In this document: positions 1 through 51,586 of the stretch, piece after piece
Position numbering within the stretch: position 1 is the first letter of the stretch
Layout: every line of letters begins with the position of its first letter
Source: an uncultured bacterium
GTDB taxonomy: Bacteria; Fidelibacterota; Marinisomatia; SCGC-AAA003-L08; GCA-2689995
NCBI GenBank assembly: GCA_964529325.1
Contig: CAZGWH010000006.1
Coordinates: 12,424-64,009 of the forward strand
DNA: 51,586 nucleotides
Reading direction: 5' to 3'
Program-made: the position numbers and the translations under genes
Notes under the pieces: generated by a model
Told to the model about the DNA's origin: nothing
Seen by the model: the letters and a program-made list of their open reading frames with translations, nothing else
Databases searched by the model: none

Positions 1-1
1 C

Positions 2-2155
2 CTCTCTCTTTCTGGATATTTATTCAAGGATAGAATTATTATTCCCCCTTGGTATATAAAAACAAATGTTTTAAAATCAAGAAATAATAAAGTCGAGCGG
101 TTGATTGATTTTAACTCTCTTTCAAAAGGGGACTCTGTTGTTCATAAACACCATGGAGTTGCAAAATATCAGGGCGTGTTTGATTTTGGCGACGACAATA
201 ATATTGACGAAAGACTTCTTCTTCATTATTCAGATGGTGGAAAAATATATGTTTCAATACAAAACCTGGGTCTTTTAGAGTTTTTTGCTTCAAAAAACGA
301 ATCCTTAATAAAGCTAGACAGTTTATCAAAAAAAAAATTATGGGACAAAAAGAAAAAATCTGCTAAAAAACAAGTCAATGATATTATTGATGAATTATTA
401 TTTGGATATGCCGAAAGATCAACAGTGCTAAGACCGCCTATTTCTGTTGATAGTGAAATAGAAAAACAATTCATTAACTCTTTTCCGTTTGAAGAAACAG
501 AAGACCAAAATACTACTTGGAATGAAATATCAAACGATTTATTTTCTAATAAACCAATGGATAGATTGCTTTGTGGGGATGTCGGTTTTGGGAAAACAGA
601 AATTGCTCTTCGCGCAACCTTTAGAACAGCTTATGCAGGAAAACAAGTTGCTGTTCTTGCACCAACGACCATCTTGTCTAGCCAACATTTTCAAACATTT
701 AAAAAAAGACTATCCCCATACTCCATTGATGTTGGATTAATCTCTGCATTTAAATCTAAATCTATAAATAACAAAACCTTGCTTCTATTGAAAAGCGGAG
801 ATATTAATGTAATTATTGGCACCCACTCGCTGTTGTCAGACAATGTTGTTTTTAATAACCTCGGTTTATTAATCATTGATGAAGAACATCGGTTTGGTGT
901 AAAACAAAAAGAGAAAATATTAAACTTAAAAACAAATATTGATGTTTTGTCTATGTCTGCAACACCTATTCCAAGAACATTACACATGTCGATTTCTGGA
1001 ATAAAAAGTATATCAACAATAAGCACACCCCCAAAAGCACGGTTTCCAATTCAAACCCATGTAAAATACTATGATATTCAATTAATTAAATCTGCCATAA
1101 TGTTTGAGATTAATAGAGGAGGGCAAGTCTTTTTTGTTCACAATAATGTTAAAACCCTTGACTCGATAGTTCAAATATTAGAAGCTACTCTTCCTGATTT
1201 AAATATCAAACCTGCTCATGGACAAGAACCAAAAAAACAATTAGAAAAAACAATGTATAGCTTTATTGAAGGAGATATAAATGTTCTCGTGTGTACATCT
1301 ATAATTGAAACAGGAATCGACATTCCAAATGTAAACACAATTATTATTAACAAAGCTCACAGCCTTGGTCTTTCTCAGCTTTATCAAATTAGAGGACGCG
1401 TTGGTAGAAGCGATAAACAAGCATTTGCATATATGCTTATACCAAAAGGTTTAAGGCTTTCCGAAAATGCATATAAAAGGCTTAAAAGTATTGAAAGAAA
1501 TACCTCTTTAGGATCTGGATATAATATATCAAAATCAGACATGGAAATTAGAGGAGTTGGAACAATCTTTGGATATAAGCAAAGCGGGGGGTTAAGCCAA
1601 ATTGGATATGGATTGTATTCTAAAATGATTAAGGAAGTTTTACAAGAAAAAAAAGTTGTTAAAAAGAAGTTTGTTATTGAACCTGAAGATGTTTCGGTAA
1701 TGTTATATTTTGATGTAGCAATCCCCGATGAGTATATTAACTCAGAGTCAATTCGCTTAGAGTTTTATAGAAAGTTTGCTTGTTGTGATGATTTAAATGG
1801 GTTTTCTAAAATTGAATATGAAGTTGAAAATAGATATGGACCAATACCTCAGTCTTTAACGAATCTTATAAATAATTACAAAACAAGGGTTTATTGTGCA
1901 AAGCTTGGTATAAAGAAGTGTGTGTTTATCAAAAACTCTTTACAGTTAGAGTTTTTACCAAATGGGGTTGCAAGCAAGGGAGATTTATTTATTCCAAAAT
2001 TAATCCAAATAACCGAGGAACAAAAAGCTAAGCCTCGTTTTTTACCTGTTGATAATAATATTTTACATATAAATATAAAATTAAAACAAGGTGTAGATAT
2101 TTATTCTTTTGTGGATAATATATTAAATAAATTATTAGCTATATTTTTAACATAA
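2..2155 (+). CDS. mfd: Transcription-repair coupling factor Mfd, N-terminally truncated by the window edge
   Basis: The frame is open from position 2, so TTG at 101 is probably not the start. CarD/RID-like segment (VVHKHHGVAKYQG), Walker A GDVGFGKT, DEEHRFGV, SATPIPRT, QIRGRVGR, DMEIRGVG and a C-terminal TRCF domain. Confidence 0.97.
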   Translation, partial: LSLSGYLFKDRIIIPPWYIKTNVLKSRNNKVERLIDFNSLSKGDSVVHKHHGVAKYQGVFDFGDDNNIDERLLLHYSDGGKIYVSIQNLGLLEFFASKNESLIKLDSLSKKKLWDKKKKSAKKQVNDIIDELLFGYAERSTVLRPPISVDSEIEKQFINSFPFEETEDQNTTWNEISNDLFSNKPMDRLLCGDVGFGKTEIALRATFRTAYAGKQVAVLAPTTILSSQHFQTFKKRLSPYSIDVGLISAFKSKSINNKTLLLLKSGDINVIIGTHSLLSDNVVFNNLGLLIIDEEHRFGVKQKEKILNLKTNIDVLSMSATPIPRTLHMSISGIKSISTISTPPKARFPIQTHVKYYDIQLIKSAIMFEINRGGQVFFVHNNVKTLDSIVQILEATLPDLNIKPAHGQEPKKQLEKTMYSFIEGDINVLVCTSIIETGIDIPNVNTIIINKAHSLGLSQLYQIRGRVGRSDKQAFAYMLIPKGLRLSENAYKRLKSIERNTSLGSGYNISKSDMEIRGVGTIFGYKQSGGLSQIGYGLYSKMIKEVLQEKKVVKKKFVIEPEDVSVMLYFDVAIPDEYINSESIRLEFYRKFACCDDLNGFSKIEYEVENRYGPIPQSLTNLINNYKTRVYCAKLGIKKCVFIKNSLQLEFLPNGVASKGDLFIPKLIQITEEQKAKPRFLPVDNNILHINIKLKQGVDIYSFVDNILNKLLAIFLT

Positions 2156-2167
2156 AATGGGAGAACT

Positions 2168-3868
2168 GTGGTTCGAAACCTATTAGTTTTATTATTGACT
2201 TTATCATGTCTTTTTTCAAATGAAAAAGTTGTTTCAATTGGGGAAAATGTTTTTTTTGAAAATGAATTTTTTGAATTTTATCCAAAGTCTGAATGGGCGA
2301 AAATAAAACCTCACCAAAAAGAACGAATTTTAAATGATTTTATTCGTAAAAAAACAGCCGTGCTTGAAGCAAAAGAACAACATTTTTTAGAAAACCCTCG
2401 TACAGCCATTAAGCTAAGAAATCGAGGTGATTTTTTATTTGTCAATAAAACATATGAAAAACTCGTAGCTCTTCCTCTGGTTCCTTTAGAATATATTGAA
2501 ATGGGTAAAAAGTATATTTTAAAAGATTTAAATATTAGCCATATATTAATTGGGTTTAATGGGACTGAAATGGGAGGAGATTTTAATAGAAATAAAATTC
2601 AGGCATACGAAATCGCAAGTGAATTACTTTCTACAATGAGCCATTCTTTTAATTTTGACAGTCTGGCTTTAAGCTTTTCCGATGACCCTGGAGTTACCGG
2701 CAACAAGGGAAATCTCGGCTGGATTTCTTGGGGCAAAATAGATCCTGATTTCCAAAAAGAAGTCTTTCAATTAAAAAAAGGCGATATATCAAATCCTATA
2801 TTAACAAAATATGGTTATCATATTGTATATATTAACAACGAAAGAACTTCAGAGGCGGCTAGCTTTCCCGAAGAAAAACTTATAGAAAAAGTTGAGTTTT
2901 CTTCTTTAGGGGTTGTAAAAAATCAACTAAAAGATGCTGCTAATTTACACGACAAAAAATTAATTGATAAAATTAATTTTTATTTTAATGAACCTGTTTT
3001 AAATAAACTTGGTAATATATTAAATGAACATCAAAAAAAAATCACATATATGAATAATGTTGACATTGTTCCTGTATTAAAAGATTATTCAAGCAATGAT
3101 ATCGTTTTTATATATAATCAAAAAGGATATGGAGTTAAATGGTTAATTAATAAACTGTCTAAATCTTCCCCTTCAAAAAGACCATCCATTACAAACGGTG
3201 AAAGTTTAAAGCTTGCAATAAAAACACTTATTTTGCAAGTTCTTGCTATTGAAAAGGGAAAAAAACATAAGCTAAACGCATCTTACGGGTATCAATCTCA
3301 ATACAATGGAATTGAAGGTGAAATATTATATGATGCCTATGTGAGGTATTTAGTAAATAATGCGCCAGAACCAACAAATGAAGATATAAAAGCATATTAT
3401 GAAAAATACAAAGAAACGAAATATAAAGAACCAGAGAGGTTCTCAGTATTTAATTTAAAAGTAAAAAGACAAAAACTTGCAGATAGTTTATTTATTGCAA
3501 TACAAAACGGTGGTGATTTCTTCCGTTTAGCAAAATCATTCTCTATATTAAGTCCTAAAAAGTCAGGTAAAATGCAACCTTTTGATAAAACAAAAAACAA
3601 AGATATTGTCAAAGCCCTAAAAAATATAAAGATAGGTAATTATAGCAAGGTTTTTAAAACTCGGGACAATAAATGGTCAATCATCTATTTTGAAACAATG
3701 TTGCCAGAGGAAATAATTAAATATGATAATGTTAAAAATAGAATTAAAACGGCCTTGACTAAAGAAAATCAAGATACTCATAAAGAAGACACTTTTGATA
3801 ATCTTAAGGCAAAATATAATGTAACCATAAATAGCAATTTTTTTACAACACAAGAAGAAATTAATTAA
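2168..3868 (+). CDS. Exported parvulin-type peptidyl-prolyl isomerase (PrsA/PpiD-like, two rotamase-like domains)
   Basis: Signal-peptide-like N-terminus; FSDDPG..GNLGW, ISNPILTKYGYHIV; second degenerate domain (FFRLAKSFS). GTG start with GGAG upstream. Confidence 0.85.
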   Translation: MVRNLLVLLLTLSCLFSNEKVVSIGENVFFENEFFEFYPKSEWAKIKPHQKERILNDFIRKKTAVLEAKEQHFLENPRTAIKLRNRGDFLFVNKTYEKLVALPLVPLEYIEMGKKYILKDLNISHILIGFNGTEMGGDFNRNKIQAYEIASELLSTMSHSFNFDSLALSFSDDPGVTGNKGNLGWISWGKIDPDFQKEVFQLKKGDISNPILTKYGYHIVYINNERTSEAASFPEEKLIEKVEFSSLGVVKNQLKDAANLHDKKLIDKINFYFNEPVLNKLGNILNEHQKKITYMNNVDIVPVLKDYSSNDIVFIYNQKGYGVKWLINKLSKSSPSKRPSITNGESLKLAIKTLILQVLAIEKGKKHKLNASYGYQSQYNGIEGEILYDAYVRYLVNNAPEPTNEDIKAYYEKYKETKYKEPERFSVFNLKVKRQKLADSLFIAIQNGGDFFRLAKSFSILSPKKSGKMQPFDKTKNKDIVKALKNIKIGNYSKVFKTRDNKWSIIYFETMLPEEIIKYDNVKNRIKTALTKENQDTHKEDTFDNLKAKYNVTINSNFFTTQEEIN

Positions 3869-5133
3869 TGTATAAATTTTTTATTTTAATCATATTTACT
3901 ATTCTCTTTTCCAAAAATGAATTTGTTGATGGTATTGTTGCTAAAGTAGGAGGAAATACAATTCTTTATAGTGATGTATTACAAACAATACAAATGCAAG
4001 CAATGCAAAATGGAATAGATATTTCTAAAAACCCATATTACCTTGATGAAAACCATGATCTTGTTTTAGATTTTTTAATTAATCAAAATGTTCTTTTTGA
4101 AAAGGCAAAAAAAGATACACTTATTGATGTATCTGGGGATGAAATTAGCTCAACACTAGACAGTGAAATAGATATGATGACACGGCGAGCTGGTTCAGAA
4201 AGTTTATTAGAAAATATTTTAGGCGTATCTATTCATGAATATAAATTATCGCTTTGGGATGAAATAGAAAAAAGGCTATTAATTGAAAGATATCAACAAA
4301 GCTTTATGGTCAATATTTCGGTTTCTAGAGCAGAAGTTATTACTTTTTATAATGAGTATAAAGATTCTATACCTCTACTTCCAAGCAGGTTTAAGTTTTC
4401 GTTAATAGAACTACCAATACAACCAAGTAAAAAGGCTGAAAATTTAACCATAGACTTATTAAATTCTATTAAAGATAGTATTATTATGTTTAATAACTTT
4501 GAGGATTATGCGTCAAAATATTCTCAAGACCCAGGATCAAAACAAAACGGAGGAGATCTTGGTTATATTTTACGAGGAAATTTAGTTAAAGAATTTGAAG
4601 AAGTTGCTTTTTCCTTAAATGTTGGAGAGATAAGCGCGCCTGTAAAAACTAAATTTGGACTTCATTTAATTCAATTATTAGATAAGCAGGGAGAAAAAAT
4701 TCATGTAAGGCATATTTTACAAGAAGTTATTCCAACAGAAAATGATAAAAAACTAACCGAGGAAAAATTAAGAAATATTTATCAACAATCTAACAATGCA
4801 AGTGTTTACTTTGATTCTTTAGCTTATCAATATCAAGCTGGTTTTCAAAATCAATCAGGGGTATTTGAACTAACCCCAGACGATGCAATACCTGTTGAAA
4901 TTTTATCATTATTAAATGATTATTCGGGTAAGCCAGAATTACTAATTCCAATAGAATCAAGTAATAAGAGTTATTATTTAGTTTTTGTTAAAGATCGAAA
5001 ATTAAGCGAAAAAGCTACATTAAAAAACTCATGGCAAATAATGGAAGCAATGGCAAAAAATAATAAAATTACTAAAGAGTTTGAATTGTGGATATCTAAA
5101 GAGAGAAAGAATGTATTTATTCAGACTTTTTAA
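3868..5133 (+). CDS. surA: SurA-like periplasmic chaperone/PPIase
   Basis: Signal peptide, VDGIVAKVG..IL.SD N-domain, YSQDPGSKQNGGDLG and PVKTKFGLHLI parvulin motifs; start overlaps the upstream stop (TAATG). Confidence 0.8.
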   Translation: MYKFFILIIFTILFSKNEFVDGIVAKVGGNTILYSDVLQTIQMQAMQNGIDISKNPYYLDENHDLVLDFLINQNVLFEKAKKDTLIDVSGDEISSTLDSEIDMMTRRAGSESLLENILGVSIHEYKLSLWDEIEKRLLIERYQQSFMVNISVSRAEVITFYNEYKDSIPLLPSRFKFSLIELPIQPSKKAENLTIDLLNSIKDSIIMFNNFEDYASKYSQDPGSKQNGGDLGYILRGNLVKEFEEVAFSLNVGEISAPVKTKFGLHLIQLLDKQGEKIHVRHILQEVIPTENDKKLTEEKLRNIYQQSNNASVYFDSLAYQYQAGFQNQSGVFELTPDDAIPVEILSLLNDYSGKPELLIPIESSNKSYYLVFVKDRKLSEKATLKNSWQIMEAMAKNNKITKEFELWISKERKNVFIQTF

Positions 5134-5341
5134 CAATTTGCTTTTGTTAGTTTAATAAACAAAAGTTATGCTCATTGTAAACAAAGTTATCCACATAAAA
5201 AATTAATTTATTATATTTTTTTAAGTAATAATAAAACATAACAATTAGTAAAAATAAAAATAAATCATTAACATTTAAACATAATATAATAAAAATAAAT
5301 TTAATTAATTATAAATTAATATATATAAAGGATATATACTT
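5134..5341. other. Candidate replication origin (oriC): DnaA box plus AT-rich unwinding region
   Basis: Perfect TTATCCACA at 5187-5195 and degenerate boxes such as TTATGCTCA at 5166-5174. Followed by ~145 nt of almost pure A/T directly upstream of dnaN. Confidence 0.65.
5187..5195 (+). promoter_or_regulatory. DnaA box
   Basis: Exact match to the consensus TTATCCACA, intergenic, upstream of dnaN. Confidence 0.8.
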
Positions 5342-6448
5342 ATGAACTTTAAATTATCAAAAAAAGAATTACTTAATTCTTTACAAAAAATAAATAGAGT
5401 TATTCCAACTCGCTCTACATTACCAATTTTAAGTTGTGTTTTGTTTGAAATTAAAAAAAATACTCTCTTTTTAAGAGCAACAGATTTAGAACAAACAATA
5501 TTAATTAAAATTGATATTACTTCTTCTTCTGAAGGTAAGTTAGCTATTCCTGTAAAAACATTATTAGAAATTACACAGGAAATCCCAGATGAAAACTTAA
5601 GTATATCCATTAATCCTGAAAATAAAGTTGAAATAAAAACAGATTTTGGGAACTATAGTATTATGGGAAAAACAGCAAATGAGTTTCCTGAAATGCCTAG
5701 TGTTGAAAACCCTGTAATAATAAAAATGGGAAAAAAGGAATTAAATGAAATAATTCAAGATACCTTGTATGCAACTAGTAGAGATGAAATGAAAATATCT
5801 CTCCAAGGCGTTTGTATTAATGTAGATGGAAAGCAAATTACTGCTGTTGCTACAGATGGGTTTAGACTTGTTAAACGAATTAGTAAAACAAAAGAGGAAA
5901 ATACATATAAAGGGCAAGTAATAATCCCTACTAAGTTTTTAACCGTATTACAATCTCATCTAGGAGATAATAATTTAAAATTAATACTTTGTTCTAATCA
6001 TATTCAAATAGACAACGGAAATACAACTTTAGTCTCTAGAATAATTAGAGAAAAATATCCTGATTATGAAAGCATCATACCTTCGGATAATGATAAAATA
6101 GCAGTTATTAATAAAAATGATTTATTATCTGCTGTCAAACGGGTATCTATTTTTTCAAATAGAACGACTCGGCAAATTGCATTAACTTTTGAAAAGAATA
6201 AAGCAATTATTACAACTGAAGATCCTGAAAATATAACATCTGGTCATGAAGAAATTATTTGTGAATATAAAGAAGAATCTATTACAATTGGATTTAATGC
6301 TAATTATTTAAAAGAAATGTTAAACCATCAATCTACAGAAGAGGTATTTATAAAACTAAAATCATCTTTAGGAGCAGGGATGATTTTACCTAAAGATGAT
6401 AAATCTGAAAAAGAAATATTATCCCTATTGATGCCAATTCGAATATAA
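5342..6448 (+). CDS. dnaN: DNA polymerase III beta sliding clamp
   Basis: STLPILS, ATDLE, VATDGFRL, YPDYESIIP, IGFNANYL and the LLMPIR C-terminus; 368 aa. Confidence 0.98.
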   Translation: MNFKLSKKELLNSLQKINRVIPTRSTLPILSCVLFEIKKNTLFLRATDLEQTILIKIDITSSSEGKLAIPVKTLLEITQEIPDENLSISINPENKVEIKTDFGNYSIMGKTANEFPEMPSVENPVIIKMGKKELNEIIQDTLYATSRDEMKISLQGVCINVDGKQITAVATDGFRLVKRISKTKEENTYKGQVIIPTKFLTVLQSHLGDNNLKLILCSNHIQIDNGNTTLVSRIIREKYPDYESIIPSDNDKIAVINKNDLLSAVKRVSIFSNRTTRQIALTFEKNKAIITTEDPENITSGHEEIICEYKEESITIGFNANYLKEMLNHQSTEEVFIKLKSSLGAGMILPKDDKSEKEILSLLMPIRI

Positions 6449-6449
6449 A

Positions 6450-7502
6450 ATGTGGCTTGAACACATTGAAATTGAAAATATTAGATCATTAAAAACTTTT
6501 AATATTGATTTTTCACCAAAATTAAATATTGTCTTAGGAGAAAATGGGTCAGGTAAAACATCTATACTTGAATCAATTCATCTTCTTTCTCTTGGTAAAT
6601 CTTTTAGGCCAGGAAAAGAAATAAACTTAATGAATTCATCTTCAGACTATTTTAGGGTTAAAGGATTAATCTCAAACAATAAAAACAAGGTTTCTATACA
6701 AACAAGTAGAAGTATTTCAGAAAAAAGAATAAAACTAAATAATAAAATTTTAAAATCTAGAGCAAATTTAATAGGTGTTTTTCCAACCGTTGTATTTTCT
6801 CCAGATACTCTTGATATAATTTCAGGCGGAAAAGTATCTAGGCTAGCTTTTTTTAATCGTATTTTCTGTACTGTTGATCCTGATTATATGGAAACCTTAA
6901 TACAATTAGAAAAAATTCTTTTACAAAAAAAACAATTATTAAAAAACAATCAAACAAATCAAATAGATTATTGGAATCAATTGCTTGCAGAAAAAACCCA
7001 AAAAATTTGGAAAAAAAGGCATAAATTATGGACTGAATTTTCTGAGGAATTTGAAAGAACTTGGAACTTAGTTTTCCCAGAAAAAAAAGCATCTATTGGG
7101 TATTTATATTTTAAAGAAATAAGTATAAATAAAATAACTGAAAAACTTAATAAAATAAAAGAACAAGAAATTCTCTATGGAAAGGTGTTGTTTGGTCCAC
7201 AAAAAGACGAATTTATTTTTTATTATAATAGTATTTTATTAAAAGAATTTGGTTCTCAAGGTGAAAAAAAATTTTTTCATTATATTTTAAAATTAGTAGA
7301 AGGTGATTTTATAAAAAAAAAACTGGGCAAAACTCCCGTTTTATTATTAGATGATCTTTTTGCTAAAATAGATAGTGTTAGAATAGAAAAAATGATAAAC
7401 TCAATGTTTGATAAATTTCAAATGTTTATAACAAGTACAGATATTCATAAAGATGGAATAAAGCCGTGGATTTCAACAAACACCAAATTAATTAATATAT
7501 AA
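6450..7502 (+). CDS. recF: DNA replication/repair protein RecF
   Basis: GENGSGKT, SLGKSFR, GSQGEKK, PVLLLDD; lies between dnaN and gyrB. Confidence 0.93.
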   Translation: MWLEHIEIENIRSLKTFNIDFSPKLNIVLGENGSGKTSILESIHLLSLGKSFRPGKEINLMNSSSDYFRVKGLISNNKNKVSIQTSRSISEKRIKLNNKILKSRANLIGVFPTVVFSPDTLDIISGGKVSRLAFFNRIFCTVDPDYMETLIQLEKILLQKKQLLKNNQTNQIDYWNQLLAEKTQKIWKKRHKLWTEFSEEFERTWNLVFPEKKASIGYLYFKEISINKITEKLNKIKEQEILYGKVLFGPQKDEFIFYYNSILLKEFGSQGEKKFFHYILKLVEGDFIKKKLGKTPVLLLDDLFAKIDSVRIEKMINSMFDKFQMFITSTDIHKDGIKPWISTNTKLINI

Positions 7503-7506
7503 ATTA

Positions 7507-9740
<2,234 letters not shown>

Positions 9741-9755
9741 GAATAAGGAAATAGT

Positions 9756-12221
9756 ATGCTAGATATTGTTGGAGGAAATACCCAGGACCGTGATATTATT
9801 GAGGAAATGAATGAATCATATCTTAACTATTCAATGTCGGTTATTGTTTCTCGAGCTCTTCCAGATGTGAGAGATGGATTAAAACCAGTACATCGTAGAG
9901 TTTTATTTGGAACTTCAGACCTGGGTGCGTCTTGGAATAGAAGATATAAAAAATGTGCAAGAATTGTTGGAGAGGTATTAGGTAAATATCACCCTCATGG
10001 CGATAGTTCTGTTTATGATGCATTGGTTAGAATGGCACAACCCTGGTCTTTACGATATCCATTAATGGACGGTCAGGGGAACTTTGGGTCTATAGATGGC
10101 GATTCTGCGGCTGCGATGAGATATACTGAGGCAAGAATGGCAAGAGTCTCTTCAGAGATGTTACGAGATATTGATAAAGATACCGTTTCTTGGGTGGCTA
10201 ACTTTGATGATACTCTTGAAGAACCAACCGTATTACCTTCTATACTACCAACTTTACTAATGAATGGTGCAGATGGTATTGCCGTAGGAATGGCAACTAA
10301 AATCCCCCCCCACAACCTTAGAGAATTACTTTCTGGCCTAAATGCAATTATTGAAAATCCAGATATATCAATTGATGAGATTATTGCTAACCATATTACA
10401 GGTCCAGACTTTCCAACAGGTGGTATTTTATTGGGTACTGACGGAGTTCATAACGCTTATAAAAAAGGCCGAGGTCGATTAGTTGTTCGCGGTAGGGCAA
10501 TTATAGAGGAATTTGGTACAAATAGTCGAGAACGAATAATTATTAATGAATTACCATATCAAGTCAACAAAGCAAATTTAATAGAAAAAATAGCAGATTT
10601 AGTTAGAGATAAACGGCTCGAGGGTATATCAGACCTCAGAGATGAATCTGATAAAGATGGAATGAGAATTGTTGTTGAATGTAAAAGAGATGCAATAGCA
10701 GATGTCGTTTTAAATAATTTATTTAAATTAACCCAACTTCAAGATTCTTATGGTGTAATTATGCTTGCACTTGTAAATGGTATTCCTAAAGTAATGAATA
10801 TAAAAGAAGTTCTAAACCATTTTTTGAACTTTAGAATTGAAGTTATTGTAAAAAGAACACAATTTGAATTAAATGAAGCAGAAACAAGAGCACATATATT
10901 AGAAGGATTAAAAATTGCTTTAGAAAATATAGATGAAGTAATTAAAATAATTAAAAAATCTAAAGATCCTATAGTTGCACGAGAAGCATTAATGGCTCAT
11001 TTTTCTTTATCTGAAAAACAATCAAAAGCGATATTGGAAATGCGATTACAGCGATTAACCTCTTTAGAAGTTGATAAAGTTATTGAAGAGTATAAAGAGT
11101 TATTAAAATTAATCGAAAAATTAAATTCTATCTTAGCTAGTAAAAACCTACAATATGAAATTATTAAAGAAGAATTTGCAGAAGTTGAAAAACAATATGG
11201 TGATGACAGATTAACACAAATAATTGAAGGAACAGGAGAGCTTTCTGTTGAAGACATGATTGCAGATGAAGATATGGTTGTAACGATTACTCATAATGGG
11301 TTTATTAAGCGACTACCTTCTTCTAACTGGAAAAGACAGCGCCGTGGCGGACGAGGTATGCGTGGTGCTGGTGCAAAAGATGATGATTTTGTAGAACATC
11401 TATTTATAGCTTCAACTCATAGTTATATTTTATTTTTTACAGATCAAGGTAAGTGTTATTGGTTAAAGGTATATGATATACCAACAGGTGGAAGAACAGC
11501 AAGAGGACGAGCCGTTGTGAACTTGATTGGCTGTGACCCTGGTGAACGAATTAAAGCATTTGTATCTGTTAAAGAATTTAATGATACTGACTTTGTAGCA
11601 ATGGCAACGAAGAAAGGTATTGTAAAAAGAACTGCTCTTAGTCAATATAGCAGGCCACGAAAAGGCGGTATTTATGCAATTGAAATTAGAGAAGGTGATG
11701 AATTAATTGAAGCCAAGGTTACTAATGGCGAACATGATATAATTTTAGGAACTCGCCATGGGAAATCAATCAGGTTTAATGAAAATGATGCTAGACCAAT
11801 GGGAAGAAAAACCATGGGAGTTAAGGGCATTACTCTTAGATCTGCTGACGACTGGGTGATTGGCATGATTGTTATTAAAAGAGAAGGTACAATTTTAGTA
11901 GCATCAGATAAAGGGCTTGGCAAACGAACAAATGTAATTGAATACCGAGTTCAAAATAGAGGTGGAAAAGGAATCATTACTTTAAAAACAACTGACAAGG
12001 TTGGTAAAATGGTATCAATGATTGAAGTTGTAGATAATGATGATTTAATGATTATTACCGATGGTGGTATTATGATTCGCCAACCCGTAAAAGCAATTAG
12101 AACAATTGGTAGAAATACACAAGGGGTTCGATTATTAAAACTTGATGATGGTGCGAAAATTTCTTCAATTACAAGAGTAATGGAAAATGATGATAATTCT
12201 GAGGAAGAAGGCGAGGAATAA
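9756..12221 (+). CDS. gyrA: DNA gyrase subunit A
   Basis: [22 protein letters not shown], catalytic AAMRYTE, GyrA-box QRRGGRG, beta-pinwheel repeats. Confidence 0.99.
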
Positions 12222-12923
12222 TTGAAAACCCCTGGTTTACTTAACCAGGATGCACTTTTTAAAGTAAGAAATCAAATAATATCTGCTTGTAAAAAATCAA
12301 ATAGATTTATTGGTGACGTACAAATAATTGCTGTTACTAAAACATTTGATATTAAAGCAATTGAAACCGCTTTAAAAGCAGGAATTACCTGTATTGGTGA
12401 AAATAAAGTTCAAGAAGTTGAAAAAAAAATCCCACAAATTCAATATAGACAAAATACCGAAATTCATTTTATCGGACATTTACAATCTAATAAAGTTAGA
12501 AAAGTATTAAAATATGTAGATGTTATTGAAACGGTAGATTCATTGAAACTTGCAAAACGAATAAATTTAATTTCTCATGAATTAAATGTAGTTTCAAATA
12601 TTTATATTCAAGTGAATACAGGAAACGATATTGCAAAACATGGATTTCATGTCGATGAAGTAATTGATAATGCTAGTCATATTACCCAAATGAAAAACCT
12701 AAAATTAATAGGCATAATGACAATCCCCCCTTTACATTGTAGCTCCATAAAGCTGAATAATATTTTTAATAAAACCCGCCAAATTAGAGATAATATTAAA
12801 AATCAGGTTAATTCTAATTGTAAAGATTTATCAATGGGAATGAGTGGAGACTTTGAATTAGCCATTAAAAATGGAGCAACCCATATTAGGCTTGGAACCG
12901 TTTTATTTGGAAACCGAAAATAG
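12222..12923 (+). CDS. yggS: PLP homeostasis protein (YggS/PROSC)
   Basis: IAVTKT, GENKVQE, HFIGHLQSNK, LSMGMSGDF, HIRLGTVLFG. Confidence 0.96.
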   Translation: MKTPGLLNQDALFKVRNQIISACKKSNRFIGDVQIIAVTKTFDIKAIETALKAGITCIGENKVQEVEKKIPQIQYRQNTEIHFIGHLQSNKVRKVLKYVDVIETVDSLKLAKRINLISHELNVVSNIYIQVNTGNDIAKHGFHVDEVIDNASHITQMKNLKLIGIMTIPPLHCSSIKLNNIFNKTRQIRDNIKNQVNSNCKDLSMGMSGDFELAIKNGATHIRLGTVLFGNRK

Positions 12924-12928
12924 TTTAA

Positions 12929-13657
12929 TTATAATTTATCCAAATATACTTCAGGGTTTTGTAAAAAAGATTTAGTTAAAGTAACATGCTCTAATTCATT
13001 ATATTTTACCAATTGAATTTGTGGTGTATCAAAAGTTAAAATTTCTGCATTAGGAAATGCCATAATTATTGGAGAATGAGTTGCAATAATAAATTGTGAA
13101 CCTTCTGAAACCATTTCTTTTAATAATGAAAGAAATCCAAGCTGTCTAAAAGGAGAAAGGGGTGCTTCTGGTTCATCTAATAAATATAATCCTTTCGGTT
13201 TTATCCGAGATTGAAATAATTCTAAAAAACTTTCTCCATGAGAATATGTTTCAAGGCCTCGCTCATAACTATTTTCTAATGCATTTAACTCATTTGCATG
13301 TGGCATTTTAGCCAAGCCTTTTGCGTATTCAGACCGATTTTTATATTCTTTATCTACAGTAATAATATCTTCTTTAATTTGTGCTTTTAATAAAGAGAGT
13401 TTTTTTGTGTAGCCAAAAAAATCTTCTGCACGCAGAAAAAATCCATTTTTTGTTTTCTTTGACCATGATAAATAAAAGCATTCTGATAATTTACGAACAT
13501 CGTTTAAGGTTTTATCATTTTGTATAGCATCACTCCCCACAACAATTGAGCCTATATTGCATGCTAACGCTTCTATAAATGTTGATTTCCCTGACCCATT
13601 TTCTCCCACCAAAAAAGTAACAGGTGAATTTAATTCAATGGTTTTTAAGCTTTTCAA
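12929..13657 (-). CDS. Stand-alone ABC/AAA-type predicted ATPase (COG3910-like); true start probably further upstream
   Basis: GENGSGKS, FFLRAE, SHGESF, LYLLDEPEAPLSP, IIATHSPI. The frame stays open to 13750 and encodes family-like EFPFNLPIL upstream of the TTG. Confidence 0.85.
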   Translation of the reverse strand: MKSLKTIELNSPVTFLVGENGSGKSTFIEALACNIGSIVVGSDAIQNDKTLNDVRKLSECFYLSWSKKTKNGFFLRAEDFFGYTKKLSLLKAQIKEDIITVDKEYKNRSEYAKGLAKMPHANELNALENSYERGLETYSHGESFLELFQSRIKPKGLYLLDEPEAPLSPFRQLGFLSLLKEMVSEGSQFIIATHSPIIMAFPNAEILTFDTPQIQLVKYNELEHVTLTKSFLQNPEVYLDKL

Positions 13658-13750
13658 AATAGGTAAATTAAAAGGAAACTCTTCAACCGACTTTTGAGAA
13701 TCAATTCGATATGAAATAGATTTTAAAATAGTTTTTTTAACATAAAAAAT

Positions 13751-14182
13751 TTAGTGAATAATTTTTTCTAATCTTTCTTCCAATTCTTTCGATGATAAAT
13801 TTTCTCGGTGTGTAGCAATCCACCATTGATTCCCACAAGAATCTTCCACCGCCGCATTTCTATCTCCATAAAACTGATTTTGAGGCTCCATAATTGAAAT
13901 TGCTCCTGCGTCTATTGCTTTTTTATATGTTTTATCTACATTTTCAACATATACATATAACATTGCAGGAAATAATTTGCTTCCGTCTTTACTATTACCA
14001 ATCATAATAATAGTGTCGCCAATTTGGAACTCAGCATGCATAATTTCACCATTATCTTCCATTTTTTCAACAACAATAGCATTAAACACATTTTCTGCAA
14101 ACTTAATTGTATCATTTGCATTTTTCACAACAATATATGAACTAACATCATGATAGCCATTTGGTTTATAATATACACTCAT
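13751..14182 (-). CDS. VOC/glyoxalase superfamily protein (PhnB-like)
   Basis: IMHAEFQIGD, LYVYVENVD, QFYGDR..VEDSCGNQWWIATH. Confidence 0.92.
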   Translation of the reverse strand: MSVYYKPNGYHDVSSYIVVKNANDTIKFAENVFNAIVVEKMEDNGEIMHAEFQIGDTIIMIGNSKDGSKLFPAMLYVYVENVDKTYKKAIDAGAISIMEPQNQFYGDRNAAVEDSCGNQWWIATHRENLSSKELEERLEKIIH

Positions 14183-14964
14183 TACATTCCCCTTTCTTCT
14201 CGAAGTTGTTTTTGTTTAAGAAGATTTTTTTGATATTTTGTTTGAACTAAATCTGTTAAAACTAAAATTGAAATAACAAAATAAAAAGTTGCTTTACTCA
14301 TTGCGGTAATTTCGTGCCCAAATAAATGGAGGTGTGCCATGTGCCCACCTTCGGTAAGTAACATTATTCCAACAATAAATAATACAAATAGCCCAAGAAC
14401 TTCATATATTCTATTTTTTTGAAGAAAAGAAGAAACGGTTTCTGCAAGTTGAATCATTAAGATTCCGCTGATAATTATTGCTATTGCCATAATCCAAAAG
14501 TTATCTGTTAATGCCATTGCACTTAAAATTGAATCAAAGGAAAAAACAAGATTCATTGCCACAATTAATAAAATAATTTTATTTGCAGAAGATCCGCCCC
14601 CCTCTGCTGTTTCATTTTCATCTAACAACAACATGTGGAAAATTTCTTTTACGGCGGTATAGAGTATAAATCCGCCTCCAAACAACACAATTAAACTGTG
14701 CAGGTTAAATTCACAGCTAATAATATGTCCAATATTTATTCCAAATAAAGGGCTTTGAAAATATCCAATTATTTGAGTGAGAACAAAAAGGAGCACAATT
14801 CTTAAAACAACGGCAATTCCAATTCCTAATTTTCTAACTTTTGCCTGTTCAGAAGCGGGAGCTCGTTTAGATTCTAATGAAATATATAGTAAATTATCAA
14901 ATCCTAAAACAGCTTGTAATAGAATTAGAAACCCGAGTGTTATTAAATGTTCAAATGAAAACAT
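14182..14964 (-). CDS. TerC-family integral membrane protein
   Basis: LQAVLGFDNLLYI and NLVFSFDSIL motifs; several hydrophobic helices; no CBS domain. Confidence 0.88.
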   Translation of the reverse strand: MFSFEHLITLGFLILLQAVLGFDNLLYISLESKRAPASEQAKVRKLGIGIAVVLRIVLLFVLTQIIGYFQSPLFGINIGHIISCEFNLHSLIVLFGGGFILYTAVKEIFHMLLLDENETAEGGGSSANKIILLIVAMNLVFSFDSILSAMALTDNFWIMAIAIIISGILMIQLAETVSSFLQKNRIYEVLGLFVLFIVGIMLLTEGGHMAHLHLFGHEITAMSKATFYFVISILVLTDLVQTKYQKNLLKQKQLREERGM

Positions 14965-14972
14965 AATTTCCT

Positions 14973-15557
14973 TTATTTAGTTGGTTTTAAAAATGCATAC
15001 TGTTGCCAAAAATTAATAGATTCTGCCCATTCATCGGAAGAATAATTTGCAGAAGTACCTCCCGGTAATTGGAGCTGATTACGCATCATTGTTACAGGCC
15101 CCATGGGTAATTTTTTTATTCCCTCAGGAACTGCTTGGATTGAAATTAATTCCCAATCCGCATTTGTTGACTGTTCATTTGTTTCCGCTAAAACATCATG
15201 GCGATATAGAATTAAATCTACTCGTCCAGTCGGTAATAAATTCCCAGATAATGCTCTAATTTGAATATATGGTTTTTCTTGCTCTCTTCTTTTTGTCATT
15301 ATTGCCTCTAAAACAGTATATTCGTCTATTTTTACCATGGGTGAATAGAAATGTTTATTCATTAAGGGTTCACACTTTATAAGAATTACCCCATCCCTAT
15401 ATCCTTCAATAATTGAGTTAGGATTATTATTGAGTTGGTTTTCTGCATATTCAGCAATTTCTTGAAAAGTTAAATCGAGACTGAATGTTTTTCCAGACCC
15501 TTCAACTTGTCTTAATACAAATTCATTTACCGCAACTGTTTGTCGATGTTTTGTCAT
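14973..15557 (-). CDS. DUF3228-family protein
   Basis: FVLRQ N-terminus, DLILYRHDVL, WELISI and PMGPVTMMRN match my recollection of DUF3228. Confidence 0.75.
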   Translation of the reverse strand: MTKHRQTVAVNEFVLRQVEGSGKTFSLDLTFQEIAEYAENQLNNNPNSIIEGYRDGVILIKCEPLMNKHFYSPMVKIDEYTVLEAIMTKRREQEKPYIQIRALSGNLLPTGRVDLILYRHDVLAETNEQSTNADWELISIQAVPEGIKKLPMGPVTMMRNQLQLPGGTSANYSSDEWAESINFWQQYAFLKPTK

Positions 15558-15611
15558 AACTATAATTCCAGTTAAATTTCATCTATAATTTTACAGCTAA
15601 AAGAGAGCATT

Positions 15612-16430
15612 ATGAAAAACTTAAATGGAAAAACTGCAATAGTTACAGGTGCATCCCGCGGAATTGGTGTACATATTGTAAATTCGCTTACACAAAAAGG
15701 CGTAAATGTAATTGGAATTGCACGGAGTAAAGAAGGATTAGAGAATACAAAAGAAATAGTAAAAAGTAATTTAGGCAATTTTGAATATATTCAATTTGAT
15801 TTGTCGGAAACTTCAAAACTAGATAATTTAACAAATCAATTTATGGATAAAGAAATTGATTATTTGGTTAATAATGCAGGAATAGAAATTTATAGGAGCT
15901 TTGAAGACTATAAATTAGAGGATATTCAAAAAATTGTGAATGTTAATTTACTTGGTCCAATGGAATTAACGCGGTTATTAATTCCTAAAATAAAAGCCAA
16001 CAAAGGAAATATAGTTAACATTGCATCTCTAGCAGGAAAAAAAGGAGTGATATATAACGGAATATATTCAGCAACCAAAGCAGGGTTAATTTTATGGAGC
16101 GATGCACTTGACCAAGAATTAAAAGAGTTTAAAGTTGGTGTGACAGCTGTTTGCCCTGGTTATATTGCCGATACTGGAATGTTTAAAGATGGAGGCTATG
16201 CTCCACCTTCATTATTGGGAGAATCCGCGCCTCAATTAGTTGGGAAAGCGGTAATTGATGCAATTACAAAAGGTAAAAAAGAAATCATCGTAAATAGTGG
16301 TCCTATTCGTCCTCTTTTAGCAATTGGTCAAATTTTTCCAAGAGTAAGTGATATTATAATTGATTGGTTTGGAGTTCCAGAGCTATGTAGGAAAAGAGCA
16401 TTTGAGTCAAAAGGTGGAAATAGAACTTAA
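15612..16430 (+). CDS. Short-chain dehydrogenase/reductase
   Basis: TGASRGIG, NNAG, catalytic YSATK. Confidence 0.95.
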   Translation: MKNLNGKTAIVTGASRGIGVHIVNSLTQKGVNVIGIARSKEGLENTKEIVKSNLGNFEYIQFDLSETSKLDNLTNQFMDKEIDYLVNNAGIEIYRSFEDYKLEDIQKIVNVNLLGPMELTRLLIPKIKANKGNIVNIASLAGKKGVIYNGIYSATKAGLILWSDALDQELKEFKVGVTAVCPGYIADTGMFKDGGYAPPSLLGESAPQLVGKAVIDAITKGKKEIIVNSGPIRPLLAIGQIFPRVSDIIIDWFGVPELCRKRAFESKGGNRT

Positions 16431-16855
16431 TGTGGATTCAAAAAGAGGTTCATATTTTGGCAAAACCAAGAGGGTTTCATTTAATTACAGATGATATTTT
16501 AATAGAAATTCCAGAAATAAAGTCTATAAAAATTGGATTAATCAATGTATTCATTAAACATACTTCCGCATCACTAACAATTAATGAAGACGCCGATCCA
16601 ACAGTACGGTTAGATTTTGAATCTCATTTTAATAAAATGGTTCCTGAAAATCAAACCTACTATCAACATACATTTGAAGGGTCTGATGATATGCCTGCAC
16701 ATTTAAAGACAAGTATTTTAGGGTCGAGCATTCAACTTCCAATTACAAATGGAAAATTAAACTTAGGAACATGGCAGGGAATTTATTTGTGTGAACATCG
16801 AAATCATGGTGGAAACAGAAAGTTGGTTGTTACAGTTTTAGGAGAAAATGAATAA
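16430..16855 (+). CDS. yjbQ: YjbQ/UPF0047 family (secondary thiamine-phosphate synthase)
   Basis: HTSASLTINE.ADP.V, EGSDDMPAHLK, LGTWQGIYLCEHR. Confidence 0.95.
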   Translation: MWIQKEVHILAKPRGFHLITDDILIEIPEIKSIKIGLINVFIKHTSASLTINEDADPTVRLDFESHFNKMVPENQTYYQHTFEGSDDMPAHLKTSILGSSIQLPITNGKLNLGTWQGIYLCEHRNHGGNRKLVVTVLGENE

Positions 16856-16857
16856 AT

Positions 16858-17085
16858 CTATTCCAATATTTTTCCATCTAAAAATCGGTCTATTTTTTTG
16901 AGATTATTTTTATCATCAAAATAGCCAATTGCGAGATAGTGTGCTGAAATAATTAATTCTTGATTTGGAGGAGAGGGCTCTATTGAGTTTAGGGTAATTT
17001 TAATTACTTGTTCTTTTTTTATTTTTTCAGATTTTTCACAGCTAAATAAAAAAATAATTATAAGGGTTATAAAACCTAATTTCAA
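16858..17085 (-). CDS. Small putative lipoprotein, possibly a fragment
   Basis: MK + hydrophobic stretch + FLFSC lipobox; fills the gap between two clear genes; 75 aa. Confidence 0.5.
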   Translation of the reverse strand: MKLGFITLIIIFLFSCEKSEKIKKEQVIKITLNSIEPSPPNQELIISAHYLAIGYFDDKNNLKKIDRFLDGKILE

Positions 17086-17142
17086 TTTAATATATTTTTT
17101 TAATATAAAAATAAAAAACGTTCACATAAACTTCCTTAGTTA

Positions 17143-18246
17143 TTATAAAATTTCCTTTAAAGCATTTATCAGCTTATCTACATTCTCTTTATGTGCAGAA
17201 TGACCCATTAGCCCAATTCGCCATATTTTTCCAGCAAACGGCCCTAAACCAGCGCCAATTTCTATTTGATATTCATTTAAAAGGGAGGTTCTTATTTTTG
17301 CATCATCTACCCCTTCTGGAATTAAAACTGAATTAAGAGATGGAAGCCGAAATTCTTTTTCAACTAAAAACTCAAGCCCTAGTTTATTTAATCCTTCTGC
17401 TAAATATAAATGAACTTCTTGGTGTCGAATTATTGTATTTTCAAGCCCCTCAATAACAACATCTGAAAGACCTTGATAAAGTGCATACATCATATTTACA
17501 GGAGCGGTATGATGATAGGCTCTTTTTTGTCCATCCCAATATTTAATTAATTCAGTCATATCTAAATACCAATTTGGGATTTGCTTTTCTCTTGCCTTCA
17601 TTTTCTGAATTGCTTTATATGAAAATGAAACAGGAGATGCTCCGGGAGGACAAGAAAGCCCTTTTTGAGAACAACTATATACAGCATCAATATTCCATTC
17701 ATCAACATTTAACTCGATTGTACCAAAACTTGTTACTGCATCTACAATATACAAAGTATCGTTTGGTATATATTTAGATATTTCTTCTACAGGGTTTCTG
17801 ATACCTGTAGAAGTTTCAGCATGAACAACAGCTACAATATCATAATTCTTTTCATTTATTTTTTTCCCAACAATATTAGGATCTGCTGGTAATCCCCAGT
17901 CAAAATTTAAAATATCAATATTTGCCCCTAACCGAGAGCACATATTTTCCATTCTCATACTAAAATAACCATTTTGAACAATGAGAACTTTATCGCCAGG
18001 ATTTACAAGATTAACAAAACAAGACTCCATCGCCGCCGAACCAGTTCCAGAAACAGCAGTGCAAAATTCATTTTCAGTTAAGAATAGAGTTTTTAACATA
18101 GATTTAATTCCATCCATAACTTCAATAAACCGAGGGTCTAAATGCCCAATAGTTGGTGTTTTAAGTGCTTCATATACGCGTGGAGATACCGAAGAAGGAC
18201 CTGGTCCCATTAATAATGTTGGTTTAATATTTTGAAGTAAATTCAT
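17143..18246 (-). CDS. Alanine-glyoxylate/serine-pyruvate aminotransferase family (class V PLP enzyme)
   Basis: LLMGPGPS, VHAETSTG, DAVTS, PLP-lysine motif SCSQKGLSCPPG, YHHTAP, WRIGLMG. Confidence 0.94.
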   Translation of the reverse strand: MNLLQNIKPTLLMGPGPSSVSPRVYEALKTPTIGHLDPRFIEVMDGIKSMLKTLFLTENEFCTAVSGTGSAAMESCFVNLVNPGDKVLIVQNGYFSMRMENMCSRLGANIDILNFDWGLPADPNIVGKKINEKNYDIVAVVHAETSTGIRNPVEEISKYIPNDTLYIVDAVTSFGTIELNVDEWNIDAVYSCSQKGLSCPPGASPVSFSYKAIQKMKAREKQIPNWYLDMTELIKYWDGQKRAYHHTAPVNMMYALYQGLSDVVIEGLENTIIRHQEVHLYLAEGLNKLGLEFLVEKEFRLPSLNSVLIPEGVDDAKIRTSLLNEYQIEIGAGLGPFAGKIWRIGLMGHSAHKENVDKLINALKEIL

Positions 18247-18280
18247 AATTATAATCTTTAGTTCGTTTTAAAATGATAAA

Positions 18281-18309
18281 TAAAAAGCCCCTTCAATAGA
18301 AGAGGCTTT
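18281..18309 (-). terminator. Intrinsic terminator after tRNA-His
   Basis: Minus-strand hairpin AAAGCCUCUUC-UAUU-GAAGGGGCUUU running into a U-rich tract. Confidence 0.8.
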
Positions 18310-18310
18310 G

Positions 18311-18385
18311 GGTGGCTGATGGGATTTGAACCCACGACAACCGGAATCACAATCCGGTGCTCTAACCAGCTGAACTACAGCCACC
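18311..18385 (-). tRNA. tRNA-His (GUG)
   Basis: Cloverleaf: G-1, acceptor GTGGCTG/CAGCCAC, D arm GTTC/GAGC, anticodon arm CCGGA-TTGTGAT-TCCGG, T arm GTGGG-TTCAAAT-CCCAT, discriminator C. Confidence 0.97.
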
Positions 18386-18450
18386 ATTAAATTTGTACTG
18401 CAACTATTGATAATTTACATCATTATAGCTGAATAGAATAAAAGGAAAGT

Positions 18451-19161
18451 TTATTCATCAACCTCTTTCAGGAATGATTCGCCATCCCATTCAAAACCTT
18501 CATAAGAAAACCCTGAAAAAGCATCAATAGTATTAATTTTATTTAGTGCAATAAAACGAATAAACTCACCTTTAACAGCTTTTCCATAATGTCCAGCTGT
18601 AACTTTTTTACCTAACTTTTTATTCAGAATCAAAAACTCAACCTCAACAACATTTACATCTTTTTTAATATATGATTTCCGATGCACTTGAGGAAGTAAA
18701 TCGATTATCAAATCTTCTTTTTTTAATATTTCAGTTAATCGGGGTTTCCAAAAATATTGAATAGAATGTACATTCATTTTAAGTTTATAATTTGGAATGA
18801 GTGTTTTGGGAGTAACGAGTCCAAATAATCCAGAAAAAATTCGAATATGATCATCCATATAGTTTCGGGCATGTTCTGGTAGTGTTTCCCAATTTATATG
18901 GTCATATACAACACCAGTGTAGCGATCAATTGCGTGGCAAACCCGACTATTAAGTGCATCTTGATTTTGACGATGAAATATTTCAGCTTTTTCTTGAGAA
19001 GTTCCATAGATAGACCTAATCTCATTATTTCCAATTAAGCTTAATAATCGAATAACCATTTTAACATCATCTATATATTCAAAATTGGTATCGCCAAATT
19101 TAATATCCATTGGCTTTTTAATATTAGCCTTACCCTCGCTAGGCGGAATTAATATTTTCAA
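18451..19161 (-). CDS. yaaA: Peroxide-stress protein YaaA (DUF328)
   Basis: MKILIPPSEGK, AIDRYTGVVY, IFSGLFGL, YKLKM, KAVKG; TTG start with GGAG upstream. Confidence 0.85.
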   Translation of the reverse strand: MKILIPPSEGKANIKKPMDIKFGDTNFEYIDDVKMVIRLLSLIGNNEIRSIYGTSQEKAEIFHRQNQDALNSRVCHAIDRYTGVVYDHINWETLPEHARNYMDDHIRIFSGLFGLVTPKTLIPNYKLKMNVHSIQYFWKPRLTEILKKEDLIIDLLPQVHRKSYIKKDVNVVEVEFLILNKKLGKKVTAGHYGKAVKGEFIRFIALNKINTIDAFSGFSYEGFEWDGESFLKEVDE

Positions 19162-19182
19162 AATTACTCCAAATTATTTCAA

Positions 19183-19770
19183 TTAAACACCGAGTGAATC
19201 TACTTCTGTTGAGATTAATTCTGGTTCAACGGGTTTTTCACCCCAATATGTTTCAGATGTATTTAAAATGTGAATTACACTTTCACTTGTTTCATATACA
19301 TTTTTTAATACATCCTTGTTTTCATTTTCATTTCTTAATCGAACAAAATTATGAGCCCAATCAGATTTTGATCTACCAAAAACAAAATAACCAATGGTAT
19401 TATCTGAACTATTTAATAAAATGAGATGTGTTCCTGTAGAGTCATCCACCGAATAGTTTATCCAATTAGATTCTTTTTTAGATCGAATGGTTGTTCGTTT
19501 AACCTCTAATACTTTATCAAATAATTCGTCTATTCGGTTTTGTCGTATAACCAATGTATCTATTCCTGCAATACTCCAAATCGTATCTTGTTTTTCTAGT
19601 TGAATTGCACTTTCACCAGACTGAATTAATACTTTTGCAATGTCAGATTTATTTCCGTAAAAAATAACATCCTGTTTTGTTAAATTAGCATTTTGATTAT
19701 AATTCGTTAAAAAATATAATCCTACCAAAACCACAGCTATAATTACAACATTTTTTAGGGGATTATTCAT
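19183..19770 (-). CDS. DUF4340-like exported protein associated with the Gld-type ABC system
   Basis: Likely start MNNPLKN at 19770 overlapping the upstream stop; N-terminal TM anchor; usual position after a GldG-like gene. Confidence 0.65.
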   Translation of the reverse strand: MNNPLKNVVIIAVVLVGLYFLTNYNQNANLTKQDVIFYGNKSDIAKVLIQSGESAIQLEKQDTIWSIAGIDTLVIRQNRIDELFDKVLEVKRTTIRSKKESNWINYSVDDSTGTHLILLNSSDNTIGYFVFGRSKSDWAHNFVRLRNENENKDVLKNVYETSESVIHILNTSETYWGEKPVEPELISTEVDSLGV

Positions 19771-21289
19771 ACATATACTCCAATTTATGTGTTCTTGCTT
19801 TTTCTGACCTTGATTTAAAGAATGCAAATAATAAAATTAATAGTGCAGGAAGAAAATAATTTAATTTTTTCCAAAAAGATTTAACCCCTACATCTTGAGC
19901 ATCTGCATTTAATGGACGAGTTGTAATTTCTCTTGAACGCAACGCAATTAAATCACTATCACCAACCATATAATCAACAGAATTTAATGCAAAAGTTAAA
20001 TTTTCAGGCATTCTACCTCCACCATCATCAGATATAAACCGAGAATCTGCAACGACAATAATTTTACTCTCTAACCCTGATTCATTATTTTGATAAGTAG
20101 CTAATGCGGCGACATTAAATGGACCTTCATTTAAGCTATTAAATGATGGGTTGTCAATAGGTGTCAAATTATAAAACTCTTCCATCGCGGTTGATTGTGA
20201 GGATGTGATAAATAATGGTGTAAATGAGCCTATACCAAGTCCTAGTGTATCAATATAAGGATTTACTTCGCTTGGAAATAAAACTTGAATCATTTCTAAT
20301 CCGCTAACGACAATTTGTTCTTCTGAAAAATCAGTTATTTTCGGGAAGAAAGGATAGTCCTTAGCTGAATTCATTCTAAAAAATCCCTGGTTTTGGCTAA
20401 TTGTAACCTGACCACAGTTTTTATCAAGGACTAAGTTTTCATTAATTGACACACCATAATTTTCTAACAGTGTAAATAAATTTGAAGGAATAGGTTGAGC
20501 CGACTGAGCTTGAATATCTGTTTTTATTCTATTTTGTGCTAAGAATAAACTTCCACCCATTGCTAAATAGTTATCCAAATTAGAATATTGGCTATTTGTT
20601 AAAGAATCAGCTACATCGCTTAAAATTAAAACACTTATATTTTGTGGCACAGGTGTGTCTAGGTTGACAGGCTGTATATCATAAGTTTGCCTTAATAATT
20701 CAGAAATGCTTTGATTTTTTGATTGTGGGTTTGGAGTACCCAAAGAAGCCAGTCCAATTGTCTCTTTATTAACATTAATCAGTTTTTTAATTGTGGATGT
20801 AATTGTGTATTCAAGACCAGTTGTTGTTTGAATAACAGGAATACTTTCTTTTTTATCCCCATACATAATGACCATACCCATGAAAACTTGTTTTATTTCC
20901 ATTTTGTCATTTTCAATCACATTTAATTGAACAGGCTGAATTCCTGATTTTTGAGCTTCTGTTTTAAACTCTTCAGAATCATCTGAAGTAAAAAATTCAA
21001 AATCAATATATTCATTATTTACGGCACGATATTCTTCTAATAAATCTTGAAGATACCGTTTATTATTTCCAAGCTCACTTCCTAAGTCTTCAGAAAAGTA
21101 TGCTCTCATAATTAATAAATCATCAATATTTTCTAAAACAGTTTTACTCGATTCTGAAATTGTAAACATTTGAGTGTCTGTTAAATCAAATCGCCCATAA
21201 TAACTTCTGGAAATATAGTTTAAAAGAAATATAGCTACAATTAATAAACCGAGATAAATCGCAAAATTATTTTTATTTTCTACTTTCAT
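19763..21289 (-). CDS. GldG-like ABC transporter auxiliary/periplasmic component
   Basis: RFDLTD..FTISESSK, LLEEY, GIQPVQ, LEYTIT, NLTFALNSVDYM..D..LIALRSR; TM helices at both ends. Confidence 0.88.
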   Translation of the reverse strand: MKVENKNNFAIYLGLLIVAIFLLNYISRSYYGRFDLTDTQMFTISESSKTVLENIDDLLIMRAYFSEDLGSELGNNKRYLQDLLEEYRAVNNEYIDFEFFTSDDSEEFKTEAQKSGIQPVQLNVIENDKMEIKQVFMGMVIMYGDKKESIPVIQTTTGLEYTITSTIKKLINVNKETIGLASLGTPNPQSKNQSISELLRQTYDIQPVNLDTPVPQNISVLILSDVADSLTNSQYSNLDNYLAMGGSLFLAQNRIKTDIQAQSAQPIPSNLFTLLENYGVSINENLVLDKNCGQVTISQNQGFFRMNSAKDYPFFPKITDFSEEQIVVSGLEMIQVLFPSEVNPYIDTLGLGIGSFTPLFITSSQSTAMEEFYNLTPIDNPSFNSLNEGPFNVAALATYQNNESGLESKIIVVADSRFISDDGGGRMPENLTFALNSVDYMVGDSDLIALRSREITTRPLNADAQDVGVKSFWKKLNYFLPALLILLFAFFKSRSEKARTHKLEYMYE

Positions 21290-21293
21290 TATC

Positions 21294-22025
21294 TTATCTC
21301 CACCTTCTTGATTCTAATGATCTTACCGATAGATTCATAAATAAAAAGCTCATCGATAAAAAGTAAATAATATTTCGTGTATCTAATACACCTCTTGAAA
21401 TGTTTGATAAATGAAAATCTACACTCATGTATTGTAATAAACCCGCAAGCGTTGCAGAAGGAACAAAAATCAACACCTTATCCATCATAAAAAACAATAA
21501 CACAATTCCAAAACTTGAAAGCAATGCATATACTTGGTTATCGGTTAAGCTACTTGCAAAAATTCCAATTGAAGAATAAAAAGCACCTAAAAGAATGAGT
21601 CCAAAATAACCACAGAGAATTGCTCCGGTATCAATTTCAGATCCGAAACGATAAACTGTTAATACATGGATTATTGTGAATCCTAAACTAGTTACAATAA
21701 TTGTAATTGCAGATAAAAATTTACCAATTATATATTCATAATCTGTAATTGGAAGAGTTGTCATTATTTCCATCGTGCCAATATTCCAATCTCTAGAAAC
21801 CATCCCCATTGTTATTGCAGGAATTAGAATTATATATAAAAGAGGAATAATTGAAAATAATCCACGAAGATCAGATTGTCCAATTAGAAAGAATGGACTA
21901 GTGAAAAAATATCCACTAACAACGGCAAATACAAAAAGAAAAATATATGCCATTGGGCTATTAAATGCAGATTGTAATTCACGATTATAAATTGCTCGGA
22001 TATTTGAGAAATTTTTATTACGCAT
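21294..22025 (-). CDS. GldF-like ABC-2 permease
   Basis: RELQSAFNSPMAY, IPAITM, GTMEIMTTLP, SSLTDNQ, RGVLDTR; about six TM helices. Confidence 0.9.
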   Translation of the reverse strand: MRNKNFSNIRAIYNRELQSAFNSPMAYIFLFVFAVVSGYFFTSPFFLIGQSDLRGLFSIIPLLYIILIPAITMGMVSRDWNIGTMEIMTTLPITDYEYIIGKFLSAITIIVTSLGFTIIHVLTVYRFGSEIDTGAILCGYFGLILLGAFYSSIGIFASSLTDNQVYALLSSFGIVLLFFMMDKVLIFVPSATLAGLLQYMSVDFHLSNISRGVLDTRNIIYFLSMSFLFMNLSVRSLESRRWR

Positions 22026-22962
22026 TTACAGCCTCCTTTCTTGTTAATGATCTAAAGACATCTTCTAGGTTTGTTTTATAAACACTCATTTCTAAGATTG
22101 ACCATTTTGATTGAATTGCATATTTAAAGATGTCTTCTCTTGGGTCTAAATCAGATGCATATTCAATTTGAATAATATGATTATCGCCATTGTCAGAAAC
22201 CTCTTTTATTGAAATATTACCAAGCTGTGCAGAAAGGGATTCAATGCTTTCCATTGTACTATTTTTTGTTTCCAGAGTTAGGAATGTATTCCCTTTAATA
22301 GATGCCATTAATTCTTCATTTGTGCCATCTGCAACTATTTGACCTTGGTTTATTACAACAATGCGGTCAGCTGTTGCTTGTATCTCTTGAAGAATATGAC
22401 TTGAAATAATAATTGTTTTATCTCGTCCAAGATTTCGAATTAATTCTCTAATTTCAACAATTTGGTTTGGATCTAATCCATTTACAGGTTCATCTAAAAT
22501 TAAAATTCTTGGGTCGTGAATAATAGCCATTGCCAATCCAACCCGCTGTTTATAACCTTTTGAACAAGCTGAAATTTTCTTATGAAGAATGCCATTTAAC
22601 CCACATTGATCAATTACGCGGTCTAAAGCTTTATCGAATTTTCGCCCAACAATATCATAAATTCGTGCTGTAAATTGAAGCACATCATAAACAACCATTT
22701 CACCCCACAAAGGGTTTAGTTCGGGTAAATACCCAATTTGTTGTCTGATTTCAAGAGAGTTGTCTAAAATATTTAAATCGTTAATATAAACATTTCCAGC
22801 TGTTGGGACAAGGTAGCCAGAGACCATTTTGAGAGTTGTTGATTTACCAGCTCCATTTGATCCTAAAAAGCCGAGGATTTCGCCTTTATTTGCGGTGAAG
22901 TTGATTGATCTAACCGCTTTAACTTCACCATAATTTTTAACTAAGTTTTCGATTCGTACCAA
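22018..22962 (-). CDS. GldA-like ABC transporter ATP-binding protein
   Basis: GSNGAGKST, SKGYKQRVGLA, LILDEP.NGLDPNQI, SSHIL; TTG start with AAGGAG upstream. Confidence 0.93.
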   Translation of the reverse strand: MVRIENLVKNYGEVKAVRSINFTANKGEILGFLGSNGAGKSTTLKMVSGYLVPTAGNVYINDLNILDNSLEIRQQIGYLPELNPLWGEMVVYDVLQFTARIYDIVGRKFDKALDRVIDQCGLNGILHKKISACSKGYKQRVGLAMAIIHDPRILILDEPVNGLDPNQIVEIRELIRNLGRDKTIIISSHILQEIQATADRIVVINQGQIVADGTNEELMASIKGNTFLTLETKNSTMESIESLSAQLGNISIKEVSDNGDNHIIQIEYASDLDPREDIFKYAIQSKWSILEMSVYKTNLEDVFRSLTRKEAVNA

Positions 22963-23106
22963 GCATTTCTCCTTTCTTTTAAATTTTAATTTAGCTCGAT
23001 GATATGGTTAAAATGGGAAAAAGTTCCATTAATTTCGGGGGCAAATATAAAACTTTTTATCAATATAATTAAAGGAATGGGTAATTTGTTTGGAAAAATA
23101 GTTTCT

Positions 23107-24354
23107 TTATGAACTCATAGAGTCTAAAAACTCCCTGTTACTTTTTGTTCTATTTAATGCTTCTAATAAAAATTCAACGGCTTTTATCGAGGACATATCT
23201 GCAAGAAGGTTTCGTAATATCCAGGTTCGAGATAAATCTTTTTTACTAATTAATTTATCATCTCGACGAGTTCCTGATTTTAAAAGATCAATTGCAGGCC
23301 AAATTCGGCGATCACTTATTGAACGGTCTAAAACAAGTTCCATATTCCCCGTTCCTTTAAATTCTTCAAAAATCACTTCATCCATTCGGCTACCTGTATC
23401 TACTAATGCGGTTGCAATAATAGTCAAACTACCTTCGCCTTCAATATTTCGGGCTGCACCAAAAAACCGTTTTGGTTTGTGCAATGCTTTTGAATCAACA
23501 CCTCCTGATAAAATTTTCCCACTATGAGGGATTACGGTATTGTGGGCTCTTGCAAGACGAGTAATTGAGTCTAATAAAATAACCACATCATCACCCGATT
23601 CTACCATTCTTTTAGCTTTTTCAATTACCATTTCAGATACATTTACATGTCTTTCTGGTGGTTCATCAAATGTAGAAGCAACAACTTCAGCATCAACACT
23701 TCTTTGTAATTCGGTAACTTCTTCAGGTCGCTCATCAATTAATAAAATAATTAATTTTGTATCGGGGTGATTTTCTGTTATTGAATTCGCAACTTTTTGC
23801 AAAAGCATCGTTTTACCGGTTTTTGGAGCGGCAACAATTAATCCTCTTTGTCCTTTACCTACGGGTGAAATTAAATCAATTACACGAGAAGAAAATTCTC
23901 GTGAGCGAGTTTCTAATTTCATCATTTCTTCTGGAAATAGAGGAGTTAAATTTTCAAAAGGAATATTCATTCGTATTTCATCAGGAGCTTTATCATTTAC
24001 TGACTCAACTTTAAGAAGTGCAAAAAATCGCTCTTTATCTTTTGGGGGGCGAACTTGACCTGAAATAGTGTGCCCTGTTTTTAACTTAAACCGTTTAATT
24101 TGAGAGTGTGATACATAAATATCATCTGGGCTTGGTAGATAGCTATAATTATGAGATCGTAAAAAACCATAACCATCGGCAAGAATTTCCAATACTCCTG
24201 TTGCAAAAATATTACCTTTCTTTTTTGCCTGCTTTTCGAGAATATATTTTATTAGCTCATTTTTTCGTAATCCAGCAAAATCTAAAGCATCATTGGCTTC
24301 AGCAATTTTCCTTAAATCACGCATTGTTTTGCGTTGTAATTGTGCAATATTCAT
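23107..24354 (-). CDS. rho: Transcription termination factor Rho
   Basis: [47 protein letters not shown]; compact 415 aa without an N-terminal insertion. Confidence 0.99.
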
Positions 24355-24470
24355 AATTTTCCTATTGAATACTTATTATTTGTTTTGAAATTATGTGAAA
24401 TAGAGTGAAAGGATCTATCATTTAGGGGAGCAATTATAGAAATGTCCCGTCTGTAAAAATTAGGACAATT

Positions 24471-25670
24471 TTATAAATTATCAAAAGAGATATTAAATCT
24501 TTTTGAAATTAATTCTCCAAAATAATGTGTACCGACTATACAAAGGCAATCTTCAGGCATTAATTGCTTAATAAAATGATCTAAAAAGGTAATAGTTAAT
24601 TCATTTATTATTTTTAAATTGCTTTTTTTCCCAAGATTATTAAAAAGGTCTTTCGCTTTCATAAAGTTTTTAATTTTAATTTCTGCACATAAAATAGTAT
24701 CAAATTGTTTTGTGAGCTGGTGAGAAATTGAAGAAATATTTTTTCGACCTTGAAGAGCTATTAAAAGATATTTTTGCCCCGTTATTTTTTCTCTAGAAAA
24801 AGTATTCAAAAAAGCAGAAATACCATTTGTATTATGACCAACATCAAATATTATTTTCGGTTTATCTGACAATATTTGATACCGCCCAAACCAATTTATA
24901 GATTCAATGGCCTCAGAAATATGTTCTTCATCGATATTAAATTGATCTAATTCTTCAATTATTTCTAGGGCTAAACCCATGTTTTCATTTTGATGGCTAC
25001 CATGTAAAGCAATTGATAAATTTGAATGTGGTTCAGTAGTTTCTAATGGGCAGTTTATTTTTTGAGAAATATTTTTAAGAACAGAGATTACTTCAATATT
25101 TTGTTTTACTGTAAAACAGGGAATCTCTTTTTTCATTATCCCTGCTTTTTCATAAGCAATTTTTTCTAATGTGTCTCCTAAAATTTCTACATGATCTAAA
25201 GAAATTTTGGTAATTCCTGTTGCAATAGGTTCGCAAATTGTAACACTATCAAGCCTTCCCCCAAGTCCTGTTTCCATAATTGCTATATCAACTTGTTTTT
25301 TGTTAAAAAACCAAAAAGCAATAGCGGTAAGTGTTTCAAAAAAGGAGGCATCTGTTCTAATTACGCCCCTACCAAATTTGTGTAGAAAGTTGAATATATC
25401 TTGATCATTTATTGCAAACCCATTAATTCGGATTCGCTCATTTAATTTATTTAAATGGGGAGATGTAAATAACCCTGTTTTATAACCCGCTTTACGATAG
25501 ATATTTTCTAAAATTGCACAGACAGATCCTTTTCCATTCGTCCCAGCTATTTGAATAACATTTAGTCCTTTTTGAGGATTATTGCATTCAGACATTAATG
25601 CAATTGTTCGATCATGTCCCAATTTTATTTTTCCAGGGTTTAATGAATTTAGAAAATCATGTATATCCAT
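24471..25670 (-). CDS. folC: Folylpolyglutamate/dihydrofolate synthase
   Basis: IAGTNGKGS, FTSPHL...ERI, ETGLGGRLD, DH..ILG, EKAGI, DVGHN. Confidence 0.96.
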   Translation of the reverse strand: MDIHDFLNSLNPGKIKLGHDRTIALMSECNNPQKGLNVIQIAGTNGKGSVCAILENIYRKAGYKTGLFTSPHLNKLNERIRINGFAINDQDIFNFLHKFGRGVIRTDASFFETLTAIAFWFFNKKQVDIAIMETGLGGRLDSVTICEPIATGITKISLDHVEILGDTLEKIAYEKAGIMKKEIPCFTVKQNIEVISVLKNISQKINCPLETTEPHSNLSIALHGSHQNENMGLALEIIEELDQFNIDEEHISEAIESINWFGRYQILSDKPKIIFDVGHNTNGISAFLNTFSREKITGQKYLLIALQGRKNISSISHQLTKQFDTILCAEIKIKNFMKAKDLFNNLGKKSNLKIINELTITFLDHFIKQLMPEDCLCIVGTHYFGELISKRFNISFDNL

Positions 25671-26476
25671 TAGAAATTACTGATATGTGAAATATTGTCA
25701 AGCTTTTTCCCTAAAAATCGACTTCCAAGTTCTTGAAATTTTTGAGGTAAATCAGTCACAAAGAACTGAGTTTCTCTTTTTTTACAATCTGAAGACAAAT
25801 TATTATTAATTAAAAACTGTTTTATAACGGGAGTTAACGCATCACCAGATGTAATTAATTTCCTTTTTTCTCCTAAAAACCGTTGAATGTTATTTTTAAT
25901 CATTGGATAATGAGTACACCCCAAAATAATTTGACTAAAGTTAATTTTTGTTATTTCAGCCAGATATAATTGAATAATTTCATTGGTAATTTTCCCTGAT
26001 AACAAACCCTCTTCTATAATTGGAACAAATAAAGGACATGCTTTTTCTATAATTGTTTTTTTACTATTAATTTCTGAAAATGTTTTTGAATATGCACAAG
26101 AATTAATTGTTGCTCTTGTTCCTAAAACAATTACGGTATCGGTTGCGTTAGATTCCTCCGCTTTCATTACTGCGGGTTCAATTACGCCAAACAAAGGTAA
26201 ATGAAATTTAGTTTTTAGTGTTTTTAATGCAAGGGCTGAGCTTGTATTACACGCAATTACAATCATTTTAACATGATGAGATTGTAAAAATTGGACAATT
26301 TGGTTAGAATATTGTATAACTGTTTTAGAGCTTTTATTTCCGTAGGGGACTCTAGCGGTATCTCCAAAATAAATAAAAGATTCATTTGGAAGGTTTTTTT
26401 CAAGCTCTTGTAAAACCGTTAATCCCCCAAGCCCACTATCAAAAATTCCAATTGGAGAATTTGAAAATTTATTCAT
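25670..26476 (-). CDS. murI: Glutamate racemase
   Basis: FDSGLGGL, PYGNKS, IACNT, LGCTHYP. Confidence 0.98.
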   Translation of the reverse strand: MNKFSNSPIGIFDSGLGGLTVLQELEKNLPNESFIYFGDTARVPYGNKSSKTVIQYSNQIVQFLQSHHVKMIVIACNTSSALALKTLKTKFHLPLFGVIEPAVMKAEESNATDTVIVLGTRATINSCAYSKTFSEINSKKTIIEKACPLFVPIIEEGLLSGKITNEIIQLYLAEITKINFSQIILGCTHYPMIKNNIQRFLGEKRKLITSGDALTPVIKQFLINNNLSSDCKKRETQFFVTDLPQKFQELGSRFLGKKLDNISHISNF

Positions 26477-27947
26477 TTATTATGGCGTTTTCATATTTAT
26501 CTTTAAATTCAACTAAAGCATTAAATATTCCTTGAGCAATTTTTTTACGGTAACCTTTTTTATTAAAATTTTTCTCTTCTTTAGAATTGCTTAAAAACCC
26601 TGTTTCAATTAGTACATTTGGCATCGATGCTCCAACTAAAACTTGAAACCCAGCCTGTTTCACCCCTCTGTTATTTGCGCCTATTGCACTTTCTAATTCT
26701 TTTTGAATAACACTTGCAAAAAATTCACTTTCTTTTATATATACATTTTGAGCCATTGTTGCTAAGATTAAACTTTCTGAAGAGAAGTCACGATATGAAT
26801 GGTTTTTTTCTTCAAGTGTAATTACAGAGTTTTCCCGCTGAGCGACATCAATTGCGTCTTTTGATTTCCCTGTTCGAAGTAAATAGGTTTCAAAACCTCT
26901 AACACTATGGTTAGAGGTTGAATTTGCATGGATACTTATAAAGACCTTACCTCCAGATTCATTTGCAATCTTTGTTCGTTTCCATAGAGGAATGAAAACA
27001 TCAGTCGTGCGGGTGTAAATTACCTTAATTCCCATTTCTTTTTCAATTAACTTTCCAAGCCTCATTGAAATATCAAGAACAATATCTTTTTCTTTTGTTC
27101 CTTTTTGCCCCATTGTACCAGGGTCTTTGCCGCCATGTCCAGGATCAATAACAATTGTATCTAATAGCCATTTTTTTCTAATTTCTTTAATGCGTTCTGC
27201 ATTTTCTGAATGATCAACTCTAATAATTATTAATAAATCATTGGTTGTTTCATCAATACGAATATCTACATCATCAACCGCTTGTTTTAATTGAAACGAT
27301 AATTGTGCATTTTCAGCCAATTGAGTTGCTCTAATCTTTTTAATTGGACCCATTATTTTAGAATTTTCAATGACTTTTGAATTAATTCGCCCTCCTGGAA
27401 TTGTAAGGCTTAACCATTCTCCTGGTTTCTTTACAAGTGTAGAAGAAATGGAATTTAAATTAAAAGCTCCAATATTATGAACTCTAATTGAACAACCATT
27501 TGTTTTTTGATTAAAAGCAAGCTTTGTAATATTATATCTTATTAATTCCATTGAAACAATATCTATTGCTGGATCAAGAGAAGAATTAACTAAACCAAAT
27601 TGTTCTAAAACTCTAAAAAAACCATGATATGGAATAAAAAAATCATCATTTTTAAATTCCACCCATAATGGCATATGGTATAATTCATTGTTAATTCTGA
27701 AATATGAGCCACCATTATTAAGATTAATTTTAGCACCTAAAAAATCAATATATAGGGATTCAAATTCATTTAATGTTGAAGATATACCGGGCAAGGGTGT
27801 TAAGTCTGCAACTTTAATATATGGATTACCGTTTATTCGAAAAACAGGCAGAGTAATGTTTTTAATAATTGCCGATTCTCCAAATAGAATGGTTAGTTGG
27901 AAAATCAATACAAAAATAAATTTAAATGTATTAAAATAGTGTTTCAT
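26469..27947 (-). CDS. N-acetylmuramoyl-L-alanine amidase (Amidase_3, AmiA/AmiC-like)
   Basis: IDPGHGGKDPG, EKDIVL, FISIHAN, VLIETGFLSN; signal peptide and AMIN-like N-region. Confidence 0.95.
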   Translation of the reverse strand: MKHYFNTFKFIFVLIFQLTILFGESAIIKNITLPVFRINGNPYIKVADLTPLPGISSTLNEFESLYIDFLGAKINLNNGGSYFRINNELYHMPLWVEFKNDDFFIPYHGFFRVLEQFGLVNSSLDPAIDIVSMELIRYNITKLAFNQKTNGCSIRVHNIGAFNLNSISSTLVKKPGEWLSLTIPGGRINSKVIENSKIMGPIKKIRATQLAENAQLSFQLKQAVDDVDIRIDETTNDLLIIIRVDHSENAERIKEIRKKWLLDTIVIDPGHGGKDPGTMGQKGTKEKDIVLDISMRLGKLIEKEMGIKVIYTRTTDVFIPLWKRTKIANESGGKVFISIHANSTSNHSVRGFETYLLRTGKSKDAIDVAQRENSVITLEEKNHSYRDFSSESLILATMAQNVYIKESEFFASVIQKELESAIGANNRGVKQAGFQVLVGASMPNVLIETGFLSNSKEEKNFNKKGYRKKIAQGIFNALVEFKDKYENAIINE

Positions 27948-27976
27948 AATAGGTCAAAATTTATTCTTTTATTAGG

Positions 27977-29401
27977 TCAGTATCCAATATTCAACTGCAA
28001 TCCAAATTCAGTTTTTATTTCTTCCCCATTTTTCTTTTCAATACTTATTCTAAAGTGTAATTTTGATTCATTTGAAATAATAAAAGTAAATACAGAAAAT
28101 AAAGAAATTCCATTACCATTGTGTGATTTTAACCTAAATTCACCAGGTAGTCCCGGTTCATAATCATATGTTCTTAGCGACCAATTAGGTACATTATATT
28201 TTGTTGCACCTAAATTTATATTTAAAACAGAAAAATTAATGTTTTTTTTTCGAATGGAATAACTATAAGAAAAGCGTTGATTTTTATTATTTATTAATTG
28301 AATTGCTTGAAATTTTAATATCAAATCATTATTAAACTTTGAAAATGTACCCAAACGATTCATTCTAATATTACTATTTTCATTAAAAAATAATTCATTT
28401 TCAATGTACTCTTGCTCTTCATTGAATAATCGTTGCTCCCAGTCAATTCCAATATTATTAGGATAATTCTTTGTAATTAAATAAAAATAGAACCGAGAAA
28501 GTGCACGCTTTTCATTGTGTTCTATAAACTTAATAGGTTTATAAATTTCAATACCAATAGAATATTTTATATATTTTAATTTTCTTGTTAAAGAAGAAAT
28601 GATTCCAATTTCACCCATTTCTGTATTTAATCGATGAAAGTGTTTTCCTTTAAATGAAATAAAATTAGGTTGATAATATCGATAATGAAAAAACAAATCA
28701 AGCAATTGTCCCTTTTTTAAAAGAGATAAAACAACAGATTGATTTAACACTTCAGAATTAATATCAAAAGAATTGTTTTTAAATTGCGTATTTATTGCAA
28801 TTTTATTAATGAATATTGGTTTAATAATATTTATAATTAATGGTGAGAAATTACTTTTAAGAAAAAAATAATTTTTATTTAAATTATCATCACTAAGTAA
28901 ATAACTATTTATATTTTTATAATTTATTCCAATTAATATTGCATTTGTTTCTTTTGATATAACGGATGATAAATTTGATTTAAATCCCCAATTGTTTTTT
29001 GCAAGCTGATTTACTGACTCAACTTGAAATGAAGAACCATATTCAGAACCAAAAGATAATCCCTTTCCTGTATTAATTTTATATGAGCCAATTTGTAAAA
29101 AGAATAATGAATAATTCAATTTAAAAAAATATCGCTCAATTACAGGAGGTGATTGATCAATATAATCTCCAATTCTTATTCCATAAGATGTTTCATTGTT
29201 TTCTCTAAAATATCGAGTATAAAATTTATTGGCTGAATTTGATGAAATATAATTTGAGTAAATTTTTAATTTTCCAGTTTGGAATTGGTTATCCCAAAGT
29301 ATTTCACTTTCATGACGAAATTCTTCAGTTGGAAAAATTATTTCGGAAATTCCAAAAGAAGAAATTAAAATAATTAATACTATATTAGTAGATAATTTCA
29401 A
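27977..29401 (-). CDS. Hypothetical outer-membrane beta-barrel protein resembling the barrel part of FCB helix-hairpin-helix/ComEA-domain proteins
   Basis: Signal peptide; aromatic-rich amphipathic strands; GSYKINTGKGL and RTYDYEP motifs; C-terminal beta-signal-like GLQLNIGY. Confidence 0.55.
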   Translation of the reverse strand: MKLSTNIVLIILISSFGISEIIFPTEEFRHESEILWDNQFQTGKLKIYSNYISSNSANKFYTRYFRENNETSYGIRIGDYIDQSPPVIERYFFKLNYSLFFLQIGSYKINTGKGLSFGSEYGSSFQVESVNQLAKNNWGFKSNLSSVISKETNAILIGINYKNINSYLLSDDNLNKNYFFLKSNFSPLIINIIKPIFINKIAINTQFKNNSFDINSEVLNQSVVLSLLKKGQLLDLFFHYRYYQPNFISFKGKHFHRLNTEMGEIGIISSLTRKLKYIKYSIGIEIYKPIKFIEHNEKRALSRFYFYLITKNYPNNIGIDWEQRLFNEEQEYIENELFFNENSNIRMNRLGTFSKFNNDLILKFQAIQLINNKNQRFSYSYSIRKKNINFSVLNINLGATKYNVPNWSLRTYDYEPGLPGEFRLKSHNGNGISLFSVFTFIISNESKLHFRISIEKKNGEEIKTEFGLQLNIGY

Positions 29402-30134
29402 AGCCTATAATTTTTGAGACCCCTAAAGTTGGATGAATAATATTTTCAAAAAACATAGAAAAATGTTTTGTCTTAATGCGTGAAGAAAATTTCAAACTTT
29501 GTGTATATGTTTCATATCCTGCACCGACTTGAAAGATTTTTAAGATTGTCCAATCAATTGAAAATAAATTCAAACTATAGCGTCCATCTAATCGATGTAA
29601 TTGATAATTAATTTGTAAAGATGGAAACACCTTGTCATGAATTACAAATATTATATTACTTGATATATCATCATGGATAATACTTGCTGTATTTTTTAAA
29701 ATATTTTGAAATAAAACAGCGGATTTTAAATTTGGTTTTAAGTGAAAGGAAAGGCCTATATCTGCTGTAATTAAATTTGCAGAACCATAATTTTTTAAAA
29801 GAATTTGGTAATAATTAATTCCAACAATAGACCTATATAGAAATTTTGGAGGCGTTTTATAATGGAAAGAAATTTGATTTTCAGAATATATGGGGTCCCC
29901 TAATTTATTTGAATTTATTAGGAATGAATGTTTTTTTAAATCTAATTCAGCGATTATATAATTAGAATTCAGTGAATTAAAATTAAATGGAGTAAAAGTA
30001 AACCCTGTTATTTTGATTGAATTATTATAGGCCGTTAAATTTTCAATTTTAGGATTAAATGGAATTGGTTCAAACGCAGCCTGTATAACAGAGTTTATTA
30101 CTCCTAAAACTAGGGTAATAAGGACATTTTTCAT
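29385..30134 (-). CDS. Hypothetical exported, beta-strand-rich protein
   Basis: Signal peptide (..VIQA-AFE); C-terminal HPTLGVS..GFEIIY; overlaps the next gene's start. Confidence 0.65.
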   Translation of the reverse strand: MKNVLITLVLGVINSVIQAAFEPIPFNPKIENLTAYNNSIKITGFTFTPFNFNSLNSNYIIAELDLKKHSFLINSNKLGDPIYSENQISFHYKTPPKFLYRSIVGINYYQILLKNYGSANLITADIGLSFHLKPNLKSAVLFQNILKNTASIIHDDISSNIIFVIHDKVFPSLQINYQLHRLDGRYSLNLFSIDWTILKIFQVGAGYETYTQSLKFSSRIKTKHFSMFFENIIHPTLGVSKIIGFEIIY

Positions 30135-30149
30135 CTATTTTTACGTTTT

Positions 30150-30464
30150 TTATTTTATAGTTCGTTCGTCTCGTACTCTATAAACTTTCTCTCCCTTTTT
30201 AACCATTCTAAATCGTTTTCGAGCAATATTCTCAATATATTCATAATCATATTTTAGTCTGTTTGAATTTTCAGTTTGCTCTATTATTTCTAATTCTAAC
30301 TTTTGAATTTCTGCTATAAGCTCATTGCGTTTAGATTTTAATTCAAACATTTTTACTAGCCCTAAATCATTAAAAACTAAATGAATTATAAAAAACAATA
30401 ATACCGATGACCATATCAATAGTGACCAATTAGTACCATTTATATTTTTCATTTTTCGAGCCAT
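30150..30464 (-). CDS. ftsB: Septum formation initiator FtsB/DivIC
   Basis: Single TM helix, coiled coil, IENIARKRFRMVKKGE; directly downstream of eno (conserved synteny). Confidence 0.88.
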   Translation of the reverse strand: MARKMKNINGTNWSLLIWSSVLLFFIIHLVFNDLGLVKMFELKSKRNELIAEIQKLELEIIEQTENSNRLKYDYEYIENIARKRFRMVKKGEKVYRVRDERTIK

Positions 30465-31756
30465 TATTTATTAAATCCCAAGCTTTCCATGGTTGCAAAT
30501 ATAGCACGGTTGCCTAGTTTTTCTTCAATTCTTAATAATTGATTATATTTTGCAATTCTATCTGTTCTAGAAAGAGAGCCTGTTTTTATTTGTCCAACTC
30601 CAGTACCTACCGCTAAATCAGCAATTGTTGTATCTTCAGTTTCCCCAGAACGATGAGAAATAACAGATCCATAATTTGCGTTTTTAGCTATTCTAATTGT
30701 TTCTAATGTTTCAGTTAGTGTACCAATTTGGTTCAATTTTATAAGAATAGCATTCATAGAATTATTATCAATGGCTTTATTGAGTTTTTTTGGATTAGTA
30801 ACTGTTAGGTCGTCTCCTACAATTTGAACATTATTACCAATTTTTTTTGTTAATTCTGCCCAACCATTCCAGTCATTTTCATCTAATCCATCTTCAATTG
30901 ATATAATCGGATATTTTTTTGAAAGCCCAACTAAATAATCAATCATTTCAATTGAATTATATGCTTCTCCGTCAGACTCAAGATGATATTTTTTTGTATC
31001 AGGGTTATATAATTCACTTGCGGCAACATCTAAAGATAAAAACACATCTTTTTCCATTTGGTATCCAGCTTGTTTTACAGCTTTAATTATCACTTCAATA
31101 GCTTCTTCATTAGATTTTAAATCTGGTGCAAACCCACCCTCATCTCCCACGGCAGTATTCAAACCTTTAGACTTAAGAACCGATTTTAAATTATGAAAAA
31201 TTTCATTTCCTATTTGTAAGCTATGAGAAAATGAATTTGCTCCTAAAGGGTAAATCATAAATTCCTGTATATCAACTTTATTATCTGCATGTTGTCCGCC
31301 ATTAATAATATTCATCATTGGAACAGGTAATAGAAATTCACTTTCGAATAATTGTGAAATATATTCAAATAAACATTGGTTGTTGAAATTAGCATTAGCA
31401 TGTGCACATGCTAAAGAAACTCCTAAAATTGCATTTGCTCCCAGGTTAGATTTATTTTCAGTGCCATCTAAGTCTATCATTTTTTGATCAATTTCTTCTT
31501 GGCTTGAAGCATCTAATCCTAATAATTGAGGGGCAATTATATTGTGGATATTGTCAACGGCAGATTGCACCCCCTTACCCATAAAATTATTACCTCCATC
31601 GCGGAGCTCGTGTGCTTCATATTCACCTGTAGATGCCCCACTAGGAACTGCAAACCGACCAATTGTATTATTCTTCAATATCACATCAACCTCAACCGTT
31701 GGGTTTCCTCGAGAATCAAGGATTTGTCGTGCTATAACTTTATTTATTGTACTCAT
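30464..31756 (-). CDS. eno: Enolase
   Basis: True start MSTINKV at 31756. [49 protein letters not shown]. Confidence 0.99.
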
Positions 31757-31871
31757 AATAAAAATTCCTTTTAAATTTTTGGTTTGATAAATAATAAAAA
31801 AAATTGGAACATTATCATTCATTATCAAATTGGAAACAGGGTAATTTACAAACAGGCGAACCACAGAATAA

Positions 31872-32843
31872 ATGATAATTACAATAAGAAAATATGAAAA
31901 TTCCTTAATAAAGGAATGGAATGAATTTATCAAATCATCAGATAATGGTACAATTTTCCATGAAAGAGATTTTTTAACATATCATATTGGTCGAAAATTT
32001 ATTGACCATTCATTGATGTTTTATAAAAAAAATCAATTAATTGCGGTATTCTCTGCTTCTGAAAAAAATATTGATAATAATATAATTCTTCATTCACATC
32101 CCGGAGCGAGTTATGGTGGATTTGTGTTTAATAAATATTCATTTGATTTGGTTGAATCTGTAATTGCTTGTTTTGAGAATTATTTAAAATGTACATTAAT
32201 TAATGAAGTTTTTTTAGTTCAAACACCTTCAATTTATGGAAAAAAATATGATGAAACAATTGAGTATTCATTAAAATGGAATAATTACTCAACAGAAGAA
32301 ATATATATATCATCTGCAATTAATTTAATTGGCTCCCCTCTCGAAAGAATTCATAAAAGAAAAAAAAGATATATTAAAAAACCATTAGATGATTGTTATA
32401 ATTTAGAATGGAATAATGACTTTGATCAGTTTTATCCAATTTTATTAAAAAATAAAAAGAAACATAATATTACACCAACACACTCTTTAAAAGAGTTAAA
32501 ATTATTATATAAGCGATTTCCTGAAAAAATAAAATTATTGATGCTATATAAAAATAAAACCGCTATCGGTGGGACTTTGAATTTTATTGCAAATAATGAT
32601 GTTGTAATCATATTCTATAATATGATTAATTATGAATATGCAGAGCAACAACCTGCGACACACCTAATTGTTGAGACAATAAATTGGGCAAAAGGTGAAA
32701 ATTATAAATGGCTAGATTTTGGAGTATCTCAATTACCATTAAATAATAACCCACTTACACCCCACAAATCCTTAATCCAATTTAAAGAACAATTTGGGGC
32801 GACAGGGTTTATAAGAAGGGCTTACCGTAAAAAGATAAATTGA
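31872..32843 (+). CDS. GNAT/FemAB-like acyltransferase in the glycan cluster
   Basis: [34 protein letters not shown]. Confidence 0.75.
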
Positions 32844-34243
32844 AAGCATTTATAAAAGAATCAATTATTTATAGCACTGGACTCGTTTTTACTAGGTTAG
32901 CTTCTTTTTTACTTGTTCCATTTTTTACTCATGTTTTTTCCCCCGAACAAACAGGACAAATATATCTATTTTATTCCACTCTTGCATTTTTAAATATTAT
33001 ATCAAATCATGGAATGGATGCCGCTTTATTTAAATTTATTGGTGAAAAAAAATGGAAACAGGAAGATATAATAAAGTCGATAGTAATTTATCAATTTCTA
33101 ATTTTATTTATATTATATGGAATAATTATAGTTTTTGCGAAACCATTATCAAGTTTAATTTTTGGTGATGACCAATTTTATTGGGTGTATATATTAGGCT
33201 CTGTATTATTTTGTGATTCGCTTTCTCAACGAGGTATGATTTTATTGCGAATAAATTCTAAGGCAGTATTGTTTATCCTTATTTCGATTGGGAATATTAT
33301 CCTGACTTTATCTTCTGTGTATTATTTTGTAATATACAAGTATAATGAAGTTGTTGGTGTTTTTCATGGCGTATTTTTTGCATCACTCATCCAGTTTTTG
33401 GTTTTATTTATTTTGGTTTATTTACCTAGTTTAAAAGGTGTTGGCTCTACCAAAATTGTTAAAAAAATGGTTAAATTTGGTATTCCTTTTCTTCCTGCGG
33501 GTCTTTTATTTTTGATTACAGAGCTTTCGGATAGGTATTTTATTTTATGGTTTTTAGGGGAAAGTCAAGTTGGTATTTATAGTATTGCCTATAAAATTGG
33601 ATCTATTCCTTTGATTTTAATTTCAGGGATAAATTTGGCATGGCAACCCTTTTATGTAAAAAAGAAAAATAATGCTGAAACCCGAAATATTTTTGGCGGG
33701 ATTGGTAATTTTATTTTATTTGGTTTTATTTTAAGCATAACAACAATATCTATTTGGTTACCATTTATTGATAAACTTGGTATTATAAGTTCAAGTTATA
33801 CCGAATCTATTACGATTATACCATTTATATTTTTAGGATATTTATTTTATACTTGGTACATTTTATTAATGCCTTCCATCTTTTTAAAATCAAAGCAAAA
33901 TTGGGAACCAATATTAAGAGGAATGGCGGCATTTGTAAATATAATTTTAAATATACTACTTATTCCTAAATATGGAATTTTAGGAGCTACAATTTCTACG
34001 ATGGTCGCCTATATTGTAATGAGTGGCTTTCTTTATTACAAAAACAAAGAATGGATGGATATTCCAATTCAATATAATATTATTATACCATATTTTATTT
34101 TTTCCATTTTGGTTTATGTATTTACATCGGTTAACAAAAATATAGATTATGAGTATATAACTATTTTTTATTTCGTTGTTTCTTATTTTGTTTTAAAAAT
34201 GATTTTACAGCTTTCAAACTTGACTAGAAAAATATTTTATTAA
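32840..34243 (+). CDS. Wzx-like oligosaccharide flippase (MOP superfamily)
   Basis: 12-14 TM helices; SFLLVPFFT, SDRYFI..LG...VGIYSIAYK, LLIPKYGILGA. Confidence 0.9.
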   Translation: MKAFIKESIIYSTGLVFTRLASFLLVPFFTHVFSPEQTGQIYLFYSTLAFLNIISNHGMDAALFKFIGEKKWKQEDIIKSIVIYQFLILFILYGIIIVFAKPLSSLIFGDDQFYWVYILGSVLFCDSLSQRGMILLRINSKAVLFILISIGNIILTLSSVYYFVIYKYNEVVGVFHGVFFASLIQFLVLFILVYLPSLKGVGSTKIVKKMVKFGIPFLPAGLLFLITELSDRYFILWFLGESQVGIYSIAYKIGSIPLILISGINLAWQPFYVKKKNNAETRNIFGGIGNFILFGFILSITTISIWLPFIDKLGIISSSYTESITIIPFIFLGYLFYTWYILLMPSIFLKSKQNWEPILRGMAAFVNIILNILLIPKYGILGATISTMVAYIVMSGFLYYKNKEWMDIPIQYNIIIPYFIFSILVYVFTSVNKNIDYEYITIFYFVVSYFVLKMILQLSNLTRKIFY

Positions 34244-34244
34244 A

Positions 34245-35171
34245 TTGCCTTCTCTTGTTTCAATAATAATTCCTGCATATAATCGTCCTGATGAATTATC
34301 ACATTCAATTAATTCTGTTTTAAAACAAAGCTATGATAACCTAGAAATTATAATTGTTGACGATTGTTCCTCTTTAGATTTAAAAAATATAGTTGAAAAA
34401 TTTAAAGATAATAGAATTCAATATTTTAAGAGAGAAAAAAATTTAGGCGTTACAGAATCAAGGAAATTTGGTATCCAAATATCAAAAGGTGATTATATAG
34501 GGTTTTTAGATGATGATGATTATTTAGAACCAAATTGTATTCAAGACAAGATGGAAGTAGTGTTACAATCTTCTGATTTGAATTTAGTGATAAGTGATTA
34601 TAAAGAAAATAATTTAATAACTAAAATTCAAACTTATCATAATATGCAGTCTTTTTATACAGACTTTTCTTATGAAATTTTTAAAAGACCAGGGCCATTT
34701 TTTCAGTGTTGTTTATTTAAATCAGAATTATTGGAAGATTATAATTCTCTTTTTGATAAAAATGCTATTCCTTCTGAAGATTGGGATTTTTTTATCAATT
34801 TATCAAATAAAAACCTAAATATTGGTTATATAAATAAATCTCATTTTACGTGGAAATTTTCAAATAAAAGTCAATCTTCAAACTATACTAATGAAGCAGT
34901 AGGATTAAAATATATTTTAAAAAAGCATAGAAGTTTATTTTTTAATAGAGTTGGTAAATCAATATATAGCGATCATCATAGAATGGTTGCACGTGTATTT
35001 GAAAAAAGTAAAGACATATTAAATGCAAAAAAAAATTATCAATTAGCTTTTAAAATAAATCCAATAGATATTAAAAATATTCTTTATTTATTAATTTCAA
35101 ACTTAAATGATAAAAGTTTTATTCAACTGGTAAGTTGGATGCGTACATTGAGGAAAACGATTTTTGTCTAA
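34245..35171 (+). CDS. Glycosyltransferase family 2
   Basis: VSIIIPAYNR, IIVDDCS, FLDDDD, EDWDF. Confidence 0.93.
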   Translation: MPSLVSIIIPAYNRPDELSHSINSVLKQSYDNLEIIIVDDCSSLDLKNIVEKFKDNRIQYFKREKNLGVTESRKFGIQISKGDYIGFLDDDDYLEPNCIQDKMEVVLQSSDLNLVISDYKENNLITKIQTYHNMQSFYTDFSYEIFKRPGPFFQCCLFKSELLEDYNSLFDKNAIPSEDWDFFINLSNKNLNIGYINKSHFTWKFSNKSQSSNYTNEAVGLKYILKKHRSLFFNRVGKSIYSDHHRMVARVFEKSKDILNAKKNYQLAFKINPIDIKNILYLLISNLNDKSFIQLVSWMRTLRKTIFV

Positions 35172-36258
35172 ATCTGTAATTATAGCATTTCTTGGAAATA
35201 TAAAATTTGATGCAAGATGTTTAAATATGGCGGAAACATTGAGTAAATCAGGGTTTATGGTTACAATTATAAATGAAAAAAGTGATGATATTATTAAAAG
35301 TGATAATTTTAATACTCATTATATTGATACAAAATTAAATAATGGTATCCGTCGATATTGGAATTTTCATTGCAAGGTACAAGCTTTATCAAATTCAATT
35401 AATCCCGATATATTTATTGCGGGAGATTTATTTTCATTGGCTGTTTGTGCTAATCAAAATCAAAAATGTATTAAAATTTATGATTCTAGAGAGCTTTATT
35501 CGAAGTTAGCTGGGTTAGTAAAAAAACCATTTAAACAATTATTTTGGTCGATGTATGAACAAATTTTTTATAAAAAAATAAATAAAGTAATTGTTACTGC
35601 AAAATCAGATAAAACTTATTTAATTAATAAATATGGCGAAAAAGAAATTGAAATAATTTATAATTTCCCTAACAGTCAAATTAAAAAAACACATGTTGAT
35701 CTTCGGAAACGGTTTAATATTTCGCCTAATTATAAAATATTTATTTATCAAGGAGCTATTCAAATAGGTCGAGGTATAGACGAAATGATAAATTTATTAA
35801 CAGATTTTAAAGAATGTGTTGCTGTTATAATTGGTGAAGGAGAATATAAAATTCAACTTGAAAAATTAGCGGATAAAATAAAAGTACATAATAGGGTCTT
35901 TTTTATTGGCAATATTCCATATAATGAATTATTAAGCATTACAAACCAGGCAGATATTGGATTCTCATTAATTCAGCCGATAAGTCAAAGCTATATACAA
36001 GCCTTGCCAAATAAATTATTTGAATATGGCTTAGCTGGAATTCCAACAATTTCAAGCGATTTTCCTGAATTAAAAAAATATACAGAAAATTATAATTTAG
36101 GTTTAGCTGTTAATCCAACAAATTATAAATCCCAGTTAAATGCAGTTTCAAAACTCTTATCATGGACAAATAGAGATGAAATTAAAAAAACAGTTGAACA
36201 AAATTTTACTTGGGAATCACAGGTGTCAATTTTTTTAAATTTAATGAAATTTAATTAA
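35164..36258 (+). CDS. GT-B glycosyltransferase (GT4-like)
   Basis: YDSRELY, IYQG....RG, ALPNKLFEY..AGIP. Confidence 0.9.
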   Translation: MSKSVIIAFLGNIKFDARCLNMAETLSKSGFMVTIINEKSDDIIKSDNFNTHYIDTKLNNGIRRYWNFHCKVQALSNSINPDIFIAGDLFSLAVCANQNQKCIKIYDSRELYSKLAGLVKKPFKQLFWSMYEQIFYKKINKVIVTAKSDKTYLINKYGEKEIEIIYNFPNSQIKKTHVDLRKRFNISPNYKIFIYQGAIQIGRGIDEMINLLTDFKECVAVIIGEGEYKIQLEKLADKIKVHNRVFFIGNIPYNELLSITNQADIGFSLIQPISQSYIQALPNKLFEYGLAGIPTISSDFPELKKYTENYNLGLAVNPTNYKSQLNAVSKLLSWTNRDEIKKTVEQNFTWESQVSIFLNLMKFN

Positions 36259-37373
36259 TGAAAATAAATTTTATTAGTTTAGACATTCCATATCCTCCAA
36301 ACTATGGAGGGGCAATTGATATTTTTTATAAAATTAAAGCTTTTTCAAAATTAGGTTGTAAAATAGATCTTCATTGTTTTTATTCAGATAGAGTCACGGC
36401 TTTTGAATTAGAAGAATATTGCGAAAATGTATATTATTACCCGAGAATAAATAATATTAATACACAAATATTTAGTAAAAATCCATTTTTAGTTGAATCA
36501 AGAACATCAAAAAAATTAATTAATAATTTAAATAAAAATAATTATCCAATATTTTTTGATGGCTTACAAAGTACAGCGATTTCAACTTATCCAAATTTTA
36601 AAAACAGAAATAAATATTTACGAATTCATAATATTGAATCTGAATATTTAAAAAGATTAGCCATATCGGAAAATAATTTAATTAAAAAAGGAGGGTTATT
36701 TTTAGAATCAATTAAATATAAATTTTTTGAGAAAAAGGTAGAACAGTTTAATTATATATTTACAATTTCTGATAATGATAGAAATTTTTATAATGCATTT
36801 AATAATAATATTAAAACAATCTTACCATTTCATGGAAATAATGGAATTAAAAGTTTAAAGGGTAGGGGTAAGTTTGTTCTTTACCATGGAAATTTTAATG
36901 TAAGTGAAAATACAAATTCAGCTAAATTTTTAATTAATAATATCTTTAACACATTAGATTTTCCATTGATAATTGCTGGAATAAATGCGTCACAAAATTT
37001 ATCGTTAAATAAAAATAAAAACATTAAAATTATTAATAACCCAGATCAATCTGAAATGGATTTATTAATTCAAACTGCTCAAATAAACATATTGCCAACA
37101 TCACAAGCAACAGGAGTAAAATTAAAATTAATTAATAGTTTATTTAACGGGAGACACTGTATTGTAAATTCAAAAATGATATCTCCTACTCCTAAATTAG
37201 AAGAACTCTGTATAGTTTGTGATTCGGATGATGTATTTAAAAACCAAATAAATAAATTTATGGAGATTCCATTTGATTCAAAAATGATTGAAAAAAGAAA
37301 GTTGTTATTAAATACGAGATTAGATGATTTAAAAAATGCGCAAATAATTTTAGACACAATAAAAAATGAATAA
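36258..37373 (+). CDS. GT-B glycosyltransferase (FCB-type putative mannosyltransferase)
   Basis: PYPPNYGG.IDIFYK, HNIE..Y, TGVKLKL motifs. Confidence 0.8.
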   Translation: MKINFISLDIPYPPNYGGAIDIFYKIKAFSKLGCKIDLHCFYSDRVTAFELEEYCENVYYYPRINNINTQIFSKNPFLVESRTSKKLINNLNKNNYPIFFDGLQSTAISTYPNFKNRNKYLRIHNIESEYLKRLAISENNLIKKGGLFLESIKYKFFEKKVEQFNYIFTISDNDRNFYNAFNNNIKTILPFHGNNGIKSLKGRGKFVLYHGNFNVSENTNSAKFLINNIFNTLDFPLIIAGINASQNLSLNKNKNIKIINNPDQSEMDLLIQTAQINILPTSQATGVKLKLINSLFNGRHCIVNSKMISPTPKLEELCIVCDSDDVFKNQINKFMEIPFDSKMIEKRKLLLNTRLDDLKNAQIILDTIKNE

Positions 37374-38283
37374 ATCGGTTGCAGTTATAGATTTAGGCAC
37401 AAATTCATTAATTACAATTATTGCAATTATATCTAAAAATAATATTAAAATATCTGAAGAAAACTATCAAATAATTAAACTTGGTGAAGGAATTGCAGAA
37501 TTCAATTTAATTTCTGATAATGCAATAAATAGATGTATTCAAGGGTTTCAAATTATATCAAAATTATTAAAAAGAAATAATATTACAAATGTTAACTGTG
37601 TTGCCACAAGTGCTTTGCGAGATGCATTAAATGGACAGGAAATAATAGATATAATTAAAAATAAATTCGATATAAAAATTCAAGTTATTTCTGGAATTCA
37701 AGAAGCAAACTTTGTCAGAATGGCGACATTAAATGAATTTGACCTTAAATCTAAAATATCATTAATTTTTGATATCGGCGGTGGAAGTACAGAATTAATA
37801 TTTTTAAATAATGAAAAAATAATTCACATTGAAAGCATCAACATTGGATCTGTAAGATGCACTGAATTATTTTTACAAAATACTCTAATTAATGATGAAC
37901 TTGTTATTAAACTTGAATCTTTTATTGATTCTCAATTAGAAAAAATACCTTTTTATGATATAAATATTGCAATTGGGATTGCAGGCACTATTACCACATT
38001 ATCATCCGTTAAAATAGGGTTAGAACCGTATTGTGCAGAAACGATTCATAAATCTAAATTAACAATAGATGATGTAAAAAAATTAAAAAACCAGTTTATT
38101 AAAAATCAAATAAGCGGTTTAAAAAAAATAAAAGGATTAGACTCTAAAAGAGCGGAAATAATTTTAGCAGGTTGTATTATTTGTGAAAAAATTATGGAGA
38201 AGTATAAAATTAAAAAAATATTAGTAAGCGATAAAGGATTACGCTGGGGTGTTTTACAAAGTCTGAGAGAATTTAATTCTTAA
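37366..38283 (+). CDS. ppx: Ppx/GppA-family phosphatase (short form, no HD domain)
   Basis: IDLGTNS, ATSALRDA.N, DIGGGSTE, GLRWG. Confidence 0.9.
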   Translation: MNKSVAVIDLGTNSLITIIAIISKNNIKISEENYQIIKLGEGIAEFNLISDNAINRCIQGFQIISKLLKRNNITNVNCVATSALRDALNGQEIIDIIKNKFDIKIQVISGIQEANFVRMATLNEFDLKSKISLIFDIGGGSTELIFLNNEKIIHIESINIGSVRCTELFLQNTLINDELVIKLESFIDSQLEKIPFYDINIAIGIAGTITTLSSVKIGLEPYCAETIHKSKLTIDDVKKLKNQFIKNQISGLKKIKGLDSKRAEIILAGCIICEKIMEKYKIKKILVSDKGLRWGVLQSLREFNS

Positions 38284-38767
38284 TTTTTTCGTAATCTTCC
38301 AATAATAATTCTTCCTCGGAAATAACATCCCAATCATCACTTTGAAATTTTGGTTCAGCTTTTTTAGGTTCATAGTCAATAAATGGATTAATTGGTGCAG
38401 GTACTATCTCTTGGATATATCTAAATAATAGACCTGAAACAAGAAATAAAAATAAAATTGACAATGCTTTCCAAATACCATCATTATTAAAAACAAAACC
38501 ACCAAGGGGAATTGCCGTTGGTTCAACTCCAAAATTAAAGAAAATTGAAATTGAAATTATTAATCCAGCACCAATAAGTGTATTGCCGATTAATTTATAA
38601 TTTTTTTCAACTTCCCAAAATAAGCCAACGCATAACCATGCTAAAATTGAAGTGAAAGCAAATATGAGTGAAGACTCAAAACGGTCTTGATATATTGCGT
38701 AAAGAAATAATATTAAGCCGATACTTAATATTCCACTCTTTATCCATTTTAAATTTTTGTTTAACAT
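38273..38767 (-). CDS. Hypothetical membrane protein (about four TM helices, acidic tail)
   Basis: 164-aa ORF with four hydrophobic stretches; no recognised motif. Confidence 0.7.
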   Translation of the reverse strand: MLNKNLKWIKSGILSIGLILFLYAIYQDRFESSLIFAFTSILAWLCVGLFWEVEKNYKLIGNTLIGAGLIISISIFFNFGVEPTAIPLGGFVFNNDGIWKALSILFLFLVSGLLFRYIQEIVPAPINPFIDYEPKKAEPKFQSDDWDVISEEELLLEDYEKIKN

Positions 38768-38850
38768 TATTGTAATATTTTATTAATAGTTGACCGACTA
38801 ATTTCTGAATAGATTAGTATAATACTCAAATAAAAAATAAAAAACTTGAA

Positions 38851-39543
38851 TTATCTTCTATTTCCTAAAAATCGAAGTAAGAAAATAAATAAATTTATGA
38901 AATCAAGAAATAAAACTAAGGCACCTAGAATTGCTTTTTTTGTACCTGTTTCTGAATATATTTCACCACCTTGATACATTTGAAGGATTTTCTGAGTATC
39001 ATAAGCAGTTAGTCCCGTAAAAATGATAACACCAATTGCTGAAATCGCCATTTGCATGATATTACTTCCAACAAAAATATTTATAATGGATGAAATAATA
39101 ATTCCAATTAAACCCATATATAAAAAACTTCCCATTGAAGTTAAATCTTTTTTAGTTGTCATACCAAAAATTGCCATGCCACCAAATAAAGCAGAAGTAC
39201 TTAAAAAAGTTGTTGCGATTGATTCGGTAGTATAAATCATGGTTAGTCCAGAAAGCGACACCCCTGTTAGAGCGGTATAAAGAAGAAACATACCTGTTGC
39301 ACCATTAACAGACATATTCATTACATGTCGAGAAATTCGGTAAACTAAAAATATTTGCCCAATGAATAAAAATAAATACCATGAGCCAGGAATAAATCCG
39401 ATATTATTTGCTGTCCAATGTGCTGTAAGTGCTGTGACGAGTAATCCGCCACCCATCCATCCAAAAACTTTATTCATATATGTACTTGCTTCTGCAGATG
39501 TTGGTTGAGACGATGTTTGAAATATATTTTGTTGATTAAACAT
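38851..39543 (-). CDS. Bax inhibitor-1/YccA (YbhL-like) membrane protein
   Basis: TKKDLTSMG, FTGLTAYDTQKI, LFLDFINLF; seven TM helices. Confidence 0.93.
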   Translation of the reverse strand: MFNQQNIFQTSSQPTSAEASTYMNKVFGWMGGGLLVTALTAHWTANNIGFIPGSWYLFLFIGQIFLVYRISRHVMNMSVNGATGMFLLYTALTGVSLSGLTMIYTTESIATTFLSTSALFGGMAIFGMTTKKDLTSMGSFLYMGLIGIIISSIINIFVGSNIMQMAISAIGVIIFTGLTAYDTQKILQMYQGGEIYSETGTKKAILGALVLFLDFINLFIFLLRFLGNRR

Positions 39544-39650
39544 TTTCTATCCTTTTAATGATATTTGGTTAAAAATTTATATAAGTAAATTACGAATATT
39601 TATAGAATTAAGAATATTAGTAGAAATATTTTTTTTCTTATAATGTTCCA

Positions 39651-40712
39651 TTAATTTAAATCTGTAGCAAATTTTTCTTTATAAATTAGCTGTCCACATC
39701 CAGCTTCTATATCTTGACCTTTACTCCAGCGGACTAATATTCGATACCCATTTTGATTTTTGTGTAAAATATTTAAAAAATCATTTAATGATTTTTCTGT
39801 AGGGCGTTGATAAACCCCGTCGGATTCATTATATGGTATGATATTTAATTTACAATCAACTCCGTTTAAAAGAGATGCGAGTTCTATTGCATTTTCAATT
39901 GAGTCATTGATTCCTTTCATTAAAACATATTCAAACATGACTTGTCTTCGTTTTAACGATGAAAACCGTTTACCTTCTTTTATAATTTGCCTAATATTCC
40001 ATTTTTTATTAATTGGCATAATATTATCACGAACATCATCATTTGATGCATTTAAAGAAATTGCTAGTTTGTATTTTTGTTCTTCTTCAATAAATTGTTT
40101 TATTTTTGGTAATATTCCTGCTGTTGAAATTGTAATACGGTGCTTTCCGAGATTAAAACCCCGTGGATTATGAAAAATGTCGGCTGATTTAATTACCCGA
40201 TCATAATTTAAAAATGGTTCACCCATACCCATAAAAACGACATTTGTAATTGGAGTATCAATCTTATTTCTTACATAAATGAGTTGATCAACAATTTCTC
40301 CAATCGATAAATTTCGAATAAACCCCATTTTTCCTGTAGCACAAAAATCACAATCTACATTGCAACCAATTTGAGATGAAATACATACGGTATGGCGGTT
40401 TTCATGAACCATACTTACCGTTTCAATAAATTGATTATCTTTTAATCTAAATAAATATTTAATTGTTTCTTCAAACTTAGATTGTGTTGCTAATTCTAAT
40501 TCTAGAGTTGATAGTGTTGCATGCTCTTTAAGGTAATTTCTAAATTTCTGACTAATATTTAGCATTTTATCAGCATGATCAACTCCCTTTCTATACATCC
40601 ATTCATAGAGTTGAATGCCTCTAAAAGAAGTTTCGCCTACAGATTTACACCATGTTTGTAACTCTGTTAGCCCCATTCCCTTTATTGCGATTTTCGAATT
40701 TTGCAACATCAT
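39651..40712 (-). CDS. rlmN: Dual-specificity 23S rRNA/tRNA methyltransferase RlmN
   Basis: CISSQIGC, CxxxCxxC (CNVDCDFC), MGMGEP, C-terminal AGCGQL. Confidence 0.96.
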   Translation of the reverse strand: MMLQNSKIAIKGMGLTELQTWCKSVGETSFRGIQLYEWMYRKGVDHADKMLNISQKFRNYLKEHATLSTLELELATQSKFEETIKYLFRLKDNQFIETVSMVHENRHTVCISSQIGCNVDCDFCATGKMGFIRNLSIGEIVDQLIYVRNKIDTPITNVVFMGMGEPFLNYDRVIKSADIFHNPRGFNLGKHRITISTAGILPKIKQFIEEEQKYKLAISLNASNDDVRDNIMPINKKWNIRQIIKEGKRFSSLKRRQVMFEYVLMKGINDSIENAIELASLLNGVDCKLNIIPYNESDGVYQRPTEKSLNDFLNILHKNQNGYRILVRWSKGQDIEAGCGQLIYKEKFATDLN

Positions 40713-40831
40713 TAAAATTAGGGCAATATATGAATATAGTTTTTTGAGTTTATTTTAATAAAACTAAATCTAATTCTTTTTCTAAAATATTAAAAACCAA
40801 TAGATTCACCCCCTGAATAAATGGAAAAAAC

Positions 40832-41809
40832 ATGAACAATATTAAAAAAGTAGAAGAGTTATTCAAATTAAAATCAAACCTTGAGGCAGAGGTTGGAAAA
40901 GTAATTATTGGGCAAAAAGAAATAATTGACCAATTATTTATTGCTTTATTGTGTAAAGGACATGTAATGCTAGAGGGTGTTCCTGGGTTGGCGAAAACTT
41001 TGCTTATTAATACGCTGTCTGATGCAATGAAGTTAAATTTTAGCCGAATACAATTTACACCTGATTTAATGCCAAGTGATATTACAGGAACTGAGATTTT
41101 AGAAGAGGATTCAACCACAGGAAAACGAGTTTTTAAGTTTTTTAAAGGACCTATTTTTGGAAATATCATTCTCGCAGATGAGATAAATCGAACCCCTCCG
41201 AAAACACAAGCATCACTTTTAGAAGCAATGCAAGAACATAAAGTAACTGTAAATGGAAAAACATACATCCTCGAAGAGCCCTTTTTTGTTTTAGCAACTC
41301 AAAATCCAATTGAACAAGAAGGTACATATCCATTGCCTGAAGCACAATTAGATCGTTTTTTATTTAAATTAACGATTGATTATCCTTCAGCAGATGAAGA
41401 AGTTGATATTGTAAAATCAACAACAGGTGAAAGCCCAGAAATTGTTAACCCAATTGTAAACCAATCTCAATTAATTGAATTTCAAGAATTAATTCGTAAC
41501 ATCCCTGTGGCTGATAATGTGATTGAATATGCCGTAAATTTTGTTCGGAAAACGCGTCCAAGCGAAGGTATTATGCCAGAGTCAATTAAAAAATTATTGG
41601 ACTGGGGGGCAGGCCCAAGAGCAAGTGCAGGATTAATTTTAGCATCGAAAGCGAATGCGGTTTTAAACCAGAGAACAACGCCAGACATAGCTGATGTGCA
41701 AATGATGATAAAACCTGTTCTAAGGCACCGTATTATTCCAAATTTCAATGCTGAGTCTGAAGGTATAACAAGTGATGATATTTTAGATTTAGTATTACAG
41801 GATAAATAA
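40832..41809 (+). CDS. MoxR-family AAA+ ATPase
   Basis: GVPGLAKT, RIQFTPDLMPSD, DEINRTPPKTQ, TYPLPEAQLDRF. Confidence 0.96.
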   Translation: MNNIKKVEELFKLKSNLEAEVGKVIIGQKEIIDQLFIALLCKGHVMLEGVPGLAKTLLINTLSDAMKLNFSRIQFTPDLMPSDITGTEILEEDSTTGKRVFKFFKGPIFGNIILADEINRTPPKTQASLLEAMQEHKVTVNGKTYILEEPFFVLATQNPIEQEGTYPLPEAQLDRFLFKLTIDYPSADEEVDIVKSTTGESPEIVNPIVNQSQLIEFQELIRNIPVADNVIEYAVNFVRKTRPSEGIMPESIKKLLDWGAGPRASAGLILASKANAVLNQRTTPDIADVQMMIKPVLRHRIIPNFNAESEGITSDDILDLVLQDK

Positions 41810-41810
41810 T

Positions 41811-42698
41811 TTGTCGAGAGAATTTCTCACTCCTGAAGTTATTTCTAAAATTGATAGTTTACAATTTAGAGCAAGAATGGTTGTTGAAGGATTTATAGTT
41901 GGACATCATAAAAGTCCTTTTCATGGGTTTTCGGCTGAGTTTTCTGAACATCGAGCTTATGGAATCGGTGACGAAATTAAACATATTGATTGGAAGTTAT
42001 TCGGTAAAACAGATCGCTATTTTGTAAAACAGTTTGAGGAAGAAACAAATTTAAGAGCTCATTTATTATTAGATCAAAGTAGCTCAATGAATTATGGTTC
42101 AGGGGCATTAACTAAGTTAGAATATGCCCAAACCTTGTTTGCCTCTTTTTGTTATTTAATGCTTAAACAGCAGGATGCCGTCGGTTTAACTTTGTTTGAT
42201 ACTAAAGTCCGGAAATTTATTCCACCACGGTCAAAATCAAGTCATTTAAATGTATTAATGTCCGCATTGTCTAATATAGCTCCCGGAGGAGAAACTTCAA
42301 TTGCTCCAATTTTACATGAAATAGCTGAAAAAATTCATAAAAGAGGGCTTATTATTTTAATTTCAGATTTATTTGATGACCCACAAAAAACATTTAATGG
42401 ATTAAAACATTTTAGATATAATGGTCATGAAGTTGTCGTATTTCATATTTTAGACCCCGAAGAAATGGAATTAAATTTTAAAGAACGAATTCGATTTGTA
42501 GATAAAGAGACGGGTGAAAAAATCACAACAGACCCTTGGCATATAAAACAGGCATATAAAACAGAGATGCAAGAATTTTGTGATTATTATAAATTAAATT
42601 GTAGAAAAAATAGAATGGATTATGTTCAAGTATTTACGAATCAAAGACTTGATGAAGTCGTTGCAAATTATTTAATAAAAAGAGGTAGTTTTAGATAA
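41811..42698 (+). CDS. DUF58 / vWA-like MoxR partner
   Basis: GHHKSPFHGFSAEF, IDWK, EEETN, MIDAS-like DQSSSM, LISD. Confidence 0.92.
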   Translation: MSREFLTPEVISKIDSLQFRARMVVEGFIVGHHKSPFHGFSAEFSEHRAYGIGDEIKHIDWKLFGKTDRYFVKQFEEETNLRAHLLLDQSSSMNYGSGALTKLEYAQTLFASFCYLMLKQQDAVGLTLFDTKVRKFIPPRSKSSHLNVLMSALSNIAPGGETSIAPILHEIAEKIHKRGLIILISDLFDDPQKTFNGLKHFRYNGHEVVVFHILDPEEMELNFKERIRFVDKETGEKITTDPWHIKQAYKTEMQEFCDYYKLNCRKNRMDYVQVFTNQRLDEVVANYLIKRGSFR

Positions 42699-42762
42699 AT
42701 CGTAAAAATAAAATAAATTTTTGAAATTTTAAGATGGGGGAATTCTTAGAATTATTGAGATT

Positions 42763-42791
42763 AAGGGCAGAAATATCTGCCCTTCCTTTTT
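42763..42791 (+). terminator. Intrinsic terminator after moxR-DUF58
   Basis: Perfect 9-bp stem AAGGGCAGA-AATA-TCTGCCCTT followed by CCTTTTT. Confidence 0.75.
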
Positions 42792-42849
42792 ATATAGTCA
42801 ATTTTTTAATCTATATCACAAGTTAAATGTTTATCTATTCTTATTATTT

Positions 42850-43052
42850 GAAGGGTTTTAGACTGTAAAGTCGTTGAAGATGTTGTCCTGACTGTTTCAA
42901 ACATTGAGTGGTTGCTTTTGGGAGGGTAACTATTATGAAATAGTTAGTTGATAGTCATACTGGGAGGAAGTGTGACGCAAACCCTTCTCAAAGGTCAATA
43001 GATATGGGAAGGGTTAATTTTAAAAAGGAGTGAGTTTTCTTGCTCCTTTTTT
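42850..43052 (+). ncRNA. Putative novel structured non-coding RNA
   Basis: About 40% GC (67/166 nt over 42850-43015) in AT-rich surroundings. At least five hand-folded helices, several with G-U pairs that work only on the + strand. Ends in its own terminator; no credible ORF. Confidence 0.6.
43022..43052 (+). terminator. Intrinsic terminator, probably bidirectional (putative ncRNA / lptD)
   Basis: AAAAAGGAGTGAG-TTTT-CTTGCTCCTTTTTT pairs fully on + using two G-U pairs; on - those positions are A-C mismatches. Confidence 0.8.
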
Positions 43053-46000
43053 ATTGCCAAAAACTATTTCCACCACGAGATTCAAGCTTTATACTTTCTT
43101 TTAGATCTCGGTTGATTACATTTATTCGTAAATAAAATCCTTGTCTATAACCTGTTGGTGTCCATTCAAATAAAAACTCAAAACAATGAAGATTTCGTTT
43201 AAAAGTAAAATCATGAGAAACTAATTCTAATTTTTCTAAATCTATACGAGCATTATAATTCATTTTCCATGCTGGTGTAAGTTGAATATCTAAATTAGTA
43301 TTTACCCAAAAATTTATTAATGCATCTTGATTTTCTCGAGGCGTGTATGAATAACGAATACTAAAAGTAGAGTTCCATAAATTTTGATTACTTGATGAAA
43401 AATTATTACCCGCTCCCAATAAAGGTGAAGATTCATCTTCAATTAATTGTGATGCTGTATCTATTTCAGTCGAATTTGAAAAGATAAATCGTTTACCTGA
43501 AAACTTTAATGAGGTTCCCCCGTTAACACTTTTTAATCGAGGATATTTTTTAAATTGGTTTATTCGTTGACCATTTGAATTTAGGCCATAAAAATCATGG
43601 GACATTGTAAGGCTTAATCTTAAACCATTTGGAAGCGTAGAGCTGATGGATGAGTTTACAGGTGCTAATTTCAAACTATCTGCAGTAAAATTATAATTTG
43701 AATTTAATGACCAAGAAATTAAATCAATTTTTTTATACTCGCCTTCATTTTTTACTTTTGCTTGAAATATATTTGAAAGTCCTAACCCAATAGATTTTGA
43801 TTCAACAGAGGGTGTCGCTCCTGCAAGTGTCCCGTAAAAATAATCATGTGTTAATGCTGTATCTACAAAGGATTGAATAAACGGAGAGCCATGTTCAGAA
43901 AAGTTTGGCGACCAATTAAATGAAATAGAAGGGGTCATTACATGTCTAATAGCATCTAGTTTCCCAACTGAAATTGGAAATAACCCATAAAGTTTAGTGG
44001 ACATTGATAAAGATGTATTCCATGTAAGTCGGCGTTTAAACCCACTGATATACTCCGTTTCAAATTGCTGATTTAGTTTTGTATATTGGTTTACCCAGTT
44101 TTCTTTAAAAGAAATTCGAGGAGACAGAGAAAGCCAGCCAAAAAATTTATTAGATGTTGAAAAGCTCATATTATGCTTTATGCCTGTACGAATATTGGTG
44201 GAATCCTCCCAAAATGGATTGAATAACGAATCATTTTCTATTGAGTTATATTTCCAACCTTTTCGTATGCTATTTGTTAGATTAGAAGAATAATCCCAAT
44301 AAATATCTTTTAAAATGGGGTATTCTTTTCCTGCAATTTTTATTTTCCCCTTGCTGTGGCTAAAACTTAAATTGGGTAATGATTGTGATCTTTCAACTAA
44401 AAAATGATTATGAGAATAATCTCCTTCTAGTTTTCGTATATCAGACAGCAAATCATAACTATCAGAAATATTCATACTAAAATTATTTTTCCACGCAGAC
44501 CATCGTTTAGAATAATTTAAATGCGATTCAATTTTTTGGGTTAATTGATTTGATTTATCATTCCAATTACTTTGATAAAAATTAGAATTACTAACATATT
44601 GTGCATTAATTGATAAGTTTTGTGTTGGGTCAAGCTTTTGAGAATGATGCCAAATAATATTAAATTGTCGTGTAAAATTATCAAATAAGTCAACAACATC
44701 TTTCCCAACTAATGACTGATTAATTCGTGTGGATAGTGATCCGTTGTAATTATATCTTTTTATATAATTAAACTTACTATTGATAACCACTCCTAATTTA
44801 TCATAAAAATCAAAAAGTGTTTTTAAATCGACATATTCATTTGGAGCATAATAATAACCGAGTCGTTGGAAAAATGTCCCTGTACTTGTTCGAGTTCCAA
44901 AAGCTGGCATAATCCACCCACTATGGCGACTCCCACCTTTATTTGGAAAAACGGCAAAAGGAATACCGATTATTGGAATATCAAAAATATGGAGTATTAA
45001 AGGCTTTGCAATTACTCTGTCATCTCCTACTAATTTCATTTTATTACTTGCAAAATAATAGTGAGGGTTGTCTAATTCACACGAGGTGTATTTACTGTCT
45101 TTTACATGAAAAATATCAGGCTCATCTCTATAAATTTTTTCCCCATGATAAAAACCACTATTATACTCTGTTTTTCCTTTATTGATTTTCCCATGTTTTG
45201 AAATTAAATCAAAAGTCATATCATCACCTATGAGCGGTTCTGTTCCACCAGTATAAACCGTTGGAAGAATATCATTATATTCAATTGCATTTAGAATATT
45301 TTCCTTCCAATCTACAACAATGTTTCCAGCTTCTAACTTTGTTTCTTGATATTCTACGATTGCATTTTCGATGAGTTGTGTTTGTTTTTTATCTACAAAA
45401 TAATCTAAATAATTTGCTTTATAAGTGATGGTCGTATCAATTTTTGTATTTCCAACTTCAGGTTTAAATATGCCTTGACTTCCGCCAATTACTTGAATTC
45501 TATTTAATTCAGAATCTTGAAAAGTTAAAATAATTGTATCTCCAGAAGCTGTATTTGTCCCCATTAATAAGGAATCTTCTGATACATGATAAATTGTTTC
45601 TGCCATATTTTTAAGATGCATTTTTTTAATTTCATCATTTTCTAAATCAACAGTAATAAATTTACTTTTCATTTCATTCCTAAATTGATAAAAACGGGGA
45701 TCATTTTCTTTTATTTTACTATCAAAATCTTGCCATGCTTCTGCATTACCCGCGATATCTATATTTTGTAAAATAGAATCTTTATATTGTAGAAAAATTG
45801 CATCTCCAATTATACCTTTTTTGGGCTCTTTTACAACACCTCCATTTTTTAAAGACATTAATTCAATTTCATCATTATATAGTAAGGTATCTGTTTGAAT
45901 TATGCGATTACCTTCAATTATATTTACATTTCGATATGCTGAAAATGATATTCCTCTTGGTCCTTTTGTTTCTTTATAATGTATATAATCTGTTGAAACA

Positions 46001-46425
46001 TTTTGAGATTCGGATTCTAAATTTACATTTCCAATGGCAATACCAGAATCAATATCTGTCCAAAAATATAATGAATCACATCTAATTAATTCATTGGGCT
46101 TCCGATAATTCACATTTCCAATAGCGAGGATATAATCTAATGAGTCACTAAAATAGGTAAGGTTTTTACATTTTAATGTATCTTCATCTTCTATCATTGT
46201 AACGCGTCCAGAAAGTTCAAAGATATTTATTTTTGTATAATTTGTGGCTTTTTCAGTAAATAGGAATAAATTATTTTTTTGTAAAATTACATTGCCAGTA
46301 AGTTCCATTACAGGTTGATATTCTATTTGATGGCTTTGCATTAAATCTGCTTGGATAATTCGAAGCCGATCATCATTCCCAAAAATAGTTGTTAAAAACA
46401 ATATAATAAAAAAGATATTAGTCAT
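43051..46425 (-). CDS. lptD: LPS assembly protein LptD with a fused N-terminal OstA/LptA-like beta-jellyroll region
   Basis: 1124 aa with signal peptide. Repeated GNV jellyroll strands over aa ~20-325, then an FCB-type LptD N-domain (ITYKA..LEAG.I.VDW), YTSCELDNPHYYF, SGWIMP.FG, RHVMTPSISF and RNLHCFEF. Confidence 0.85.
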   Translation of the reverse strand: MTNIFFIILFLTTIFGNDDRLRIIQADLMQSHQIEYQPVMELTGNVILQKNNLFLFTEKATNYTKINIFELSGRVTMIEDEDTLKCKNLTYFSDSLDYILAIGNVNYRKPNELIRCDSLYFWTDIDSGIAIGNVNLESESQNVSTDYIHYKETKGPRGISFSAYRNVNIIEGNRIIQTDTLLYNDEIELMSLKNGGVVKEPKKGIIGDAIFLQYKDSILQNIDIAGNAEAWQDFDSKIKENDPRFYQFRNEMKSKFITVDLENDEIKKMHLKNMAETIYHVSEDSLLMGTNTASGDTIILTFQDSELNRIQVIGGSQGIFKPEVGNTKIDTTITYKANYLDYFVDKKQTQLIENAIVEYQETKLEAGNIVVDWKENILNAIEYNDILPTVYTGGTEPLIGDDMTFDLISKHGKINKGKTEYNSGFYHGEKIYRDEPDIFHVKDSKYTSCELDNPHYYFASNKMKLVGDDRVIAKPLILHIFDIPIIGIPFAVFPNKGGSRHSGWIMPAFGTRTSTGTFFQRLGYYYAPNEYVDLKTLFDFYDKLGVVINSKFNYIKRYNYNGSLSTRINQSLVGKDVVDLFDNFTRQFNIIWHHSQKLDPTQNLSINAQYVSNSNFYQSNWNDKSNQLTQKIESHLNYSKRWSAWKNNFSMNISDSYDLLSDIRKLEGDYSHNHFLVERSQSLPNLSFSHSKGKIKIAGKEYPILKDIYWDYSSNLTNSIRKGWKYNSIENDSLFNPFWEDSTNIRTGIKHNMSFSTSNKFFGWLSLSPRISFKENWVNQYTKLNQQFETEYISGFKRRLTWNTSLSMSTKLYGLFPISVGKLDAIRHVMTPSISFNWSPNFSEHGSPFIQSFVDTALTHDYFYGTLAGATPSVESKSIGLGLSNIFQAKVKNEGEYKKIDLISWSLNSNYNFTADSLKLAPVNSSISSTLPNGLRLSLTMSHDFYGLNSNGQRINQFKKYPRLKSVNGGTSLKFSGKRFIFSNSTEIDTASQLIEDESSPLLGAGNNFSSSNQNLWNSTFSIRYSYTPRENQDALINFWVNTNLDIQLTPAWKMNYNARIDLEKLELVSHDFTFKRNLHCFEFLFEWTPTGYRQGFYLRINVINRDLKESIKLESRGGNSFWQ

Positions 46426-47719
46426 CTGTTTTATTTAAATTTTTCAAGTATTCTAATCTTTCTTTTAAAAACTTTTCCCTCCCTAATTCTTTGGGATGAT
46501 AAAATTGAGGGTTATCTATTATTTCTTTAGGGAAATAATTTTCTTTAACAAACCCATCGGGGTATGAATGTGGGTATTTATAATTTTTCCCATAATCTAA
46601 ATCTTTCATTAAATTGGTAACAGAATTTCGTAAATGTAGCGGAACACTTCCTGTTCCATTTTTTTTGACATATTCTCTTGCTGTTAAGATTGCATTTGCA
46701 GACGCATTACTTTTGGGCACAGAGGCAAGATAGGTTGTGGTCTGACTTAAAACATAAGATGCTTCAGGCATTCCAATTTTATAAACAGCATCAAATGTTG
46801 CATTTGCCAAAGAAATTGCATATGGTTCGGCATTTCCAATATCTTCAGACGCCAATATGATAAGCCGCCTTGCAATAAATTCAGGTTTTTCACCTCCTTC
46901 TAACATAATTGCTAACCAATAAATTGAAGCATCTGGATCTGAACCTCTAACTGATTTGATAAATGCAGAAATAACATCATAGTGGTAATCACCGTCCTTA
47001 TCATATAAAACCATTTTATTTTGTAAAGCATTTTGAATATGGTTTTCTGTACAGGTATTATTTTTATCATTTAAAAAAGATAATGCAAGTTCAAAAGTGT
47101 TTAGCATTTTTCTCGCATCACCTCCTGAAGATTTTAATAATAATTCTTTTGCTCTTGAATTAATTTTAACATCCATTTGTTTAATAGTATCATCCGTTTG
47201 AATTGCATGTTTTAAAATACGATTTAATTCTTCAATTGAATGCCCTGAAAGTGTTAAAACTCTACACCTTGATAGCAATGGTGAGATAATTTCAAAAGAG
47301 GGGTTTTCGGTGGTCGCACCTATCAAAGTAACAATTCCTTTTTCAACACCATGAAGTAATGAATCCTGCTGAGATTTACTATATCGATGAATTTCATCTA
47401 TAAATAAAAGAACGGGTTTATTTAAAAGTGTTTGTTCTTCTCCTTTGGCTAATACTTTTCGTAAATCTTTTACACCTGAAGAAACCGCTGATAATTCATA
47501 GTATGCATAATTACAACTTCTAGAAATTATTTTTGCAAGTGTTGTTTTTCCTGAACCAGGGGGTCCCCATAAAATCATAGAAAATAACTTTTCATTTTCA
47601 ATAGCTGTTGAAATTAAACTATTTTTAGAAAGTAAATTATTTTGGCCTGCAAAATCTTTTAAGTTTTGTGGTCTAACTCTTTCTGCTAAAGGTGGTAAAT
47701 TTGCCTGATTATGTTTCAA
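46418..47719 (-). CDS. rarA: Replication-associated recombination protein RarA/MgsA
   Basis: PLAERVRP, GPPGSGKTT, FIDEIHR, GATTENP, SAFIKSVRGSD, SEDIGNA, VPLHLRN. Confidence 0.97.
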   Translation of the reverse strand: MKHNQANLPPLAERVRPQNLKDFAGQNNLLSKNSLISTAIENEKLFSMILWGPPGSGKTTLAKIISRSCNYAYYELSAVSSGVKDLRKVLAKGEEQTLLNKPVLLFIDEIHRYSKSQQDSLLHGVEKGIVTLIGATTENPSFEIISPLLSRCRVLTLSGHSIEELNRILKHAIQTDDTIKQMDVKINSRAKELLLKSSGGDARKMLNTFELALSFLNDKNNTCTENHIQNALQNKMVLYDKDGDYHYDVISAFIKSVRGSDPDASIYWLAIMLEGGEKPEFIARRLIILASEDIGNAEPYAISLANATFDAVYKIGMPEASYVLSQTTTYLASVPKSNASANAILTAREYVKKNGTGSVPLHLRNSVTNLMKDLDYGKNYKYPHSYPDGFVKENYFPKEIIDNPQFYHPKELGREKFLKERLEYLKNLNKTDD

Positions 47720-47769
47720 TGTATTTTGTAATTATTAAGTTAAAAACTATAAAAAAAGGATAATTTTTA

Positions 47770-48981
47770 ATGGTAAAAATTAGGCATATCTTACTCATAT
47801 TTCATCTTTTAATCGTAATTGGTTTTTCAAATGAAATCCCAACGATTTTAGTTTCTTTTGATGGAATGAGGTATGATTATTTAGAAAAAACAAATACACC
47901 TCATTTTGATTCGTTTATAAAAAAAGGTGTAAAAGCAAAATCGCTTATTCCTGTGTATCCTTCATATACTTTCCCAAATCATTATTCAATTGCAACTGGC
48001 ACATATTCTGGAAATCATTATTTGACAGGAAATCACTACTATAGTAAAGTTCATAAAGAACGATATACTTATTATAAACGAGAGACCGTTATTAATCCTA
48101 AATTTTATAAAGGTGAACCTATATGGGTAACTGCAGAAAAACAAGGGGTTAAAACAGCTAGCTATTTTTGGGTGGGGTCAGAAGCACCAATTAATGGATA
48201 TAAACCCTCTATTGTTAAAGATTATGATGGAAAAGTTCCATTTGAAAATAGAGTTGACTCTGTTATTGCATGGTTAAAATTACCAGAAGAAGTGAGGCCT
48301 AAGTTCGTTTTATGTTATTTTAGCGAGCCAGATAAATCGGGTCATAAACATGGTCCTGATTCAAAAAAAACAATAAAAGCAATTAAAAAGTCTGATAAAA
48401 TGCTAGGAAGATTAATAAAAGGGTTGGAAAAAAATGATATTGAAGCAAATATAATAATAGTGAGTGACCATGGAATGCGGGAAATTAGCCGTAGGCGAGT
48501 AATTGTAATTGATGATTATATTCCAGATATGTCAAAAATTACAACTTATGATGGTGGACCAATTTTACAAATAGATTCTGAAGATAAAAATATTTATAAT
48601 CAATTAAAAGATATTCGACATTTATCTGTTTATTCAAAAGAAAATATTCCAGAAAGGTATCATTTTGTAAATGAAAATACAGGTGATTTTTTAATTGTTC
48701 CTGATCCAGGATGGTTAGTTTTTACACAAGAAGAGTTTGAAACTTCGGGAATGTTAAATATAAAAGGAATGCATGGTTGGGATCCAGCAGACCCTCAAAT
48801 GCATGGAATCTTTTTTGCAAATGGGCCTGATATTAAAAGAGGAATTGAAATTGATTCATTTGAAAATGTATATGTTTATGGATTAATTTCTTCATTGATA
48901 AATATAAAACCATATTCAAGTGCTGAATTTCCAGATGGGGCAATAATTAATAGAGATTTAATACAAAGAATAAGGAAATAA
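47770..48981 (+). CDS. Exported nucleotide pyrophosphatase/phosphodiesterase (alkaline phosphatase superfamily)
   Basis: LVSFDGMR, catalytic Thr in TFPNHYSIATG, EPD..GH..GP, VSDHGM, GMHGWD; signal peptide. Confidence 0.94.
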   Translation: MVKIRHILLIFHLLIVIGFSNEIPTILVSFDGMRYDYLEKTNTPHFDSFIKKGVKAKSLIPVYPSYTFPNHYSIATGTYSGNHYLTGNHYYSKVHKERYTYYKRETVINPKFYKGEPIWVTAEKQGVKTASYFWVGSEAPINGYKPSIVKDYDGKVPFENRVDSVIAWLKLPEEVRPKFVLCYFSEPDKSGHKHGPDSKKTIKAIKKSDKMLGRLIKGLEKNDIEANIIIVSDHGMREISRRRVIVIDDYIPDMSKITTYDGGPILQIDSEDKNIYNQLKDIRHLSVYSKENIPERYHFVNENTGDFLIVPDPGWLVFTQEEFETSGMLNIKGMHGWDPADPQMHGIFFANGPDIKRGIEIDSFENVYVYGLISSLINIKPYSSAEFPDGAIINRDLIQRIRK

Positions 48982-48986
48982 ATTTT

Positions 48987-49838
48987 ATGGAAAACTTAAT
49001 TCAATATTTTGAAACAATCCCTTCATCAACGCGGACAATTTTTTTAATTTCTGGACTTTCATTTTTCTTATTATTAGAAAAAGGAATACCTTTATTTAAT
49101 TTTGAATATAAAAAAGGGAAGCACGCATTTTTAAACTTAACCTTAACGCTTACAACATTAATCATTAATTTTATTGGTGCATCACTTATCTTAAAAGCTA
49201 CAGTGTATAACATGGAGGAAAGTAGCGGGTTAATACATTTAAATATAGATGGACAAGAACTTCCATTTTGGCTCATGGTTATTTGTTCTTTTATTTTTTT
49301 AGATTTTGGAGGAGCATGGTTTATTCATTGGTTAGAGCATAGAGTAAAATGGATGTGGAAATTTCATATTATTCATCATACTGACCAACAGGTGGATGTA
49401 ACTACGGGGCTTAGACATCACCCAGGAGAATCAATATTTAGATTAGGTTTTACAATTATTGCTGTATTATTATCAGGAGCATCAATTGGAATGGTTATGT
49501 TTTATCAAACTATTTCAGCTTTTTTTGCACATTTTTCTCATGCAAATTATAAAACGCCTGAAAAATTGGACAAACTATTTTCTTGGATTTTTGTAACTCC
49601 TCGCTTTCACCGAATACATCATCATTTTACTTTACCACATACAGATAGTAATTTTGGAAATATATTTTCAATTTGGGACCATATATTTAGAACAAATATA
49701 AATGTAGGTGAACATGAAGAATTAAAATTTGGATTAGATACACACATGGACCCTAAAGAGGTAGAAAATATAAAAGGATTATTATTAATCCCTTTTCAAA
49801 AATATAGACATCCTGTTGGAGCGAAATTTACAAAATAG
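48987..49838 (+). CDS. Fatty-acid hydroxylase/sterol desaturase family protein
   Basis: Histidine boxes HWLEH, HIIHH, FSHAN, HRIHH; TGLRHHP.E; NFGNIFSIWD. Confidence 0.92.
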   Translation: MENLIQYFETIPSSTRTIFLISGLSFFLLLEKGIPLFNFEYKKGKHAFLNLTLTLTTLIINFIGASLILKATVYNMEESSGLIHLNIDGQELPFWLMVICSFIFLDFGGAWFIHWLEHRVKWMWKFHIIHHTDQQVDVTTGLRHHPGESIFRLGFTIIAVLLSGASIGMVMFYQTISAFFAHFSHANYKTPEKLDKLFSWIFVTPRFHRIHHHFTLPHTDSNFGNIFSIWDHIFRTNINVGEHEELKFGLDTHMDPKEVENIKGLLLIPFQKYRHPVGAKFTK

Positions 49839-49847
49839 TATTTATAT

Positions 49848-51089
49848 TTATATTCTAATTGATTTTTTTAATAAGGTAAAATTAATAAATAATGATATTA
49901 ACTGATAGGCAATAAATAGCATTGAACTTTGGTTAGATAATCCAAACCAATTTATATCTAACTTCCATAAAATAATTCCGATTAAAGATAATTTAATTAA
50001 CTCAGATAATAATATGATTTTCTTTTGATCTAAAAGAGAAGTATAGCTAAAGACATTTGCCATAATAAATACGGCATAAAGATATATTAAATAGGATTCA
50101 AAAATTGTTTCAACAGAAAATAAATGCACAATCATTACAAATGAAATTATCAATTGAAAATATGACCAATAAATTACAGTTGATGAATTAATAGTTTTAT
50201 ACTTTATCAAATCTTTTGGATTGTTAATAGTCGATATTGGATTAGATTGAATCACATCTTCTGGTCGCCATCCTGTTTTCATAAACCATATTTTAAATTT
50301 ATCTAATAAATTTGAAGTATGCCACGCATCTGTTAATAGAGAAAAGAAATGTTTAAAGTTTATAAGAATCGGGTTCCAAGTATCGGCTTGTCTTAAAATT
50401 CCATATACAGGCTTGACTTCATTTAGCTCTGGTTGAAATGTCCCAAATAGTTTATCCCAAATTATGAATATTTGACTGAAATTTTTATCTAAATATTCAG
50501 GGTTAATTGCATGGTGTACGCGATGATGAGAAGGTGTAACGAGTATATTTTCTAAAATACCCATGCGATCAATTAAACGAGTATGATACCAAAATTGCAT
50601 AAATAAATGAACAGGTCCTAAAATAGCAAATAACCATACAGGCACTCCAAATAATGCAGCAGGAATCATAAAAAATGCACCAAAGGATATAAACCCTGAA
50701 ATTGATTGCCTTAATGCACAGGAAAGATTATATTCTTCACTGCTATGATGAATGATATGTCTATTCCATAAAATATTTACGGTGTGGTCTAGGCGGTGAA
50801 GCCAATACCCCGCGAAATCTTTTACAATAAATGCAATGATGATTGTTAATGTAAGAGATTCAATTTGAAAAACAACTATTCGTTCAACAAGCCAACCATA
50901 ACTAATAATTGCAAATGAAATTTTCAAGCCATCTTTAAGAATATTTGTTAATCCCGAACTTAAACTCGAAATCAAATCGGCTGAATGATTTACAATTATT
51001 CCTCTTTTGATAGATACAATCCACTCAATTGAAATTAGTAAAGTAAAAATCGGCACAGCAATTAGTACTGCAATGATATAAGTATTCAT
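49848..51089 (-). CDS. Fatty-acid hydroxylase family protein, alkylglycerol monooxygenase (AGMO)-like
   Basis: HRLDH, HIIHHSSEEYNLSCALRQS, QFWYHT, TPSHHRVHH, DKNF..IFIIWDKLFGTF; C-terminal TM extension; 413 aa. Confidence 0.85.
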   Translation of the reverse strand: MNTYIIAVLIAVPIFTLLISIEWIVSIKRGIIVNHSADLISSLSSGLTNILKDGLKISFAIISYGWLVERIVVFQIESLTLTIIIAFIVKDFAGYWLHRLDHTVNILWNRHIIHHSSEEYNLSCALRQSISGFISFGAFFMIPAALFGVPVWLFAILGPVHLFMQFWYHTRLIDRMGILENILVTPSHHRVHHAINPEYLDKNFSQIFIIWDKLFGTFQPELNEVKPVYGILRQADTWNPILINFKHFFSLLTDAWHTSNLLDKFKIWFMKTGWRPEDVIQSNPISTINNPKDLIKYKTINSSTVIYWSYFQLIISFVMIVHLFSVETIFESYLIYLYAVFIMANVFSYTSLLDQKKIILLSELIKLSLIGIILWKLDINWFGLSNQSSMLFIAYQLISLFINFTLLKKSIRI

Positions 51090-51115
51090 AATTTATATAT
51101 TTAATTAATAAAAAA

Positions 51116-51137
51116 ATTGATAACTAATATTATCAAT
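51116..51137. promoter_or_regulatory. Palindromic putative operator between divergent genes
   Basis: ATTGATAA-CTAATA-TTATCAAT, a perfect 8-6-8 inverted repeat. Confidence 0.4.
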
Positions 51138-51173
51138 AAATTTGTTTATATACAAGGTATTAAATTTTACACT

Positions 51174-51586
51174 ATGAAAGCATACTTACTTAAAAAACAT
51201 GGCAACCCATTTGTATTAAAAATGGAAGATGTGCCCGAACCATTACCTGTAAAAAATGAAGTTCGAGTTAAATTAAATCATATTGGAATAAATTATGCAG
51301 AAATTTTATCTCGTAAGGGCCTATATGGTTGGGCTCCTCAGAAACCATATATTCCTGGAATGGAAGGGTTTGGAGAAATTGATTCAATTGGTGACGAAGT
51401 TACAAAATATAAAGTTGGTGACAATGTAATCATTGGTGCCCAATTTGGGTCTTATGCTGAAAAAATGGTTATTCCTGAAGGACAAGCATTAAAACCATTC
51501 GACCATTTAACAGACATAGAAAATTCGGCAATTGCAGTAAATGGATTAACAGCTTGGGTTGCATTAATGAACTTAGCCCGATTAAA
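51174..51586 (+). CDS. Medium-chain dehydrogenase/quinone oxidoreductase (Qor/VAT-1-like), 3'-truncated by the window edge
   Basis: Not in the ORF track. Hand translation gives MKAYLLKKHGNPFVLKMEDVPEP..EVRVK..IGINYAE...RKGLY..PYIPGMEGFG..GSYAE..NGLTAW, open to the window end. Confidence 0.9.
   Translation, partial: MKAYLLKKHGNPFVLKMEDVPEPLPVKNEVRVKLNHIGINYAEILSRKGLYGWAPQKPYIPGMEGFGEIDSIGDEVTKYKVGDNVIIGAQFGSYAEKMVIPEGQALKPFDHLTDIENSAIAVNGLTAWVALMNLARL

Follow-up and report, generated by a model that had tools for sequence, protein, structure and literature searches.

What lies between two convergent genes of an uncultured marine bacterium, and is it, as the original prediction had it, a stand-alone structured RNA of about 200 nt that belongs to no known class? 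The stretch of DNA that we analysed (the window, 51,586 nt) comes from a member of the Marinimicrobia (SAR406), and the genome of this bacterium (G000) comprises 2.3 Mb in 118 contigs with 29.5% GC. Marinimicrobia, a group without any cultured member, abound in the dark ocean and in oxygen-minimum zones. A 2009 study reportedly dealt with small RNAs in a marine metatranscriptome. Literature searches, judged by titles and abstracts and with subscription literature outside the scope, found no paper on a regulatory RNA of Marinimicrobia (SAR406). The element sits in a gap of 352 nt and has the following neighbours:

40832-41809, plus strand: MoxR-type AAA ATPase gene
41811-42698, plus strand: DUF58/VWA gene, directly after the MoxR gene
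ending at 43051, minus strand: LptD-family gene (1,124 aa), stop codon 43051-53

The GC content of the element is 0.39-0.40 compared with 0.295 genome-wide, in agreement with the earlier estimate of about 40% in AT-rich surroundings. Open reading frames of at least 40 aa are absent both from the element region and from the plus strand downstream of it, up to the LptD gene. Coding as small peptides was rejected, since the window has other ATG-led frames of 3-9 codons than L037, a homologue from a metagenome. What follows is the LptD stop codon on the minus strand (43051), so the element is not a 5′ leader or riboswitch of a following gene, as the original prediction had recognised. BLAST and the covariance model each found one match in the 2.3-Mb genome. 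This single copy ruled out a MITE- or REP-type repeat, for which many genomic copies would be expected.

The folding energy of the plus strand of 42850-42987 was -47.4 kcal/mol, whereas 200 dinucleotide shuffles gave -28.85 ± 3.21 kcal/mol (z -5.78), and none of the 200 was as good. The reverse complement reached -26.6 kcal/mol (z -2.86), a value equalled by 2/200 shuffles. The plus strand, which had been proposed because of the many G-U pairs, was thus borne out. A fold scan of the whole window used 140-nt windows with a step of 35 on both strands (n=2,940), with the energy regressed on GC. The two most extreme of the 2,940 windows were + 42911-43050 and + 42876-43015, both above the tRNA locus, which ranks next. 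The top 15 of the scan includes several 140-nt windows around this tRNA gene (18311-18384, minus strand); GC-corrected examples from the region 17777-18900 are - 17777-17916, - 18442-18581 and + 18761-18900.

The minimum-free-energy fold of 42850-42987 (plus strand) reproduced every helix that had been drawn by hand (P1 to P4). One further hairpin, P5, was absent from that drawing. The structural features are:

42850-42858, plus strand: G-rich segment at the 5′ end (GAAGGGUUU), which supplies the 5′ strand of P1 and is probably unpaired in the complete transcript
42850-58 with 42979-87, plus strand: P1, in the fold of the isolated 138-mer
42861-64 with 42869-72 (42861-42872), plus strand: P2 hairpin with the loop GUAA, in the fold of the window, not conserved
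42884-42953, plus strand: P3, a long two-part hairpin with UGGGAG in its loop region
42888-99 with 42936-47, extended by 42884-87 with 42950-53, plus strand: lower stem of P3
42907-18 with 42923-34, plus strand: apical stem of P3
42954-61 with 42969-76 (42954-42976), plus strand: P4 hairpin, 8 bp, loop GGGAGGA
42980-90 with 43005-15 (42980-43015), plus strand: P5 hairpin, 11 bp, the rival of P1 for CCCUUC
43022-51 (element 43022-43052), both strands: terminator hairpin, 13 bp, between an A run and a T run

P1 and P5 compete for the same bases. The strand AAACCCUUC (42979-87) can pair either with the 5′ end or with a downstream copy of the G-rich motif (GAAGGG), and the latter pairing gives P5. 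Full-length folds of the window, of the related genome G001 and of L037 all contained P5, both in the minimum-energy and in the centroid structure. In the window the CCC bases paired downstream with a probability of 0.999 and with the 5′ end (P1) with a probability of 0.001. The advantage of P5 over P1 amounted to 5.2 kcal/mol (window) and 4.1 kcal/mol (G001), and a forced alternative fold of L037 did not form P1. The P5 stem is untouched in G001, where its loop holds 6/9 substitutions, and one of its pairs is changed from A-U to U-A in L037 and in G002, a second related genome. Seven of the nine P1 pairs are invariant, and P1 shows no covariation. On the evidence of these folds, the multibranch junction closed by P1, as it was originally drawn, is probably not the mature form. 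The predicted architecture is most likely simpler: a row of hairpins consisting of P3, P4, P5 and the terminator.

Comparison with known RNA families was negative. With Rfam 15 at gathering thresholds, the only match in the whole window was the tRNA at 18311-18384. A permissive scan of 42650-43120 gave six matches of 11.6-19.9 bits, far below threshold and mostly to terminator hairpins, and the homologues L037 and L038 yielded terminator matches only. Judged by the lack of Rfam matches, the element appears to belong to no described family. SRP RNA, RNase P RNA and tmRNA were rejected as candidates, as they had been originally, because above-threshold copies of all three lie elsewhere in the genome (C23:11424-11521, 64.6 bits; C2:56664-57002, 265.1 bits; C48:1716-2072, 188 bits).

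The element resembles 6S RNA in its similar length and in being non-coding, and the 6S RNA of G000 itself is unaccounted for. The 6S model (RF00013) found no match at E up to 1 in G000, a genome rated 100% complete, but in the control it recovered 6S RNA in only 5/14 known genomes and may be blind here. In the region of the element there was no match to this model at E up to 10. Where 6S RNA forms a long rod with a central bubble, the element forms either a hairpin row or a junction. 6S RNA, moreover, is widely retained among relatives, but none of 71 other genomes of the order has the element. On these comparisons the element is a poor 6S candidate.

The range of the element is narrow. BLAST over 61 related genomes detected the full element in G001 only (96% identity), and in G002 the terminator only. 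Model R1 found it in 3/3 species of the genus (g1) and gave no credible match in the 71 other genomes of the order, where two matches had E values of 0.12 and 0.25. Model R2, applied to a 151-genome sample of the phylum, found G000 only, plus one match at E 0.078. The weak model matches (G072, G028 and G138; 21-24 bits, E 0.08-0.25 per genome) were taken as chance. Among 80 metagenome loci fetched via the DUF58 protein, three carried the element: L036 is of the G001 type, L038 is of the G002 type, and L037 represents a new lineage (88 bits). A set of 80 genome loci added only the records of G001 and G002. Phage and plasmid collections held no match to the element. In viral collections the exact pattern was found in no contig and a looser pattern in four; these four had model scores of 14-17 bits or no model match, and were taken as chance. 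The homologue search that the original prediction called for yielded G001, G002 and L037; the homologues are confined to genus g1 and one contig.

Wherever it occurs, the element directly follows the DUF58 gene, on the same strand. The contig L039 encodes a DUF58 protein 72% identical to that of the window and has the same DUF58-LptD gene order, but its two stop codons are only about 45 nt apart (L039:2385-2440), and no structured element lies between them. The G002 copy has a GC content of 0.21, a fold z of 0.03 and 15/47 broken pairs, and we read it as decaying. The DUF58 genes of G002, the third species of the genus, and of L037 are equally distant from that of the window (78% in both cases). 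Because L039 does without the element, the RNA is dispensable and either young or in the process of loss. Judged by its distribution, the element was gained recently by a small clade or is disappearing from it.

Base pairs were compared in a sequence-based MAFFT alignment (A5, not fitted to the structure), which covered 47 pairs of P3, P4 and P5. There were four distinct homologue sequences, two of them nearly identical, a number too small for formal covariation statistics. Compared with the window, G001 has nine substitutions at aligned positions: none in the 94 paired columns and nine in the 80 unpaired ones. L037 has 26 substitutions in paired columns, yet 41/46 scorable pairs are kept, 16 of them through changes. 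Among the 47 pairs of L037, 25 are unchanged, 12 are kept with one side changed, four are kept with both sides changed, five are broken and one is gapped. Over all homologues 89.1% of the cells are paired, compared with 39-54% when the partners were slid by 1-3 columns. Both sides are changed in eight pairs, a number equalled in 4/500 shuffles (four sequences).

The individual helices differ in this respect. P3 has 93.8% paired cells in its lower stem and 84.8% in its apical stem, with changes on both sides. In P4, 93.5% of the cells are paired and 3/8 pairs change on both sides across the homologues; its loop retains GGAGG in L037. Folded alone, the L037 core, only 70% identical to that of the window, gave the same P3/P4 architecture (z -3.76 on the plus strand, -0.85 on the minus strand). 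The only three core substitutions of G001 all fall in P2 and break it, and the GNRA hairpin of the original drawing is not part of the conserved structure. Within the 5′ G-rich segment, AGGGTTTTA is unchanged in 4/4 homologues. The comparison supports P3, P4 and P5, and the substitution patterns respect P3 and P4. Few as the four sequences are, their pattern is clear and indicates that selection maintains the structure.

Conservation also extends upstream of the folded core, and three further features had to be considered there:

42763-42784, plus strand: the first hairpin, terminator-like, which follows the DUF58 gene and was scored in the scan with 9 pairs plus a T run
42805-42820, no strand assigned: conserved upstream box TTTAATCTATATCACA, a candidate regulator site or promoter element, present in 4/4 homologues
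42842-42847, plus strand: putative -10-like hexamer TATTAT, 29.5 nt after the centre of the box

In the segment following the DUF58 stop codon (42699-42800) identity to the window is 70% in G001, 35% in L037 and 30% in G002, and the DNA between the DUF58 stop codon and the box is unalignable in the latter two. Identity in the box region (42801-42849) is 100% (49/49), 68% and 72%, and in the core (42850-42987) 98%, 70% and 56%, respectively. The conserved unit starts about 45 nt before the RNA, which is more in keeping with a separate promoter than with a simple 3′ UTR. At the place of the hexamer L037 has TATATT and G002 has TAATTT, so that all lineages share TAnnnT.

In class II CRP/FNR promoters the palindromic regulator site is centred about 41.5 nt before the start. 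By analogy, this geometry would place the start near 42854, an estimate to which we give little weight. The box has two mismatches to either of the E. coli palindromes (CRP-type or FNR-type), a likeness that is not significant alone and lies within chance. The genome encodes two regulators of the CRP/FNR family (C2 and C1 loci). By reading, neither protein has the N-terminal cysteine cluster typical of oxygen-sensing FNR. Searching the genome with the FNR-type consensus at up to two mismatches gave 5,268 sites without intergenic enrichment (share of 0.10, compared with 0.11 of the genome). With the CRP-type consensus at one mismatch the intergenic share was 0.15, a slight enrichment only, and the element's own box was unique in the genome. 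No regulon definition emerged from these CRP/FNR-type site searches.

A simple scan for a plus-strand promoter upstream of the element found none. By eye, there was no convincing upstream match to the Bacteroidetes-type -33/-7 or the sigma-70 -35 motifs, and no motif shared by the upstream regions of the SRP RNA, RNase P RNA, tmRNA and 31 tRNA genes. The tRNA genes, identified by ARAGORN, include one for tRNA-SeC (contig C24), which hints at selenocysteine use. In the 70 nt upstream of the tmRNA gene (contig C48) we noticed by eye a stretch like the conserved box, offset by one base, possibly a chance likeness in AT-rich DNA.

The original prediction described the RNA as insulated by two terminators. 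The first hairpin (42763-84) was the only one of the two flagged by a simple terminator scan, which did not flag the second (43022-51). In G001 its 3′ arm carries two substitutions and a deletion, and L037 and G002 have no counterpart. As far as these sequences indicate, it is particular to the G000 genome, and the claim of insulation on both sides did not survive. The 3′ hairpin is conserved (29/29 in G001, 77% in L037, 72% in G002). The predicted hairpin and its U run are present, but the hairpin overlaps the LptD stop codon and lies between runs of A and T, which makes it a bidirectional terminator common to both convergent genes and not a private one.

The explanation that we favour, and whose chances we put at about even, is an independent, lineage-restricted, terminator-ended gene for a trans-acting sRNA of about 200 nt, extending roughly from 42854 to 43056 on the plus strand. 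The sRNA would be transcribed from its own promoter, presumably including the conserved box at 42805-42820, and transcription would end at the bidirectional terminator that it has in common with the convergent LptD gene. The mature RNA would most likely have a free, invariant 5′ segment (GGGUUUUA) ahead of the hairpin row P3, P4, P5 and terminator. It would most likely act in trans as a regulatory RNA and would expose conserved purine-rich elements at its 5′ end, in the UGGGAG loop and in the GGAGGA loop. The RNA structure as such is real, conserved and strand-specific. What stands of the original proposal of a structured RNA of no known class is the fold, the strand, the lack of an Rfam match and of a downstream gene, and the hairpins P3 and P4; the P1 junction, P2 and the first terminator did not hold up.

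Other explanations have to be weighed against an independent sRNA gene. The element could be a 3′-UTR element of the moxR-DUF58 operon, reached by read-through from DUF58, which protects the 3′ end of the mRNA or yields a 3′-UTR-derived sRNA without a promoter of its own. Its invariable position directly after DUF58, on the same strand, would agree with this, and so would the lack of a terminator hairpin between DUF58 and the element in L037 and G002 and the damage to this hairpin in G001. In the window, however, an intact terminator-like hairpin precedes the element; the box 30-45 nt before the RNA is conserved, although the DNA between the DUF58 stop codon and the box is unalignable among the lineages; and L039 manages without the element. 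We regard a 3′-UTR element as possible but on the unlikely side. Distinctly unlikely, in our view, is a young insertion without function, a structured remnant, for example of a mobile or foreign element, which is drifting and has decayed in one species. The substitution pattern is not expected under drift: all nine G001 substitutions avoid the 94 paired columns and L037 keeps 41/46 pairs. The element is, moreover, single-copy and has no phage, plasmid or viral match. An insertion would explain the very narrow range (genus g1 and one contig), the absence from the same site of L039, the G002 copy without a fold and the difference between the GC content of the element (0.39) and that of the genome (0.295).

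We give very little credence to two more specific functions. The RNA could be a protein-binding decoy such as a CsrA sponge like CsrB/RsmZ. In the window as well as in L037 the loops of P3 and P4 contain purine motifs with GGA, and the genome has a CsrA gene, but there are two such loop motifs only, no Rfam family of the CsrB/Rsm type matches, and csrA lies in a flagellin-fliW-csrA cluster. In Bacillus subtilis it is the FliW protein, and not RNAs, that antagonises FliW-linked CsrA. The RNA could also be a conformational switch, with CCCUUC pairing by turns in P1, which closes the junction and sequesters the 5′ end, and in P5, the state being set by a ligand, a protein or temperature. All three partners are conserved (5′ AGGGUUUU, CCCUUCU and 3′ GAAGGG), and P1, transcribed first, forms in the truncated RNA, whereas P5 wins at equilibrium. 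Since P1 precedes P5 in transcription, it could form transiently, or the RNA could toggle between the two, and the invariant 5′ AGGGUUUUA would then be alternately hidden and free. Against a switch stand the lack of a known aptamer match and of a downstream gene to control, the lack of covariation in P1, seven of whose nine pairs never vary, and the failure of P1 to appear in the forced alternative fold of L037. The likeness to riboswitches and attenuators consists in the mutually exclusive helices P1 and P5 before a terminator; the differences are that the element has no same-strand gene downstream, that its terminator stem lies outside the alternative pairing, and that no aptamer family matches.

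The independent sRNA gene has its closest known parallels among trans-acting sRNAs. Like E. coli FnrS, CyaR and Spot 42, regulator-dependent RNAs with an intrinsic terminator, the element falls within a size range of about 100-250 nt and has a stand-alone position between convergent genes. With trans-acting sRNAs in general it has in common several hairpins followed by a hairpin and a U run, a short conserved upstream box at roughly class II activator distance, rapid sequence turnover and a narrow taxonomic range. It differs from FnrS, CyaR and Spot 42 in that neither sequence nor covariance model shows a match, and its candidate regulator site is without statistical support. No Hfq gene was found in the genome. 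The GGA-bearing hairpin loops recall the CsrB/RsmZ-type sponges in a genome with a CsrA gene, but the element has two GGA loops only, CsrA is FliW-linked, and there is no family match. A ParA/MinD-like ATPase gene follows the flagellin-fliW-csrA cluster (L196:74-1746, G000 contig C44), and this arrangement implies a CsrA of the flagellar partner-switch type.

Simple searches for targets of the putative sRNA gave no signal. Complements of the 5′ segment and of the loop motifs were not enriched at -40 to +20 of 1,840 crude ORF starts (4 compared with 3.3 expected, 1 with 2.7, 4 with 10.1 and 1 with 12.4). Duplex energies of the 5′ segment, of both loops and of the whole RNA were calculated against 1,993 crude ORF starts; the neighbours lptD, moxR, DUF58 and an mgsA-like gene were unremarkable, the best rank being 252/1,993. 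Among sequencing runs, none recorded as RNA contains the stretch, and the element was met once: X1, a library labelled metatranscriptomic but judged to be probably DNA, contained one 248-nt contig (42728-42976) with G001-type variants and neither flank, whereas three RNA runs gave nothing. If the X1 contig, whose nature is uncertain, were RNA, it would span both the first hairpin and the inferred start, and a start upstream of 42728 would become likelier than one at 42854. If the sRNA were validated together with a recognisable regulator site, it would offer a first point of access to post-transcriptional control in the phylum, and a probe that can be tracked in metatranscriptomes.

A broader idea goes beyond the single element. 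The site after moxR-DUF58 could be a conserved 'small RNA slot' in Marinimicrobia, where a CRP-family regulator drives a fast-evolving riboregulator, with the P1/P5 toggle of the invariant 5′ end in the g1 genus. We consider this idea speculative and improbable. In at least two clades the slot may contain a CRP-like box followed, some 30 nt from the centre of the box, by a -10-like hexamer, then RNA bodies unrelated in sequence, and a terminator. CRP-like sites were counted in 53 of the 80 metagenome loci (L036-L090 minus L083, and minus L044, which was too short; L091-L115 were left out), taking the best site within 250 nt after DUF58. A site with up to two mismatches was present in 10/53 loci, compared with 1/53 in the coding control; three of these ten loci carry the element, and seven belong to a sister clade. 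If the slot reading is true, the uncultured SAR406 group would have its first defined regulatory RNA circuit. The element itself is a modest hairpin array, found in one genus and on one contig and dispensable in close relatives, and the general lesson would be limited unless the idea of a slot holds.

In the sister clade, whose DUF58 proteins are 62-65% identical to that of the window, DUF58 is followed by a different RNA-like unit of about 100 nt (L040:2368-2525; also L041, L042, L043, L044, L047, L049 and L067). This unit gave no above-threshold match in Rfam, and may be a positional analogue of the element. It consists, in this order, of a CRP-like box at the stop codon, TAnnnT about 30 nt after the centre of the box, an invariant stretch of about 20 nt containing GGAGAUGCGGU, a hairpin and a terminator. 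The hairpin shows apparent both-side changes between lineages.
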